Shown here: one piece after another, positions 1 through 64,000 of the stretch | How positions within the stretch are numbered: position 1 is the first letter of the stretch | Layout of the letters: each line of letters starts with the position of its first letter | Assembly (NCBI GenBank): GCA_951406725.2 | Contig: OX597815.1 | Coordinates: 97,464,001 to 97,528,000 of the forward strand | Length of the DNA: 64,000 nt | From: Octopus vulgaris | Taxonomy: Eukaryota | Reading direction: 5' to 3' | Translations under genes and position numbers: made by a program | Notes under the pieces: model-generated | What the model was told of the DNA's origin: nothing | Database searches by the model: none | Seen by the model: the letters and a program-made list of their open reading frames with translations, nothing else

Positions 1-555
1 ACGGGGATTACATGGAGTCGCTGACGATGTATCGGGATGATCAAAAATCCGGCCTGCTAAAATTTGGTTAAAGTGATTCAAGCTGCAGACTCAACGCAAA
101 ATGGTCACATTTAATTCAAGGCGTTAAAGATGTTATGAAAACAATTGGTATGTGTTCACAAAGTCCAAACGATTAATACGAAAAAAACCTCCAGGCTACA
201 TCCCGAAAATTCATTTCTTTGCCGAATTTCTACAATGTTTACGGCGATTCGTTTTTATATCTTGATCTTTTATTTTTCATGCAATTTACGCATGCTTGCA
301 CGCGTGGTGAACACGGTTCACGTCAAACATCTGACTGAGTAAAGTTCACTATTCAATGCATGGGATAAGGCCTAAACAAACACATTATCGATTTTTGCCC
401 TTGCGAGATGAATTTCGAAACAGAATTTGCGCAGTTCAATTTTCGTTCGCCTAAACTTTAAGTGACCCATTTTTGGTGGTTCTACGATTTGTTGGCTAGG
501 AGGAGATGTGCCGAGAAGTTCAACACACAGACACACGAGTTTTATATATATAGAT
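1..555 (+). mobile_element. Probable 3' part of a non-autonomous Helitron/Helentron-associated (DINE-1/HINE-like) element
   Basis: Ends in GGAGGAGATGTG...ACACACAGACACAC...TTTTATATATATAGAT (499-555), a short microsatellite followed by a TATATAGAT terminus, as in HINE-like elements. The 5' end is outside the window. Confidence 0.35.
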
Positions 556-3500
556 ATCACCTTAACTGTTCTATTCTTATAATGTTTATTTAATTATGTT
601 GTACTCTCGTATGGATTAATACTCCTTCTCCATACACCGTTTTATGCTAGTCAAATATGTAAGTTATACCAACTCAAAGAACAAAAATTCTCTCAGTGAG
701 GACGTGTTGAAGATGTTACACCTTTCATTTCCAATTGTACCGGAATAACTCTTCCGTTGTAAGAAAACATTGAGATTCATGTAATATCATGTCACCGGTT
801 TTACTTTTGTTTGGACCCTGTCGAAGAAATTTCTAATATTGTTCGCTTTAACAAGTACATGTAGACTCAATCAGCACACGATCCGTAAATTCGTGCTAGG
901 AGACAAGAAAGAAAGATTTATATTATCTCTTGGAAAAATAACAAAAAGCATGTTAAAGACAAGGAAGACACCTATGATCCGAGATGAAATGAAATAAAGA
1001 TGTGTTATCATGATCTATACCAGCGGGGTTTCTTCGGAGAAAGAATTGAAATAGTATATGTAATATGTACATAGATATGATCTTTGTTGAGAGTCACATG
1101 AATATTAGCTCTTGTGTGTGTGAGTGTGTGTGTGCGTGTGTGTAAGTGTTTGTGTGCAAACATAGATAAGCAGACAAGTCATATTCATGCACCCTTCGTA
1201 CATTGTATACATACGTAGATTCGCGCGCGCGCACACACGCACACATACATACCGACATACATACACACACACGCACAAATATATGCACACATACAAGCAC
1301 TTGTACACGCATTAATATATTTGTGCAGGATGTTACGTGCGTGTATACATATTTGTCTTCATTGTTCTTCATTGCCTTTAAAATGAAGCAAAGGAAGCCA
1401 ATAAAATAACTATTCTTGTCAAGATCGTATAGGATATGTTAGTTATTTGAAGCTTATAAAAAGAGCACTGCATGTTCTAATTTTTGATAAGCACACCTAC
1501 GTTGGGTTTGTGATTTGATGTATTCCTAAGTATTCACAAGCGAAATAGCATTCATTGTACTGGCGGTATTAAGATAAGACAGTTTTGAATAAATAACTGA
1601 GTAGTTATGTCACAGACTGATCGATAGAAAATTTTAGGTTTTATACAAATAGTATTCTTCAAGTACTTACTTAAGTGCATAGAATGTGACGGCAATGTTT
1701 GCTGATTTTCTTTATGTTGTTTTTTTTTTCTATGCCAGGTTGTGATCATTAAGATATTTTCGTTATGACCATCCTAAGTTTTTTGTTTGGTCAGCATGTC
1801 CAGAGAGTAACTTATCAAACCTGCTCTTTCCTTAAATTGTGTATTGACTGCTATTTCTAAAATAAAATATTAATTGGATGAGTTCTTTTGTACATAGAGA
1901 CTGAAATAAATGAAATTTGTTATAACTTAGCCTTGGTGTTTCTGTACTGGTCAAGGTATCCGCCGACATAAGACCCGATTCCGCTTATATGTTACACAGG
2001 ATTTAATCTGGACTATAGATTAAGGCATGATGATATGGCAGCACACGTTTGTTCAGACACTGGCATTGTACACAAAATCACGTTGTTCGAAGAGAAATTC
2101 TTATTCAGAGTGTTATTACTGCGCTTACAGTGAAAACTGTCTAGAATATCAGAACATTCTGAAATACCTCATAGAAGGACTCATACAGTAGATATTTTCA
2201 ATATAGGTTAGATATGGACTGATTGTCAATAATTCAACTATGTGGCATTACTGATGAAAAGTACGTGGCTGCGAAGCATTGTACAGCTTGTAGTACTGTA
2301 CAGAGGAGGCAGTCATACTGTTTATAACTATGAGGTCGAATAAGCTGTACAGCGTTCCTCGGAATCGTTAAAGTGTCAGGCCAGACTATATTTCTTCTCA
2401 GCAGTTTACTTATCTTAGTTCAAATCCCGATGAAGTCAACTCTAGCAGATTTCAATCTGTGATGCAATTATCTTGGTTAATTCAATCGAATTTACCTCTT
2501 CTTAAATGCATCTGACCTTGTTTTGATGTTATAAATCATTAGATGAAATTCACCGTAATCGTTAATCGGATAATAAAAGATGTTGATAATCACAAGGAGA
2601 GTTGTATACTGTGGGGAATGATATGAGGCCATGCTGGCAGAAGTAAAGGGCTTCTAATAGTTACTTGAAGCCAATGCAGCCGCTGCAGCATTGGAAGTTT
2701 ATTATATGTGTATGTGTGAAATGTTTAATATGTGATATTAGCAAAGAAAAGACAAGATGACGTCTACATTTAAAACAACAAGAATAAGGGCAGGCTGGAA
2801 TTGCTAGATAAACTTTTGGAAAAAATATATTTCCTATACATCAATGTATTCAGATAATTCTTTGAATTTCCTACGAATTCATGTGACACGGATTTGTTGC
2901 TTCGTTCGGATTTTTATTATAACCAATACAATTGCTGATGCAAGTATTATAGATGCTGACACTGAAAGGCATTTCGTTTGTAGAGATATGAGAAGAAAAA
3001 AAGGATAAGGAAATATAGAAACAGAAAACTCTTCTACCTAACTGCATGCATAAAATATTGGACAAGTTTTTTTACAGTTAAATTTATTTGATATTATTGT
3101 ACCTGATATAAAACATAACCGAGGTGGTCATATTTATAGCAATTTTCACAGTGACAGATTAAGATGAGAAAATCTTACTAATAAACTGTATTACTGTAAT
3201 CATCTATAAATACATCTCGTATATTACACTTACAAGAAGTAATAGTAATCTGGAGTATATCTACGTTGAAGCAATATGGTAATGCGTGTGTCTGTATAAT
3301 GTATGTATATGGATTTGTATATGTATATGTGTGTGTTTCTATATGTGTCTATGTATGTATGTTTTCACTTTTTATTTATTAGAATGCTTCTAGAAGCTGC
3401 AGACCTCTTTGTAACAATACAAATATGTTCGAATATTGGAATTTGGGAAGTATTATATATGTTTATCTTGTTCCACTCCTAGTTTATATGTATAAAGTGC

Positions 3501-4115
3501 TTGTTAGCCGGCCTCTTCAATTCAGAACCTTGGCTCATCCAGTTTGTTGCTTAGACATTTGCTAACATAGCCAAGGGCAACAATCATTTTCATATAACTG
3601 TGATTTATAATCAGTACGGAGGTGTAACATATTTCGAGGTAACTAACAATGAATATTTTCTTTACGCTGGTTTTATAAGACATGCCCACATGCTGACCTC
3701 TAGGAATGTGCACAGCATTCCTTCTTTTCCTTCTCAAATATTTATTTCAATTAAGCACTTTGTATATGTTGTAATGGGAATGTTTAACCGATATTCCTCA
3801 TGTTAATATGTATTCATATGTTCAATATCATGCGTGTTGTTTACATTTATACCAGGAGATTCTTTTCTGTGCATGGCATCATTATTTTAGCAACATCATG
3901 TCGTAGTTGAAATTTTCGAGTTCCGTTGACATATGCTATAAGATTAACAGATAACAAACGTAATCAAATTTACGTTGTATCACGAAAGTTTAAGTATGTC
4001 ATTGATCCATTTATTCATTTGAAATTTCATAAATACTACCTGCTTTTTGAATGCAGCAAGAAAACCCTTGAGATGTGACGTGAGATAAAGATCGTGACAA
4101 CAAGAAACGCTACAC

Positions 4116-4241
4116 TTCGGGTTGATATCATCCTCTTCAAGTTTACGGAAAATTTACTAAAGTTTAACCTTTTCAGGATTCGGGTTGATATCACCCTCTT
4201 CAAGTTTACGGAAAATTTACTCATGTTTGGCCTTTTCGGGA
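4116..4241. repeat. Tandem duplication, 2 x 63 bp
   Basis: TTCGGGTTGATATCA(T/C)CCTCTTCAAGTTTACGGAAAATTTACT... starts at both 4116 and 4179. Confidence 0.9.
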
Positions 4242-5752
4242 ATGCAGTTTCTTTCCTTCTACTTTTCCCTTTTTTTTTTGGTGATGTGTCGTTAGCTCTA
4301 TATTTGTGGGTTCATATATGAAGTAATCAGGAAGTGAGCGTTTCTAGCAGTGTACTACAAACTTGCAGGATGTTGCTCACTTAATTTCCATGTATATGGT
4401 TGATATTTTGCTGATAGTTTTTAGCAGGGTTTGTCTGAAATCATATATGGCACTCAAAAGCTGTATGTAATGATCCTAAGCACCCTTTGCTTTCTTTTTT
4501 ACTGAAATATAGATAATGAATATTACATTTTCAGTGAAATTTGAAGTTGTATCCATTAACTCTTAGGTTTTAAGGTCTATATCGGGGATTCTCCCTATAG
4601 ACTAGTTGCGAGTACTGACTGCATTACGCATGGTTTTGTTACATGTCTACTACAGAACGCAACACGCTAGAGATAGCTCGAACTATTAAACTGAAGTTAG
4701 AGTATGTCATATGACAGATAATCGGCTCACATGAGAGTTAATCTTTATAATTCACAATCAACAATATATTCTTCTAAAACGGCAAGATCTTTAAACATCA
4801 TAAATTTCATTCTTACGATTTTCTTTATGGGGATAGTATCAGAAAGAAGATCTAGGCATTTAATGGTGGTAAAATTTGCATACAGCCGGTTTAATATCAA
4901 GGAGACTTAGCAATCAAGTGGGAAGACGTACTACAAATCAAATATTTATCTTATAATAATAATGTTATCAATTAAAGCATGTAGAACATGTGAAGCTGTT
5001 ACAGTACCTTCTCAAATGTAGGATGTTACCACTACAATAAATAATAATGTTGTTATTTCAATTAATTCTGAATTAGATGAACGTTTGTTCACATATACTG
5101 ACATTTCTTGCCATTAATTTGAAAGTGCGTATTAAATCATTTTTTATTGAAATCGCTAATGCCTTTTCTGCCCACAAATAAGTAGTTCGGTGGTTTTGAA
5201 ATTAATGATATTGCCCTTGACTATAATTAATAACGTCAAAGTTTCAACAATGGAAAATGTTTATGTAATTTTATTGTTGCGAAAAATTCTAAATCTCTTC
5301 AAATGGGAAAAAAATAATTATGATACTTTATAATACGGTGCAACAATGAACGTGCAAAAACACCTCAATGCTTTTTATGGTTTGTTATAAAATTTTGACG
5401 CTGTTCTTATATTGTTTTTTTTTCAAGCAATCATTTATTGAAAGAAGGATAATAGAAGTTAGCTCGCTGCCGTACTTAGCCAAGATTTTTGTTGAAATAT
5501 CACAACTACTTGATCAACATACTCAAAATTAAAGTAAAGGATAAATGATGTGCGACATTTGAAAGTAATTGGTATTATGAGAAAAATCGTAAAATGATTT
5601 GGAGAATGTCATGACCACTTTTCAAGGAAAAATAAATAACAACTGTTAATCTTTTAAATGTAACTTACATTTAATTGAATGTTGTGGTATGTGAATCTAG
5701 TTCAGACATTTTACCAGAAAGCTACCAAACACATACATACATACATAGATAC

Positions 5753-5814
<62 letters not shown>

Positions 5815-5820
5815 GCATAC

Positions 5821-6142
5821 AGGAATGTGCGAAAGCGGTAAAGCCGCTAAAGATAGCTAAGAGGATCGAGGAATGCCCATTTGGAAGACGGAAAAAGTTG
5901 TCAGTAAGCCTCCACTGGGATTCGAACCTTGAACTTCTCAAATTCCGGCTGAACACTTTAAACCAATAAGCTAAGACACCATGTGGCGGCAAATTCTAAT
6001 TAAAATATTAAATGATAGCAGCCGGGATTTCAGAGGTGCAGGTTTCGATTCCCTGTCGAGGCTTGCTGGCCACTTTTTTCCGTCTTCTAAATATACAATC
6101 CTCCAAGCTGTCCTCACAGCCTTCTTGCGTTTGCGAATTCCT
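5821..6142. mobile_element. Foldback element built from two divergently oriented tRNA-derived (Pol III) heads
   Basis: Minus-strand arm has A-box TAGCTTATTGG and B-box GGTTCGAATCC. Plus-strand arm has GGTTTCGATTCC. Both continue GAGGCTT.CTG.C.ACTTTTT(T)CCGTCTTC.AAAT. Outer ends are AGGAAT...ATTCCT. Confidence 0.6.
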
Positions 6143-6239
6143 TATTTTCTTTAGATTACCGACACTAATGTCACTGGCGCTTTTAAGTTTGCTCACAATA
6201 TATTTGTTTATAAGCTCATTTATCATATATATATATATA

Positions 6240-6433
6240 TTTAATCCAAACATGAAAACACAACAACGCGAGGACGTGGAACAAATATAGTATTATTGGA
6301 CGCTCAGGAAGGAAGGGAAGAAGGAGGGTTTTACGTTTCGTACGGAGCTCTTCGTCAGAAACATAGGAAAAGGAAAGATCTAGAGAAGGGAAGCCGGAGG
6401 AAAAAAATCGCCAACGGTACACACGCGGTCACA
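6240..6433 (-). mobile_element. Short repeat carrying a minimal hammerhead-like motif (Penelope pLTR/retrozyme-like), copy 1
   Basis: Minus strand reads GTTT-CTGACGA-A-GAGCTCCGTAC-GAAAC-GTA-AAAC. Homologous to 19375-19565, 25300-25575 and 37000-37103. Confidence 0.6.
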
Positions 6434-7149
6434 TGTATATTACACAACGTAATTAATCAAGGGATTTCCAGCTTTGTCTTATTCTCACGTTTTATTTACA
6501 ATATTATGATGATATAATAGAAGATAATATAGTATAATGAAGTGATACAATTTTAAATGTTCAATTCGATTGATTAGTAGTTTCATGTATTTAAACTATG
6601 CAATTTTCAGGTTCATGTAGTAGTCGTGACAGTTATGTTTTACAATTTACAAACGTAGTGAAATGGCTAAACTGTGTGCCTCAACTACATTCGTATAGGC
6701 TCCAGAATGTTAAGTTTTGCACACTGTATTCTGACCAATTAGTGTGTGTTTTCACTTAATTAAGTTGACTGGTTTTGGGTTTAGGCGTCACGGTTTGTTG
6801 AACATGTGTAAAGACCTGTATTTTGACCCTGGTCAAAGCAGTGATTGGCTATTTTTAGAAATGTTGTAAACAATATTTCCCAGAGATCTTTACATTTCAA
6901 TTATCATCATCGCCATTATATTATCCTCTCCTTTATCACTATTGTCGTTGGTTGTGGTGGTGGTGGTGGTGATGGTGGTAACTGTAGTAATAGAACTTTA
7001 AACCCTAAATAAGAGTATTTTTACTGACTTTTCTCTTGACTTAGCTAGTATTTTCCTGCTATTGTCTTCATGAGAACCTTTAGTATTGTTGTTGTTGTTG
7101 ATGTTGTTAGTGATAGTGGTCGTAGGAGTATAAATAGTACCTCTAAGAA

Positions 7150-8948
7150 TTAGTATTTTTTTTATTTAGCTTAGGTTGGAATTTATCAATAATTTTCTTT
7201 TCTCTGATCTTTCTCTCGTTCGACCACAAGTTACGAGATGGTTACACAAAGGTATCTGACGTACATCTGGGTCTCTAATTTGCTGTCAGTGCACACGCGA
7301 ACGTTCTAATAGTGATTTTCTAGTCTGACCCATATAAACCTCTTCACAATTCGCGTATTTGCTGCAGTAAATTAAATTCATGCTTTTGCTGTTCATATTT
7401 GCACTTATGAATGTTTTTTCCGGTTTCTGCGTCCATATATTGCCGATAGGTATGGAGTGGTATGTGCCACACCGGCTATCATTGCATTTAGATGCATTGA
7501 ATGATTGGTCTTTTTCGCTTATGCAAAACTTTGCTTTTGCTAATAATTTTTTAAAGTTATTATTCCTATACTAAGAAACATAGCTCGATCCGTTATTATA
7601 TCTTTTAATTCATTAATTTGAGCAATGATTGGTAGATTGGCTTTGGCAATGTTGAAGATATTCTGGTGACGTGGATTGTGTGTCCCTCTAAATAGTATTA
7701 CTTGTTCTTTTGTTCCTCTTCTTTGGGTTCTCCTAAGTTGTTGTATGGGTATTATAGCCCGCTCTATGCCATTTTCTATATATAGAGACGGATATGTTTG
7801 TTTGAGTAAAAATTCTCTAAGTTTTTGTTACTGATATTCGTATCTTAATCAATAGTACAAATTCTTCTGCTTAGGCAGTATGATATGTTGCGTTTTTCAT
7901 GCGGTGGTTTGTACGACTTAACATTTCGGTATTTATGCGTGTCCGTTTGTTTATTGTATATATCTTTGTTAGTGATGGTGTCCTTTTTAATTACCATTAT
8001 ATCTAGGAATTGTAATTTGGAGAGCTAGGTGTATGTTGTTCAGGAGGATAATGGATTCTTCCAGAGTTTTTAGAGATTCTGTCTTGATTATGAAACAGTC
8101 GTCAAGGTGTCTTTTCCAAACCTTTTCAATATACTTTTTTAATTCAGTGCTGAAGCTTTCCTCTACTTCTTGGTAGATTTATTGTTCTCAGTTTCCTATT
8201 ACAGAGTTCGCATAAACGAGAGTAACCTCATTCCCATCACCGTGCCTTTAATTTGGATGTAATTCTTTCCATCGAAGAAGAATGTGCTATTTTCCAGAAT
8301 ACGTTTGTCTGCGTCCAATAGAAATGGCACTGTGAATCATTTGGAAATCACTTCTCTATCTTTTTCCATCCAGTATTTAATCGCCTTTATTCCTAAATCA
8401 TGTGGAATATTGGTGTAAAGGCTTACCACATCAAAACTAAATAAAAGTGAATTTGTTTCTGATGTTTTGTGAAGGCAGGACAGGAAGTCGTTGCCATCCC
8501 GTATCAAACTAGGTATGTAGGTACATATTGGCTTCAAAACAATGTCAACAAAATTGCATAGACGCTGGGTAGGGCATGCTGGATCAGCTATAATAGGTCT
8601 AAGTTTTAAGTCTTTTGTATAGAGTAATTTTATGTAGTTACTTCCTTGTTCTTTTACTGCATGTTGAATATCTTTTGACTGATGTATTTTTGGTAAGCCG
8701 TAGAAGTTGCTGGGTTTTGGCTCGAAATTGCTGATGTAGTCTCTTTCATCATCGGTGAGTTGTGGTATTCTGAAACCAGGTTGTTGATCTTCATGATGAG
8801 GTGATCTAAATTTGAAAGTATTTTGGGTGAGGACCACCTGAAGAACACGACCTTCTGTTGTGAAATATTTTCAAATATAAATCACATCATGAAGGTCAAC
8901 AACCTGATTTCAGAACACCACATCACACCGATGAAAGAGACTACATCA
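7150..8948 (-). mobile_element. Degenerate Penelope-like retroelement (RT + GIY-YIG endonuclease), 5'-truncated with terminal inversion
   Basis: ORF 8337-8837 has FYGLPKIH, LRPIIA and SFDVVSLYTNIP. Downstream broken frames give QIKGTVMG, WKRHLDDCF, linker CNDSRCG and GIY-YIG-like NLIYC..NCEEVYMGQTRKSLLERSRVH (~7260-7380). Confidence 0.9.
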
Positions 8949-10918
8949 CCATGGTGCGTACGGAGCCATGTATGCATTGATGTCGTGTTCAATTCCCAGT
9001 AGTTCGGCCAGTCTTTTTTCGCTCTAGGTTTATTTGGAGCATATATTATTGTAAATAATATATGATTATCGTTACTATTAAAAGGAACCTATGTATGTCA
9101 CTCTTCTCCGTAATTTACAGTCTTTGGGTTTGTTTACAAATTATATATATATATATATATATATATAGTTTTGTAAAATATTCAGATTCTGTCACTGAAT
9201 TTCTTAGGGAACTTATCCTAAAGTTATAGAACTATTAAGGAGATATCTTCCAAATGGTGCAAAATGAATTTTCTGTAAAAGGTTTCCGTACTACTTCAAG
9301 TAGCTTCCACATGATTGCTGTAAAAGCCACATATATTTCTTCCACATCACCTTTACGGGAATCTCAAAACTATAAAAAACTAAGCTGAAATATTTTGTTC
9401 TTTCATCTTCATTTGAAGTAGCTGATGCATTTGAAGTATTTGTTAGTACTTCTCTCTCCAAGGTTAGTTACGTCGCATTTTCAAGTGCATAAATTACTTG
9501 TGAAGGGAAACATTCTTCGGATTCATAAAAATTAATTCCGTTTATTGAATGTTTCAAATTGTTATACTGTTACCATATCAGTAAACTATCGGTTATATTT
9601 TCATGGCATTTAACAAACATTAAAAACAATAAATGCATCACGTTAGTTATTGGAATTGGTACAGAAGGGAGCAACGACATTTAATTAGTTGTTCGTAGAT
9701 ATTATATCAAACGAATTTTCTTAGAAAATACTAGCATTTCATATCACTATGTTGGCAATTTTGAAAGGTGTTACCATTTCTAATAAAATGATGCTCGATT
9801 AGAGAAAATTGAAATAAAATCATTACCAACTTAGCTCCCCCTCCACTTCATGAATAATAAAATTATATCATATCGACAGCTGTGACTTTTCTCCACTCAA
9901 GTTCAATATATCAAGATCTAGCGGGTAAATGTAGAATTTTAATGACTGTACACCTTGCAAAAATGCGAATTTCCTGTAATTCAATTTATAATGGGAAGAA
10001 TGGAAATGTAGTAATACAGCAGTGAGCAAAATGAGTAGCACAAACAGTTTTAAGACTGGGGAATTCATTATAAACGCAAGCTGTATTATTTTTACTAGAT
10101 CATCTATAAAATAGTTACTTACAGTAATATAATCATACATAATTCTATCAAGCTACAAAATGACTATGTGCAACCTATCAATATAAATTGACAACTCAAT
10201 TTCTGATTTTAATGATTAGACCTTCAACTGGCGCTGGTGTAATTCAATCATTCGACATGTGAATAATATGGTTCGAACAATGGAATTGCTTACTCCTGAA
10301 TTAATGTGTTCCTGGTTGAGTATTCCACACACTCGTGTTCGCTGACAAATTCTCATACAGTATCTGCATGGCAAAGTATTTCATAATCCACTAACTTGTA
10401 AGGAGCAGGTACAATCATCCCGACAGTTTACTATGCAGTTTGTCAACATAATGCCACTCATAATATATGGGGTGACCTGATGCCTTAGACAATATTCATT
10501 CAAGATGCCAAACAGTGAGATCGAACCTGAGATCCTGTGATTGTGAATCAAAATTCTTAAACATCCAGCCATATTTCGCATACACATCTCAAATTACATT
10601 GACACATACATCTTGAAATACCCGTATGAGTAAGATAACAAAAAATATCTCTTATTTAATCTTGCATACAGTTTCTCTCAGCTGTTTACGTACATATATA
10701 TTCTCACACTTATTTCAACAACATTTGTTGCTCCCACCTACCCTTACCATGTATATTAACATTGTGCTTCATCAAAGCAAAACTACATTGCGTTTGTAAA
10801 AGAACTGAAAATTCATAGCTATCTCAATATACTACTAGTAACATGAGCACAAACAAACATACATATACTACATGCACACATACAAACAAACACAGATACA
10901 TGTATATACAAATAATCC

Positions 10919-10969
<51 letters not shown>

Positions 10970-11995
10970 TGTGCGTGCGTGAATTCACAAGTTCTGAATA
11001 TAACTATAAACCGTATGACACTGATCCCAAATTTTATTTCCTCTTGTAAACGTGACACTTAAACTTTCAGAATATTGCGCATATACATGATACTCAAACG
11101 TGCACTCTCTCTGCCTTTCTGTCTCTCTCACGCACACGCACACACATGCATACACGCACACACACATACACACAAACATATATGTATATGCATAAACATT
11201 TGAATGTTTGTATATACATTTATATATATGTATATGTATACCTATGTATATGTGTATATATATATATATATGCATGTATGTATGTATGTATGTATGAATG
11301 TATGCATTTGTGTGTGTGTGTGTGTGTGTGGCAGTGGTATTACGGTGAGTGTGTAAAAGTTAATTTGCTAAACTATAGTTCTGTTTTCGATAACCCTATT
11401 TGCAATTTTAGTTAAATATTCTTATACATAAATTCGAAACACTCCGTTCCTTGTGACAGAAATTGATGAACGGAAATTGTGTTTCAGTTATTTAAAGTTA
11501 AAGACTTACCACACTCTATGTCAGCATTCAGTTCAACTACACATTACTCTCTCGCTTGCAGTGATCTGAATACTGCAGTTAGCTGGGAGTTTAATATCCT
11601 ACTTCGTATATGAAACTGAATAGCCTATTGCGAAACGACGCCGGTACTGTGAAACAATTTTGGATTAAAACGTGTTCAACTACGTACAATAACTGAGTAG
11701 ACATGAGCAACTTGTATCCTGCTAAAGAATAAGACCCACCGTTTATTTTTCCAGGCATTGATCAAACAAACGAATTGTCATAAACTACATGCACTCACTT
11801 CTCTCTCAAGCGCCTTCAAGCTATAATAAGAAAATCAAATACACCCTTCATACATGTAACAAGTAAGGGAACTTAATACTATAAAACGATGTAAAGAAAC
11901 ACACACACGCACCTTCGTATACGCACGTACACACAGACATATATACATGTCTGTGTGAATGTGTATATGTGTGTGTATGTATGTATGTATGTATA

Positions 11996-12308
11996 TATTG
12001 GCTCGTCCCATAAATAATGCATTTTTTTATACAACTTTAATTTTTCAAAAATAAGTTTCAAGAAGTCCTTTTTTAATCTAAAATATACTCTCCTTCATCT
12101 CTTACAATGCTTTTCTCTCTATCTGGTAGACTTGCAAGGTTCCTCTTCCTAAAATTCATTTGTCGGTGACGAAAATTATTCTTTCAGTACTGATCCGACC
12201 TCGTCTACGAAATTCATAATTTCTTCGACCAAATGATTTTGAAGGCTGCAGAATTATTGATAATCAGAAGGAGCAATGTCCGGCGAATACGGTGGTTGGG
12301 GTACCGTT
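11996..12308 (-). mobile_element. mariner transposon 3' end (transposase C-terminus + TIR), degenerate
   Basis: Minus strand translates PQPPYSPDIAPSDYQ*F...LPDR...GEYILD*, followed by a TIR-like end (TTATTTATGGGACGAGCCAATA) next to a TA. Confidence 0.85.
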
Positions 12309-13019
12309 ATCATTCTGACATCTCTAACTAGCACTCGAGCACATACGCACATTGACGAATATAAATATATGTGTGAAAGAAATACAGAAATACCTCTGGA
12401 ATAAACGTTAATTGAAAAGGACAATTCTATTTCATTTTCTCTTTTTAAATTTGCTGAAAATCCATTTCAATTTAAAGTGTGAAAATGTATATTGACTCGT
12501 CTATTAGTTTCCTCCAGTCTGTTTGTTCGAGAAACATCGTAGAAATATAACGTTTGATAGTAATACTCCCATTCTATTTGTGTGTGTTTTCCAAGTGTTT
12601 ATGGATGAATCTGTATCTCCCGCCCTCTCTCACACACAAATACCATCACACACGCATGTATTATTACTCAGTTGATATTCAATGAGTGCCTAAAGGCTGT
12701 TCAGTTGATGCTTTATCTTCATAATTATCGTTGAATTTCCTGAATAGGTAAATGTTTTCATGTTCCTCATTTTTAAATGCATGTTTTATATTCTTTGTTA
12801 TATCACCGGCTATACTTTGACTTGAGGAGGTGTTACAAAGGAAGAATTTACTGAGAAGACATTGTTCCCCGAGAGAAATTGCAGAATAATTTGACTGTTG
12901 ACAGAGAAAAAGTTACAGAAATATGTGAGGAAGTGGGTGTTCTCTTTTAGAATATGTAGTGGAAGCAAATGAACTGTTGCTCACACGGTGTCTGCTGTAA
13001 GGATTTCAGTAGCCAGGAT

Positions 13020-13077
13020 ATAATATAATATAATATGATATAATATGATATAATATAATATAATATGATATAATATA

Positions 13078-13126
<49 letters not shown>

Positions 13127-13156
13127 TCACACAGAGAGCGGTGATATATATGTATG

Positions 13157-13192
<36 letters not shown>

Positions 13193-13430
13193 TGTGTGTG
13201 TATGCATGTATATTTATATATGTATGTGTGTATGTAAGTATTAATATATATGTATGTGTATGTATGTATGCATATATATGTGTGTGTGTATGTATATGCA
13301 TACATATATAGATAGATAGATAGACAGAGAGACAGACAGATAGATTGATAGATAGATAGATAGATGGGTAGATGGATGGATGGATGGATGGGTGGATAGA
13401 TAGATGGATAGATGGACGGATAGATAGATG

Positions 13431-13515
<85 letters not shown>

Positions 13516-13528
13516 AAAGATAGATAGA
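13020..13528. repeat. Compound microsatellite (ATAAT)n/(TA)n/(TATG)n/(GATA)n
   Basis: Directly visible. Confidence 0.95.
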
Positions 13529-13659
13529 TGCCGCCGAGGACCATTTTGCCTTTACTTTTTTTTCGGGATCGATCAAATAAGTGCCAGTTGGCTACTGGAG
13601 TAGATGTAATCGACTTATCTCCTGCCCCGAAATAGCTGGTCTGGTGCCAAAATCTGAAA

Positions 13660-13941
13660 TCTCGTTTGCGAATCCATGGAAAACGAACCTCCACTTCTTC
13701 TGCACACTATTCAATGCAATGCATGTCAGAATTTTTGCATATCTAACGGAGGTCTCAAAAGACATTTTAAGATCCACAAAAATCAGAACTTATCTGCAGC
13801 TCTTGGTTGTCAAAATCGGATATGCAATCAGTGGGTGTCTTTTCAAAACATTGTCTGGTTAAAAAGCCACATCAGATGGTATGATGTTTCTAAGGTGTAG
13901 GTACAGAAGGTGGTCAGACTTTGCAGAAGGAGCAGATAACC

Positions 13942-13945
<4 letters not shown>
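13660..13945 (+). mobile_element. 3' end of an RTE-type LINE with C-terminal C2H2 fingers, ending at (AG)n
   Basis: CNACQNFCISNGGLKRHFKIH and a second frameshifted finger (..KTLSG/LKSHIR), then a short 3' UTR running into (AG)n. Confidence 0.55.
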
Positions 13946-13985
<40 letters not shown>

Positions 13986-15087
13986 GAGAAATTAGTTTTC
14001 TCACTGTAAGTATGTTTTATCACGCTCAAGAATCTTCAGACGGATACTGATTATATATTTTGAAGTAAATTATCTATTAAGTGATACTTAAACCTTCTGG
14101 AACATGAGTGTAGAATATTAACAAAGTTTCACAGAAAACAGTAAATCAAAAAGACGTGATTTACTTTGCTAAACATATAAGACCATATAATTTTGTTAGT
14201 GAAATATGAAAAATCGTTTCTATGAAATGAAATATCATGTTTACCATTCGTGAATTATTTGTTCTCGTTTAAAAGCCGTTTGAAAGAAAAATTAAGTTGG
14301 TTCGTTGTAATAGAAAAGATTTGATAAATAACAAAGTTGTCTCTCTGAGGAGTCTTGTCCTAAAACAACATGAAATGGACTGTTATTTCTGAAGCATTTG
14401 TAAATGTTAGGAGACATCAAAAACATGTTTATCTTAGACGCAAGTGTTGTTGTATGGTAAGACGATTGTTTCTCAATTATATGCTTCTGGGTTCAGTCCA
14501 ATTTCGTCGTACCTTCGACAACACTAAAAAAGCAACAAAAATCTAAGAGTGGACAGGGTGATGGTCACTTGCTCTAAAATGACATAAAAGAAGTCGTGCA
14601 GTGTGTAAAATACTAATATCGGCTATGGAAGTTCCAATGTTTCGGAGATATTGGATGCTGAGTGCTCAGTCTGCTAGAGATTCTGAAGCATATATACAAA
14701 AAAAGGAAGGACGAAGTTTGGTTAGAACCTTAGTGATGATTATGTTTTCGCTTAGTGTATTCCAAAGGGAACAGTTTTTAGCCAAGAGTTCTTTTATGAG
14801 AAGTGTACAGCTTAATCTGGACCCATTGCGGCATATGGAGGAGTATATCGTGATTGATTTAACCAAGTTTTTTTTTGTTCTGTTTTCATATTTTTAAAAT
14901 CGAGGCCATTCTAATTTGGATGCCTCCCATATGTTCTTTTGTCGATTGTTTCCAGCATTCACCCACAATTCGTCATATTTTTAACCACTTACTGCTCTGC
15001 CTTTTGCTCCATTTGTGGACGACCTATTTTGCCCCGTCAAATATAAAATTTTTAGATTTTTAAAATATTTCGAATACAATTATATAT

Positions 15088-15482
15088 GCGCAGGAGTGGC
15101 TGTGTGGTAAGTAGCTTGTTTACCAACCACATGGTTCCGGGTTCAGTCCCACTGCGTAGCATCTTGGGCAGGTGTCTTCTGCTATATCCCCGGGCCGACC
15201 AATGCCTTGTGAGTGGATTTGGTAGACGGAAACTGAAAGAAGCCTGTCGTATATATGTGTGTGTGAATATGTTTGTGTGTCTCTGTTTGTACCCCTAGCA
15301 TTGCTTGACAACCGATGCTGGTGTGTTTACCTCCCCGTCACTTAGCGGTTCGGCAAAAGAGACCGATAGAATAAGTACTGGGCTTACAAAGAATAAGTCC
15401 CGGGGTCGAGTTGCTCGACTAAAGGCGGTGCTCCAGCATGGCCGCAGTCAAATGACTGAAACATGTAAAAAAGTAAAAGAGT
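15088..15482 (+). mobile_element. Full-length tRNA-derived SINE (octopus OK/OR group) with CR1-type 3' tail
   Basis: A-box TGGCTGTGTGG, B-box GGTTCAGTCC, internal (TG)n, and tail GGCGGTGCTCCAGCATGGCCGCAGTCAAATGACTGAAAC shared with the CR1 copies at 60021 and 61345. Confidence 0.9.
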
Positions 15483-15909
15483 ATATGAATCGAGCATTCA
15501 AAATTGCCTCTCAATCCACTGGAAGTCCTTATCAGAATCACGATGCAATTTTTGAGTTTTTAAATCTGTTAACTGTTCCATGTTGTTTTTTATTTGAGTT
15601 TGATTTCAAAGTTTTGGAAACATGAGACATTATGCACCTCCACACTTTATATATGCTCGTGGGTGAGTGTATCGTAGTTTTATGTCATGAGTGCCATTCA
15701 ATCTCTTTTGCCTATATAAATTTCATCCAGTCGTTCACTACGTACGACTGGTGAAAAATCACTAATCATAGCGAATTTGCCGATATCCTTCTGGCGTAGA
15801 AATGGTGCCGATGTCTGACTCCTTGAACAAGATGTCTTTGGAGATACGACTGTTATGAAACAGTCATTTCATGATAATTTTCCCGCTCAAATATAGAGTT
15901 ATACATATT

Positions 15910-16310
15910 TTCACTTGTTTCAGTAAATATACTACGGCCATGCTGAGGCATCGCCTTGGGGAAGTCTAGTCGAATGAATCGACAGTAGTACGAATTCTTT
16001 GATATATTTTTATGTCTGGAACTTATTCTGCCGAACAGCTACTTTGCGGAGACATAAAAAAGACAAACACCGGATGCCAATCAGTAGTTGGACAGACACA
16101 CATATACACACACACACACATATACACACACATATATATATATACGACGAGATTTTCAATTTGCATCTACCAAAGCCATTCACAATCCTTTGGTCGGTCG
16201 AGAGCTATAGTAGAAGACCCTTACCCAAAGCACCAGTCACTGGGACTAAACAAGGAACCATGTGGTTTGCAAGCAAGCTTCTCAGCACACAACCACACCA
16301 GCACCTCACG
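15910..16310 (-). mobile_element. Diverged copy of the 15088-type SINE
   Basis: Reverse complement of the tail (CTTGTTTCAG...GGCCATGCTG) and head (GGAACCATGTGGTT). Confidence 0.8.
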
Positions 16311-16384
16311 CAACAACTTCTGCGCATGTTTGTGTGATTGTGTGTGCGCGCGCGTACGTGTGTGTTTGTGTGTGTAAGACGTGA

Positions 16385-16510
16385 CTTTTTCCGTTTCTGT
16401 CTAATCAAGTCACAAGTCATTGTTCGGTTACCCAAGGTTCTTCGCAGTGGGACTGAACCCAGATCTATGTAGCTGGGAAGAAAGCTCATTAACTAAATGC
16501 AAAACGTGCG
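16385..16510 (-). mobile_element. Partial head of the 15088-type SINE
   Basis: CGCAGTGGGACTGAACCC is the reverse complement of the B-box region. Confidence 0.7.
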
Positions 16511-17064
16511 TCCATATGATAGCTGTGCGTATGTGTGTGTGTGTATGTGTATGAGTGTATAATCACACACGTACACACAAGTAAATAACCTCCACTTAAA
16601 CTTGAACTGCAATAAACAAATGCAAAAATAAACTATTTGCTTTAGTCTATTAACCCTTCAACATTAATTGATTTAATGCCAATATGTAGCGTATCAAATT
16701 CTTAAAAGCAATATTTCTTTTTCTTCAGCAAAATATACTGATTTGCTAAAATAGTTAATTCCTCTCTCAACTCCCCTATTTGATCAATACTTCCAGTTGT
16801 TCTTATGTCGATCAACTAAAATATCGCCGTTGCTTGGAGATTGCACGTTTCTCAAACAAATGAAATCCAAAGAACTCATTCATATCAAGTTCATATTATT
16901 ATAGTATTATTGTTTAAATATTTTCAGAAATCGAATAACGGTGTGTGTGTGCGTGTGTCTGTGTCCGTCTGTCTCTGTGTGTGTGGTGGTATGTGTGTGT
17001 GCATTTGTATGTGCATATGTGTGTCTGTGTGTGTGTTTGTGTCTGTGTGTCTGTGTGTGTGAAA

Positions 17065-17260
17065 ATGCGTGACCTAGTGGTTACTACTTGTCACTTATAA
17101 TCGCAAGATGCCCAGACCGGCGGCGCATTGTGTTCTTGAGAAAAACACTTCGTTTTATATTGCACCACTACATTCAACTGAAAGTGCATAACTCAGCGAC
17201 AGACTAGCATTTCATCCAGAGGAATGGTTGGCTGCCCGCCTAGCAGGTGGGTTGGAATCA
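17065..17260 (+). mobile_element. Degraded CORE-like tRNA SINE (same family as 63750)
   Basis: GACCTAGTGGTTA...TTGTGTTCTTGAGAAAAACACTT. Confidence 0.6.
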
Positions 17261-17489
17261 TTCAATGGCTATAACAATATGAAGATGTCGCATTTTGACC
17301 AATGTTGTTGAACCATATCCGATAGTCTGGTCGATTAATTGACTGTATATGTGTTTGTGTGTGTGTGTGTGTGTGTGAGAAAGAGGGAGAGAGAGAGAGA
17401 AAGAGAGAAGGTTGCTGAATAGAAAATACAGGAGGATGAGTCAATTGTGATTTTATTCAATATAATCCCTACTGAAACTCACACACTTA

Positions 17490-17576
17490 TTACATCAGCC
17501 CTTGCTGTTTTTCTAAGCTTTGTAAAACAACTCGGAACGTTTGATCTCTAGGAATTTTTCTGCACCCCCTCGTGTT
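17490..17576 (-). mobile_element. mariner-like terminal fragment
   Basis: Minus strand CACGAGGGGGTGCAGAAAAATTCC resembles the mariner TIR start TACGAGGG..GAAAAGT. Confidence 0.5.
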
Positions 17577-17628
17577 TATGTATATATCCATATATATATA
17601 TATAGAGAGAGATAGATATGTGTGTGTG

Positions 17629-17669
<41 letters not shown>

Positions 17670-17739
17670 TGTGCATATATGGGCAAACATATATGCGTGT
17701 GCATGTGCGTATATGTAACTGTTGGTATGTACATAAGGT

Positions 17740-18110
17740 AATGAATTTGTCAGAGATGGTGTTTCGTTTCATATAATGTCCAGCCAAAATCGTTCTCCGG
17801 GGACGAAGACATCATACAAGCCAGGTTTGCATTTCATCGCTTCGGTGTTGTTGAGTATATGTCAGTTAGGTGACTTGAATTAGCGATAAGGTCAAGGTTC
17901 GAGCGAATAAGCTTGCTGTAGCTGCACCCGTATTTTGCAATCCGATAGCTTTGCTTTCGTCTAGAGTGAAGCATAACTCCATACACCCAAGTAGCTGGCG
18001 TTTCCTTCGATAGATTCAGTTAGCGAGGAGATTGGGTACATGCATCAATAGGAAACTGATGTGTCTTCTAAACAGGTTTTGTCCGAGGATGTAGAATTAT
18101 GTGGAGATGA
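17740..18110 (-). mobile_element. Highly degraded RTE-like LINE fragment
   Basis: Broken frame ..RRTILAGHYMKR resembles the RTE C-terminal RRLRLAGH motif. Confidence 0.35.
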
Positions 18111-18157
18111 AAGGTTATCATTGGCATATACATATAGGCATATAATTACATATATAA

Positions 18158-18202
<45 letters not shown>

Positions 18203-18376
18203 ATAAGGGCAAGTCTTAAGTCTATTTTTCAGCATATTAGCATAGAATTTTATTTTTTTTTCACTTTTGCACTTATTCATAATTGTTTATAATTTTCACC
18301 TTAGAAGGTATTTTAATATGCTGGCCACTAGTAATTTTTTCTTCGAAAACCAATTTTATCCCTATATTAGAAGAGT

Positions 18377-18446
<70 letters not shown>

Positions 18447-18537
18447 ATATGTATATGTGTATGTATGTATATGTGTATATATATATATGTATATATGTGT
18501 GTATATATATGTATATATGTGTGTATATATGTATATG

Positions 18538-18582
<45 letters not shown>

Positions 18583-19374
18583 ATACAGATAGGCATATAT
18601 ATGTGTATATATGTGTATATATATATAACACGTATTGTAAATACACCTTCGCACACACAGACACATGCATACACAGACATACATATATTTATACTAGCAC
18701 ATATATGCCTGTTACCACGTGAGGCTATGTAAATGTAAGTTTGTGTGTGTGTGGTGTATATCCTTCGTGTAGCAGAATCAAAACATATATTTTCTGCAAT
18801 CATGGTTTCCTGGAGAAAAAGTCTAATTGAATAGTGAAAAACCACAGTCATTACCGTGTATCTCCGAGACTTTTCTTACAAATTTCAAGATAACTAGAGG
18901 AGGATTTTTTCTTTGGTCAATTAAGCGGATTTCTCTTTGATAATTTCAATAAATTTAAGAGGTTACGCTGTGGTTGGCTAAAATATGATGTTTTATGTTA
19001 CTGGCAATTACAAACAGAAATTTAGTTTTTAGAGAGTTTATGCGGAAGTAGATGCAATCTCTAGGATAGAAACTAGATCACTTTGAAGTAAATTAGATAG
19101 CTAATATGCAGAATTCTTCCCTTGGAGCAATTCATTTCAAATGTATAAATGGCTGAAATAGCTCTTCGTATTGCTTATAAATATATTTTCTTTTACATTT
19201 ACCACGAGAGCACAAATAGACATGAAATGATTTGTGTTTCAATCCAAGTATTTCTTGCTCAGCTCATGCATAATTTGTTTATACTCAGGGATTTAATGAA
19301 GGCTCTTCACGAAGTAAACATCGATTAATTGGAGTGCAAGGAATAACGAGTGTGTGTATATATATATATATGAA

Positions 19375-19565
19375 GTTAATCGAAACATGAGAACACAAAG
19401 AGAAAAAACAACAACGCAGGGACGTAGAACAAATATAGTATTGTTGGACCCTCAGTAAAGAAGGAAAGAAGGAAGGCTTAACGTTTCGAGCGGAGCTCTT
19501 CGTCAGAAACATAAGAAAAGGAAAAATCCAAAGAAGGGAAGACGCGGGAAAAAAATCACCAACTG
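19375..19565 (-). mobile_element. Hammerhead-like short repeat, copy 2 (best conserved core)
   Basis: Minus strand 19510-19475 reads GTTT-CTGACGA-A-GAGC-TCC-GCTC-GAAAC-GTT-AAGC. Confidence 0.65.
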
Positions 19566-19591
19566 TATATACATACATACATATATTCATA

Positions 19592-19622
<31 letters not shown>

Positions 19623-19639
19623 GAAAGAGGGATAAATGC

Positions 19640-20233
19640 CTTGCATGTGTTTTCCCAATTCTATAGGGTTGCCATGCATGACACATTCCGCAACACTCAC
19701 CAAGTCTGCTATAAGAATTTTGAACTTGGCATCACAAAAGCACAGAGGAGTGCAAGATCGTTACCAAAAGTCGGGGTCAAAGGCAGCAAAAAGTTAGCGG
19801 GGTAAGGGGACTGGCGTTAAGGTGGGTGATATTGCTATAAGGGGACTGGCGTTATAGGTGGGTATATATTGCTACATATATATACATATATATATATATA
19901 TACATGGTTTAATACATACATACATACATATATTCATATATATATATATATATATATGAAAGAGAGATAAATGTCTACGTGCGCATATTAGTCCATGTAT
20001 TAAACCATGTATATATACATATATATATATATTGTAGCAATATCACCCACCTTAACGCCAGTCCCCTTACCCCGCTAACTTTTTGCTGCCTTTGACCCCG
20101 ACCTTTGGTAACGATCTTGCATTTCTCTGTGCTTTTGTGATGCCAAGTTATAAATTCTTATAGCAGACTTGGTGAGTGTTGCGGAATGTGTCATGCATGG
20201 GCAACCCTATAGAATTGGGAAAACACATGCAAG
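19640..20233. repeat. Long near-perfect inverted duplication (arms 19640-19917 and 19995-20233)
   Basis: CTTGCATGTGTTTTCCCAATTCTATAGGG... is reverse-complemented at ...CCCTATAGAATTGGGAAAACACATGCAAG. Confidence 0.95.
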
Positions 20234-21315
20234 CAGTTCTCTGGCTACAACCAAATGGACAAGATTAGACTGGGATAAATACAAAGCCATCATAGAGTAA
20301 TGCAAAGAGGATCTGCCCGCTATACTAGAGGAAATCTTGGAACAGCACAGAAAGAAACAGAAAGATAGATAAGGCCAATTCATAGTATGACAACCACAAA
20401 TACCAGAGCGTCACGTACGTTGATACTGCCCATGGCGGCGAACTAACAGATCTTTTTTAGAAAGGCATTAGACAAGGCTGAATTACGGATTAAAGTAGCA
20501 GAAAATTATGGAGTTTCCACAAAATCCATGATCTGCAGAACTTATCCACTCGATAGATTCCCATATATGGGGAACAATTGTATATATAGGATGAACTCAC
20601 AGCGTAACTGTAATGTTAGGAATATAGTGTATAGCTTACGGTGTACTGAGGGATGGTGCAGAAATAAGACTTCTTACATTGCAGACAGCACGCAGCATAT
20701 GGGAGCATATAGGAGAAAGACTCGTTTGTACTCTACCAACATGCTCAAGCAACGCAGAGAGGCTAAGTTAATAACATACATGTTATGGTATTATCAATGC
20801 ATAGGGCTGACACAGCACTTAGATAGATTACAGAGGCTACACATAGTAATAGACACACAAACTCAATAGAAAACACGGATGGGGCAATAACATCAACCAT
20901 CAAACCAGGCAGCATGACGACTAAATACAGAAGGGAGAAAAAAAGCATAAAAGAAAAAGTGTAATACACACAGTTGACAAATATGTGCATTCCGATGATA
21001 AATATAAGAAATAGAGTTAAATAGGTAAGCACAGTAAGAAGTGTAAAAGGTACTGGTACAGACAACATAATAAGTGAACCCATATTCATACAGAAACACA
21101 CATACAGTAACTTCAGAAGTGGCCACAACATCAACAACGCCAACAACAACAGCTGCAACAACGGTAGCAACAACTACTACTACGACTATGGCAGAAGCGT
21201 GGGCGAACACAAAAACACAGAGAGATGCAGGAGCGGTACCAAAAGTCGGGGTCAAAGGTAGCAACAGCGACAACGGGGGAGGGGACTGGGGTTAAGTTTG
21301 GGTGATATTGCTATT
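20033..21315. mobile_element. ~1.28-kb element bounded by ~110-bp imperfect TIRs, carrying a decayed Penelope-like fragment
   Basis: TGTAGCAATATCACCC...(20033-20144) pairs with ...GGGTGATATTGCTA (21202-21315). Internal + strand frames read YQSVTYVDTAHGGEL..FRKALDKAELRIKVAE..G.STKSMICRTYP...NCNVRNIVYSLRC...SYIADS (linker + GIY-YIG-like). Confidence 0.7.
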
Positions 21316-21663
21316 AAGAACAACGACACACACACATGTATACATACACAGAAATGTAGACTCAAACGCATGCGCAAATTAGGATAATCATCATAGAACA
21401 GAATAGACTAAGCAAGGCAGGAGCACACACAAAGACGGAAAATGCCACTGAAGAGGTCACGGATGTGTGACAAAATATTTCCGGAGGACGGTCATGTGTT
21501 AAAATAAGCACAGTAATGAATGAGTGAAGAACGAATATATAGTGAATGTGTTTATTTGGTGAAAAAAGAAATGATCATCTTGAAATATAACAATATCTGC
21601 TTCAACACACAGTTTCATAACAGGAAACGTGAAACATAAATTCATAAACGTACGTTTGTAGGG

Positions 21664-22010
21664 AGAGATGTTTTTCCTAAAATACAAAAATTATAGTGCT
21701 TTCAATTTTCTCATTATTTATTCGATACCTTTCAGTTTCTATTGTAAAGGTAAAGCTACACGGCATACATGCATACACACACATATATGTGCGTGTGTGT
21801 ATGCATTTCTCTTTATGTACATATTACATTTACATACACAGAAGCACACACACACGCACACATAAATATATATATATACATACATGCACGCGTATATATA
21901 TATATATGTGTGTGTGTGTGTCCATGTATATGTATGTATGCATGCATGCATGTATGCATATATATATATATATATATGTATGTATATATGTATGTATATA
22001 TGTATATATG

Positions 22011-22061
<51 letters not shown>

Positions 22062-22158
22062 TTATATGCAGTGTAGCTTTACCTTTACAATAGGAACTGG
22101 AATGTATCTAACGAGAAAATTGAAAGCACTATAATTTTCTATTTTAGGAAATATCTCT
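21664..22158. repeat. Inverted repeat (~95-bp arms) around a (TA/TG)n spacer
   Basis: AAAATTATAGTGCTTTCAATTTTCTC...CTATTGTAAAGGTAAAGCTACAC (21664-21767) vs GTGTAGCTTTACCTTTACAATAG...GAGAAAATTGAAAGCACTATAATTTT (22065-22158). Confidence 0.9.
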
Positions 22159-22624
22159 ATATACTGTACTTATACTTCAAGTTTTAAAATGAAATAGAAT
22201 ACTATACATAGCCAAACATTATTTAATATTTTCTAACATGAGGAACGGGGAAAAGATTTAATAAATGATAAAAACTTTTGCGTCTTCTAAATCATTCGAT
22301 TGTATCTTTGGTGCTTGTTTTAATTTCACCTCAAAATGCACGTGCTTAATAGAACTCTTCCTGTGTTAAACTTACCAAACCAACAAGTATACTTCGTCGC
22401 CATGACAATATTTTTTGAATAGAAAGAGGTTGTTTGAATGTGGTCACTCAGCGTGATAGGAATAGGAACCAAAACAATGGTGTTACTGTTGACATTATGA
22501 AAATTTCTTATATAAATCTCTTGGATACAGGGGGTGCCTTGTGCTATATCAAAATTAAAGGCCTAAATACGGTACAGCACAGTCTATAACATTTCTGAAA
22601 CACAGTTATATCGGATCGTACACA

Positions 22625-23085
22625 TGTTTTGTTTTCGCATAAAAGATGGACTGTAGCAAATATTGTGATGAATACAACAGATTTATTTGTCAGTTGCTTG
22701 ACTTTCACTGGTTGAGCATATTCCTGAGTAGCTGACTATATGTTCATCACTTATCACAAGCAAAAGTAGTGGGGGCTTCATAGCCATGTATTGAGAGAAA
22801 CATAGGTGTTTCGTTCATCTTCCTCAAACAAACTTTTTTGAGGGACCTTTTGAGAAGGATTTGTAATTCGATCTGAAAAGGTTTTAACTCGGCCTCACCT
22901 GCAGGTTAACGCGCCATATGTCTTGATATGAAATAATAATGTTACGTGAATATGGTTGTGATGCATGTGCCTTTTGTATCCTTATCAGATGGGTGATCAT
23001 GATGGGTATATTTTGCTTCGTATATTTGTTCCCTAGTGCCACTTTTGTAGCATATATTGCTCTCTCACTCGATGATAATAATAGA
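22625..23085 (+). mobile_element. ~500-bp non-coding interspersed repeat ending CTCTCTCAC+(TAA)n, copy 1
   Basis: Homologous to 27150-27685 (+) and 52157-52700 (-). Confidence 0.75.
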
Positions 23086-23189
23086 AATACCACTAAGAGA
23101 GGGCGACTGATTGAGTGAGTGAGTGAGTGAGTGAGAGAATGAGAGAGAGAGAGATAGAGAGAGAAATATAATATACTAGTGAACTACCG

Positions 23190-23325
23190 ACCACGAACAA
23201 TGAAAAGGCAAGTCGACCTCAGGGAAATTTTAACTCAAAACATAAAGACGGACAAAATAACGTGAAACATTCTGTCCAGTGTGCTAACGGTTCATTTAGC
23301 ACGCAGCAGTCGCTCGTCGCTTTAA
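23190..23325 (-). mobile_element. Partial AAGGCGG-type SINE
   Basis: GAAAAGGCAAGTCGACCTCAGGGAAATTTTAACTC...GTGCTAACG. Confidence 0.6.
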
Positions 23326-24123
23326 TAATAATAATGATAATGATAATTAGATATAATGAATGTCAAAATGGATAGCAAAAATACAGCATACTCGTTAAAA
23401 GTATAAGTATATTAGTTGCAATAAACTGAACATCATACTCCCATGTCGTGGTCAACGAAGTATTTTCATATTACCTATATAATTCAATGCGTAACAGTAA
23501 ATTTTTTGTTATCTCCCTTGAATTTGTTTTATTGCTGCACGCATTGTTCAATGATTATTTTTCTCTCGATTCTTAGTTCTTTCAAACATTTGGGCTTCAA
23601 ACAAAAAATATTCTAGTGCTTTCTGAAGTATTAGCATGCATATTTCTTCTCAGGAAAGTGGCATGCAGCTATAACAAAATTTTCGTCTGACTATAGATGT
23701 AAAAAATATATTCACTTCGTGTCATCCCTCATATGCTATATAGTATGGAATTTGTGGTATCAATAAAAACAAACACAAAAATATTTACCTAAGAAATTAC
23801 CTAAGAAATTATTCGCAATTAGGAACTGCAAGATAATGAAACAAGCATTCGAAGGCAAAAGTGGCATTAGAAAACAGATACAGTGCTCCATTCCCTCCAA
23901 TTAGTTGATTTTGTTGCTCAAACCGTAAAGAACTGGAGAATTAAACATAGACTTTAGATATCAGCAGCTCTGCATCGGCCAGCTCACATCTTTTGGATTG
24001 GGTTCACTGCAGCAGAAACTGAAACCAATCAGCTATGAAGATATTTCGATAATATCTAACTTTTATTATATTCAAACAATCTATCATCTCAATCGACCTA
24101 ACACATCTACCGTCATCAATTAA

Positions 24124-24185
<62 letters not shown>

Positions 24186-24433
24186 GTCTCATGACACAAA
24201 TGAAACAGAAATTTCCACTTCAATATTATCTTTTCTTTATTTTCTGTATTCCAAATTAGTAAGAGGAGCAATATCTCTATTGAATATCTGAAATTACTTA
24301 TATTGATGATATTTCATAATTTTCTTCAATAAGAACTAAGGTTACGAAGCAATCAGAATATTATAAATGTGTTTGTATTAGATGTGTGTCTGAGTACAAG
24401 ATGCCACAAACATACAATACAGTACACACACAA

Positions 24434-24465
<32 letters not shown>

Positions 24466-25299
24466 ACACATGCACGCGTACTCACTCTTACACTCACATG
24501 TATAGTATACGTATCATTATACAATTAAGTATGTTTAAAACTAATTCTCGGGAAAAAGAAATTCATCTAGTTGACTTGTTAATAACAAAAGACAACTTAA
24601 AATTGTAATGAAAACAAAAGTCTAGAAAATAAATTAGTTAATTACAAACGATAAAATTAGTTAGCAGACAGATAAATGGCATGGACCATAAATTTAAATT
24701 ATAGCATACGATAAACTCTACTTCTACGCCATCGAACGGCAACTAATAAAAACAACTTAAGCAGCTTAATAACCAATAGACACGTTAATTGAACCAAAAA
24801 TTAAAATAGATATATAATTATATATAAGTCTAAAATTGGTATATGTTTCTGTGTGTGTGATATTAACAAACGTTTCGTAGATATAACATGAATATTATAG
24901 GAATGTATTAACTTTAAGCAAAGAACTCAAAGATATACCAAAAAATATTTTTGAATGTTATAAAAATTAACGTAAAAACAGATAACAGTTTAATACTAGA
25001 AGAAAGCAAATCAGATTTTACATAAAGGGAAATGTATTTTGTCTTCAGTATTCCTAGACAAAGTACTGGATTTGGTACAAATGCATGTCCTATATGCACG
25101 TCTTCTATGTCCATTTGTGTATGTAATAATGTAGCAAATATTCCAGTGTCGACTGTATATTTTGGGCTCCAGTGTTTACATTAAAGTAAACAGAGATTAA
25201 CATACACATATACACAACTACGCACACACACACACACATATATATGCATACATGTATGGGTGTGGATATACATAAATATCTTCTGCGATGTAAATATAC

Positions 25300-25575
25300 A
25301 CGTGCTGTTGGCGATTTCTTTTCCCTCTCGGGATTTTTCCAAATTCTTTTCCGACAAAGACATATGCTCGAAACATCAAACTTTCTAATTTTATCGAACG
25401 ATTTCTTTTCCTTCTTTGGACATTTTCCATCCTCCTTTCCGGCGAAGAACTATGTTCGAAACGTCAAACTCTCTCTCTTTCCATCGACCGTCAAGCTAAT
25501 ACAGTTCTTGTACACGTCTTCTTGTTGTCCGTTAGTTTTACTCGTTTATTTATATTTAATGTTTATTTGTTTTCA
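25300..25575 (+). mobile_element. Hammerhead-like short repeat with two tandem degenerate cores
   Basis: CCGACAA-A-GACATATGCTC-GAAACATC (~25351) and CCGGCGA-A-GAAC-TAT-GTTC-GAAACGTC-AAAC (~25439). Confidence 0.55.
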
Positions 25576-25599
25576 CATACACACACACACATATATATG

Positions 25600-25651
<52 letters not shown>

Positions 25652-25726
25652 GAGAGGGAGAGAGCAAAGTGAAAGAGGGATAGGTAGACTGATATAGATA
25701 GAAAGATAGATAGGTAGGTAGGTAGG

Positions 25727-25823
<97 letters not shown>

Positions 25824-27149
25824 GTCGGACACAATGGCTAAAATAATATTACTATACGAGAATGAAAACAAAACTTAAGACATTGCTTTCATTATATCTG
25901 TGTCCGATATGCTCCTGATAGAGAGATAATGTGTGTCTGTGTGTGTGTGTATGTGTGCGTGTGTGAGTTGACGGATGAACAGTCAAACGCGTGCAATAAT
26001 GCAAGTAGGCTGTATATATTTTGCTATATTTTCGTCTGGAATCGTTTTATATTTTGTCCTTAAGCTGCATTGCTTTCTTTAAGATATTTATCACGCTAGT
26101 TAATTTGCTATTATCATTTAATGACGAAAGCGATTAAACGTACGTTCTGTTTATTAAGTAATTGTTTACCGATATATCTACTATTTCATAATCTGCAATA
26201 TAATTTCATAGATAATTGGAAGATTTCAACAATTATTTAACGCATATGTGTGTATGTGTGTGAGTATTTGTGTATCTGTATGTATAGTAGAATTCGTAGA
26301 AAAAGAATTATTTATACTTGGATTGCAATTAATACGTACATTTTCAGTGATTACGTAACAATTTGTTGCGTAGGTCGCATTGTCATCAGTCGATTATAAG
26401 CAACTAGACAGAATAAAAAGAAATGAGTTATGAAAACAATAGGATGAACATTGGAAAGAAAGAAGCATAGAAAGAGATAAATGATAAAAGAGACAATAGT
26501 TAGAAATGCATATTAGGAAGAAGAGGAGCAATAAAAATAACTTTATGATAAAAAAAATAATTAAGTAGATTGAAAGACTAATAAACTTTAACCACAGACA
26601 GAAACAAAATAAATATAAATTGCAATAAACGAAGAGGAGATAGATTAATATTTAAAGAAGCTGGGAAATATGATATTTTAGCTGGCATTTTTAGGAAAAT
26701 CAGGAACCACGCATACTGTCTCAAGTGTATAACGTCTTGTATTTTAGAAAATATTTATTAACCCAATTCACTGCTATTAAGTTCTCATATCATAAACTGA
26801 ATTAGAGATATCCAATATTGCCATTTCATTATACTATAGAATAATGACAGTCAGTTTTAATGCTAATTATTAATCACACAAGTAAAGGGTGAAAACAAAA
26901 CATTAATAGTAATTTTGATAACATTAACAATACTATCATCGTTAACAACGTTCATACAGCTATATCAATAATAGAAGTACTAAACATAAGTTGAAATAAA
27001 TGATACTAATACAACTGATAATACTAGTGACAATAACAAGTGACTCTAATTGTTATTATTTTTAAGAATAAAATGTTAATGTAGAAGAGCAATACTTTTG
27101 AAGCTTACCATGATAGTAGCATCAAAAATGAAGAAAAATAAGTAAGATT

Positions 27150-27684
27150 AATGATGCCGTGTCAGCCTCTGATGTTAAGTGATTGGAAGTGTTCTCATAT
27201 ACAAGTGTTCGCTTGCTATAAAAGATGAGCTACAGCAAATATTCTGCTCAATACAGCATATTTGCTTGTCAGTTGCTTGACCTCAACCAGTTGTTCATGT
27301 CCCTTAGTGGCTGATGATATGTGTATCTCTGATAACGAGCGGAAGTAGTAGGAGAGCATCATAAGCATGTGTTAGGCGGAATTCTTTAGGGTTTGGATAA
27401 TTCACCTCTGGGAACATGGGTGTTTCGTTCAATATCCTTAAATAAGTCTTATTAAGGGACCTTTCGAGAGGCATTGGTTACTCGACCAAAAGAAAATTCT
27501 AACTGGACCCCACCTGCAATTGTATATGCTATTTTTTATTGATATGAGATTACAGTGTCGCGCACATATGGTTGTGATGCGCCTAACTTACTCTTATAAG
27601 AAAGATAGTGATGGCGGGTATATTGGGCTTCGTACTTTTCTGCCCCAGAGAAACTTATATGTCATAAGCAGCTCTCTCACCAAA

Positions 27685-27685
<1 letters not shown>
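27150..27685 (+). mobile_element. ~500-bp interspersed repeat, copy 2
   Basis: CTACAGCAAATATTCTGCTCAATAC...CCCTTAGTGGCTGA...CTCTCTCAC followed by (TAC)n(TAA)n. Confidence 0.8.
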
Positions 27686-27716
<31 letters not shown>

Positions 27717-27718
27717 AC

Positions 27719-27781
<63 letters not shown>

Positions 27782-27782
27782 C

Positions 27783-28160
27783 AGTCAGGTTGAGGTCAAT
27801 GAAGAGAGTGGATATCATACCACTTGTAAGTGGAAATACGAAGAGAGTAGAAGTGGTACCAATGGTAGGGAAAACGAAGGTTGTGGTCAATGAAAAAAGA
27901 AGACGTGATACCAGCAGTAGGAAATACGAAGTTTGTGGTCAATTAAGAGAGATAGGTGATACCAATAGTAATTGGTGTATTTCGAAGTATCAACACTCAA
28001 CAACCAACATAGCTGAAAAAGACTGGTTCAAAATCAGCTTTGCTTGGAGCTAAGTGTTCTTCGCAGGTTTCTTGAAACATGACCAGTAAACAAGTGTCAT
28101 CTCAGACTGCTGGCTGGGGACAGGTGACACATACCATTATACCCAGCAAAATAAGTAGTG
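27783..28160 (+). mobile_element. R4/Dong-type LINE 3' end fragment after (TAA)n
   Basis: RLRSMKRVDIIPLV repeated in decayed form; matches 50594-50745. Confidence 0.55.
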
Positions 28161-28170
28161 AGTTTTCATT

Positions 28171-28206
<36 letters not shown>

Positions 28207-28207
28207 C

Positions 28208-28284
<77 letters not shown>

Positions 28285-28306
28285 TAGTAGTAGTAGTAGT
28301 AGTAGT
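28171..28306. repeat. (TAG)n microsatellite
   Basis: Directly visible. Confidence 0.95.
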
Positions 28307-28309
28307 CCT

Positions 28310-28454
28310 TTCTATTATAGGCACAAGTCGAGAAATATTTGGAGAGGGGACTAGTCAATTATATCTACCGCTGCGTAGTTTGAATGTAAAAACGGACGAA
28401 ACGCCGCTAAGCATTGTACCCGGCTTGCTAAAGATTTTGGTATCTTGCCGCTTC

Positions 28455-28456
<2 letters not shown>
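28310..28456 (-). mobile_element. Internally deleted AAGGCGG-type SINE
   Basis: GACGAAACGCCGCTAAGCATT..CCCGGC.TGCTAA, with a tail ending TGTGCCTATAATAGAAAGG on the minus strand. Confidence 0.7.
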
Positions 28457-28508
<52 letters not shown>

Positions 28509-28539
28509 TAATAATAATAATCACAGTGATGACAACATG

Positions 28540-29760
28540 TCGGCATCCAATGGCTTCATGCCTGGGATGAAGGCGAATGAACCGGGAATCGGGATTTCAC
28601 TGCGGAGCAATATTTGAATGAAGACTTTCTCATAGTGAGAATCGTGATTACGGCCGCCAACATACAGGAATGTGATAGGAACAGGCCCATCTTCTGAGTA
28701 GTAAGTCTTTTGCGGTCTTGTTTGACTATCTTACTAGAGCTGGTATCACGATAAAAAGATACCGGATGGTGGTTAATATTAAAACACATGCCTCAATGTT
28801 AAATTAAAATGTGTATTACAAATGTATCACGTAATGGTGCAAATGAGGCTGAAACCAAAGGTGAAAGTATTTCGCCCGGTACGGGCCATGGGGTTGAGCA
28901 GCACAGGCCCGGACGTCATTCAAAGACTGCTTATACACAAAGTCAGAGGCAGAGAAGAAGGTGGGATAAGAAGGAAAACCGTACGATAATTGAATGTTAG
29001 ATCAGGAGTTAACCCAACAGAAGGGGATTCCGACAACGTATGAAAGCAACATTTAATGAAAAAGGACTATTCGAAATACGTGTGTAACGGCTAGCCGACC
29101 AGGCAAGAGCAATAAGAGCAAAAGGGTGGTTAATAGACATGGAAAGTGAAGAGATAAAAAGTAGAAAGTAGAAATAATACTTCACCAACAGATAACGTTC
29201 CCAGCGAGCACAGAGAAATGAATGGCGACAGTAAAGACGTAGAGTGTAAATGGAAATTCATTCTCAGCAAAGGAAGCAGAAACAATGGGAGGAATTATAT
29301 CACCAGAATATGATGATGAACAACAATACTTAGTGAGGACACTGTGCCGATATATTAGAGAAGACCAGGAACGACCCCCCACCATTGTGAGGTACATTTA
29401 TCGATGCAAGCTCAAAGTTGAAACCGAAGGTATAGTTTCAGCCCTTGGACCATTTCAGACGAGAAATATAACTGAAACTAACAAGATTTGGGTTGCAATT
29501 ATGGTTGCTACTGATACAGTTGGATGCAAAAGAAGAGAACAAACGTAAATTAATATACTGGCACAGAGGAATTTGTGGGAAACAAAGTTAAAAAGACATT
29601 TAGGACCAGTTGATAGACTGAGTAGAAGGGAATAGCAGAAGGAAAGCATAAGAATAATGCTGGAAAGAACAAATGGAATATGAGATAAAGAGTTTGCTGT
29701 GATATTAGGAATCAGTATTAGTGCGAATACAGTTTCTACTCGTGATTCACTAAGCATCAT
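28540..29760 (+). mobile_element. 5' portion of an R4/Dong-type LINE (5' UTR + N-terminal coding relic) following (TAA)n
   Basis: RLADQARAIRAKGWL at ~29088-29132 and NITETN at ~29465 resemble R4/Dong N-terminal motifs; preceded by a (TAA)n tract. Confidence 0.55.
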
Positions 29761-32700
29761 CAGCATATCTATTGTCCAGGCTTATATCAGGAAACCAACG
29801 GACTTATACAAAACATATACTAAAATCGTTCACGACTTCTGTTGAAATCGAAACATGTGTCCATGGCTTTTCTCTTACCTCCTGACAGTAAGTCCAAATT
29901 ATAAGATAATCATTCCTCATACTGAAATGGTCTCAAATGTCATTTGCCAATTGTGACGCATTCTCTACAGCAGAAGATAATTTTAATAAATGAAGAATTT
30001 ATGTCGTATGGTATTTGACATAATTGCATTTGTCTAAGCAATTTAAATGGTTCCACTGGCCATTCTGAGTGATTTCTCTTTTTTGAAGATTTACACACAC
30101 ACACACACACATACACGCACGCGAACGCACGTACGTAAGTATCTACATATAATCACATTCTATTTCGCGTGTATTGCTTCTTTCGCAATTTGCTTTTTAT
30201 ATTTGAATTCCTAAATGGTTCAGTCATTTAGTAGCACAATGAAAATTGAAAACGTAAGCACACTCATTTGAAGCTATTCTGAGTGTTTTCCTATTCTACT
30301 TGTTTAATTTTAGAGTATTATGACGTTATATTTTAGAATAATTTTCAAGTTTTCAAATTGTTTTCTTTTTGTACATCCGGAAATGTGATTAATGTAATTT
30401 TTTTTTATCTGGTTTAGATGCAGTCGTCTTATTAAATACATTGTTATTATTGAAGAAATATTTCTTAATTTTTTAATTATAATTTATGTTTAACTTTCAT
30501 CTAAAAATTTACTCAGAGCTGAAATTTGCTGTGAATTTTAATTTCGGTGAATCTCAATTTGTTGTTTTGTCTAATAATTTGTTATGAATAATAATTTCCT
30601 TCACATATTTTATTTTCTTTAATTAATATTATTAATAAAAATAACAACATGCTTTGGAAAAGTATTCAAATAAATATGTTTAATTGCTTGATTCTTTTAA
30701 TGTATTTTTAATATTTGGATTGTGTTTAAAGTGAACTATTTATGTAATTAGTCTATAATTGTTGTTCTTAGAGACAGCATTGTCAAGAAATTTTCCATTT
30801 ATGTAAATGTTACTTTATTGAAACGCATCAATTTGCGAGTCTCTAGATATTTCTAAATTCGTATTATCATAGTTTTTATTTTTTCTATATTTACATTATG
30901 TTTCTGAATTGAGCATAATTTTTGAATGTGTTATTAAATTGTCTTCTTTAGATCTATTTATTTATTTATTTATAAATTGAAATCAACAACTACTGCATAA
31001 TGCAATGGCACAGGTTCTGGAAAATAAAACACTAAATCAACTAAATACATTTTAAGAGGAATTTGATTCTAAAAATATAACGTTTTAAATCACGAAGTAT
31101 CAAAATAAACGGATGAATATGCGTGTCCTATGTCTATCTGTCTGTGTAGAAACCGACATGCCTAGTTGTAAAATTTGTACACGACAATGATGGAAAGTGA
31201 ATTTATAACTAATGTTGGCCAATGTTTTCATCAGACAAATATCTAAGAAGGGAATCTAATTAAACTGAAAATATAACTGTCCTCCATAACAACATAATAA
31301 CCAAAATATATTTAGAAGTTATGGGGTTAATGTAATGAGTATTTTACTTTGCCAAAGATATCCAATATTTCTTAAATATCTTCAGTTTTATATTTTTCCC
31401 GTGTCAAATAATATCGAAGGCGTCTAAATCGAATGTAGGTACTTTGTAAAAAATTTGAACAATTTGCATTCCGTGACAAGAATTTTTCCTGTGAAATATA
31501 TATTAAAAAATACTCTCAATATCTGACGTTACATTCTCTGCTGTTAGCAACACACTACTATTATTCTTGTTACTATTATTGTTGTTGTGGTTATGATTGT
31601 TGTTATCGTTGTTCAGCCTCGTGTAATCCGCGATCAAAATGTCTTTTTTTTGTTCCATTATAAAGTAAACTCTGCTGGAGTATTTACTTTATTATTTCTT
31701 TCTTAACACATTAGGTTTATAATTTGATGGAGATTCAATTGTTAATTCTAACAGATACAGTGAAGTTGTAGTGGTTAAGAGTAGCTTACTCACCACAGTA
31801 CCGCTTTCACTAAATTACTTACTCATTCGTTTTCCATTATTTTCTCACTCATAAAATGTTCGCTTAGTCCAGTCTTTTAACCACAAAATGTCGACCCACT
31901 TGAATTCACTCAAGACATGTTTTTTTTTTTTTTTTGTAGTTCTGTTTGCCTTTGCAGAGCAAAATAACAAAACACACTGTCAGAATCTAAGCTTTGTATA
32001 CCTGACACACGCATACATCACCTGCTCTTCTAATCTCAAATACTATTAATTGTAGTGAGAGGCAGTCGAAGCTAACTGTGTTCATATCTTTCTCAAAGAT
32101 TGTTTCTTTTTCTTTTCGTTGTCTAAATTAAACTGACAACATCACACAGTAGCTAAACCCCACACTTTCATTTCCAATTCACTCACTCATCTACAAAACA
32201 TAAAACCTATAAAGAACCTTTCAGACTGGTATATGAAGAGTGCAAATAAAAGAATAATTCGAGAACTAAAAAGGATATCTTTTGTTATTCAAGAAATAAT
32301 TCAATACTTATACGTGTTTGAGTACATTTGAGTGAGTGTGAATATGCATATTTTTTCAGTAGAGACAACATTAGCAAATTCATCATAGCGCATGACACCA
32401 CGGTTCCGCAAATTTTTGACATGGCGGTTTGATATTTCTTGTCGTAGCGGGTTGATATTCCAAATATATTTCAATAAAAGAGGGAAAGTCTATTATGTAA
32501 AGACATAAGCTGAATTTAAAACACCAGCGTAATAATGCAACACCGGAACTTCTGTTGAACTTATAGAAATACCAGTAAAATATTGTATCAAATTGCATAG
32601 TAGCGTAATACTTGTGAAAATGTATGGTCAATAAGTTTGAGCGTTTGATATAATGTTTACCGCGTCATAGATGACTCGGAAGCTAAATGACAACAACAAT

Positions 32701-33762
32701 AGCATTAGTGAAAATTCGAAAAATATATTAAATCTTCTCAAAAACCTCTGTATTTTATAAAATTTTTATTTGAAACATTGATACCTTACGAATTCAACAT
32801 CTGCGAAGTAAATTTCGACCACAATACTTGTTATTCTTTATAATTTAATATATTTTAGATGAAGATTGATTTTAAAAGAACACGTGAAGATTTATAGATA
32901 TGTGTCGCTCTTTATTTGTCAAAGGAGCATTACTTATTCTCATGTATTAACCAGATGCAGATTGATACACTCAAATATACAAAGGTGATTATTTTATAGA
33001 TGCATCATTCTTAAGAATATCAAACATGAAGAGCATGTTTCAAGTATGTATATGTGTGTGTGGGGGGGGGTTGTTTATGTGTGAATTTATGTATGTATAT
33101 TCTCCTCTGCTTTTAATTAAACTCTTCCTCTGAAGAAAGAGCTGGTCCCTATCAAAGATACAATGCTCCATATTTGGAATAATAAGAAAAACAAAAAAAC
33201 AGTGTCACTTTCTGAGCTTGTAGAAAGTCGTGCATATTTCTACATTTCTACTAACAAATTGTATTTGCAATGTGCAATTTAGTTAGGAGACTTCTTTTTC
33301 AGAAAATCCAAACTTATCTAGCCTTTCAGTTAGGCATTTACTCTCAAAACTAAGCGCGCCAGTTATTATTGATATAAATCTAAATTTCTAATCTGGACAT
33401 TAAAGCTAGTGGTTTGGAAGCATATCTCCATAGTTAGCCTTTTTCTTTTTGATTTTGAAATCTATTTTCATATCGGCATGGCAGCTGATGCCTATGACGG
33501 TACAACAATATCAGGCCTGTTAAGCAAACACTTAACAAATGTGTTGATGGGAATGTTCCACCACTATACCTTGTGTTGATATTTGTGTATATATTCAATA
33601 ACGGTGGGATTCTCTACATTTATTCGAGAACAGTCATTTTTACAGATAGTATTGTATATAGTTTTGCGACATCGTCGTGCCGCATAGTGAGGTAGTAGTT
33701 TGCCGACAATTTTGGGCAGCCGCTAGTCACGTGTGTAATGTCTTCCATAGAATTATGACTAT

Positions 33763-34180
33763 AAGGCGGCAAGCTGGCAGAAATGTTAACACGCCGGGCG
33801 AAATACTTCGCGGTATTTCGTCTGCCGCTACTTTTTGTGTTCAAATTCCGCCGAGGTGGACTTTGCCTTTCATCCTTTCGGGGTCGATTAAATAAGTACC
33901 AGTTACACACTGGGGTCGATGTAATCGGCTTAACCCGTTTATCTGTCCTTGTTTGTCCCCTCTGTGCTTAGCATCTTGTGGGTAGTAAAGAAATAAGTAT
34001 TTCGTCTGCTGTTACGTTCTGAGTTCAAATTCCACTGAGGTCGAATTTGCCTTTCATCCATTCGGGGTCGATAAATTAAGTACCAGTTATGCAAAGGTTC
34101 GATGTAGTCGACTTCATCCCTTTGTCTGTCCTTGTTTGTCCCCTCTGTGTTTAGCCCCTTGTGGGCAATAATGAAATAAG
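33763..34180 (+). mobile_element. Dimeric AAGGCGG-type SINE, both units ending in the Tx1-like tail
   Basis: Head AAGGCGGCAAGCTGGCAG, core GCCTTTCATCCTTTCGGGGTCGAT (Meta-domain-like), tail TGTCCTTGTTTGTCCCCTCTGTG twice. TSD AGAATTATGAC (33749) / AGAAATATGAC (34179). Confidence 0.9.
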
Positions 34181-34371
34181 AAATATGACGTAAACATTTT
34201 CGGTTGCATGTTGGAACTCCAAGGTCTTCGTTGTCTGTTTTGTTTATAAGGTATTTCGTATCAGTATCCTGTTCTTAGATTTAACATTCATAGCCAGTCC
34301 AAATAGGAAATGCTGTAGTGGAGACGAGTGTAAGAGAGGCTTCACTTAATACCAATGTGATTGTTTTCTTT

Positions 34372-34590
34372 AAGGCGACGAGTTGGCACAATCGTTCGCA
34401 TGCCGGGAGAAATGCTTAGCAGCATTTCGTCCGCCTTTACGTTCTGAGTTTAAATTCAGCCATGGTCGATTTTGCCTTTCATCCTTTTGAGATCAATGAC
34501 ATGAGTACCAATGGAACACTGAAGTCAGCGAAATTGACTTACCCCTCCCACGAAATTGCTGGGTATGTGCTACAATCTGAAATTAATATT
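34372..34590 (+). mobile_element. AAGGCGG-type SINE with the alternative (GAAATTGCTGG..TGTGC) tail
   Basis: AAGGCGACGAGTTGGCACAATCG...GAGTTTAAATTC...CCCTCCCACGAAATTGCTGG. Confidence 0.8.
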
Positions 34591-34968
34591 GCTATCTCCT
34601 CTTCGGTAATGTGCGTCGATATCACTACTTTTGTAGATTTCTCCAGCTGATGTCATTATTTGTGTGTTTTAACGCCTAGGAGTGAATTTCTTCGACAGGG
34701 CAGTAAAGTACCCCAAATGCTGGTGTCAGCACTGGCAGTGCAAATACATTGTGGGAGATTATCTTGTACGAGGTGTGTTCCGACTGCCGTACTTTTCTAG
34801 CATAATATTCTCGTGTTGCTCTATCTTTATTCACAGTACGTTCGTATGATACGTATCTATGCATGTTTTTATAGTGCACAACTTGCAGAAAACAAATTGT
34901 TTCACAATGAATAATGAATATATTCAAAATAAAATATTCTATACACACACACACACACACACACATAC

Positions 34969-35029
<61 letters not shown>

Positions 35030-35603
35030 TATATATATATATACTTGTAAATTATATTGATTGTACATGAGTTTCATCGAACGTGTGTTTGCGCGTGCGT
35101 ATGAATGCGTGTGTGTATGTGTGCGCGCGCATATGTATATGCGAGCGTGTGTGTGTGTATATGTTGGTGAATATACATGTGTATGCATAAGCTTTTGTGT
35201 TCGGATGGACGGTGTGCTATCATTGTTGTAGGAGTAATTACTTGGCGAATGTCCGAGACTGACAATAGCTGAGGGGCGTTTAGATTTGTTTTCTAGGATG
35301 TCATTAGAGGAATGACTGAAATATACAAGGAATGAAACTATGTGGGCAGTAACCACAGTATTCTATTATTCAATCATTTAAATTCAATAATATATTGAGA
35401 AACCAACCTTACTTGATCAAAGTTCTTGCTTCACATAATTATTCTGCTGTGTTCACGTCGTTAGCTCACAATATTTAGTATGAGAGCGATAACTTTATTG
35501 CTTCTTTTAGAGAGAAGCGCCTCTTGAGAGCTTACCTCTGCACCATATCCTATATTCATCTATTCATTCATTCATTTATTCTTTCATTAATCTATTTTTG
35601 CAG

Positions 35604-35708
35604 GTTAACATAGAGGGTTTGACAGGGAGAATACGTTATGATGACCGGGGTCTCCGAACTGATATTGACCTCGATATTTTAGAACTCTCCAAGATTGGAT
35701 TTGACAAG
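35604..35708 (+). CDS. Internal exon of a non-NMDA (kainate/AMPA-type) ionotropic glutamate receptor, end of amino-terminal domain
   Basis: Acceptor ctatttttgcag|, donor AAG|gtaagc, 105 bp, phase 0-0, no stops: VNIEGLTGRIRYDDRGLRTDIDLDILELSKIGFDK. This matches the EGLTGRI.F...GLRTDF.LD kainate-receptor motif. Confidence 0.93.
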
Positions 35709-36881
35709 GTAAGCTATATTTTATTTACTTTAGCTTCACTGGTTGCATAATAGATTTTTATAGGTTGTTATGTAAGTAATAATAGAAAAATTATGTTTCT
35801 GTATATATATGAGTGTGTCTATATATATGTAATTTAAATATACACGCATCCGTACAGGTGTGCCTGCACACATATGCACATATATGCATGTATGTTTATA
35901 TGTATATGTGTATATTTGTATGTGTGCACACATAATTCATTCGTATATGCAGCTGCTGGTAATGAGAAGTAAACATCGACAATTTCGAGAGAGTGTGTTT
36001 ACGCGCGCGCGTTTGTGTGTGTGTTTTGTTTATTTCTTGGGAAACAACATAACAATTTCTGAACGAGCGTTTTCTGAAATTTGCACTCATATGCAAATTA
36101 ATCCCAAAACACCGTGTGAAGAAAAGCTTCCCTACTCCTCACTTAGAGGTAAACGAGTAGGTCTAAAAATAGGAGAAAATAAACGAATGTTTATCCTAAT
36201 GGAAGAGGTATGCATTTTTCAAAATGTTACTTGACAAAATCTAGGAACACAATATAAGTTTCCTAGTTTCGAAGCTATGTATTTGTGAGTGTATGTGTGT
36301 GTGTGTTTTATTGATGAATAGTGTTACATCACGCAAAACAAAAAAGAATATCTTTATTACATGAATACATGTTAGAATAAAATATTTTTAACATCTCAAT
36401 AAGAAGTCAAAAGTACTATTTTTAATCTACTGGCACTTCTGACTTGTTATTGAGAGGTTCCAAATGTTAAATTCATGCATGTATTCACATGAGGAAAAAC
36501 GAGGTTTTTGCATGATGTATCACTTTTAATCGTCAATGAAAAACAAAACACGTCTGAAACAACTGCAGTGAACCATTGTCCATCTGTTAATAATTGTCCA
36601 TCTTTTAATAATTCACCTAACTTGGAACCTGCGGTTCGCTTGTATCTGGAGTCTATTGAGTGCAGGGAAATGGGTGCAGTGTTTCTACCCATGTGCAACC
36701 CTGATGATTCAATGTATATTCAGACGACCATTTGTGATTGTAAGCACAATCGGTGTATAAATCTGTGTCTACTTTATTCAATTTTCAAATATAGTTTGTA
36801 ATGATAACGATATCACCAACTCGAATTTGGTACTTTACTACTGTAGTACCTGGTTTGCATGAATACTGATAATATTACATA

Positions 36882-36976
<95 letters not shown>

Positions 36977-36999
36977 AACTTATAGAAAAACAAAAGATT

Positions 37000-37103
37000 A
37001 AGACAGTTGTATGAACAACAAACAAGTATATTAGTTCGACGCTCGAGAAAATGAAAAATGAAAAAGTCTTTTACATTTCGAGCCTCATCTCTTCAACAGA
37101 AAG
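37000..37103 (-). mobile_element. Hammerhead-like short repeat, degenerate partial copy
   Basis: Minus strand reads CTGTTGA-A-GAGATGAGGCTC-GAAATGTA-AAAG. Confidence 0.45.
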
Positions 37104-37104
37104 G

Positions 37105-38365
37105 CGGATTGCATAGTGGTTAGGTTGTTGCACTCATGATTGAGGGTTCGATTCTCAAACCGGTCTTGGAGCTGAGCTCCTGAATAAACCACTTTATTTC
37201 ACATTGCTCTGCGGACATTTCATCTGGCATGTGGCACATGATGCACCCATACAGATAATGTTGATTCGATGGAGGGAGTGAGCTTATGTGTACACGGCCA
37301 TTTGATCACTATAAACAAATTATCTTTGTCGTTGTTCGGCAAGATATTCTTTCCTTTATTAGCCACTAGAACCTAACATAGAGGGACAATACAGGACATA
37401 TGGTTGGGGTCATACATAAATGTGTGTACACATTTTTAACAATGGTAAGAGGCTAAACATTTCAGGTGGAAACATAAAAACAACAGTGGTACTCAAAAGT
37501 GTGGTATTCTGGGTTGGTCGGGGAAACCCCACAAGCCATGTGAAACCCTGATCGCTAAGGCAAAAGACTAAAAGTTTATGCCCAAGTTAGATCCATTCAT
37601 TCTAAACATTCGTGCAACTTTTACCCATCTTTCCTTAAATTTGCACGAGGGGAGCTCCTCCCACTCCAACCCCCATTTCTTTTTCAAGTGGAACCTGAAC
37701 TAATTAATTAAACCACCGCCGGTGAGAAAGGTGCTTGTTGTTAAAACTTTCACCCGCGACATCCACAGAACCTCTTTTGCAAGTGCAAATCCAGTGAACT
37801 GTGGTCGTTCAGAAAGCGTCGTTGCCTTCAAAGCGAACCCAGGCCACGCACGTCTAAACAACTTAACTTGGGCAAAACCAAAAAAATGATGCTGTGGGAA
37901 TTTCCACGATCAAGTTTTTGTATAAAATATTGATTATTGCTCTTTGAAGATTACCGACCCGAATGGGGTGGTTTTCTTTTAAATCAATGAAGGTGTTGTT
38001 AGTTACGCTGAGCATATTTATGTGAGGTGGAACGTCAGGTGGTGTGTACAGAAAATCTTGATTTCTATAGTTCAGTTTGGGGGGCGTAGCCCTCTTTATG
38101 GCTGGAGGCCATGTTTAGAAAATGTAAACAATAACGTGCCAAAAAAGTACGCTATAAAATTAAAATTAAAATTTGCCCCAAAAAGCCGGAATATTTTAGT
38201 CAAGAAAATTTTGCTTACCAAATAGGTTCAGTTTAAGTGACTACAATACAAATGTCCAAAATAATATTATACCCGTTTGAGTAACAAGAAACTACCAAAA
38301 ACTTACGAGCTCAAAAAATACTTGACTATTCGGCAAGAAATTGCCGAACCCTCATACGTCGTTGC
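37105..38365 (+). mobile_element. CORE-like tRNA SINE split by a 984-bp insertion (37105-37344 + 38329-38365)
   Basis: TAGTGGTTAGG...GGTTCGATTCTC head; the sequence resumes after duplicated TTCGGCAAGA. Uninterrupted relative at 46675-46970. Confidence 0.7.
37345..38328 (-). mobile_element. Internally deleted Tx1/L1-type retroelement (5'-UTR-like segment + ORF2 C-terminus + 3' tail)
   Basis: TSD TTCGGCAAGA (37335-37344, 38329-38338). Minus frame ALAKEVLWMSRVKVLTTSTFLTGGGLIN*FRFHLKKK...FKERWVKVARMFRMN (~37570-37790). Tail TGTCCTGTATTGTCCCTCTATGTT...AATAAAGGAAAGAAT. Confidence 0.8.
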
Positions 38366-38699
38366 AGTTACATTCTGTATACAAATGCGGACACACCGCT
38401 CTAACCCAGAAGCAATTGAAGTTATTTTTATGTACCTGATTCAATAAATGTGTATATATATGGTCAGATCACGATTTCATCCTCATCAACGACTCTTAGC
38501 GCCTAGGGTTAAACTCAACTACCTTTGTCAGTCTTATAAGAAAACCCGTTGAAAACGTGCTGATTTTCAATACTGTAAAAGTTATATATACTCTATTATT
38601 CTTATAGGAGATGCAGTTCGAAAGCTGCGAATATGCTGCTGCACGACCAGTGATTTTAAATATTTGGAACACTTTGTGTGTCGTATATAAATATCTTTT

Positions 38700-39125
38700 A
38701 TTTGTTAGTTGTTTCAGTTATTTTGACTGCGGCCATTCTGGGGCACCAACTGAAGAGGTTTTTAATCGAAGAAATCGACGCTAGAACTTTTTCCTCATAG
38801 CCTGGAACTTATTCTAACAGTATTTTTTTGACGAACCGCTATATTACGGCAACGGAAAAATACCTACACCTGTTCTCAAGCTGTGGTGGTGGAAAACACA
38901 CACAACACACACACAAACAACACACACACACACAACACACACACAAACAACACACACACACATATATATATACGATAGGCTTCTTTCTGTGTCATTCTAC
39001 CTAATCCGCTCACAAGTCTTTAGTCGGCCCGAAGCCATGATAGTAGTCAAGGTGCCACGCAGTGGTACTGAACCCGGGACCATATGGCTGGGAAGCAAGC
39101 TTGTTACCACGCAGTCAGGCCTGTG
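38700..39125 (-). mobile_element. 15088-type SINE
   Basis: GTTTCAG..TTTGACTGCGGCCAT (tail) to GTGCCACGCAGTGGTACTGAACCCGG (head). Confidence 0.85.
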
Positions 39126-39355
39126 CGTATATGTGCTCATATATATATATATATATGTTTTACATCAAGTAATACATAAAAGCAATTTAAACTTTCACTG
39201 AAGGCCTACACAAGTCAGTTCAGCAGAGTACATGTGTATTAAACTCTTACAAGAAGTTTGAAGTTTGAGAATGATTTGAATTTTCTGCTTCCTCGACTTC
39301 GAAGAAGCCGAATCCGCGAAGTTACTATTAGCATTTTCGTTTTAAAAGTAATACA

Positions 39356-39406
<51 letters not shown>

Positions 39407-40084
39407 GTATATATGTATATACAAACACGCAAGTATGTAGACATGCAGACAGACAAATACTCACGGACACTCACACACCCCACACACGCACGCATATATT
39501 GATGTATTTGTATATGTGTCTATATATTTTTGTATATTTTTATCGGTTATTGTATTCCATACTTTTCACGCATCTTTGTTGTGAGGATGAACTGTATACT
39601 TCGGTATGCAGTTCGTAAAAACAGCTATAAAACAATTGTATATGCTGTTTTTGTCATATTATTATCAATTTATGAGTTATTTTATTGCTTACATCAGTGT
39701 TTGGTCGTATATTAACATCTGCTGAAAGTAAGCAATCCAGGCAATTTTTTTCTTGTGCAAAATAGGAAAAACTTAATCATATTATTTTTTGGCTAAATAA
39801 TCATTGTCTTCACATGCAGAAGTACAGAGAAAACTACAAAGCAATATATTTTATATATTGAAAGTAATATAATGGTGTAAAATACATAGAATTATTGGTG
39901 ACAGACATAACTGCAGGAAACATTTGTATAAGTTTGTTAATTTTTTCTGTATGAGACTTTTGTATTCATTTGTTAACTTTTTACTTTATCACTTCAGGTC
40001 TCTGTTGTGATTTAAAATGACTATGAGAAAATCTTATCGAAACTAGTGAGTCTTGTTAAAAATTTACTAATATATTCATAAGTT

Positions 40085-40845
40085 AGAGCAACAGAGAGAA
40101 TGTCTGGCATCATTTCATGCTGGTATTTATGTTCTGAGTTCACAACTAAGTGAGATTTATCTTCCTTCTTCCCGATGTCGATAACAGCAAGTACTAGTCA
40201 CGAACTGGAATCGATAGCTACGAACGTAAAGTAAGGGGATCGCGGAATAGACTATCATTTTCACTGAAACTATTTGTTAACATAAAAACTATTAAGGCGT
40301 TGAGCTGGCAGAATCGCTAGCGCACCAGGCACAAATGCTTAGCGGCATTTCCTCCGTCTACAAATTCTGAGTGAAAATTCTGACGATGTTGAATTTACCT
40401 TTCATCCTTTAGGGATCGACAAAAAGAACCCGCTGAGTACTGGGGTCAGTGTAATCGAATTAGCCCCTCCACCGAATTTGCTAGCCTTTTGCCAAAATTT
40501 GAAATTACTGCTACTAATAGTAGTAATTGTTTTTAGTTTATCGTTATTCATTTTATTCATATTTGCGTGCGCGAATAATCAAAGTATTTATTATTTGCAT
40601 TATCGTAACTGATGTTATGGCTCTTGTGGCCAATAAAAGCAATGAGCTGACAGTACTGTTACTACGGCGATCAAAATGCTTAGCTTCATTTTTTCTGGAT
40701 TTACAAACTGAGTTCAAATTTCACGGAGGTCTTCCTTCATTCCTTCGAGGTGGATAAAATAAGTATTAGTTTAGTACTGCGGGGGTCAATGTAATTGATC
40801 CCCCTCATCTGTAATACTGTTGAGCCTGTGCTAAAATTTCAAACC
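40085..40845 (+). mobile_element. Cluster of three AAGGCGG-type SINEs (40085-40220, 40294-40510, 40640-40845)
   Basis: AAGGCGTTGAGCTGGCAGAATCGCTAGC.., CCTTTCATCCTTTAGGGATCGA, GAGTTCAAATT. Confidence 0.8.
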
Positions 40846-41279
40846 ACTACTGTGTTTCATTGCAGTAAGTTCCATATTCAAAAGTTGCGTTAGGCTCATC
40901 GAGTACCAGTCATTAGCTGATATCGATTCAATCCTCTCTTCACAAAAGCTGTCGTATGCAATTCTCAAAACAAAAATTGTAAATTCGTTAAAGCCTTTGG
41001 AGAACGAATGAATAATCTCATTGTACATTCCTAATTCGATTATAAATCTCCCATAATCATTGCTTTGTTCGCAAGAACATATCGAGCTTCAGTAATTGCA
41101 TCTAATTTCATAATGACGCATATTATATGTCAGAGGCATTATGTCTCAAGAAGAATTTAGCTTAAAAGATGATGTCAACATTAGCTTTCATCATGCTGGC
41201 GCCGTAAAGAAATTACTATACGCAGTCGTGTCAATAAACTACGTTACCCGGATATATGAAAAATGGTTAATATGAATGT

Positions 41280-41338
41280 TAATAACAATAACAGCAGCGG
41301 CAGCAGCAGCAGCAGGCGGTAGCAGGCGGAAGAAGAAG

Positions 41339-41371
<33 letters not shown>

Positions 41372-41379
41372 CAGCAGTT

Positions 41380-41419
<40 letters not shown>

Positions 41420-41420
41420 C

Positions 41421-41456
<36 letters not shown>

Positions 41457-41592
41457 AGTAGTGGCAGTAGTAGTAGTGGCAGTTGTAGTAGTGGCAGTTG
41501 TAGTAGTAATAGTAGTAGTAGTGGCAGCTGTAGTAGTAGTAGTCGTAGTAGTAGTAGTAGTAGTAGTAGAAACAGGTGTAGCAGTGGCAGCT

Positions 41593-41623
<31 letters not shown>

Positions 41624-41810
41624 AAAAAGGTGTAGCAGTGGCATATGTAGTAGTAATAATAGTAGTGACAGTTGCTGTAGTAGTAGTTGAAGTATTAGCA
41701 GCAGCAGCAGTAGTAGTATGAGTAGTAGCAGTAGTGGCAGCAGCAGTAGTAAAAGTAGTACTAGCGGTGGTGGTGGTGGTTGTGGGAGGGTAGCAGCAGT
41801 AGTGGTATAT
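41280..41810. repeat. Degenerate (TAG)n/(CAG)n low-complexity tract
   Basis: Directly visible. Confidence 0.95.
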
Positions 41811-41834
41811 TAGTTGTTTTGGTGGTTCTAGTAA

Positions 41835-42050
41835 TAGTTTCTATTACAGTTCTCAAATACCAACATTTTCCGGGGACTGGTTTAGTCGACGTCATCAGTC
41901 GCAATAACTGACCGGTCCTCTATTTTATCAGCCTCAAATGATGAAGGTAAAAATTTATTGACGGGTATTGAACTAAACATTAAAAGGCCAGAAAAAAATA
42001 TCACATGTCATTCTTCGGTAAAGCTCTAAATATTGTCATTTTGCTGCCTT
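41835..42050 (-). mobile_element. Diverged AAGGCGG-type SINE
   Basis: TAGTCGA..TCAGT...ATGAAGGTAAAA...TTGAACT...GCTGCCTT. Confidence 0.6.
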
Positions 42051-42568
42051 AACAGTAACCATGATAATCTGAATTGTGGCTCAAGATCAACAATTTGCAG
42101 GAATGAGAGATTAATCACAATACTTTACTGGTACTTCCTTTTATTGACACCGAAATACTGTTTTCTACTATAGGCACAACGCCTGAAATTTAGGAGACTG
42201 GGACAGTCGATTAGATCGACTCCAGTACGCAGCTGGTACTTAATCTATCGACCCCGAAAGGATGAAAGGCAAAGTCGATCTCGGTGAAATTTGAACTCAA
42301 AACGTAAAGACAGACGTAAGACTGCAAGGCATTTCGCCCAGCGTACTAACGTTTCTTATTTCTTTATTGCCCACAAGGGGCTAAACATAGAGGGGACAAA
42401 CAAGGACAAACAAAGGGATTAAGTCGATTACATCGACGCTAGTGCGTAACTGGTACTTAATTTATCGACCCCGAAAAGATAAAAGGCAAAATCGATCTCG
42501 GTGGAATTTGAACATCGACCCCATTGGGTAAGACCGCTAAGCATTTCGCCCAGCGTGCTAAAGTTTCT

Positions 42569-44210
42569 TCTTTCTTTATTACCCACCAGGGGCGACACAG
42601 AGGGGACACCACAAGACATGGGGACATAGAACATTATAATTAAATTTATGAAGGATGAATTAGTACATGAAAAAATGATAATATGAAAGCGATACTAAAG
42701 GCCCCATCCGTTAGCATCACTTTCCTGTCCTTTGGTTTTCACCGTCACTTGAATGTTCATTCCCAATACGAATACCTTCCATATCTATTCTTACTCCGAA
42801 ATACTCCTCCATATTTTCCACGAATTCATTCTTATATCTATCACCTCCCAATTCTCCCTTTCACACCTCACCATAAACTCATCTATTTTCTTCTTTTCAA
42901 TCACAGCATACCTAGTCTCACCAACTTCATACCATTTATACTCTTCCATTAGCCTTTTAACTTCTTTCTGTTCTGTCATAGTACAAATGTTCGGCCTGGG
43001 TTCGATTTCAATCTCTTGTCTGTCTGTATTATTTTTTTCTTTTGTTTTCTTGTTGGAGGGGAGCGGGTGGGTTCACTGTCTGCAGGGAAAGGGTGGGACT
43101 CAGAGGGTATGGGTGGTTTTGAGGTGGATTGGTGTTCTATGTTATTTTCTTTTCCTCTTATTCTCCTCTTCCTCTTCTTCCCAGCTTCTTTCCATTCCTG
43201 TGTATTCTCTTCCTCTTCTACTGTCTCCTTCTCCTCTGGTTTCTGCTCCTCTCTCTGTGGTTCGGAATCCATTTCTTTCACTGGGGGAGGGCAGTAAGCT
43301 CTTATGTGACCCCTCAGGCCACACTTGTAACAACGTGGAGCTCTGCCCTCCACCCACACTCTCATGATCACGTCTCCCAATTTGATGCTTTCCGCCAGGT
43401 CCACCAGTACCTCGTTCTCTGCCTGCACGTTCAGTTCCACTGTTACGCCTCTCCAGCCCTCGGTCTTAACCGAGGCATGGAGAATATCTACTTCCTCCTC
43501 GTGGCCGCTGATCACATCCGCCACAATCCACTCGGCCTCAACGTTTGGGGGCAGTCCCTCCACCCTTACTCTAGTAATTTTTCTTTTTAGATACGTAGGC
43601 AAAAGTGTTACCTTTTCGGATTTCACCGCCTTCGCCGCCATCTTTCTTGCTGCATTCTCACTTTTAAACTGTACCACTACAGTACCATACTTTGATCCTC
43701 GAGTCAGAAAATTAATCTCCTCTTCCGTTCTTCTTAGCGCCTCCTCTATCCACTCCATGTTTACAACTTCTATCTTCTTCCTTTCGCTTGCGAACACCCT
43801 GTATATGATGGTCCTTTTATCGTACCATTCTTTTCTCTTGGGTGTCGGTGCTAGTTCGACCTCACCGCTGTCCTTCTTCATATATTTCTGGTAACTTGGC
43901 AGCTTGGCCAAGTCCACCCCTTTCTCTTCCGCCTTCTTGGTCACTCCGGCATAGGTATAACCCAGCTTCATTCTCACTGCCTGTTCCAGTTCCTCATCAG
44001 TCGTGGACAAGTCTGATAGGGACTCATAGTCCATTTCCTTCTGTCTGACAGACCGAAAACGGCCGCCCGAACAGAAAAAGTGTAACGCGCAGAACCAGCG
44101 AAACGCGAAACCGCATCAACGACGTTCAAAATTTCTACAACAACAACAATTCTTTTTGTTCTTTTTTACCGAATTTTACGAGCGTAAAAAAACACAACCG
44201 ACGTCAAACG
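42569..44210 (-). mobile_element. Full-length ORF1-only (HAL1-like) non-autonomous Tx1/L1-type retroelement
   Basis: 16-bp TSD with 1 mismatch, ~175-nt 5' UTR, ORF1, no endonuclease or RT motifs, AATAAA at 42580-42575 and tail TGTCTTGTGGTGTCCCCTCTGTGTCGCCCCTGGTGGGTAATAAAGAAAG. Confidence 0.8.
42976..44034 (-). CDS. L1/Tx1-type ORF1 (gag-like nucleic-acid-binding protein with CCHC zinc knuckle), 352 aa; probably extended to ~42718 before two frameshifts
   Basis: RRM-like region, VRVEGLPP, RVWVEGRAPRCYKCGLRGHIRAYCP (CX2CX4HX4C), then acidic and basic (KKRKRR) tracts. Adjacent frames continue NTDRQEIEIEPRPNICTMTEQKEV...MEEYFGVRIDMEG. Confidence 0.85.
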   Translation of the reverse strand: MDYESLSDLSTTDEELEQAVRMKLGYTYAGVTKKAEEKGVDLAKLPSYQKYMKKDSGEVELAPTPKRKEWYDKRTIIYRVFASERKKIEVVNMEWIEEALRRTEEEINFLTRGSKYGTVVVQFKSENAARKMAAKAVKSEKVTLLPTYLKRKITRVRVEGLPPNVEAEWIVADVISGHEEEVDILHASVKTEGWRGVTVELNVQAENEVLVDLAESIKLGDVIMRVWVEGRAPRCYKCGLRGHIRAYCPPPVKEMDSEPQREEQKPEEKETVEEEENTQEWKEAGKKRKRRIRGKENNIEHQSTSKPPIPSESHPFPADSEPTRSPPTRKQKKKIIQTDKRLKSNPGRTFVL

Positions 44211-45699
44211 GCGTGCTAACGTTTCTGCCAGCTCACCGCCTTTCGATACCGAAATATTGAAAGGCAAAGTTTATCTCAGCAGCATTTATGCAAAGTGGTT
44301 TAGTAAATATTGTTGTCTCCAGTACTGCTTGGTACTTTAGTTTATGGGGAGCTATAATTGCATTATTATATAAATTACTAGAAGATAAAAGAATATACGT
44401 GTTATCGCTCACTAAGTTAAAAGAAAATATGACTGAACCGATATTGCATTTTCTGGAATAAAAGTGACGTCATCTTCTGTCGTTCATTAGAATTTTATAA
44501 TGACGAGGAGGTAACAAAGAAACCTGGGCGCTATTCTAATGAATATAATTTTGAGCAAGACATTAGCTTTGTCATATGAACACAATTTTTTTTTTATGAA
44601 AGCGAAACATGTCTATGAATAAAACAGAATTGTACAAAACCTAAAGTTTTAACATTGTTGTGCAAATGGAAAATCCATGTTACCTCAAATTATTGGAAGT
44701 CGTACATTATTGAATTTAACTCGAACAAGCTCTGAATTTTGTCAAATCATTCAGAGTTACAACACAACTTTAAGTTTTCACCTCGACGACGACAGAATAA
44801 ATCGATACAGTTACATAAGTCATTGTTCCTTATATAGGCACCAGGAATGAAATTTTTAGACGGGGAATAGCTTATTATCTTTTAACAGCGATTGATAAAT
44901 CGCTGTTTCTTATACAGGCATCAGGACCGAATTTTTAGACAGAGAAGAGCTTATTATCTCGTTAAGTGTTTAACAGCTACCACAATATGTCGGTTCCGAG
45001 CGGTTGAAATGTAAATTTAATCTCTGCGCAATTTGAACACAGATTTTAAATAGGTTAAAGAAATGTCACAAATATGTGTTCGTACACACACACACACACA
45101 CACGACAAGATTGTTATTTAGTCATGTGTTCGTAATTCATCACCTTTGTAACACTGTAGTTTCCTTGTGCATGATGAAAATTACTAATTATATCAATATT
45201 ATATAATATAAGGCAAAACTAAAATACAGCGTTAATTCGACCGAACAAGTGAGAGAGATGGAAGCGTAAAATTAATACAAATTTATTCAAATATCGTCAA
45301 AATAATTTATAAGTATTAGCATGTGGTTTGGCTGACACATCTGGCTTCTAATATTTTGTTTAATTCACCAGAACATTTTGAATCGTTTAACGCCGTCAAA
45401 CGTATATGCTCTTTAACGAAGTGGTAGTTGTTTTGGATCGATTTGCTTGAAATTGCGGGTGATCATAATGGGTGTATTAGGCTCCGTATATTTGCATCTA
45501 CCCCAGCATCGCCCTCAATAATAATAATAACAATAATAATGACGACGACGACGACGTTGATGTTTTGCTCAATACTTCAACGATTCTAATTCGTCGTCCA
45601 AGTCATTTGATTAATAATGGTTTCAAATTTTGCCACAATGCCAGCTATTTAGAAGGAGAGGCTAAGTCGATTAGATCGAACTTTGAACTTTAACTGGGT

Positions 45700-46640
45700 T
45701 GCAGTCCTGTATCAAGCGTAGACTGAAGCAGGGCCCGCGGTTCATTTTGTGTGATCAGGCACTCACTGTCTTCTGTCAGTGGGGCAATGTGGTTGGGGTA
45801 AGTTCTTCGATAGTGGTGGAGAATTGCGATAATCTTCTCGGGGAAACTCTAATCATCAACGAGAATTAAAGGGTTGGATTGGGAGGACTTCCGAGTCGAC
45901 ACCTACAGGTAATTTCCACTAGGTTTAGTCTGACAGTACTATCGGCGATTATTACCGGTTTGGATAAACGGATAAACTATATAAGAATAAAGTGCCGTCA
46001 GCCTGGTCTGTCCGAGATGCACGCAGAGCGATGAAACTGTTTTGCTTGCTCTCTTCCAGTGCCCGAGCATTGCTGCCTTATGGGTTTATGCCGAACATCT
46101 GCTGTTGCGTGTAAGTTGGATCCAGCTATCGACTCTGTCTATTGTGATGATCGCCCCGCCACCCCCTTCTTTTCGCTGAGATTAGCAGGAAGTGTTTCTT
46201 TTGTCTGGTGGCCTTAGCGAAAGAGATTGTGTGCTGGACCATATTGAAAGGACTGAACACAGGTACTTTCCTCTCTGGCTAAGACCTTATCAACTTTCTC
46301 AAGTTTCACTTCGAACGGAAAGTAAGGGTAGAGAGGGAAATGCTACCTCCCAGCAATTTTCTTAAAAGCTGGTGAATGTTGCAAGAATAGTCCGAATGAA
46401 CACGCCCAGACAAAGCTATGAGAACGATGTGGAAATATCTCTTGCCCTAGTGATCAAGGCGACCCTGGTTTGTGGGGTCATTGCTAGCAGCCCTAGGATA
46501 TCTTCTTTTAGGAAAGTTTTCGATGTTAAAATTTATTTTGCTATCTTTTATATTTACACATTTTATATGTAACCCCACATTGTATTATCCTCTGTCGTCT
46601 TCAACGTTCTTGCGAACTTTTGGTGACTGATAAAGAAAAG
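45700..46640 (+). mobile_element. 5'-truncated, degenerate Tx1/L1-type LINE ORF2 3' end + 3' UTR
   Basis: QYYRRLLPV..CPRCTQSDETVLLALFQCPSIAALW (46009-46083, ORF2 C-terminal zinc motif with H lost)...ALAKEIVCW...LINFLKFHFERK...W/NVARIVRMN; ends GATAAAGAAAAG. Confidence 0.8.
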
Positions 46641-46674
46641 TTTATTATGATTATTATTATTATTGTTATTGTGC

Positions 46675-46970
46675 GGAAGCGTGTCGCCTAGTGGTTTAAG
46701 TGCCGCAACTACGGTCGCTACATTTAAGGTTCAAATCTTGGGCTTAGCGGCGCACAATGTTCTTGAGCAAAACTCTTCATTTCACGTTACTCTGCAATTA
46801 TTTCGACATCTCAAAGTGTGGTATAATTGTGCACCTTTACAGGCAATATTGACTTGATGGAGGGAGTGACCTAATGTTGAGCATATATATTTGAAATTAT
46901 ACATAAATCATTTGTGTACATCTTTTAGCAAAAACTGAACTCTCATACGTCGTTTTCGATGGGAGATTCC
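46675..46970 (+). mobile_element. Degraded CORE-like tRNA SINE
   Basis: GCCTAGTGGTTTAAGTG..GGTTCAAATC..TGTTCTTGAGCAAAAC..GATGGAGGGAGTGA. Confidence 0.7.
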
Positions 46971-47019
46971 ATCAACATCATTATCATAAACATCATCACC
47001 CTCATCACCATCATTATTA

Positions 47020-47400
47020 TTAAATTGGGAGAAACTATAGCACTCGAAACTCAATGCTTAGCGCAATTTCGCCTGTCTTTATGATCTAAGTTGAAATGTT
47101 ACCGATGTCGACTTTGCTTTTCATACTTTCAGGTCACCTCCCCTCAAAACTTCCTGGCTCAAGCCAAAGTTTGAAACCGTTATTATCGAAACCATTATTG
47201 CATGATGGCAGCGAGCTAGCAGAAACTGTATTACGCCGAATAAAATGCATTGCGTCATTGGGTCCGCCATTAGTTTTTAACTTCAAATTCCACCGAGATT
47301 ATCTTCGCAGTCTATCCTTTCGGGGTTGATGAAAAAATTAGCATTTATGGACTGCAATCGACAAGCACCGCCCCCATTCCCAAAGTTTCACATAACGCAT
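47020..47400 (+). mobile_element. Two degraded AAGGCGG-type SINEs
   Basis: AATGCTTAGCG..TCGACTTTGCTTTTCAT; GGCAGCGAGCTAGCAGAAAC..CAAATTCCACCGAG..ATCCTTTCGGGGTTGAT. Confidence 0.7.
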
Positions 47401-48540
47401 CTATAGAAGACATGGTTATCATTAGCATTTGCAATACTAGAAGTAGCAGGAGGAAGAAAAGTAGGTGTGTTCGTATCTTTGCATCTGGGAAATCTAGGAA
47501 AGCATCACAGCAACATAGTACTCGCACACTCAGACACAGGTATTCATACACATACATTCATACACACGTGAGTATATACATATATGTGTGTTCGTGTATA
47601 GGCACACGCAAATAAACACACCTAAACACACACACACATATGTCAAAATTGTTATTTAGTCATGTGTTCATGATTCGTCACCTTTGTAACACTGAGGTTT
47701 CCTTGTGCCTGGTGCAAATTACTAATCATATCAACATTAGATAATGCAAAGCAAATATAAAATATAGCGTTAATTCGACCAAACAAGTGAGAGAGATGCA
47801 AGCGTAAAATTAATACAAATTTATTCAAATATCGTCAAAATAATTTATAAGTATTAGCATGTGATTTGGCTGACACCTCTCGCTTCTAATATTTTATTTA
47901 ATATACCAGAACGTTTTGGTCTTTTAACCCTATCAATCGTATATGCTTTAAAGCTATATCTGTAGGCAAAGAAAAATGTTAATCCTACTTAAGCGCAATC
48001 TTATTAAATTCTCTAATATTTTGTGATATGACAGTTATGATTGTTCGCGAAATGACTAAGAAATTAACCATAACTGTAATTACCACAGCAACAATAGCCT
48101 GATATTGCCCTTGAATCAAGGTTGCAAGATCAGATTGTAGAAAGAAACGACAATTATAAGATCATTGGTTTTGCAAAGCTGTATTACAGTACGGTATTGA
48201 GTCAAAAATTTTGCAATATTTGTATAATTTAATTGCTTTATTCGTCAAGTTATAGCAAAAGCAGTGGCCGACGTTTTGCTCCGTCTGAAGCCACATTTCA
48301 TTGATCTTATGCTGAGATTATTTCTTGTATTTCGAGACGGAAGAACTACATCACCAAAGTTTCACGTCCTTTTCGTTGATGAAGCTTCGTGAGCGCAGGA
48401 ACTGAGCCATCCCTGCTAAGTAGATAAGAATGAAATATTTTTTCACATTATAATAATAATAAAAATAATAATGGTGATGATGATGATGATGATGATGATG
48501 GTCATGATCATGATCATGATGATGAAGATCATGATGATAA

Positions 48541-48938
48541 GGTGTTAGAGCACCGAACCCGGATACAGTAAGCTTTAGGAAGGACAAACAAGAGTGCCTA
48601 ATAATTGACGTGGTAATGCCAGGAGATCAACATATCATTATGTAAGAAAGAGAAAATGTTGATAAATATGGAGACCTGAGAATTGAGATCGTTAAGATGT
48701 GGCAGCTAGGAGAGTCAGATATAAAGGTTATCCCAGTTGTCATTGGAGCGTTGGATTCGGTACCACCCGGTCTGAAAAAAAGTCTTAAAACCTTAGAATT
48801 ACTCTATATTCTAGATGCATTGCAAAGGTCGGTATTATTTGGAACTGCACGCATATTGTGTAACGTACTGTCTGTCTGAGGTCCTTGTTGTGGCCTCACA
48901 AGCAGTACAAACCCCCGATAGGTAGGCTATCTTCAATC
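48541..48938 (+). mobile_element. R4/Dong LINE 3' end (REL endonuclease) followed by (TAA)n
   Basis: IIDVVMPGD...DKYGDLRIEIVKMWQL..VIPVVIGALD...LQRSVLFGTARIL. Confidence 0.8.
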
Positions 48939-48982
<44 letters not shown>

Positions 48983-49010
48983 TAATAATAATAATAATAA
49001 TGATAATAAT

Positions 49011-50408
49011 AATGCAAGAAACAGGATCGAAGCGATCAATGCCTTAGCCATACCAGTCGTGACTTATAGATTGAACATCGTTAACTAATCAATTACTGAA
49101 ATATGTAATCGTGACTGAAAAATACGAAAACAGTTGACAATCCATAGAATGCACCACCCTAAGGCAGATATAGAACGACTTTATCTGCCAAGAAAAGAGG
49201 GAGGCCGTGGACTTTTACAACTGGCATTAACAATGAAGATTGCCACGATTGGCCTAGACACCCACCTGAAAACAATGAGGACTGGATGTTAAAACTTGTC
49301 TCAAAACATGAAAATAAGAAAGCATCATACACAGTAACAAAACAGGCAAAGGAATATCTGAGTGAATTCCAAATACAACAAATTTCGGAATTAGACATAC
49401 GAGAAAAGCACAGAAAAAGCTAAGCGCATGAAATCCCGTGCTAAAACTGCTGCCTTAGATATTTTGACTGATAAATTGCAAGAAAAACCTCTCAACGGCA
49501 AATACCCAAAGAGTGTGAATAATGACGATGTTGACAAAACCCTGACTCTTAATGGCTAATGGCCTCTGGCTTAAAATCTGAAACAGAAGGGTTTATCATA
49601 CCAGCTGAAGATCAATACCTACCTACAAGGAATTACCAGGCCAACATATTAAAGAACGGTAGTAGCCCAGCATGTCGTGTATGTCAACAACAAAATGAAA
49701 CCATTGACCTTGTTGTCTCCTAGTGCAGTCTTCTTGCGCCAACAGAGTATCTCAAGAGGCATGACAGAGCTGCACAATATTTTCACTCGGTAATTTGCAA
49801 AAGCCTGGACTTGCCCCCATAATAAAAACTGGTGGGAACACAAACCACCTCCAGTGCTTGAAAATGATCACATCTCACTCCTCTGGAACTTCACCATTCA
49901 AACTGACAGAAAGATAGATGCGAATAGGCCAGCCATTGAAAGATTTCAGACAAAAATCATGCCCACCTCATTGATATGACAGTCCCAATCAATATATACG
50001 TATATGTCAAGACCTACTAAAAACTGAGCAAATATAAAGATCTTGAAATAGAAATTAGCAAAATGTGGAACCTGAAGACTAAAACAATACCTGTTGTCAT
50101 AGGTGCCATAGGAATGATACCTAGCTCAGATACCAGGAAACCCCAAAATGGCAGAAATTCCAAAGATAGTGCTCATGGGAACTGCTTATATCCTACGCAA
50201 AATACTTTCTATGTAATCTCAAGTTTTAAAACAAACCTAATTTTCTTAAGGCTTCTTAAACATTCTCTAGAAGAACATTATGTACAAAACCAAATATATG
50301 GCACCCTAGGCATAACACCAACATGAATTTCCAATTTGTTGTCTCTTGAGGTCTCTGGGTGAGAGTTAGTGCCAACTTGTACAAATGTAAAGCAAAAGTC
50401 AAACATTA
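49011..50408 (+). mobile_element. 5'-truncated R4/Dong LINE flanked by (TAA)n
   Basis: NARNRIEAINALAIPVVTY, HHPKADIERLYLPRKEGGRGL, CRVC..NETIDLVVS, RHD, DANRP, KYKDLEIEI..MWNL..IPVVIGAIG. Confidence 0.9.
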
Positions 50409-50472
<64 letters not shown>

Positions 50473-50593
50473 GCAACAATAATAATAATAATAACAATAA
50501 TAATAGTCATAATAATAATGATAAACAATAATAATAGTAATAATAATAACAACAACAACAACAACAACAATGATAATAATAATAATAATAATA

Positions 50594-50745
50594 GCCCCGG
50601 TGACAACAAGATTAATGTAAAAGAAAAAGTTCACAACTATGACAATTTAAAGTGGGAAATACGAAGGTTACGGTCAATGAAGAGAGTAGACGTGATACTA
50701 ATAGTAATTGGTGCTCTTGGAAGCACCAACAAGGTTGAATAGTAA
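50594..50745 (+). mobile_element. Short R4/Dong endonuclease fragment after (TAA)n
   Basis: PGDNKINVKEK..NYDNLKWEIRRLRSMKRVDVILIVIGALG. Confidence 0.7.
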
Positions 50746-50754
50746 TTGGTGCAC

Positions 50755-51170
50755 TCAAATCTGGTATTGGAGGGGGCCGTCATTAATTTATGCCAGTCGA
50801 AAATGTTTACAGGATAGAGCAGCAAATGTCTCAGTTCCCTCTTCAGAGCTGGTTTGGTGCAATGTACAGAGGTAGCAGCTCAGAGGTCAGAATAAATGGT
50901 CAGTCACAGCCGGTTAGTTTTAGGCTTTCGATCCGTCAAGACTTACCCTTTTTTTCTATCTGTAACTACAGAATATAGAGCCTCAACTGCAGAGACGTAA
51001 ATGTTTGAGGAGCATCGTGTGAAAGCTAGGATATGGAACATCCGTGTCTAGATATTCGCTCACCGTCATCGGAATAGCTTTAGACACCAAGCACGTCGAG
51101 ATGTGAAAACGCGGCTCTGATTGGAGCAAAAATTAATAAGAAATCAGTATATCTATAGCTAGGCACGTGC
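50755..51170 (+). mobile_element. Degenerate Tx1/L1-type RT core fragment
   Basis: GAVINLCQSK.F.RIEQ (cf. LDQSKAFDRVDH), WFGAMYRGSSSEVRING...SIRQ (cf. VRQG), GAKINK. Confidence 0.6.
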
Positions 51171-52078
51171 AGAAGCATTTACTTGCAACCCATCAGAGAA
51201 TATTACAACAACCACGAATTACTGAGACAGCTAATGTACTAATTACTATTATCTTTTTTTTTCTTCTTGTGGTTCGCTTTGTTTAAAGCTAATATGTTAG
51301 AAATATTTTCCTAGTCTTTCTTTCTTTTGTGTGTATGGTACCTGCTGTCATGTAATTGATCTATGTATGTGTAAGGCTCTGTGTTTTCAAAGACGTTTCT
51401 CCCTGCTTCTTATAAATTACATATTAGTGGTTTAAATTAATTTACAAAAATCTCGATATTGATTTGATGCATTTTTAAAATCTGAATTTCTCAAGAAAAT
51501 TCGTATATTGTCTGCAGCAGTAATTCTAGCTGTTGAATATCAGCAGTGTAAAACTAAAGGATTTTCGTACACAAAAGATGGCTGATTTTGCTATTCTGCT
51601 TACCATTTTGATTTAAAATAAGAGCATCAGACAGAATTGGAATCCTTTGGAATGGAGATGGAGTTCTTTTTATAGGATTCCGTTTTTGTCTGTATTTGCA
51701 GAATTCTTTGTTATTTATTCAATACGTACCATCATCAACATTCTCATCATCAGCATCATCATGATCATTATTACTATTATTACTTCGCATGATTAGTGAC
51801 AGAATGAGTTGAATGATTTTATTCTATCTCAAACCTATTTTACTGAAATGCATATCAGCAAATATTATATATATTTGTTTTATAACTAGTTTTAGAGAAA
51901 AAACATTTTCGTCATGAGCATCATCATAAACGTCGTCCTCCTCTTCTTCCACCTCCTCATCATCATCACCACCATCATCATCATCATTACCATTATTATT
52001 ACTATTATTGTTATTATTATTAGTAGTAGTAATAGTAGTAACACCAGTAGTAGTAGTAGTAGCAGCTGCAGCAGCAAC

Positions 52079-52156
<78 letters not shown>

Positions 52157-52157
<1 letters not shown>

Positions 52158-52700
52158 TTTAGTGAGAGCAGCACGCCATAAAAGTGACACTTGGTTACAA
52201 TTACACGAAACCCAATATACCCGCCTGATATGGGTACACCAGGAACATACATCGCAAACATTTTTTGTGCGACATGGTGACCCCATATATGAAGATAAAT
52301 TACGCATGACCTAGCAGGTGGGTCCAATTAGAATTTTCTTGAGGTCGAGTCGCGCAACCCGCTCAAAAGGTCCTTCTATAGAGATTCCCTTAAGGTATAA
52401 ATGAACTAAATACCAATTTTTCTTGGAGTTAATTATTCAAATCCCATGGAGTCCCTCTCAACACTTGTTTATGATGTTCCCATACTACTACTGCTCATAA
52501 TCAGAAATACACATATAGTTATCCACTAAAGGACATGCTCAACTATTTGAGGCCAAGCAACTGACAAGAAAATCTGTGGTATTGAGCAGCATATTTGTTG
52601 TAGCCCATCGTTTTACACCAAGACAAAACATATACACGTTAATACTTCCAATGTATTAAGATCAGAGGCTATGAGAACCTCTGCCTGATATTGCATCAGG
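52157..52700 (-). mobile_element. ~500-bp interspersed repeat, copy 3
   Basis: Reverse complement of the 27150 family (CCACTAAAGGACATGCTCAAC..AATCTGTGGTATTGAGCAG), abutting (TAG)n. Confidence 0.8.
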
Positions 52701-53620
52701 ACATTTAATTATTTTTTTCTTGTTTTGTTGTTGATGTTGTTAATATTACACCAATGATTGCTAACAGATTGCAAATGTAAGTGCTGGTAGAGATGTATGA
52801 TCAAAGAACGCAACGTCTAGAAAAATGTATCAGAAAAGCTATACCAGCAAAGCAAAAATGGATAGGTATTGAAAGCCGTCATATTTTAAGATTTTTTGTA
52901 TAGAATTCATTTATTTCCCATGGTGAACGTAATACAGAATATAGCTAGAGAAACTGGAGAAATCATAAATTGAATGTCAGGCTGGCAATGTTTACGATTG
53001 TTCGATCAAATGCATGGAGATATAATACTAAGAAAAATAAACGGCATTTCAGTCTCCGAGTCTATTATCTTCCATACATGATATCCTGAATAACGCAATT
53101 AACGATACCTGCAATGTAATGAACGCAGTTCTCTAAGAAGAATACACAACGATCCTAACACATACGCCCCCACCCGCACGTATATTACATACATGCATAT
53201 ATCTTTATATTAGAACATGACGTATTACTTACAAAAAATATATACTATAGATAGTGAAATTGAAGAAATATTTTGAAATTGAAAAATTAATAATGAACAC
53301 TCAGAAATTGGTTATGACAGATGTTTGCGAAGCTATACGCTATCTAAATGGTGAATTGCATTATACTTAGACACTTCGAATTATGTTATACATATATACT
53401 CTGTATAAGATTGCTTATTTATAGAAGGAGAAAAGGATAAACAAATAGTTCATTGCAATTATAATGAACATCTTTAGTGCAACAGAAAGTTACTCAAATA
53501 CACTTGCTACAACAGAAAATGTACATCATCGATATTATTTGAACAACGTAGAATGATGGTTTGAAGAATAAGTTGAAAGGTTTCCAAGAACAAAATAATA
53601 ATAATAATAATAATAATAAC

Positions 53621-53689
<69 letters not shown>

Positions 53690-55061
53690 GTGATAATGAA
53701 TAAAACGATTTTTTTTTAAAATTAGGTATGCACTTTTACGTTTTAAGTTGTAACTGCTGCCAAGGTCAGCATTGTTTTCAATCTTCCGGATTCGATAAAA
53801 TAAATACAAATATTATAACGGTGTTGAGTTAATCGACTATATCTCTTCAAAAATGCCTGTCCCTGTGTCAATAGTAGAAATCAATATTATCAACAATTAT
53901 AAAATCGATATAACCAATTAACATTAAGAAAGCTACAAAGTGACTAAGAATCATAAAACTGAAAATACCGGAAATTAGGATCAGCTAATATAACTAATTG
54001 TAGGAGAAGACCGGTTGATAAGTCGATTCAAGTAGAAACACAATCAATTTTTACAAATTGCTATGCTTCATGAAAATATAAAGAACTTATAGGGAAGAAT
54101 TATGCAGAATATTCAAGAATATTCTAGTAAGAAAGTAGATAGATTAAAACAGAAGTTGAAAATATATCATCTGAAAAATAACTAAAAGGATAAAAGCAAA
54201 CGACGAACAAAGCATATGAACTCTCTGTGCACTAATGAATACTATAGCTATCTAATTATAACGAAACGCAACTAATCAAGAAAATGAAAAACCACAAAAT
54301 CGATAATTCCATAATTTGTGGACGTATAATATCTCTAATCATTACAGAGCAATGTCAGCTGATTACATATAAGAAATAAACTCTCACAGATATGCTCTAG
54401 CATCTCGATCACAGACACACTGTGCCCTGATTCTTTCTTTTACAAGGTGCAATGACCTTGTCGGACTGATAAAGGCCTCTGATCATGGGATCTATTTCCT
54501 TTCATGCCACTTTCACACAGGCATATACGATCAACTAAACTTACCATATCTGCCCATCTAGGTTGTACAACAACATTCAGGCAAAAGTTTAATCACTACG
54601 CTAAATTCTTCTTCAAAAAATGCGAGCGTGCACACATCCTTTCTTTTCCTTTGTACTAGCACGCATATTTTTACTTGTCGTGATTCAAGAACAATATTCA
54701 TACCATCACTCTCATACTTTTAGAACGACCGTCAGAAGTTAGAGTGACAGTCTCACAACCATCACGACACTGCAAATAAACTGCAGACTCTGCAAATAAA
54801 AATATTGCTCAAAACGTCTTCATTAGCAGAGAATATCCAATTCAATCTATTTAAATGTTAAATATTTTGTTTGTAGGCGTTTCATAATAGACCAAATGCA
54901 AAGAGATAACCAAGTCTAGAGAAAATATTGTTAAAGTGGTGCCAAGGCGAAAAACTCAATGCAGTTATACAACCAAGTTAACATAAGAGCTAAATACTCC
55001 TATACACATGTATTATAGACGCGTGCGCTCAAACACACACATACACACACACACACGCACG

Positions 55062-55139
<78 letters not shown>

Positions 55140-55142
<3 letters not shown>

Positions 55143-55370
55143 ATTGGGGGAATAGAGCAGGTAAAATCCAGGCTACATATGATTCCTACTTATCAGAAAC
55201 TCGAAAGTAATTATCACTCAAGGAGAGTTACTCCATTAGCTACTCATCAGGCCGAAGATACCTTAGCTGGATGAAGGTTACATTGTCATTAGGGGTTCAC
55301 ACTTTAACTGGCAGCTGATTTGATCAAGCATATGTAGCCTGGAATTTATCTGCTCCACTCCTACAATTTG
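55140..55370. mobile_element. MITE-like foldback with ~42-bp imperfect TIRs
   Basis: CAAATTG...GAGCAGGTAAAATCCAGGCTACATATG (55140-55181) vs CATATGTAGCCTGGAATTTATCTGCTC...CAATTTG (55329-55370). Confidence 0.65.
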
Positions 55371-55500
55371 GGGTTTTATTCCCATATATAGTAACCCTAG
55401 TTGCTAATCGTAAACCACAAAATAACTTTTTTTTTCAGCTTATCGAACATCGATGTAGGAGAAACTTATAACTTTCTATGAGAGTGGCTGACTGTACGAC

Positions 55501-55895
55501 TGCCGCCAGTCGTACAGTCAGCCGCTCACACCAGCTACGCTTATGATACATAAGTATTTTAGGCGGTCAAGGACACTGCAAAATTACCTACCTGCTATAT
55601 ATAAATGAGCTGATGAAAATAAAATGCAGTTCAATGCTGATAAGCTTCAAGCAATATTTTTTTCGGCCCACAGACTACAGTTGGAATACATAGGACCAGT
55701 GGGCAGTGTAATTTCAGAATTAGAATTAGTGCATGTCCTGGGAATCCACATGAATTATCATGCAACATTCCATGTGCGTTTTGCCATGATGGCAACACTC
55801 TGCAGGCGAGTAGGTAGATGGATTCTTAGATGATTCACAACTAGAAATAAGGTTACCTTGCTACTCCTATGGAGGACATTTGTCCTCACTCGTCT
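55501..55895 (+). mobile_element. Degenerate CR1-type RT fragment
   Basis: SYAYDT*V, MQFNADKLQ, VLGIHM, CRRVGRWILR*F, LLWRTFVLTRL; homologous to 60260-61072. Confidence 0.8.
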
Positions 55896-56264
55896 GTTTC
55901 ACCGAGTCAATCTTCTTTGTGCGGTGGCACTGGTTTGCCTCACGTTGTGCCACCAATTTGACGCTGTAATAACTTGTCCTGTACTTTTCCAGGTTTATAA
56001 TCTTAAGAGTATTACTTTACATACTCGCATTTTCACATATAATAAATAAATAAATAAATAAATAAATATATATATATATATAAAAGATACATTTAAACAC
56101 ATAAGGAGGTTTCCATCACAGGAATCATTTAAACCTCTTAATGTGTTTAGATGTACACTGTATTTTATATGAATAATATATAATCTATTGATGAATTTTT
56201 TTATACGCTAGAAAAATTTCTAAAATGTTTATTACCTGATATTATTAATTATATTCATACATAC

Positions 56265-56303
<39 letters not shown>

Positions 56304-56313
56304 CATATCCCCC

Positions 56314-56385
<72 letters not shown>

Positions 56386-56389
56386 TCCC

Positions 56390-56424
<35 letters not shown>

Positions 56425-58215
56425 CATATATGAAACAAAATCAACGTTCTTAAAAAGAGCCTGTACAGAGAGATTTGCAAATCCTCAAACCAGAAATCTG
56501 TTAAGTCAGAGATTGCTTTATGCTATGCAATAGTAACTATAACAACTGATCAAAGCCAGAAAAATAATGCGCGTGCTTCTGAAACTTTCTTGGGCTTCAT
56601 AAGTATATATAAACTAATGGCAGTACCATAACCTTGAGCATATTGCAGAGAATGATGAAGAATAAATATTGAAGAACGTGACTATGGAAGCCCGTATGGT
56701 GTTTAAAATCATCTACCCGTTTTACGTAGAAAATTCATGGTAGCATATGAATCTACGAAACAAGAAACGTACTGAGAAATGGAGGTTTTACAGATATTAA
56801 TATTAAAATGTGGCAATACTTCTCCTATGGTCTTCAGGAGTAATGAAATAAAGAAAATTTACCAAACATAAGCACGCTAGTAAGATACACCATATCAGGA
56901 ATAGCAAAGAATTGTTCTATGGAAAAGAAAGCTCATATTTAAAAAAATTTCAGTGTGTAAGAGAAAAACATAACTAGTCTAAAATAAAAAAATATATATT
57001 CCTCAATTAGCATATCAGCCCCATTGATCAATAACATTGCATGCACAGCCATACACATGATCGCTTTCTCTCTCACTCCTATATTTTTCACCTTTCTGTT
57101 TCTATTTCTTTCTCCCTCTCTCTCCCTCTCATTTTCTCTCTCTTCTCTCTCTCACTCTCTTTCTCACTGTCTCTCTCTCATGCACACACACATACACACA
57201 AACACGCGCACAAACACAGTTAGAAGATGTTGGAGTATAGCAATAACGAAAATTGATTTTTAACAATTTACTCTTGTACGAACGTCGGACACAGGATACA
57301 AAAGTTGAAATGCATAATAATATTGATTTCCAACATAATCACAAGTGTCACAAGGTTATACATTCTATGGAATGGGTGTAGACGATTCAGTCGACCTGAA
57401 GACTTGCCTGGCCCATGGTTCTTACTTTATTGTTTCTGGAAGGGTGAAACAGGTCAAAGGGTAGATTGAGCACAAAACTTGGAGGTGCTTAACTAAACAC
57501 TGCTGATATTTATTATCCGTCTATCTACTATTATCTGCCATCTACCGTCATTTCAATTAATAACACCCATAGTTCAAACTTAGTCGTATGATCTTGATCC
57601 GAAAAAATTGTAATTTAAATGATAATTATAATGAATGATATACAATAACTATGCGTTATATAAGCCAGTGAACAGGGAGAGAATTCAGTTTAGAGATAGA
57701 AAGAATAGTCTACATTATTCTGAATATAGCACAACTACGTGTACATGCTAGCAATGGTTTTCATCTATGACAAGGGGCTCATTAAAACAGTGTAATTTTA
57801 TGTACTTTTCTCTAGATTTGTTTATTCAAAATCCATCTTTCATATGCTTCCTTCATTCACTTTCGTACAACAGAAAGTGACCTGGCGTTAAAGATCTTTA
57901 TAAACCTCAACAACATCAAAAATAACCTCTTAGATGCTAGAAGTTTCAATCCAATGTGTGAAACGATTATGAAAATGGGATTTATGTTGTATCTTGGTTA
58001 ACATTTCTATTGCTTTCTGGAAGATAATGAGCTTGATTGTAAGAAGATATTTACTTGCATGATACTGTTTTCTACATATTTAAAGTTTATCAGAAATGTG
58101 GTGTCATTATACTACAAATGCAAAGCTCTTATATAAAAGTCCGTTGCACAAACAAGCATTCAAATACACACACATACGCACATAGACAGACTTACCCACA
58201 CACACACACACACAC

Positions 58216-58266
<51 letters not shown>

Positions 58267-58386
58267 TTGAATATATGCATATATATATGTAAATATACAG
58301 ATATATTGTATATATACATATACATATGAATATATGCATATATATATATGTAAATATACAGATATATGGTATATATATGAAAAGAA

Positions 58387-58600
58387 AAGGCGTGGAGCTG
58401 GCATAAACGTTAGGATGCCGGGTGATATGCTTAGTGTTATTTCGTCTGTCTTTATGTTCTGAGTTCAAATTCCGCCGAGGTCGACTATACCTTCCATCCT
58501 TTCGGGGTCGATAAATTAAGTACTTGTTGCGTACTGGGGTCGATCTTATCGACTAACCCCCCTCTCTATAATTTCGGGTCTTGTGCTTGAAGTGGAAAAC
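58387..58600 (+). mobile_element. AAGGCGG-type SINE with the alternative tail
   Basis: AAGGCGTGGAGCTGGC..GAGTTCAAATTCCGCCGAGGTCGAC..CATCCTTTCGGGGTCGATAAATTAAGTAC. Confidence 0.9.
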
Positions 58601-58844
58601 AAAATGTCATGAAGAATTGGAAAATTCCGCCTATTCCTAATACCTTTCTTGCCCTACAATTTAAGTTCTAAGGAGGATCACTCTTTAACATCTTTAGCAT
58701 TTTAATTTTTATATTTTTGTATTTGTGTTTTCAGATTAAGCGTTTGATTTTCCGTTCGTACCCTTCCACATGTTCTATTTCTTGCCTTCTCACTTTTTAC
58801 GCGTTTCTTCTCTTATTCTAAAGTTTTCGTTCGACATAATATGT

Positions 58845-58905
58845 GGCTTGTACCTGATGAATATGTTCGAGATATTTCTCAACATATGAAACAATTAGCA
58901 TAACT
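58845..58905 (+). ncRNA. Type I hammerhead-ribozyme-like motif with long stem II
   Basis: CTGATGA (58854-58860), stem ATATGTT(C)GAGA-TATT-TCTCAACATAT, GAAA (58888-58891), CAATTA. Helix I is imperfect. Confidence 0.55.
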
Positions 58906-59105
58906 TAAAAGCCTGTATTGTGTCCTTTAAATAAACGATATATATCTCTCGCCAGATGGAATACAATTTTGTTGAATTTTCTATCACGGAATAGTACATT
59001 ATCAATCAAACTATCTCACTGTCTATGTCTATGTCTATGTCTATGTCAATTTCTCTCTCTCTCTCTTTCTCTCTCTCTCTGTCTCTCTCTCTCTGTATAT
59101 ATGTG

Positions 59106-59677
<572 letters not shown>

Positions 59678-60020
59678 AAAATATATATATATGTATATAT
59701 ATATATATAAACTCAGAATGTCTGTCTCTGTGTCTGTAAGTGTGCATTGTTTAAACTCGAGACATTTTACACATGTCTTACTTAGGGTCCATGAGTAATC
59801 CCATATTTCGTACTCTATTTCAGTATTACTTGTCAATAGTTGCATAATTAATAGTGAAAATATTATCTCACCTATGTACATGCATACTTATATAATATAT
59901 GTATATATATATATACATATATATATAAATTTATATATATATATATATATATTATGTATACATATATACGTATATATTATGAATATATATGTGTGTATAT
60001 ATATATATATATATACATAT

Positions 60021-61069
60021 TTTACTAGTTTCAGCTCAGAGCTGCGGCCATGCTGATGCACCGCCGTTTTGTGCTACACTGTTATTACGACGAACCTCGT
60101 CTAATATGTGGCACTTGGTGAAGAATGGAGTTTGATATAGCTACTCACATTTGCACCTCTTGCCGTGAGGTAGTTTCATCTGGGACTCTTGACAGGAAGA
60201 TGTCCAGCTTTGATTTGAAAACCGCTACATCTACTTTGTGCAAGTTCCTCAGACTCTTTTTAGAGAATTTTAAAAAGCTGTGGGCCGTTGAAACCCAGGC
60301 TGTTACAGAGGCTAGTCCTGAAGCGTGATGGCATTCCTGGGATCTTTGGCACTATGCAGTGTCGTCCCGTTCTAGCATTGGTGTAGCTTACAATGCCAAA
60401 ATTTGGTACAATTCCTTCCAGGATCTTCCAGACATATATTACTGCATACCTCTCCCGTCTTATCTCCAGGGAGTAGAGTCTTAGCTGTTTCAACCTTTCC
60501 CAGTTGCTGAACTGTTGCCAAGAGACGAACTTCTTTGTGAATCTTCTCTGGATTGCTTCAAGGTCCGCTGTTAATTTTACACTGGTGGATGACCATAACT
60601 GTGAGCAATAATCCAGGCGGCTGAGAACGAATATCCGCCAGAGGACCATCATGGTTTCCTTATCTCTGGTCCTGAATGTTCTTAGGATCCACGCAGCCAG
60701 TCGTCTGCACTTTGTCGCCATCCTGGTAATGTGCACTTGGAAAGAGGTATCATCACTCATGTCGATACCCAGGTCCCTCACAGACTTAGGCTCTGGGGTG
60801 GAAATTCCCTGTAGACAAGTGTATCCTGTAAGTTTAATATTCAGTTTTGGATGCTGGTAGCGCAGGGTCTGGAATTTTTCAGCATTAAACTGCATATTAT
60901 TATCCTCAGCCCATCTGTTGATTGAGTCCAACTCTTGCTGCAGGTGTGCAACATCGCTGGGGTTCTGTATTTTCTGCGAGACATTCGTATCATCTGCATC
61001 GCTGGCCAGAGAGGCTATCCCGGCATTTGAGGGCATATCTGAGAGGGCCACTATAAAAAGCAGTGGTCC
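60021..61069 (-). mobile_element. 5'-truncated CR1-type LINE
   Basis: ORF 60260-61072: GPLLFIV..DADDT..MQFNAEK..VRDLGI..SRLDYCSQLWS..RRERYAVIYVWKIL. 3' tail CAGCATGGCCGCAGCTCTGAGCTGAAAC. Confidence 0.92.
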
Positions 61070-61213
61070 CATATATATATATTATGTATACACATATACA
61101 TATATATTATGAATATATATGTGTGTATACATATATATGTATATATATATATATATTATGTATACACATATACACATATGTTATGCATATATATGTGTGC
61201 ATACATATATATG

Positions 61214-61263
<50 letters not shown>

Positions 61264-61334
61264 TGTGTATATATGTATGTATATATATATATATATGTAT
61301 ATATATATGTATATATATGTATATATATATCCTT

Positions 61335-63480
61335 AAATCCTTAAAAATGTTTTAGCCCGAAGGCTGCGGCCATGCTGGGGCACCACCGCTGAATGAGCTA
61401 CACTAGTTTGTGAATCCACCTCTGATACGTGGCACTTGATCAACAAGGGAGTTCGATGCTGCTGCCCGCATCCGTGTCTCCTGTCGTGAGGTAGGTTCAT
61501 CTGGGACTCCCAACAAGAAGAGATCCAGTTTAGTTTTAAAGAAACCCACATCCACACCATGTAAGTCTCTCAGGCATTTAGGGAGGATGTTAAAGAGATG
61601 TGGTCCTCTGAAACCCAAGCTGTTGCAGTATCTGGACCTGTATTTTGATGGTGATGTTGGAATCCTTGGCACCACGCAGCGGCGCCCCGTTCTGCGGTTG
61701 GAGTAACTTTGAATGCCAAAGTTTGGGACAAGACCCTCCAGGATTTTCCAGATGTATATCACTGCATATCTCTCCCGCCTCCGCTCCAGGGAGAAGAGGT
61801 TTAATACCTTCAGTCTTTCCCAGTAGCTGACATTTTGCATTGTGACGATTTTCTTTGTGTAGCTTCTCTGAATTGCTTCGAGTTCTGCTGTTTGTTTTAT
61901 ATTGTGTGGTGACCAAAGTTGGGAGCAGTAGTCCAAGCGGCTGAAGACGAATGTTTTCCATAGGACCATCAGTGTCTCCTTCTCTCTTGTTCTGAAAGTT
62001 CGGAGAATCCATCAAGCTAGCCGTCTGCATTTTATCACCAGATTAGCAATATGCATTTGGAAAGATGCATCATTGCTCATGTCAATGCCCAGGTCACGCA
62101 CTGATTTTGACTCAGGGATTGCAATTCTTCCTGGGCCAGTGTATCCAGTTTTCACGTCATTTACCTTTGTGTGCCAGCAGCGCAGGACCTGGAACTTACC
62201 TGCATTAAACTGCATGTTGTTGTCCTCAGCCCACCTGTATATTGTGTCCAGCTCATGTTGCAGATGCGCAATATTTTCAGGGTTTTGTATTGCGTGGGAG
62301 ACTTTTGTGTCATCTGCATAGCTAGCAAGGGTGGTCATCGTAGCAACTGAAGGCATGTCTGAAAGGGCCACTATGAACATCAGTGACCCCAAGACAGTGC
62401 CCTGTGGGACACCGCTTGTTATTTGCGTTTCCTTGGAGATGGCTCCATTGCTCACAACTGCCTGTTTTCTGTCTTTTAGGAAGTTGTGCAGCCACTCTCC
62501 ATGTTTCCCGCCTATGCCGAGACCACGCAGTTTGTGACAGATCATACCATGGTCGACTTTATCAAAGGCTTTTGCAAAGTCGAGATATATTACATCCACA
62601 TTTGAGCCATTTAGTAGCTGTTTCAACACCCAGTCATAGTGTTGCAGGAGCTGTGTTAGGCAGCTTCTACCTGGTCGAAATCCATGCTGGGTGTCAGACA
62701 GCAAGTCATTTTCTTCAAGGAACATGATTAGTTTCTTACGGACTATTCGTTCCATGACTTTGCTGATGTGTGAGGTCAGAGAGATAGGCCTATAATTTTT
62801 AGCATCTGCTCTGCTACCTCCCTTATGGATAGGGCATATTACCCCCTCTTTCAGTTTGACTGGGAGCTTACCACTTGCAAGAAAGCTCTGCAAAAGAAGC
62901 TGTAGCGGTTTTGCAAGGGCTCGTTTGCACGATTTGAGAAGGATCGCTGGGAATCCATCAGGTCCAGTAGCTGAGTTTGTGTCAATCGCATCAATGGCTA
63001 GTGTGATATCATCATCTTCGATGTTGATGTACTCAATTTTTGTCTCTTTGGCCGCAGGTAAAGTGGCAAAGAATTCTTCTGGGTTGTTTACTTGCATGTG
63101 TCCTAGAGGTGTAGTGAACACACTTTGGAACTGTTCGTTCAGTATTTCACTTATCCTCGTGGGATTTCCTGTGAGAGAGCCATCTTTTTGGAAGAGAGGT
63201 CCTATTCTCTGGTGCACTGTGGCTGTCTCTTTGGCAAACTTAAAGAAAGCTTTAGGGTTTGATTTTATATTTTCTATTACCCAAGCTTCTTTATCTGCTC
63301 TCTCCTTTTCATGGGACTGATGTAGACTTTTCTCAGTTTCCATTAGCATTCTTTCGAGCCGGGACTTCTCACCACTTTTGGTGTGCTTGCTCAGGCGGTT
63401 TGCAATCCTTGTCCGTCGTCTCATAAGAATCCTCCTTTCTCTAGGGATCCTGTTTTTGTTCTTGTGTGTGCTGGCCCTGC
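61335..63480 (-). mobile_element. 5'-truncated CR1-type LINE with nearly intact RT frame (one in-frame stop at 62012-62014)
   Basis: [51 protein letters not shown]. ORFs 62012-63484 and 61403-61969 are in the same frame; no endonuclease domain is retained. Confidence 0.95.
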
Positions 63481-63577
63481 ACACATATATGTATATATAT
63501 GTATATATATATATGTATGTATATGTATATATATATATATGTATATATATGTATAAATATATATATATATATGTATG

Positions 63578-63608
<31 letters not shown>

Positions 63609-63627
63609 ATGTGTGTGTGTATATATG

Positions 63628-63686
<59 letters not shown>

Positions 63687-63749
63687 GTATATATATATGT
63701 ATGTATATGTATATATATATATATATGTATATATATGTATATATGTGAA

Positions 63750-64000
63750 GGCGCATGGCTCAGTGGTTAGAGCGTCGAGCTTACGATCGTGTGGTTGTGA
63801 GCTCGAATCCCGGACCGGGCTGCGTGTTGTGTTCTTGAGCAAGGCACTTTATTTCACGTTGCTCCAGTTCACTCAGCTGTAGAAATGAGTTGCGACGTCA
63901 CTGGTGCCAGGCTGTATCGACCTTTGTCTTTCCCTTGGATAACACTGGTGGTGTGGAGAGGGGAGGCTGGTATGCATGGGCGACTGCTGGTCTTCCATAA
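63750..64000 (+). mobile_element. CORE-like tRNA-derived SINE (octopus OR-type), runs off the window
   Basis: GGCGCATGGCTCAGTGGTTAGAGCGTCGAGCTTACGATC..TCGAATCCC..GTTGTGTTCTTGAGCAAGGCACTTTA. Confidence 0.9.

Follow-up and report, generated by a model that had tools for sequence, protein, structure and literature searches.

Stacked insertions at one SINE-head base in Octopus vulgaris, probably made by Tx1-like LINE enzymes

Results and Discussion

Structure of the nested block

The window is a stretch of 64,000 nucleotides of the Octopus vulgaris genome, in which a nested block of repeats lies on the minus strand (Table 1). The block has the order given in an earlier note made from the sequence alone: the start of a SINE head, a 16-mer, an element with ORF1, the 16-mer again, a SINE unit, a third 16-mer and a SINE body. 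The two tail-bearing elements, the ORF1 element and the SINE unit, do end at one SINE-head base, referred to here as site 1 or the head site. Matches to the 16-mer are found seven times in the window at three or fewer mismatches, where 0.25 are expected. The arrangement in which the downstream SINE body carries the other tail recurs at other loci.

The whole block had also been described as lying inside an older SINE and flanked by its own 15-bp target-site duplication. A duplication is probable and AAAAGGAAGTACCAG continues the older SINE past the other end of the block. A fourth nesting level is plausible, but support for it is weak, because the two copies of the outer duplication agree at 12 of 15 bases and the upstream SINE match covers 38 bp at 79% identity (E 7e-4). 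Contigs from four sequencing runs end at repeat edges (42190 and 44218), an empty allele of the block is therefore visible neither as present nor as absent.

Table 1. Features of the window discussed in the text.
Positions	Strand	Feature	Remarks
33749..34190	+	Second SINE array	TAGT-tailed unit ending at site 2 (GTATTTCGTCTG), then CAAT-like tail
37336..38240	-	Decayed relative of the LINE clade	Own fixed target in another repeat
42143..42157	-	Outer target-site duplication, 3' copy (probable)	TATTTCGGTGTCAAT
42158..42340 (start about)	-	SINE body, other tail type	Likely the original target copy
42341..42356	-	Site 1 16-mer, copy 3	1 mismatch
42357..42552	-	SINE unit without its own head	LINE-like CAAT tail ...GGGCAATAAAGAAATA / ...GCCCCTTGTGGGCAATAAAGAAATA
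42553..42568	-	Site 1 16-mer, copy 2	1 mismatch
42569..44210	-	ORF1-only non-autonomous LINE derivative (HAL1-like)	1,642 bp, ending ...GGGTAATAAAGAAAGA
42976..44034	-	ORF1 frame	352 aa from the first ATG; predicted tandem RRM-like domains and CCHC zinc knuckle
44211..44226	-	Site 1 16-mer, copy 1	AGAAACGTTAGCACGC; 5' duplication of the ORF1 element
44227..44240	-	SINE head	First 14 bases
44242..44256	-	Outer target-site duplication, 5' copy (probable)	TATTTCGGTATCGAA; 12/15 bases as in 42143-42157
44244..44277	-	Older SINE body remnant	Likely recipient of the whole block; 38-bp BLAST match, 79%, E 7e-4

The ORF1-only element

The 1,642-bp element contains neither a reverse transcriptase (RT) nor an endonuclease (EN), and it carries the 3' tail of the LINE clade described below. 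Its ORF1 is 34% identical to the ORF1 of a LINE that has both EN and RT. ORF1 proteins of the L1/Tx1 group have an RRM-type domain and a CCHC zinc knuckle, and both features are predicted here. The zf-CCHC family scores E 0.065 on the window protein, short of the cut-off, and the CCHC residues are invariant across 20 aligned ORF1 sequences. The predicted structure (pLDDT 82) weakly matches tandem RRM structures (E about 1e-4, TM about 0.3).

The element has 88 matches among 27 scored candidates, with frequent tandem arrays. It is HAL1-like, belonging to a family of ORF1-only units of 1.65 kb which lack ORF2, have a LINE-type 3' tail and are flanked by duplications. Four full-length copies of this family at site 1, whose 5' ends were read, all start with CGTTTGACG; sisters at other sites differ. 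A sister copy at site 1 is hypermutated from A to G (143 A>G against 9 G>A), which points to an RNA step.

The SINE and its junctions across the genome

The exact 18-mer motif of the SINE head occurs 77,794 times in the genome. A tRNA-derived SINE (SINE2) has a head homologous to a tRNA, with the A and B boxes of Pol III. Searches of the head with ARAGORN and Rfam gave no match; it contains what we take, by eye and against the consensus, to be an A-box-like TGGCAGAAACGTTAGC and a B-box-like GTTCAAATTCC. The tails of the LINE families I and III are similar to the SINE tail, and two copies of family II (L295 and L314) end in CTCTATGTTAGCCCCTTGTGGGCAATAAAGAAATA, nearly the CAAT tail of the SINE. 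A 3' tail common to both suggests that the SINE and the LINE clade form a SINE-LINE pair. An exact search with the SINE tail for a LINE returned 25 matches, 24 of them SINE variants and one a decayed LINE end.

The tail variant is tightly linked to the landing site. The CAAT tail is followed by the head site in 1,409 exact cases and by site 2 in 414, while the TAGT tail is followed by site 2 in 18,434 and by the head site in 148 (odds ratio 424). A control site in the same SINE gives 18 for four tail variants together, none of them with CAAT, and reversed-pattern controls give 0. CAAT tails that continue with AGAAW run into the exact head 13-mer in 21% of cases (1,409 of 6,744); with 77,794 exact heads and about 2.5e7 AGAAW sites, the expectation is about 0.3%. 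The head-site junction is about 30- to 65-fold above the 5-mer expectation. The enrichment for which the earlier note had asked is therefore present, above both SINE abundance and the AGAAW 5-mer. Four matches share their flanks and stem from one event, so that the counts are not all independent insertions. These four loci, L380, L382, L393 and L398, were considered as a dimer source lineage and rejected, as their shared flanks make them copies of one larger duplicated stretch.

Junction arrays differ in the number and order of their units, and either tail can be found on the downstream unit; site 2 forms long arrays with a period of 184 bp. The head site is also used by elements other than SINEs. 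All six matches to a tail AAATC followed by the head site are non-SINE elements, and two more were found separately. Nine head-site ends of non-SINE elements are found at eight loci, six of them with both 16-bp duplications. At locus L264 two different ORF1-only families are stacked at the head-site base of one SINE, which has its own outer duplication.

A LINE clade with several fixed targets

The ORF2 of the partner LINEs matches Exo_endo_phos (E 7e-14), RVT_1 (E 8e-31) and zf-RVT (E 4.5e-9) in pieces from two copies, and its best PDB match is human L1 ORF2p. The domain content, with a predicted N-terminal APE endonuclease, RT and C-terminal cysteine-rich zf-RVT region, is that of an L1/Tx1-group LINE. 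The RT is 41% identical to an alligator protein named 'transposon TX1 149 kDa protein' (228 bits by BLASTP); human L1 scores 110 bits by phmmer, a different program. Many copies retain an open EN-RT frame of 1,132 aa. The families form one clade with support 99/99, in a tree built without L1 or curated Tx1 references and with 2 of 12 local copies omitted as too short.

A family can be said to prefer a target if more than 20% of its flanks lie in one sequence type, a criterion taken from the available part of Kojima 2015 (PMC4494074). Three families exceed it: LINE III, with site 2 at 28 of its 29 direct 3' ends (the script counted 29 of 30, one via an intervening SINE tail), LINE I, with 22 of 29 ends at ACATGGAGGAAAGC, and the family of the 37.3-kb element, where 10 of 14 relatives share one end site, inside a different repeat. 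The note's caveat that the 37.3-kb element uses another target thus stands, and that target is likewise fixed. Two families fall below the criterion for the head site. Family II has 2 of 30 copies there, and 7 of its 13 closest sequences start with AGAA. The window ORF1 family has 2 of 49 copies ending at the SINE head, and it cannot be called head-specific. In the LINE I arrays L215, L219 and L229, locus-private variants are common to successive duplications.

Between them, the sister families use no fewer than four different targets, and therefore a single endonuclease with a single site does not account for them. The site-preference reading of the earlier note survives as a strong preference (21% against about 0.3%) and fails as one endonuclease, one site. 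The first 30 of 48 matches yielded neither an intact LINE specific to the head site nor an adjoining ORF2 end; they comprise three known ORF1-only elements, 23 SINEs as called by script and four SINE-like or unassigned sequences. A search via the 5' junction found no such LINE among its three matches, one of which is a plain SINE.

Duplications and neighbouring units

Solo SINEs with a head are flanked by a duplication in 58 of 95 cases, 10-18 bp long in 54 of the 58. The 5' copy starts with GGTAT, TATAT or AGAAA (at most one mismatch) in 45 of 58, against a background of 9.6%, in a sample of which most lies in the first 20 Mb of contig C1 and with motifs picked after inspection of the data; just upstream of the duplications such starts number 0 of 58. 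The loose preference for AGAAA suggested earlier is thus seen in solo insertions, together with GGTAT and TATAT.

Plain duplication predicts variants common to the upstream and downstream 16-mers. Across 57 junction pairs, at loci many of which were chosen for a near-majority downstream 16-mer, the paired 16-mers do not share variants (T/T 1, discordant 12, p 0.62), and 2 of 38 non-majority bases are common to the paired 16-mers, against 0.98 when shuffled. The independent target-site duplications proposed for SINE-in-SINE pairs did not pass this test. Because the two 16-mers lack common variants, mobile dimers or joining by homology may account for some of these pairs. The structure of L040 resembles a dimer that was 5'-truncated and inserted in one piece, with an outer duplication.

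At site 1, adjacent units resemble each other no more closely than units drawn at random (identity 0.856 against 0.872, 47 pairs), which disfavours unequal crossing-over there, one of the alternatives that had been named as refuting the proposal. At site 2, 23 of 111 neighbours are at least 95% identical, against 5.5% of random pairs. Tail slippage such as AAGAAATAAGAAATAAGAA is present at three junctions.

Proposed mechanism and alternatives

Junctions are enriched at the head site, the ORF1 and tail of the passenger and the tail of the SINE resemble those of one LINE clade, and unrelated elements are inserted there with 16-bp duplications. The fixed sites of the sister families lie elsewhere, one of them being the second site in the same SINE. 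Judged from sequence, the window block is quite probably an ORF1-only passenger and a SINE unit stacked at one SINE-head base by the enzymes of Tx1-like LINEs. The stack would be built by successive target-primed reverse transcription, each Tx1-like LINE family of the genome having its own preferred landing site. A LINE protein would bind the shared tail in trans, nick before AGAAACG (or GGTATTT), nick again about 16 bp further and insert the copy. When a SINE copy enters the head, pairing with the homologous target would attach its 5' end, and the copy would therefore bring no second head and would rebuild the site for the next insertion. The ORF1 element is likely the last arrival in the window block. 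The mobiliser at the head site is likely the relaxed family II LINE or an extinct relative, and later increases in the array counts likely come from dimers and local duplication, most of all at site 2.

It is conceivable, if rather less probable, that most SINE-SINE junctions derive from a few dimeric or multimeric sources and that true site-specific insertion is confined to LINEs, ORF1-only elements and founding events. The 16-mers that share no variants, the truncated dimer L040 with its outer duplication and the unusually alike neighbours at site 2 would all be expected, the tight link of tail variant and site would be linkage in the source elements, and dimeric and multimeric SINEs are known (PMC10702118, as far as its text was available). 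Such sources do not, however, account for the duplication-flanked unrelated elements that share one base, nor for the 28 of 29 LINE III ends at site 2, and they sit poorly with arrays whose unit number, order and downstream tail type vary. They are compatible with in-place insertion as a secondary amplifier. Events at the DNA level, either unequal crossing-over, slippage or chance insertion at AGAAA in a SINE-rich genome, seem very improbable as the general cause. The 184-bp arrays of site 2 with their raised neighbour identity and some matches duplicated with their flanks would fit such events, but the 30- to 65-fold excess over the 5-mer expectation, the count of 18 at the control site, the dissimilar neighbours at site 1 and the non-homologous inserts with duplications at five loci do not. 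Unequal crossing-over cannot place unrelated ORF1 elements at site 1. For the ORF1 insertions this alternative is refuted; it remains a contributor to the length of site-2 arrays.

The site might also be remembered by the RNA, if transcripts run into the downstream flank, the extension pairs with the nicked DNA end and the lineage keeps the site of its source; we regard this as unlikely. A four-base tail difference does track different sites, the four full-length ORF1 copies at site 1 share the start that sisters elsewhere lack, and the slipped tails fit. RNA-target pairing has been proposed for SART1Bm and R1Bm (PMC7265360), and co-transcription is said to strengthen targeting (PMC4494074), in the parts of these papers available. 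However, the predicted asymmetry of the duplications is not significant: in the larger solo set the 3' copy is closer to the motif in 14 cases and the 5' copy in 8 (p 0.14), and an early sign of RNA-templated bases in the 3' copy did not hold up in this set. The motif is already in the target in 45 of 58 solo insertions, and different LINE partners at different times would explain the link of tail and site equally well.

Insertion by Tx1-like LINE enzymes could extend to a closed loop, in which the LINE lands on the very SINE that it mobilises, pad and promoter are restored with every insertion of a SINE into a SINE, and site choice is inherited through the RNA (tail variant and co-transcribed flank) and not through the endonuclease alone. 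We consider this speculative and doubtful; if true, a self-reinforcing, RNA-borne target memory would have converted an interspersed repeat into arrays by the tens of thousands. Targeting of its own passenger by a LINE is the reverse of the usual SINE-LINE relation, and it may account for tens of thousands of multimeric SINE copies in this genome, which has consequences for repeat annotation and for the dating of SINE bursts. Sequence-specific LINEs are models of how nicking enzymes acquire and switch targets, and are candidate tools for delivering genes to chosen sites. Within this single genome, one clade includes both strict and relaxed families, directed at four or more targets, and copies with open frames, and therefore EN swaps and RNA-flank swaps are directly testable.

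Comparison with known systems

The system is probably a variant of Tx1 targeting of other repeats. Its closest known relatives are the crocodilian Tx1-Mar LINEs and SINEU, which target a Mariner DNA transposon (Kojima 2015, PMC4494074; this and the following comparisons refer to the available parts of each source). In both, LINEs of the Tx1 clade, or Tx1-like ones in octopus, and the SINEs that they likely mobilise target one abundant repeat, two positions are each preferred by different families, tandem SINE insertions sandwich a target-site duplication and SINE specificity is variable (13-90% in crocodilians). In octopus, in contrast, the target is the passenger SINE itself, SINEs enter without a second head, ORF1-only passengers use the same sites and the SINE tail variant tracks the landing site. 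Other APE-type LINEs also have family-specific targets in repeats or multicopy genes, including Tx1 of Xenopus in Tx1D, Keno (U2), Kibi, Koshi and Tx1-9_AMi in Harbinger (PMC4494074). No SINE target is named for these in the text available, whereas the octopus clade has radiated over at least four targets.

HAL1 (half-L1) is likewise a non-autonomous LINE derivative that encodes only ORF1 (PMC5753468). It derives from mammalian L1, whereas the window element derives from a Tx1-like clade, has a LINE sequence tail and stacks at defined sites, going by the description of HAL1 in that source. The window element is not a HAL1 in the strict sense, because its ORF1 is homologous to that of the Tx1-like LINEs of this genome.

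A 2026 repeat annotation of octopus reports 13 recently active L1-Tx1 families, and the words 'target' and 'nested' are absent from the main text as available (PMC13282606). We found no report of a SINE-targeting LINE or of Tx1 targeting in octopus in the literature as far as it was available, and Repbase, Dfam and the supplements of PMC13282606 may already include these families. Frequent SINE multimers and local homogenised arrays are common to the octopus SINE and to Dip/B1 multimers, Alu and the Squam satellites (PMC10702118). Those multimers are described as full-length units or satellites, whereas the octopus units start at a fixed internal base, the same as is used by the LINE insertions.

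Organisation of the block

On the minus strand, the block runs from a SINE head through a 16-mer, a 1,642-bp element and a second 16-mer into SINE sequence, comprising a unit whose tail resembles the one on the 1,642-bp element, another 16-mer and a SINE body with a different tail. Reading this strand confirms the layered order at the SINE head described in the earlier note. The 16-mer is a duplication at one fixed base of the head, beginning AGAAACG (the head site). The outermost nesting level is only probable: its duplication agrees in 12 of 15 bases, and the match to the older SINE covers 38 bp at 79%.

Features in the window and at selected genomic loci
Feature	Position	Strand	Remarks
SINE head of block	window 44240-44227	-	
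Degenerate long (CTA)n/(TAG)n trinucleotide array	window 41,240-41,840		directly downstream of block
Decayed clade member (37.3-kb element)	window 37,336-38,240	-	opposite orientation, within the 3' part of another SINE-like repeat that begins near 37,100 (+); site common to relatives
Unrelated RT-encoding element fragments	window 60,260-63,766 and 8,337-8,870	-	62.3-63.0 kb part 27% to RT of clade; 8.3-kb frame judged by eye
L336, tandem ORF1 elements	G000:C7 about 4.985-4.990 Mb		
L262, old LINE 3' end	G000:C22 about 32.19 Mb		
L236/L265, hypermutated ORF1 element	G000:C18 about 10.358-10.360 Mb		
L172, chimera	G000:C18 about 17.68 Mb		

Tail variants and target sites

The genome searched comprises 2.8 Gb in 227 contigs. 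Two variants of the SINE tail, CAAT and TAGT, gave exact totals of 15,054 and 43,098, true totals being higher because the patterns miss tails with a C at one downstream position. Exact junction counts, not all of them independent events, were 1,409 (CAAT) and 148 (TAGT) at the head site, and 414 and 18,434 at a second fixed position in the same SINE (site 2, beginning GGTATTT), an odds ratio of 424 between tail variant and site. A control position in this SINE that resembles the loose motif described below had 18 matches for all four tail variants together. Adjacent units show no unusual similarity at the head site (47 pairs), but they do at site 2 (111 pairs), where local duplication or multimer spread therefore likely inflates the count.

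The earlier note had suggested that the mobilising endonuclease prefers the head site, and this is borne out in part. Where CAAT tails are followed by AGAAW (n=6,744), 21% run on as the head site against the 0.3% expected from SINE abundance, a 66-fold excess (33-fold if the heads are doubled); the expectation uses 77,794 exact heads and a total of about 2.5e7 AGAAW sites, extrapolated from their number in 187 kb. The ORF1 family of the window, however, is mostly not head-specific: only 2 of 49 copies examined end at the SINE head, while 22 adjoin sister elements, 11 lie at the site of the LINE I family, 5 at another site and 9 elsewhere.

A sample of 291 SINE tails included 145 solo insertions; 95 of these had the head in reach, and 58 of the 95 a detectable duplication, mostly of 10-18 bp. 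In 45 of the 58 (background 9.6%), the first bases of the upstream copy differ at no more than one position from GGTAT, TATAT or AGAAA, motifs picked post hoc with the data already seen; this loose motif is therefore part of the target DNA.

Unrelated elements at the head site

All six matches to the tail AAATC followed by the head site are non-SINE: five are ORF1-only and belong to two families, and the sixth is an internally deleted LINE. Nine non-SINE elements, including that of the window, end at the head site at eight loci; both 16-mers are present for six of them at five loci (the window, L264 twice, L265, L335 and L337). At L336 three tandem ORF1 elements end at this site with about 115 SINE bases on the 5' side rather than 16, which suggests a template switch or a long homologous joint. 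At L262 an old LINE 3' end with a SINE-like tail runs into a reverse-complemented SINE head, an insertion near the head site in opposite orientation.

The sense strand of a sister ORF1 element at the head site (L236/L265) is heavily hypermutated from A to G, with 143 A>G changes against 9 G>A and 12 T>C. Of 157 changes, 154 fall within the first 1,200 bases, and they are rarest after G (23/172). ADAR has a neighbour-base preference, and the pattern looks like ADAR-edited RNA written back into the genome, or possibly an assembly artefact. Hypermutation is weaker at L013 (64 A>G).

The ORF1 element and its LINE clade

The 1,642-bp element has a 352-aa frame and lacks an RT. Searching the genome for it, 27 scored candidates yielded 88 matches, and many of these lie head to tail in arrays. 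The ORF1 of the element shares 34% identity over 240 aa with that of a LINE in the same arrays, which encodes APE endonuclease, RT and zf-RVT domains and has an open 1,132-aa frame in many copies. The predicted ORF1 structure (pLDDT 82) weakly matches tandem RRM structures, and the CCHC knuckle does not vary among 20 sequences. Some sister copies have ORF1 frames of about 495-525 aa, so that of the window may be shortened. The RT of the related LINE shares 41% identity with an alligator protein that carries the name Tx1. The local families, insofar as their sequences were long enough to be placed, group together in a single clade (99/99); since the tree is without curated L1 and Tx1 references, 'Tx1-like' is the safe name. 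Two family II derivatives (L290, L292) keep ORF1 and the first ~30 and last ~65 codons of ORF2, and such internal deletion is a second route to ORF1-only passengers. An array at L172 holds a chimera in which a LINE 3' UTR continues as an ORF1-only element, represented by its 3' half.

Targets of the sister families

Of the direct 3' ends of LINE III, 28 of 29 fall at site 2, and one copy there (L320) shows a duplication. LINE I copies terminate at ACATGGAGGAAAGC in 22 of 29 cases (30 loci, one without a tail); the arrays of this family mix LINEs with ORF1-only elements, and successive duplications have locus-private variants in common. A young LINE family (L181-L230), in which many ORF2 frames of 1,132 aa are open, is arrayed in tandem with a period of about 5.26 kb, and its target ACATGGAGGAAAGC sits in sequence reading like decayed ORF1 of the same clade. 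The 37.3-kb element did use another target, as had been cautioned, but 10 of its 14 relatives end at their own site, making it a further example of targeting. By eye, tail end and target start are reverse-complementary at site 2 (GAAATA..TATTTC) and at the site of the 37.3-kb family (AAGAAA..TTTCTT).

No intact head-specific LINE was found among the head-site junction matches examined (for one search, the first 30 of 48). The relaxed family II has 2 of 30 copies at the head site, AGAA starts in 7 of the 13 closest copies and, in some copies, a tail nearly identical to the CAAT tail; it would be the best candidate mobiliser for the head site.

Mechanism

We consider it likely that Tx1-like LINE proteins act in trans on RNAs with a shared tail by target-primed reverse transcription, with family-specific nicking and staggered cuts about 16 bp apart. 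Entry of a SINE into a SINE head would restore the site, so later elements would stack upstream; the ORF1 element of the window, outermost on the 5' side, would then likely be the latest. What the data show directly are the enrichment, the homology, the tails in common, the duplications and the family-specific sites; mobilisation in trans, the specificity of cleavage, 5' joining by homology and the order of insertion are inferred.

SINE multimers are already known (PMC10702118), and mobile multimers could possibly, though with less than even probability, have produced the SINE-SINE junctions, as a secondary amplifier compatible with target-primed insertion. Variants common to both 16-mers were no more frequent than chance in 57 junction pairs, and no second full head followed the 16-mer at any locus examined. 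This fits either homologous 5' joining, with the upstream copy coming from the incoming RNA, or dimers moving as a unit, as L040 appears to have done. RNA-target pairing has been proposed for SART1Bm (PMC7265360). A target memory carried by the RNA seems unlikely here; looking for RNA-templated bases in solo-insertion duplications gave no significant difference (14 vs 8, p 0.14). DNA-level events or chance are highly improbable: at L264 two different ORF1-only families are stacked in a single SINE head, with the architecture seen in the window, and SINE-SINE recombination cannot make such stacks of non-SINE elements with 16-mers.

The literature searched, as far as titles and the openings of abstracts go, describes no LINE whose target is its own SINE; a 1994 octopus SINE paper is cited in PMC4758252. 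The crocodilian Tx1-Mar/SINEU system (PMC4494074) functions in a similar way, with targets in common, two positions and SINEs in tandem on either side of a TSD, but the target there is a DNA transposon and here a SINE. The ORF1-only passenger works like HAL1 (PMC5753468), yet is not HAL1 itself.
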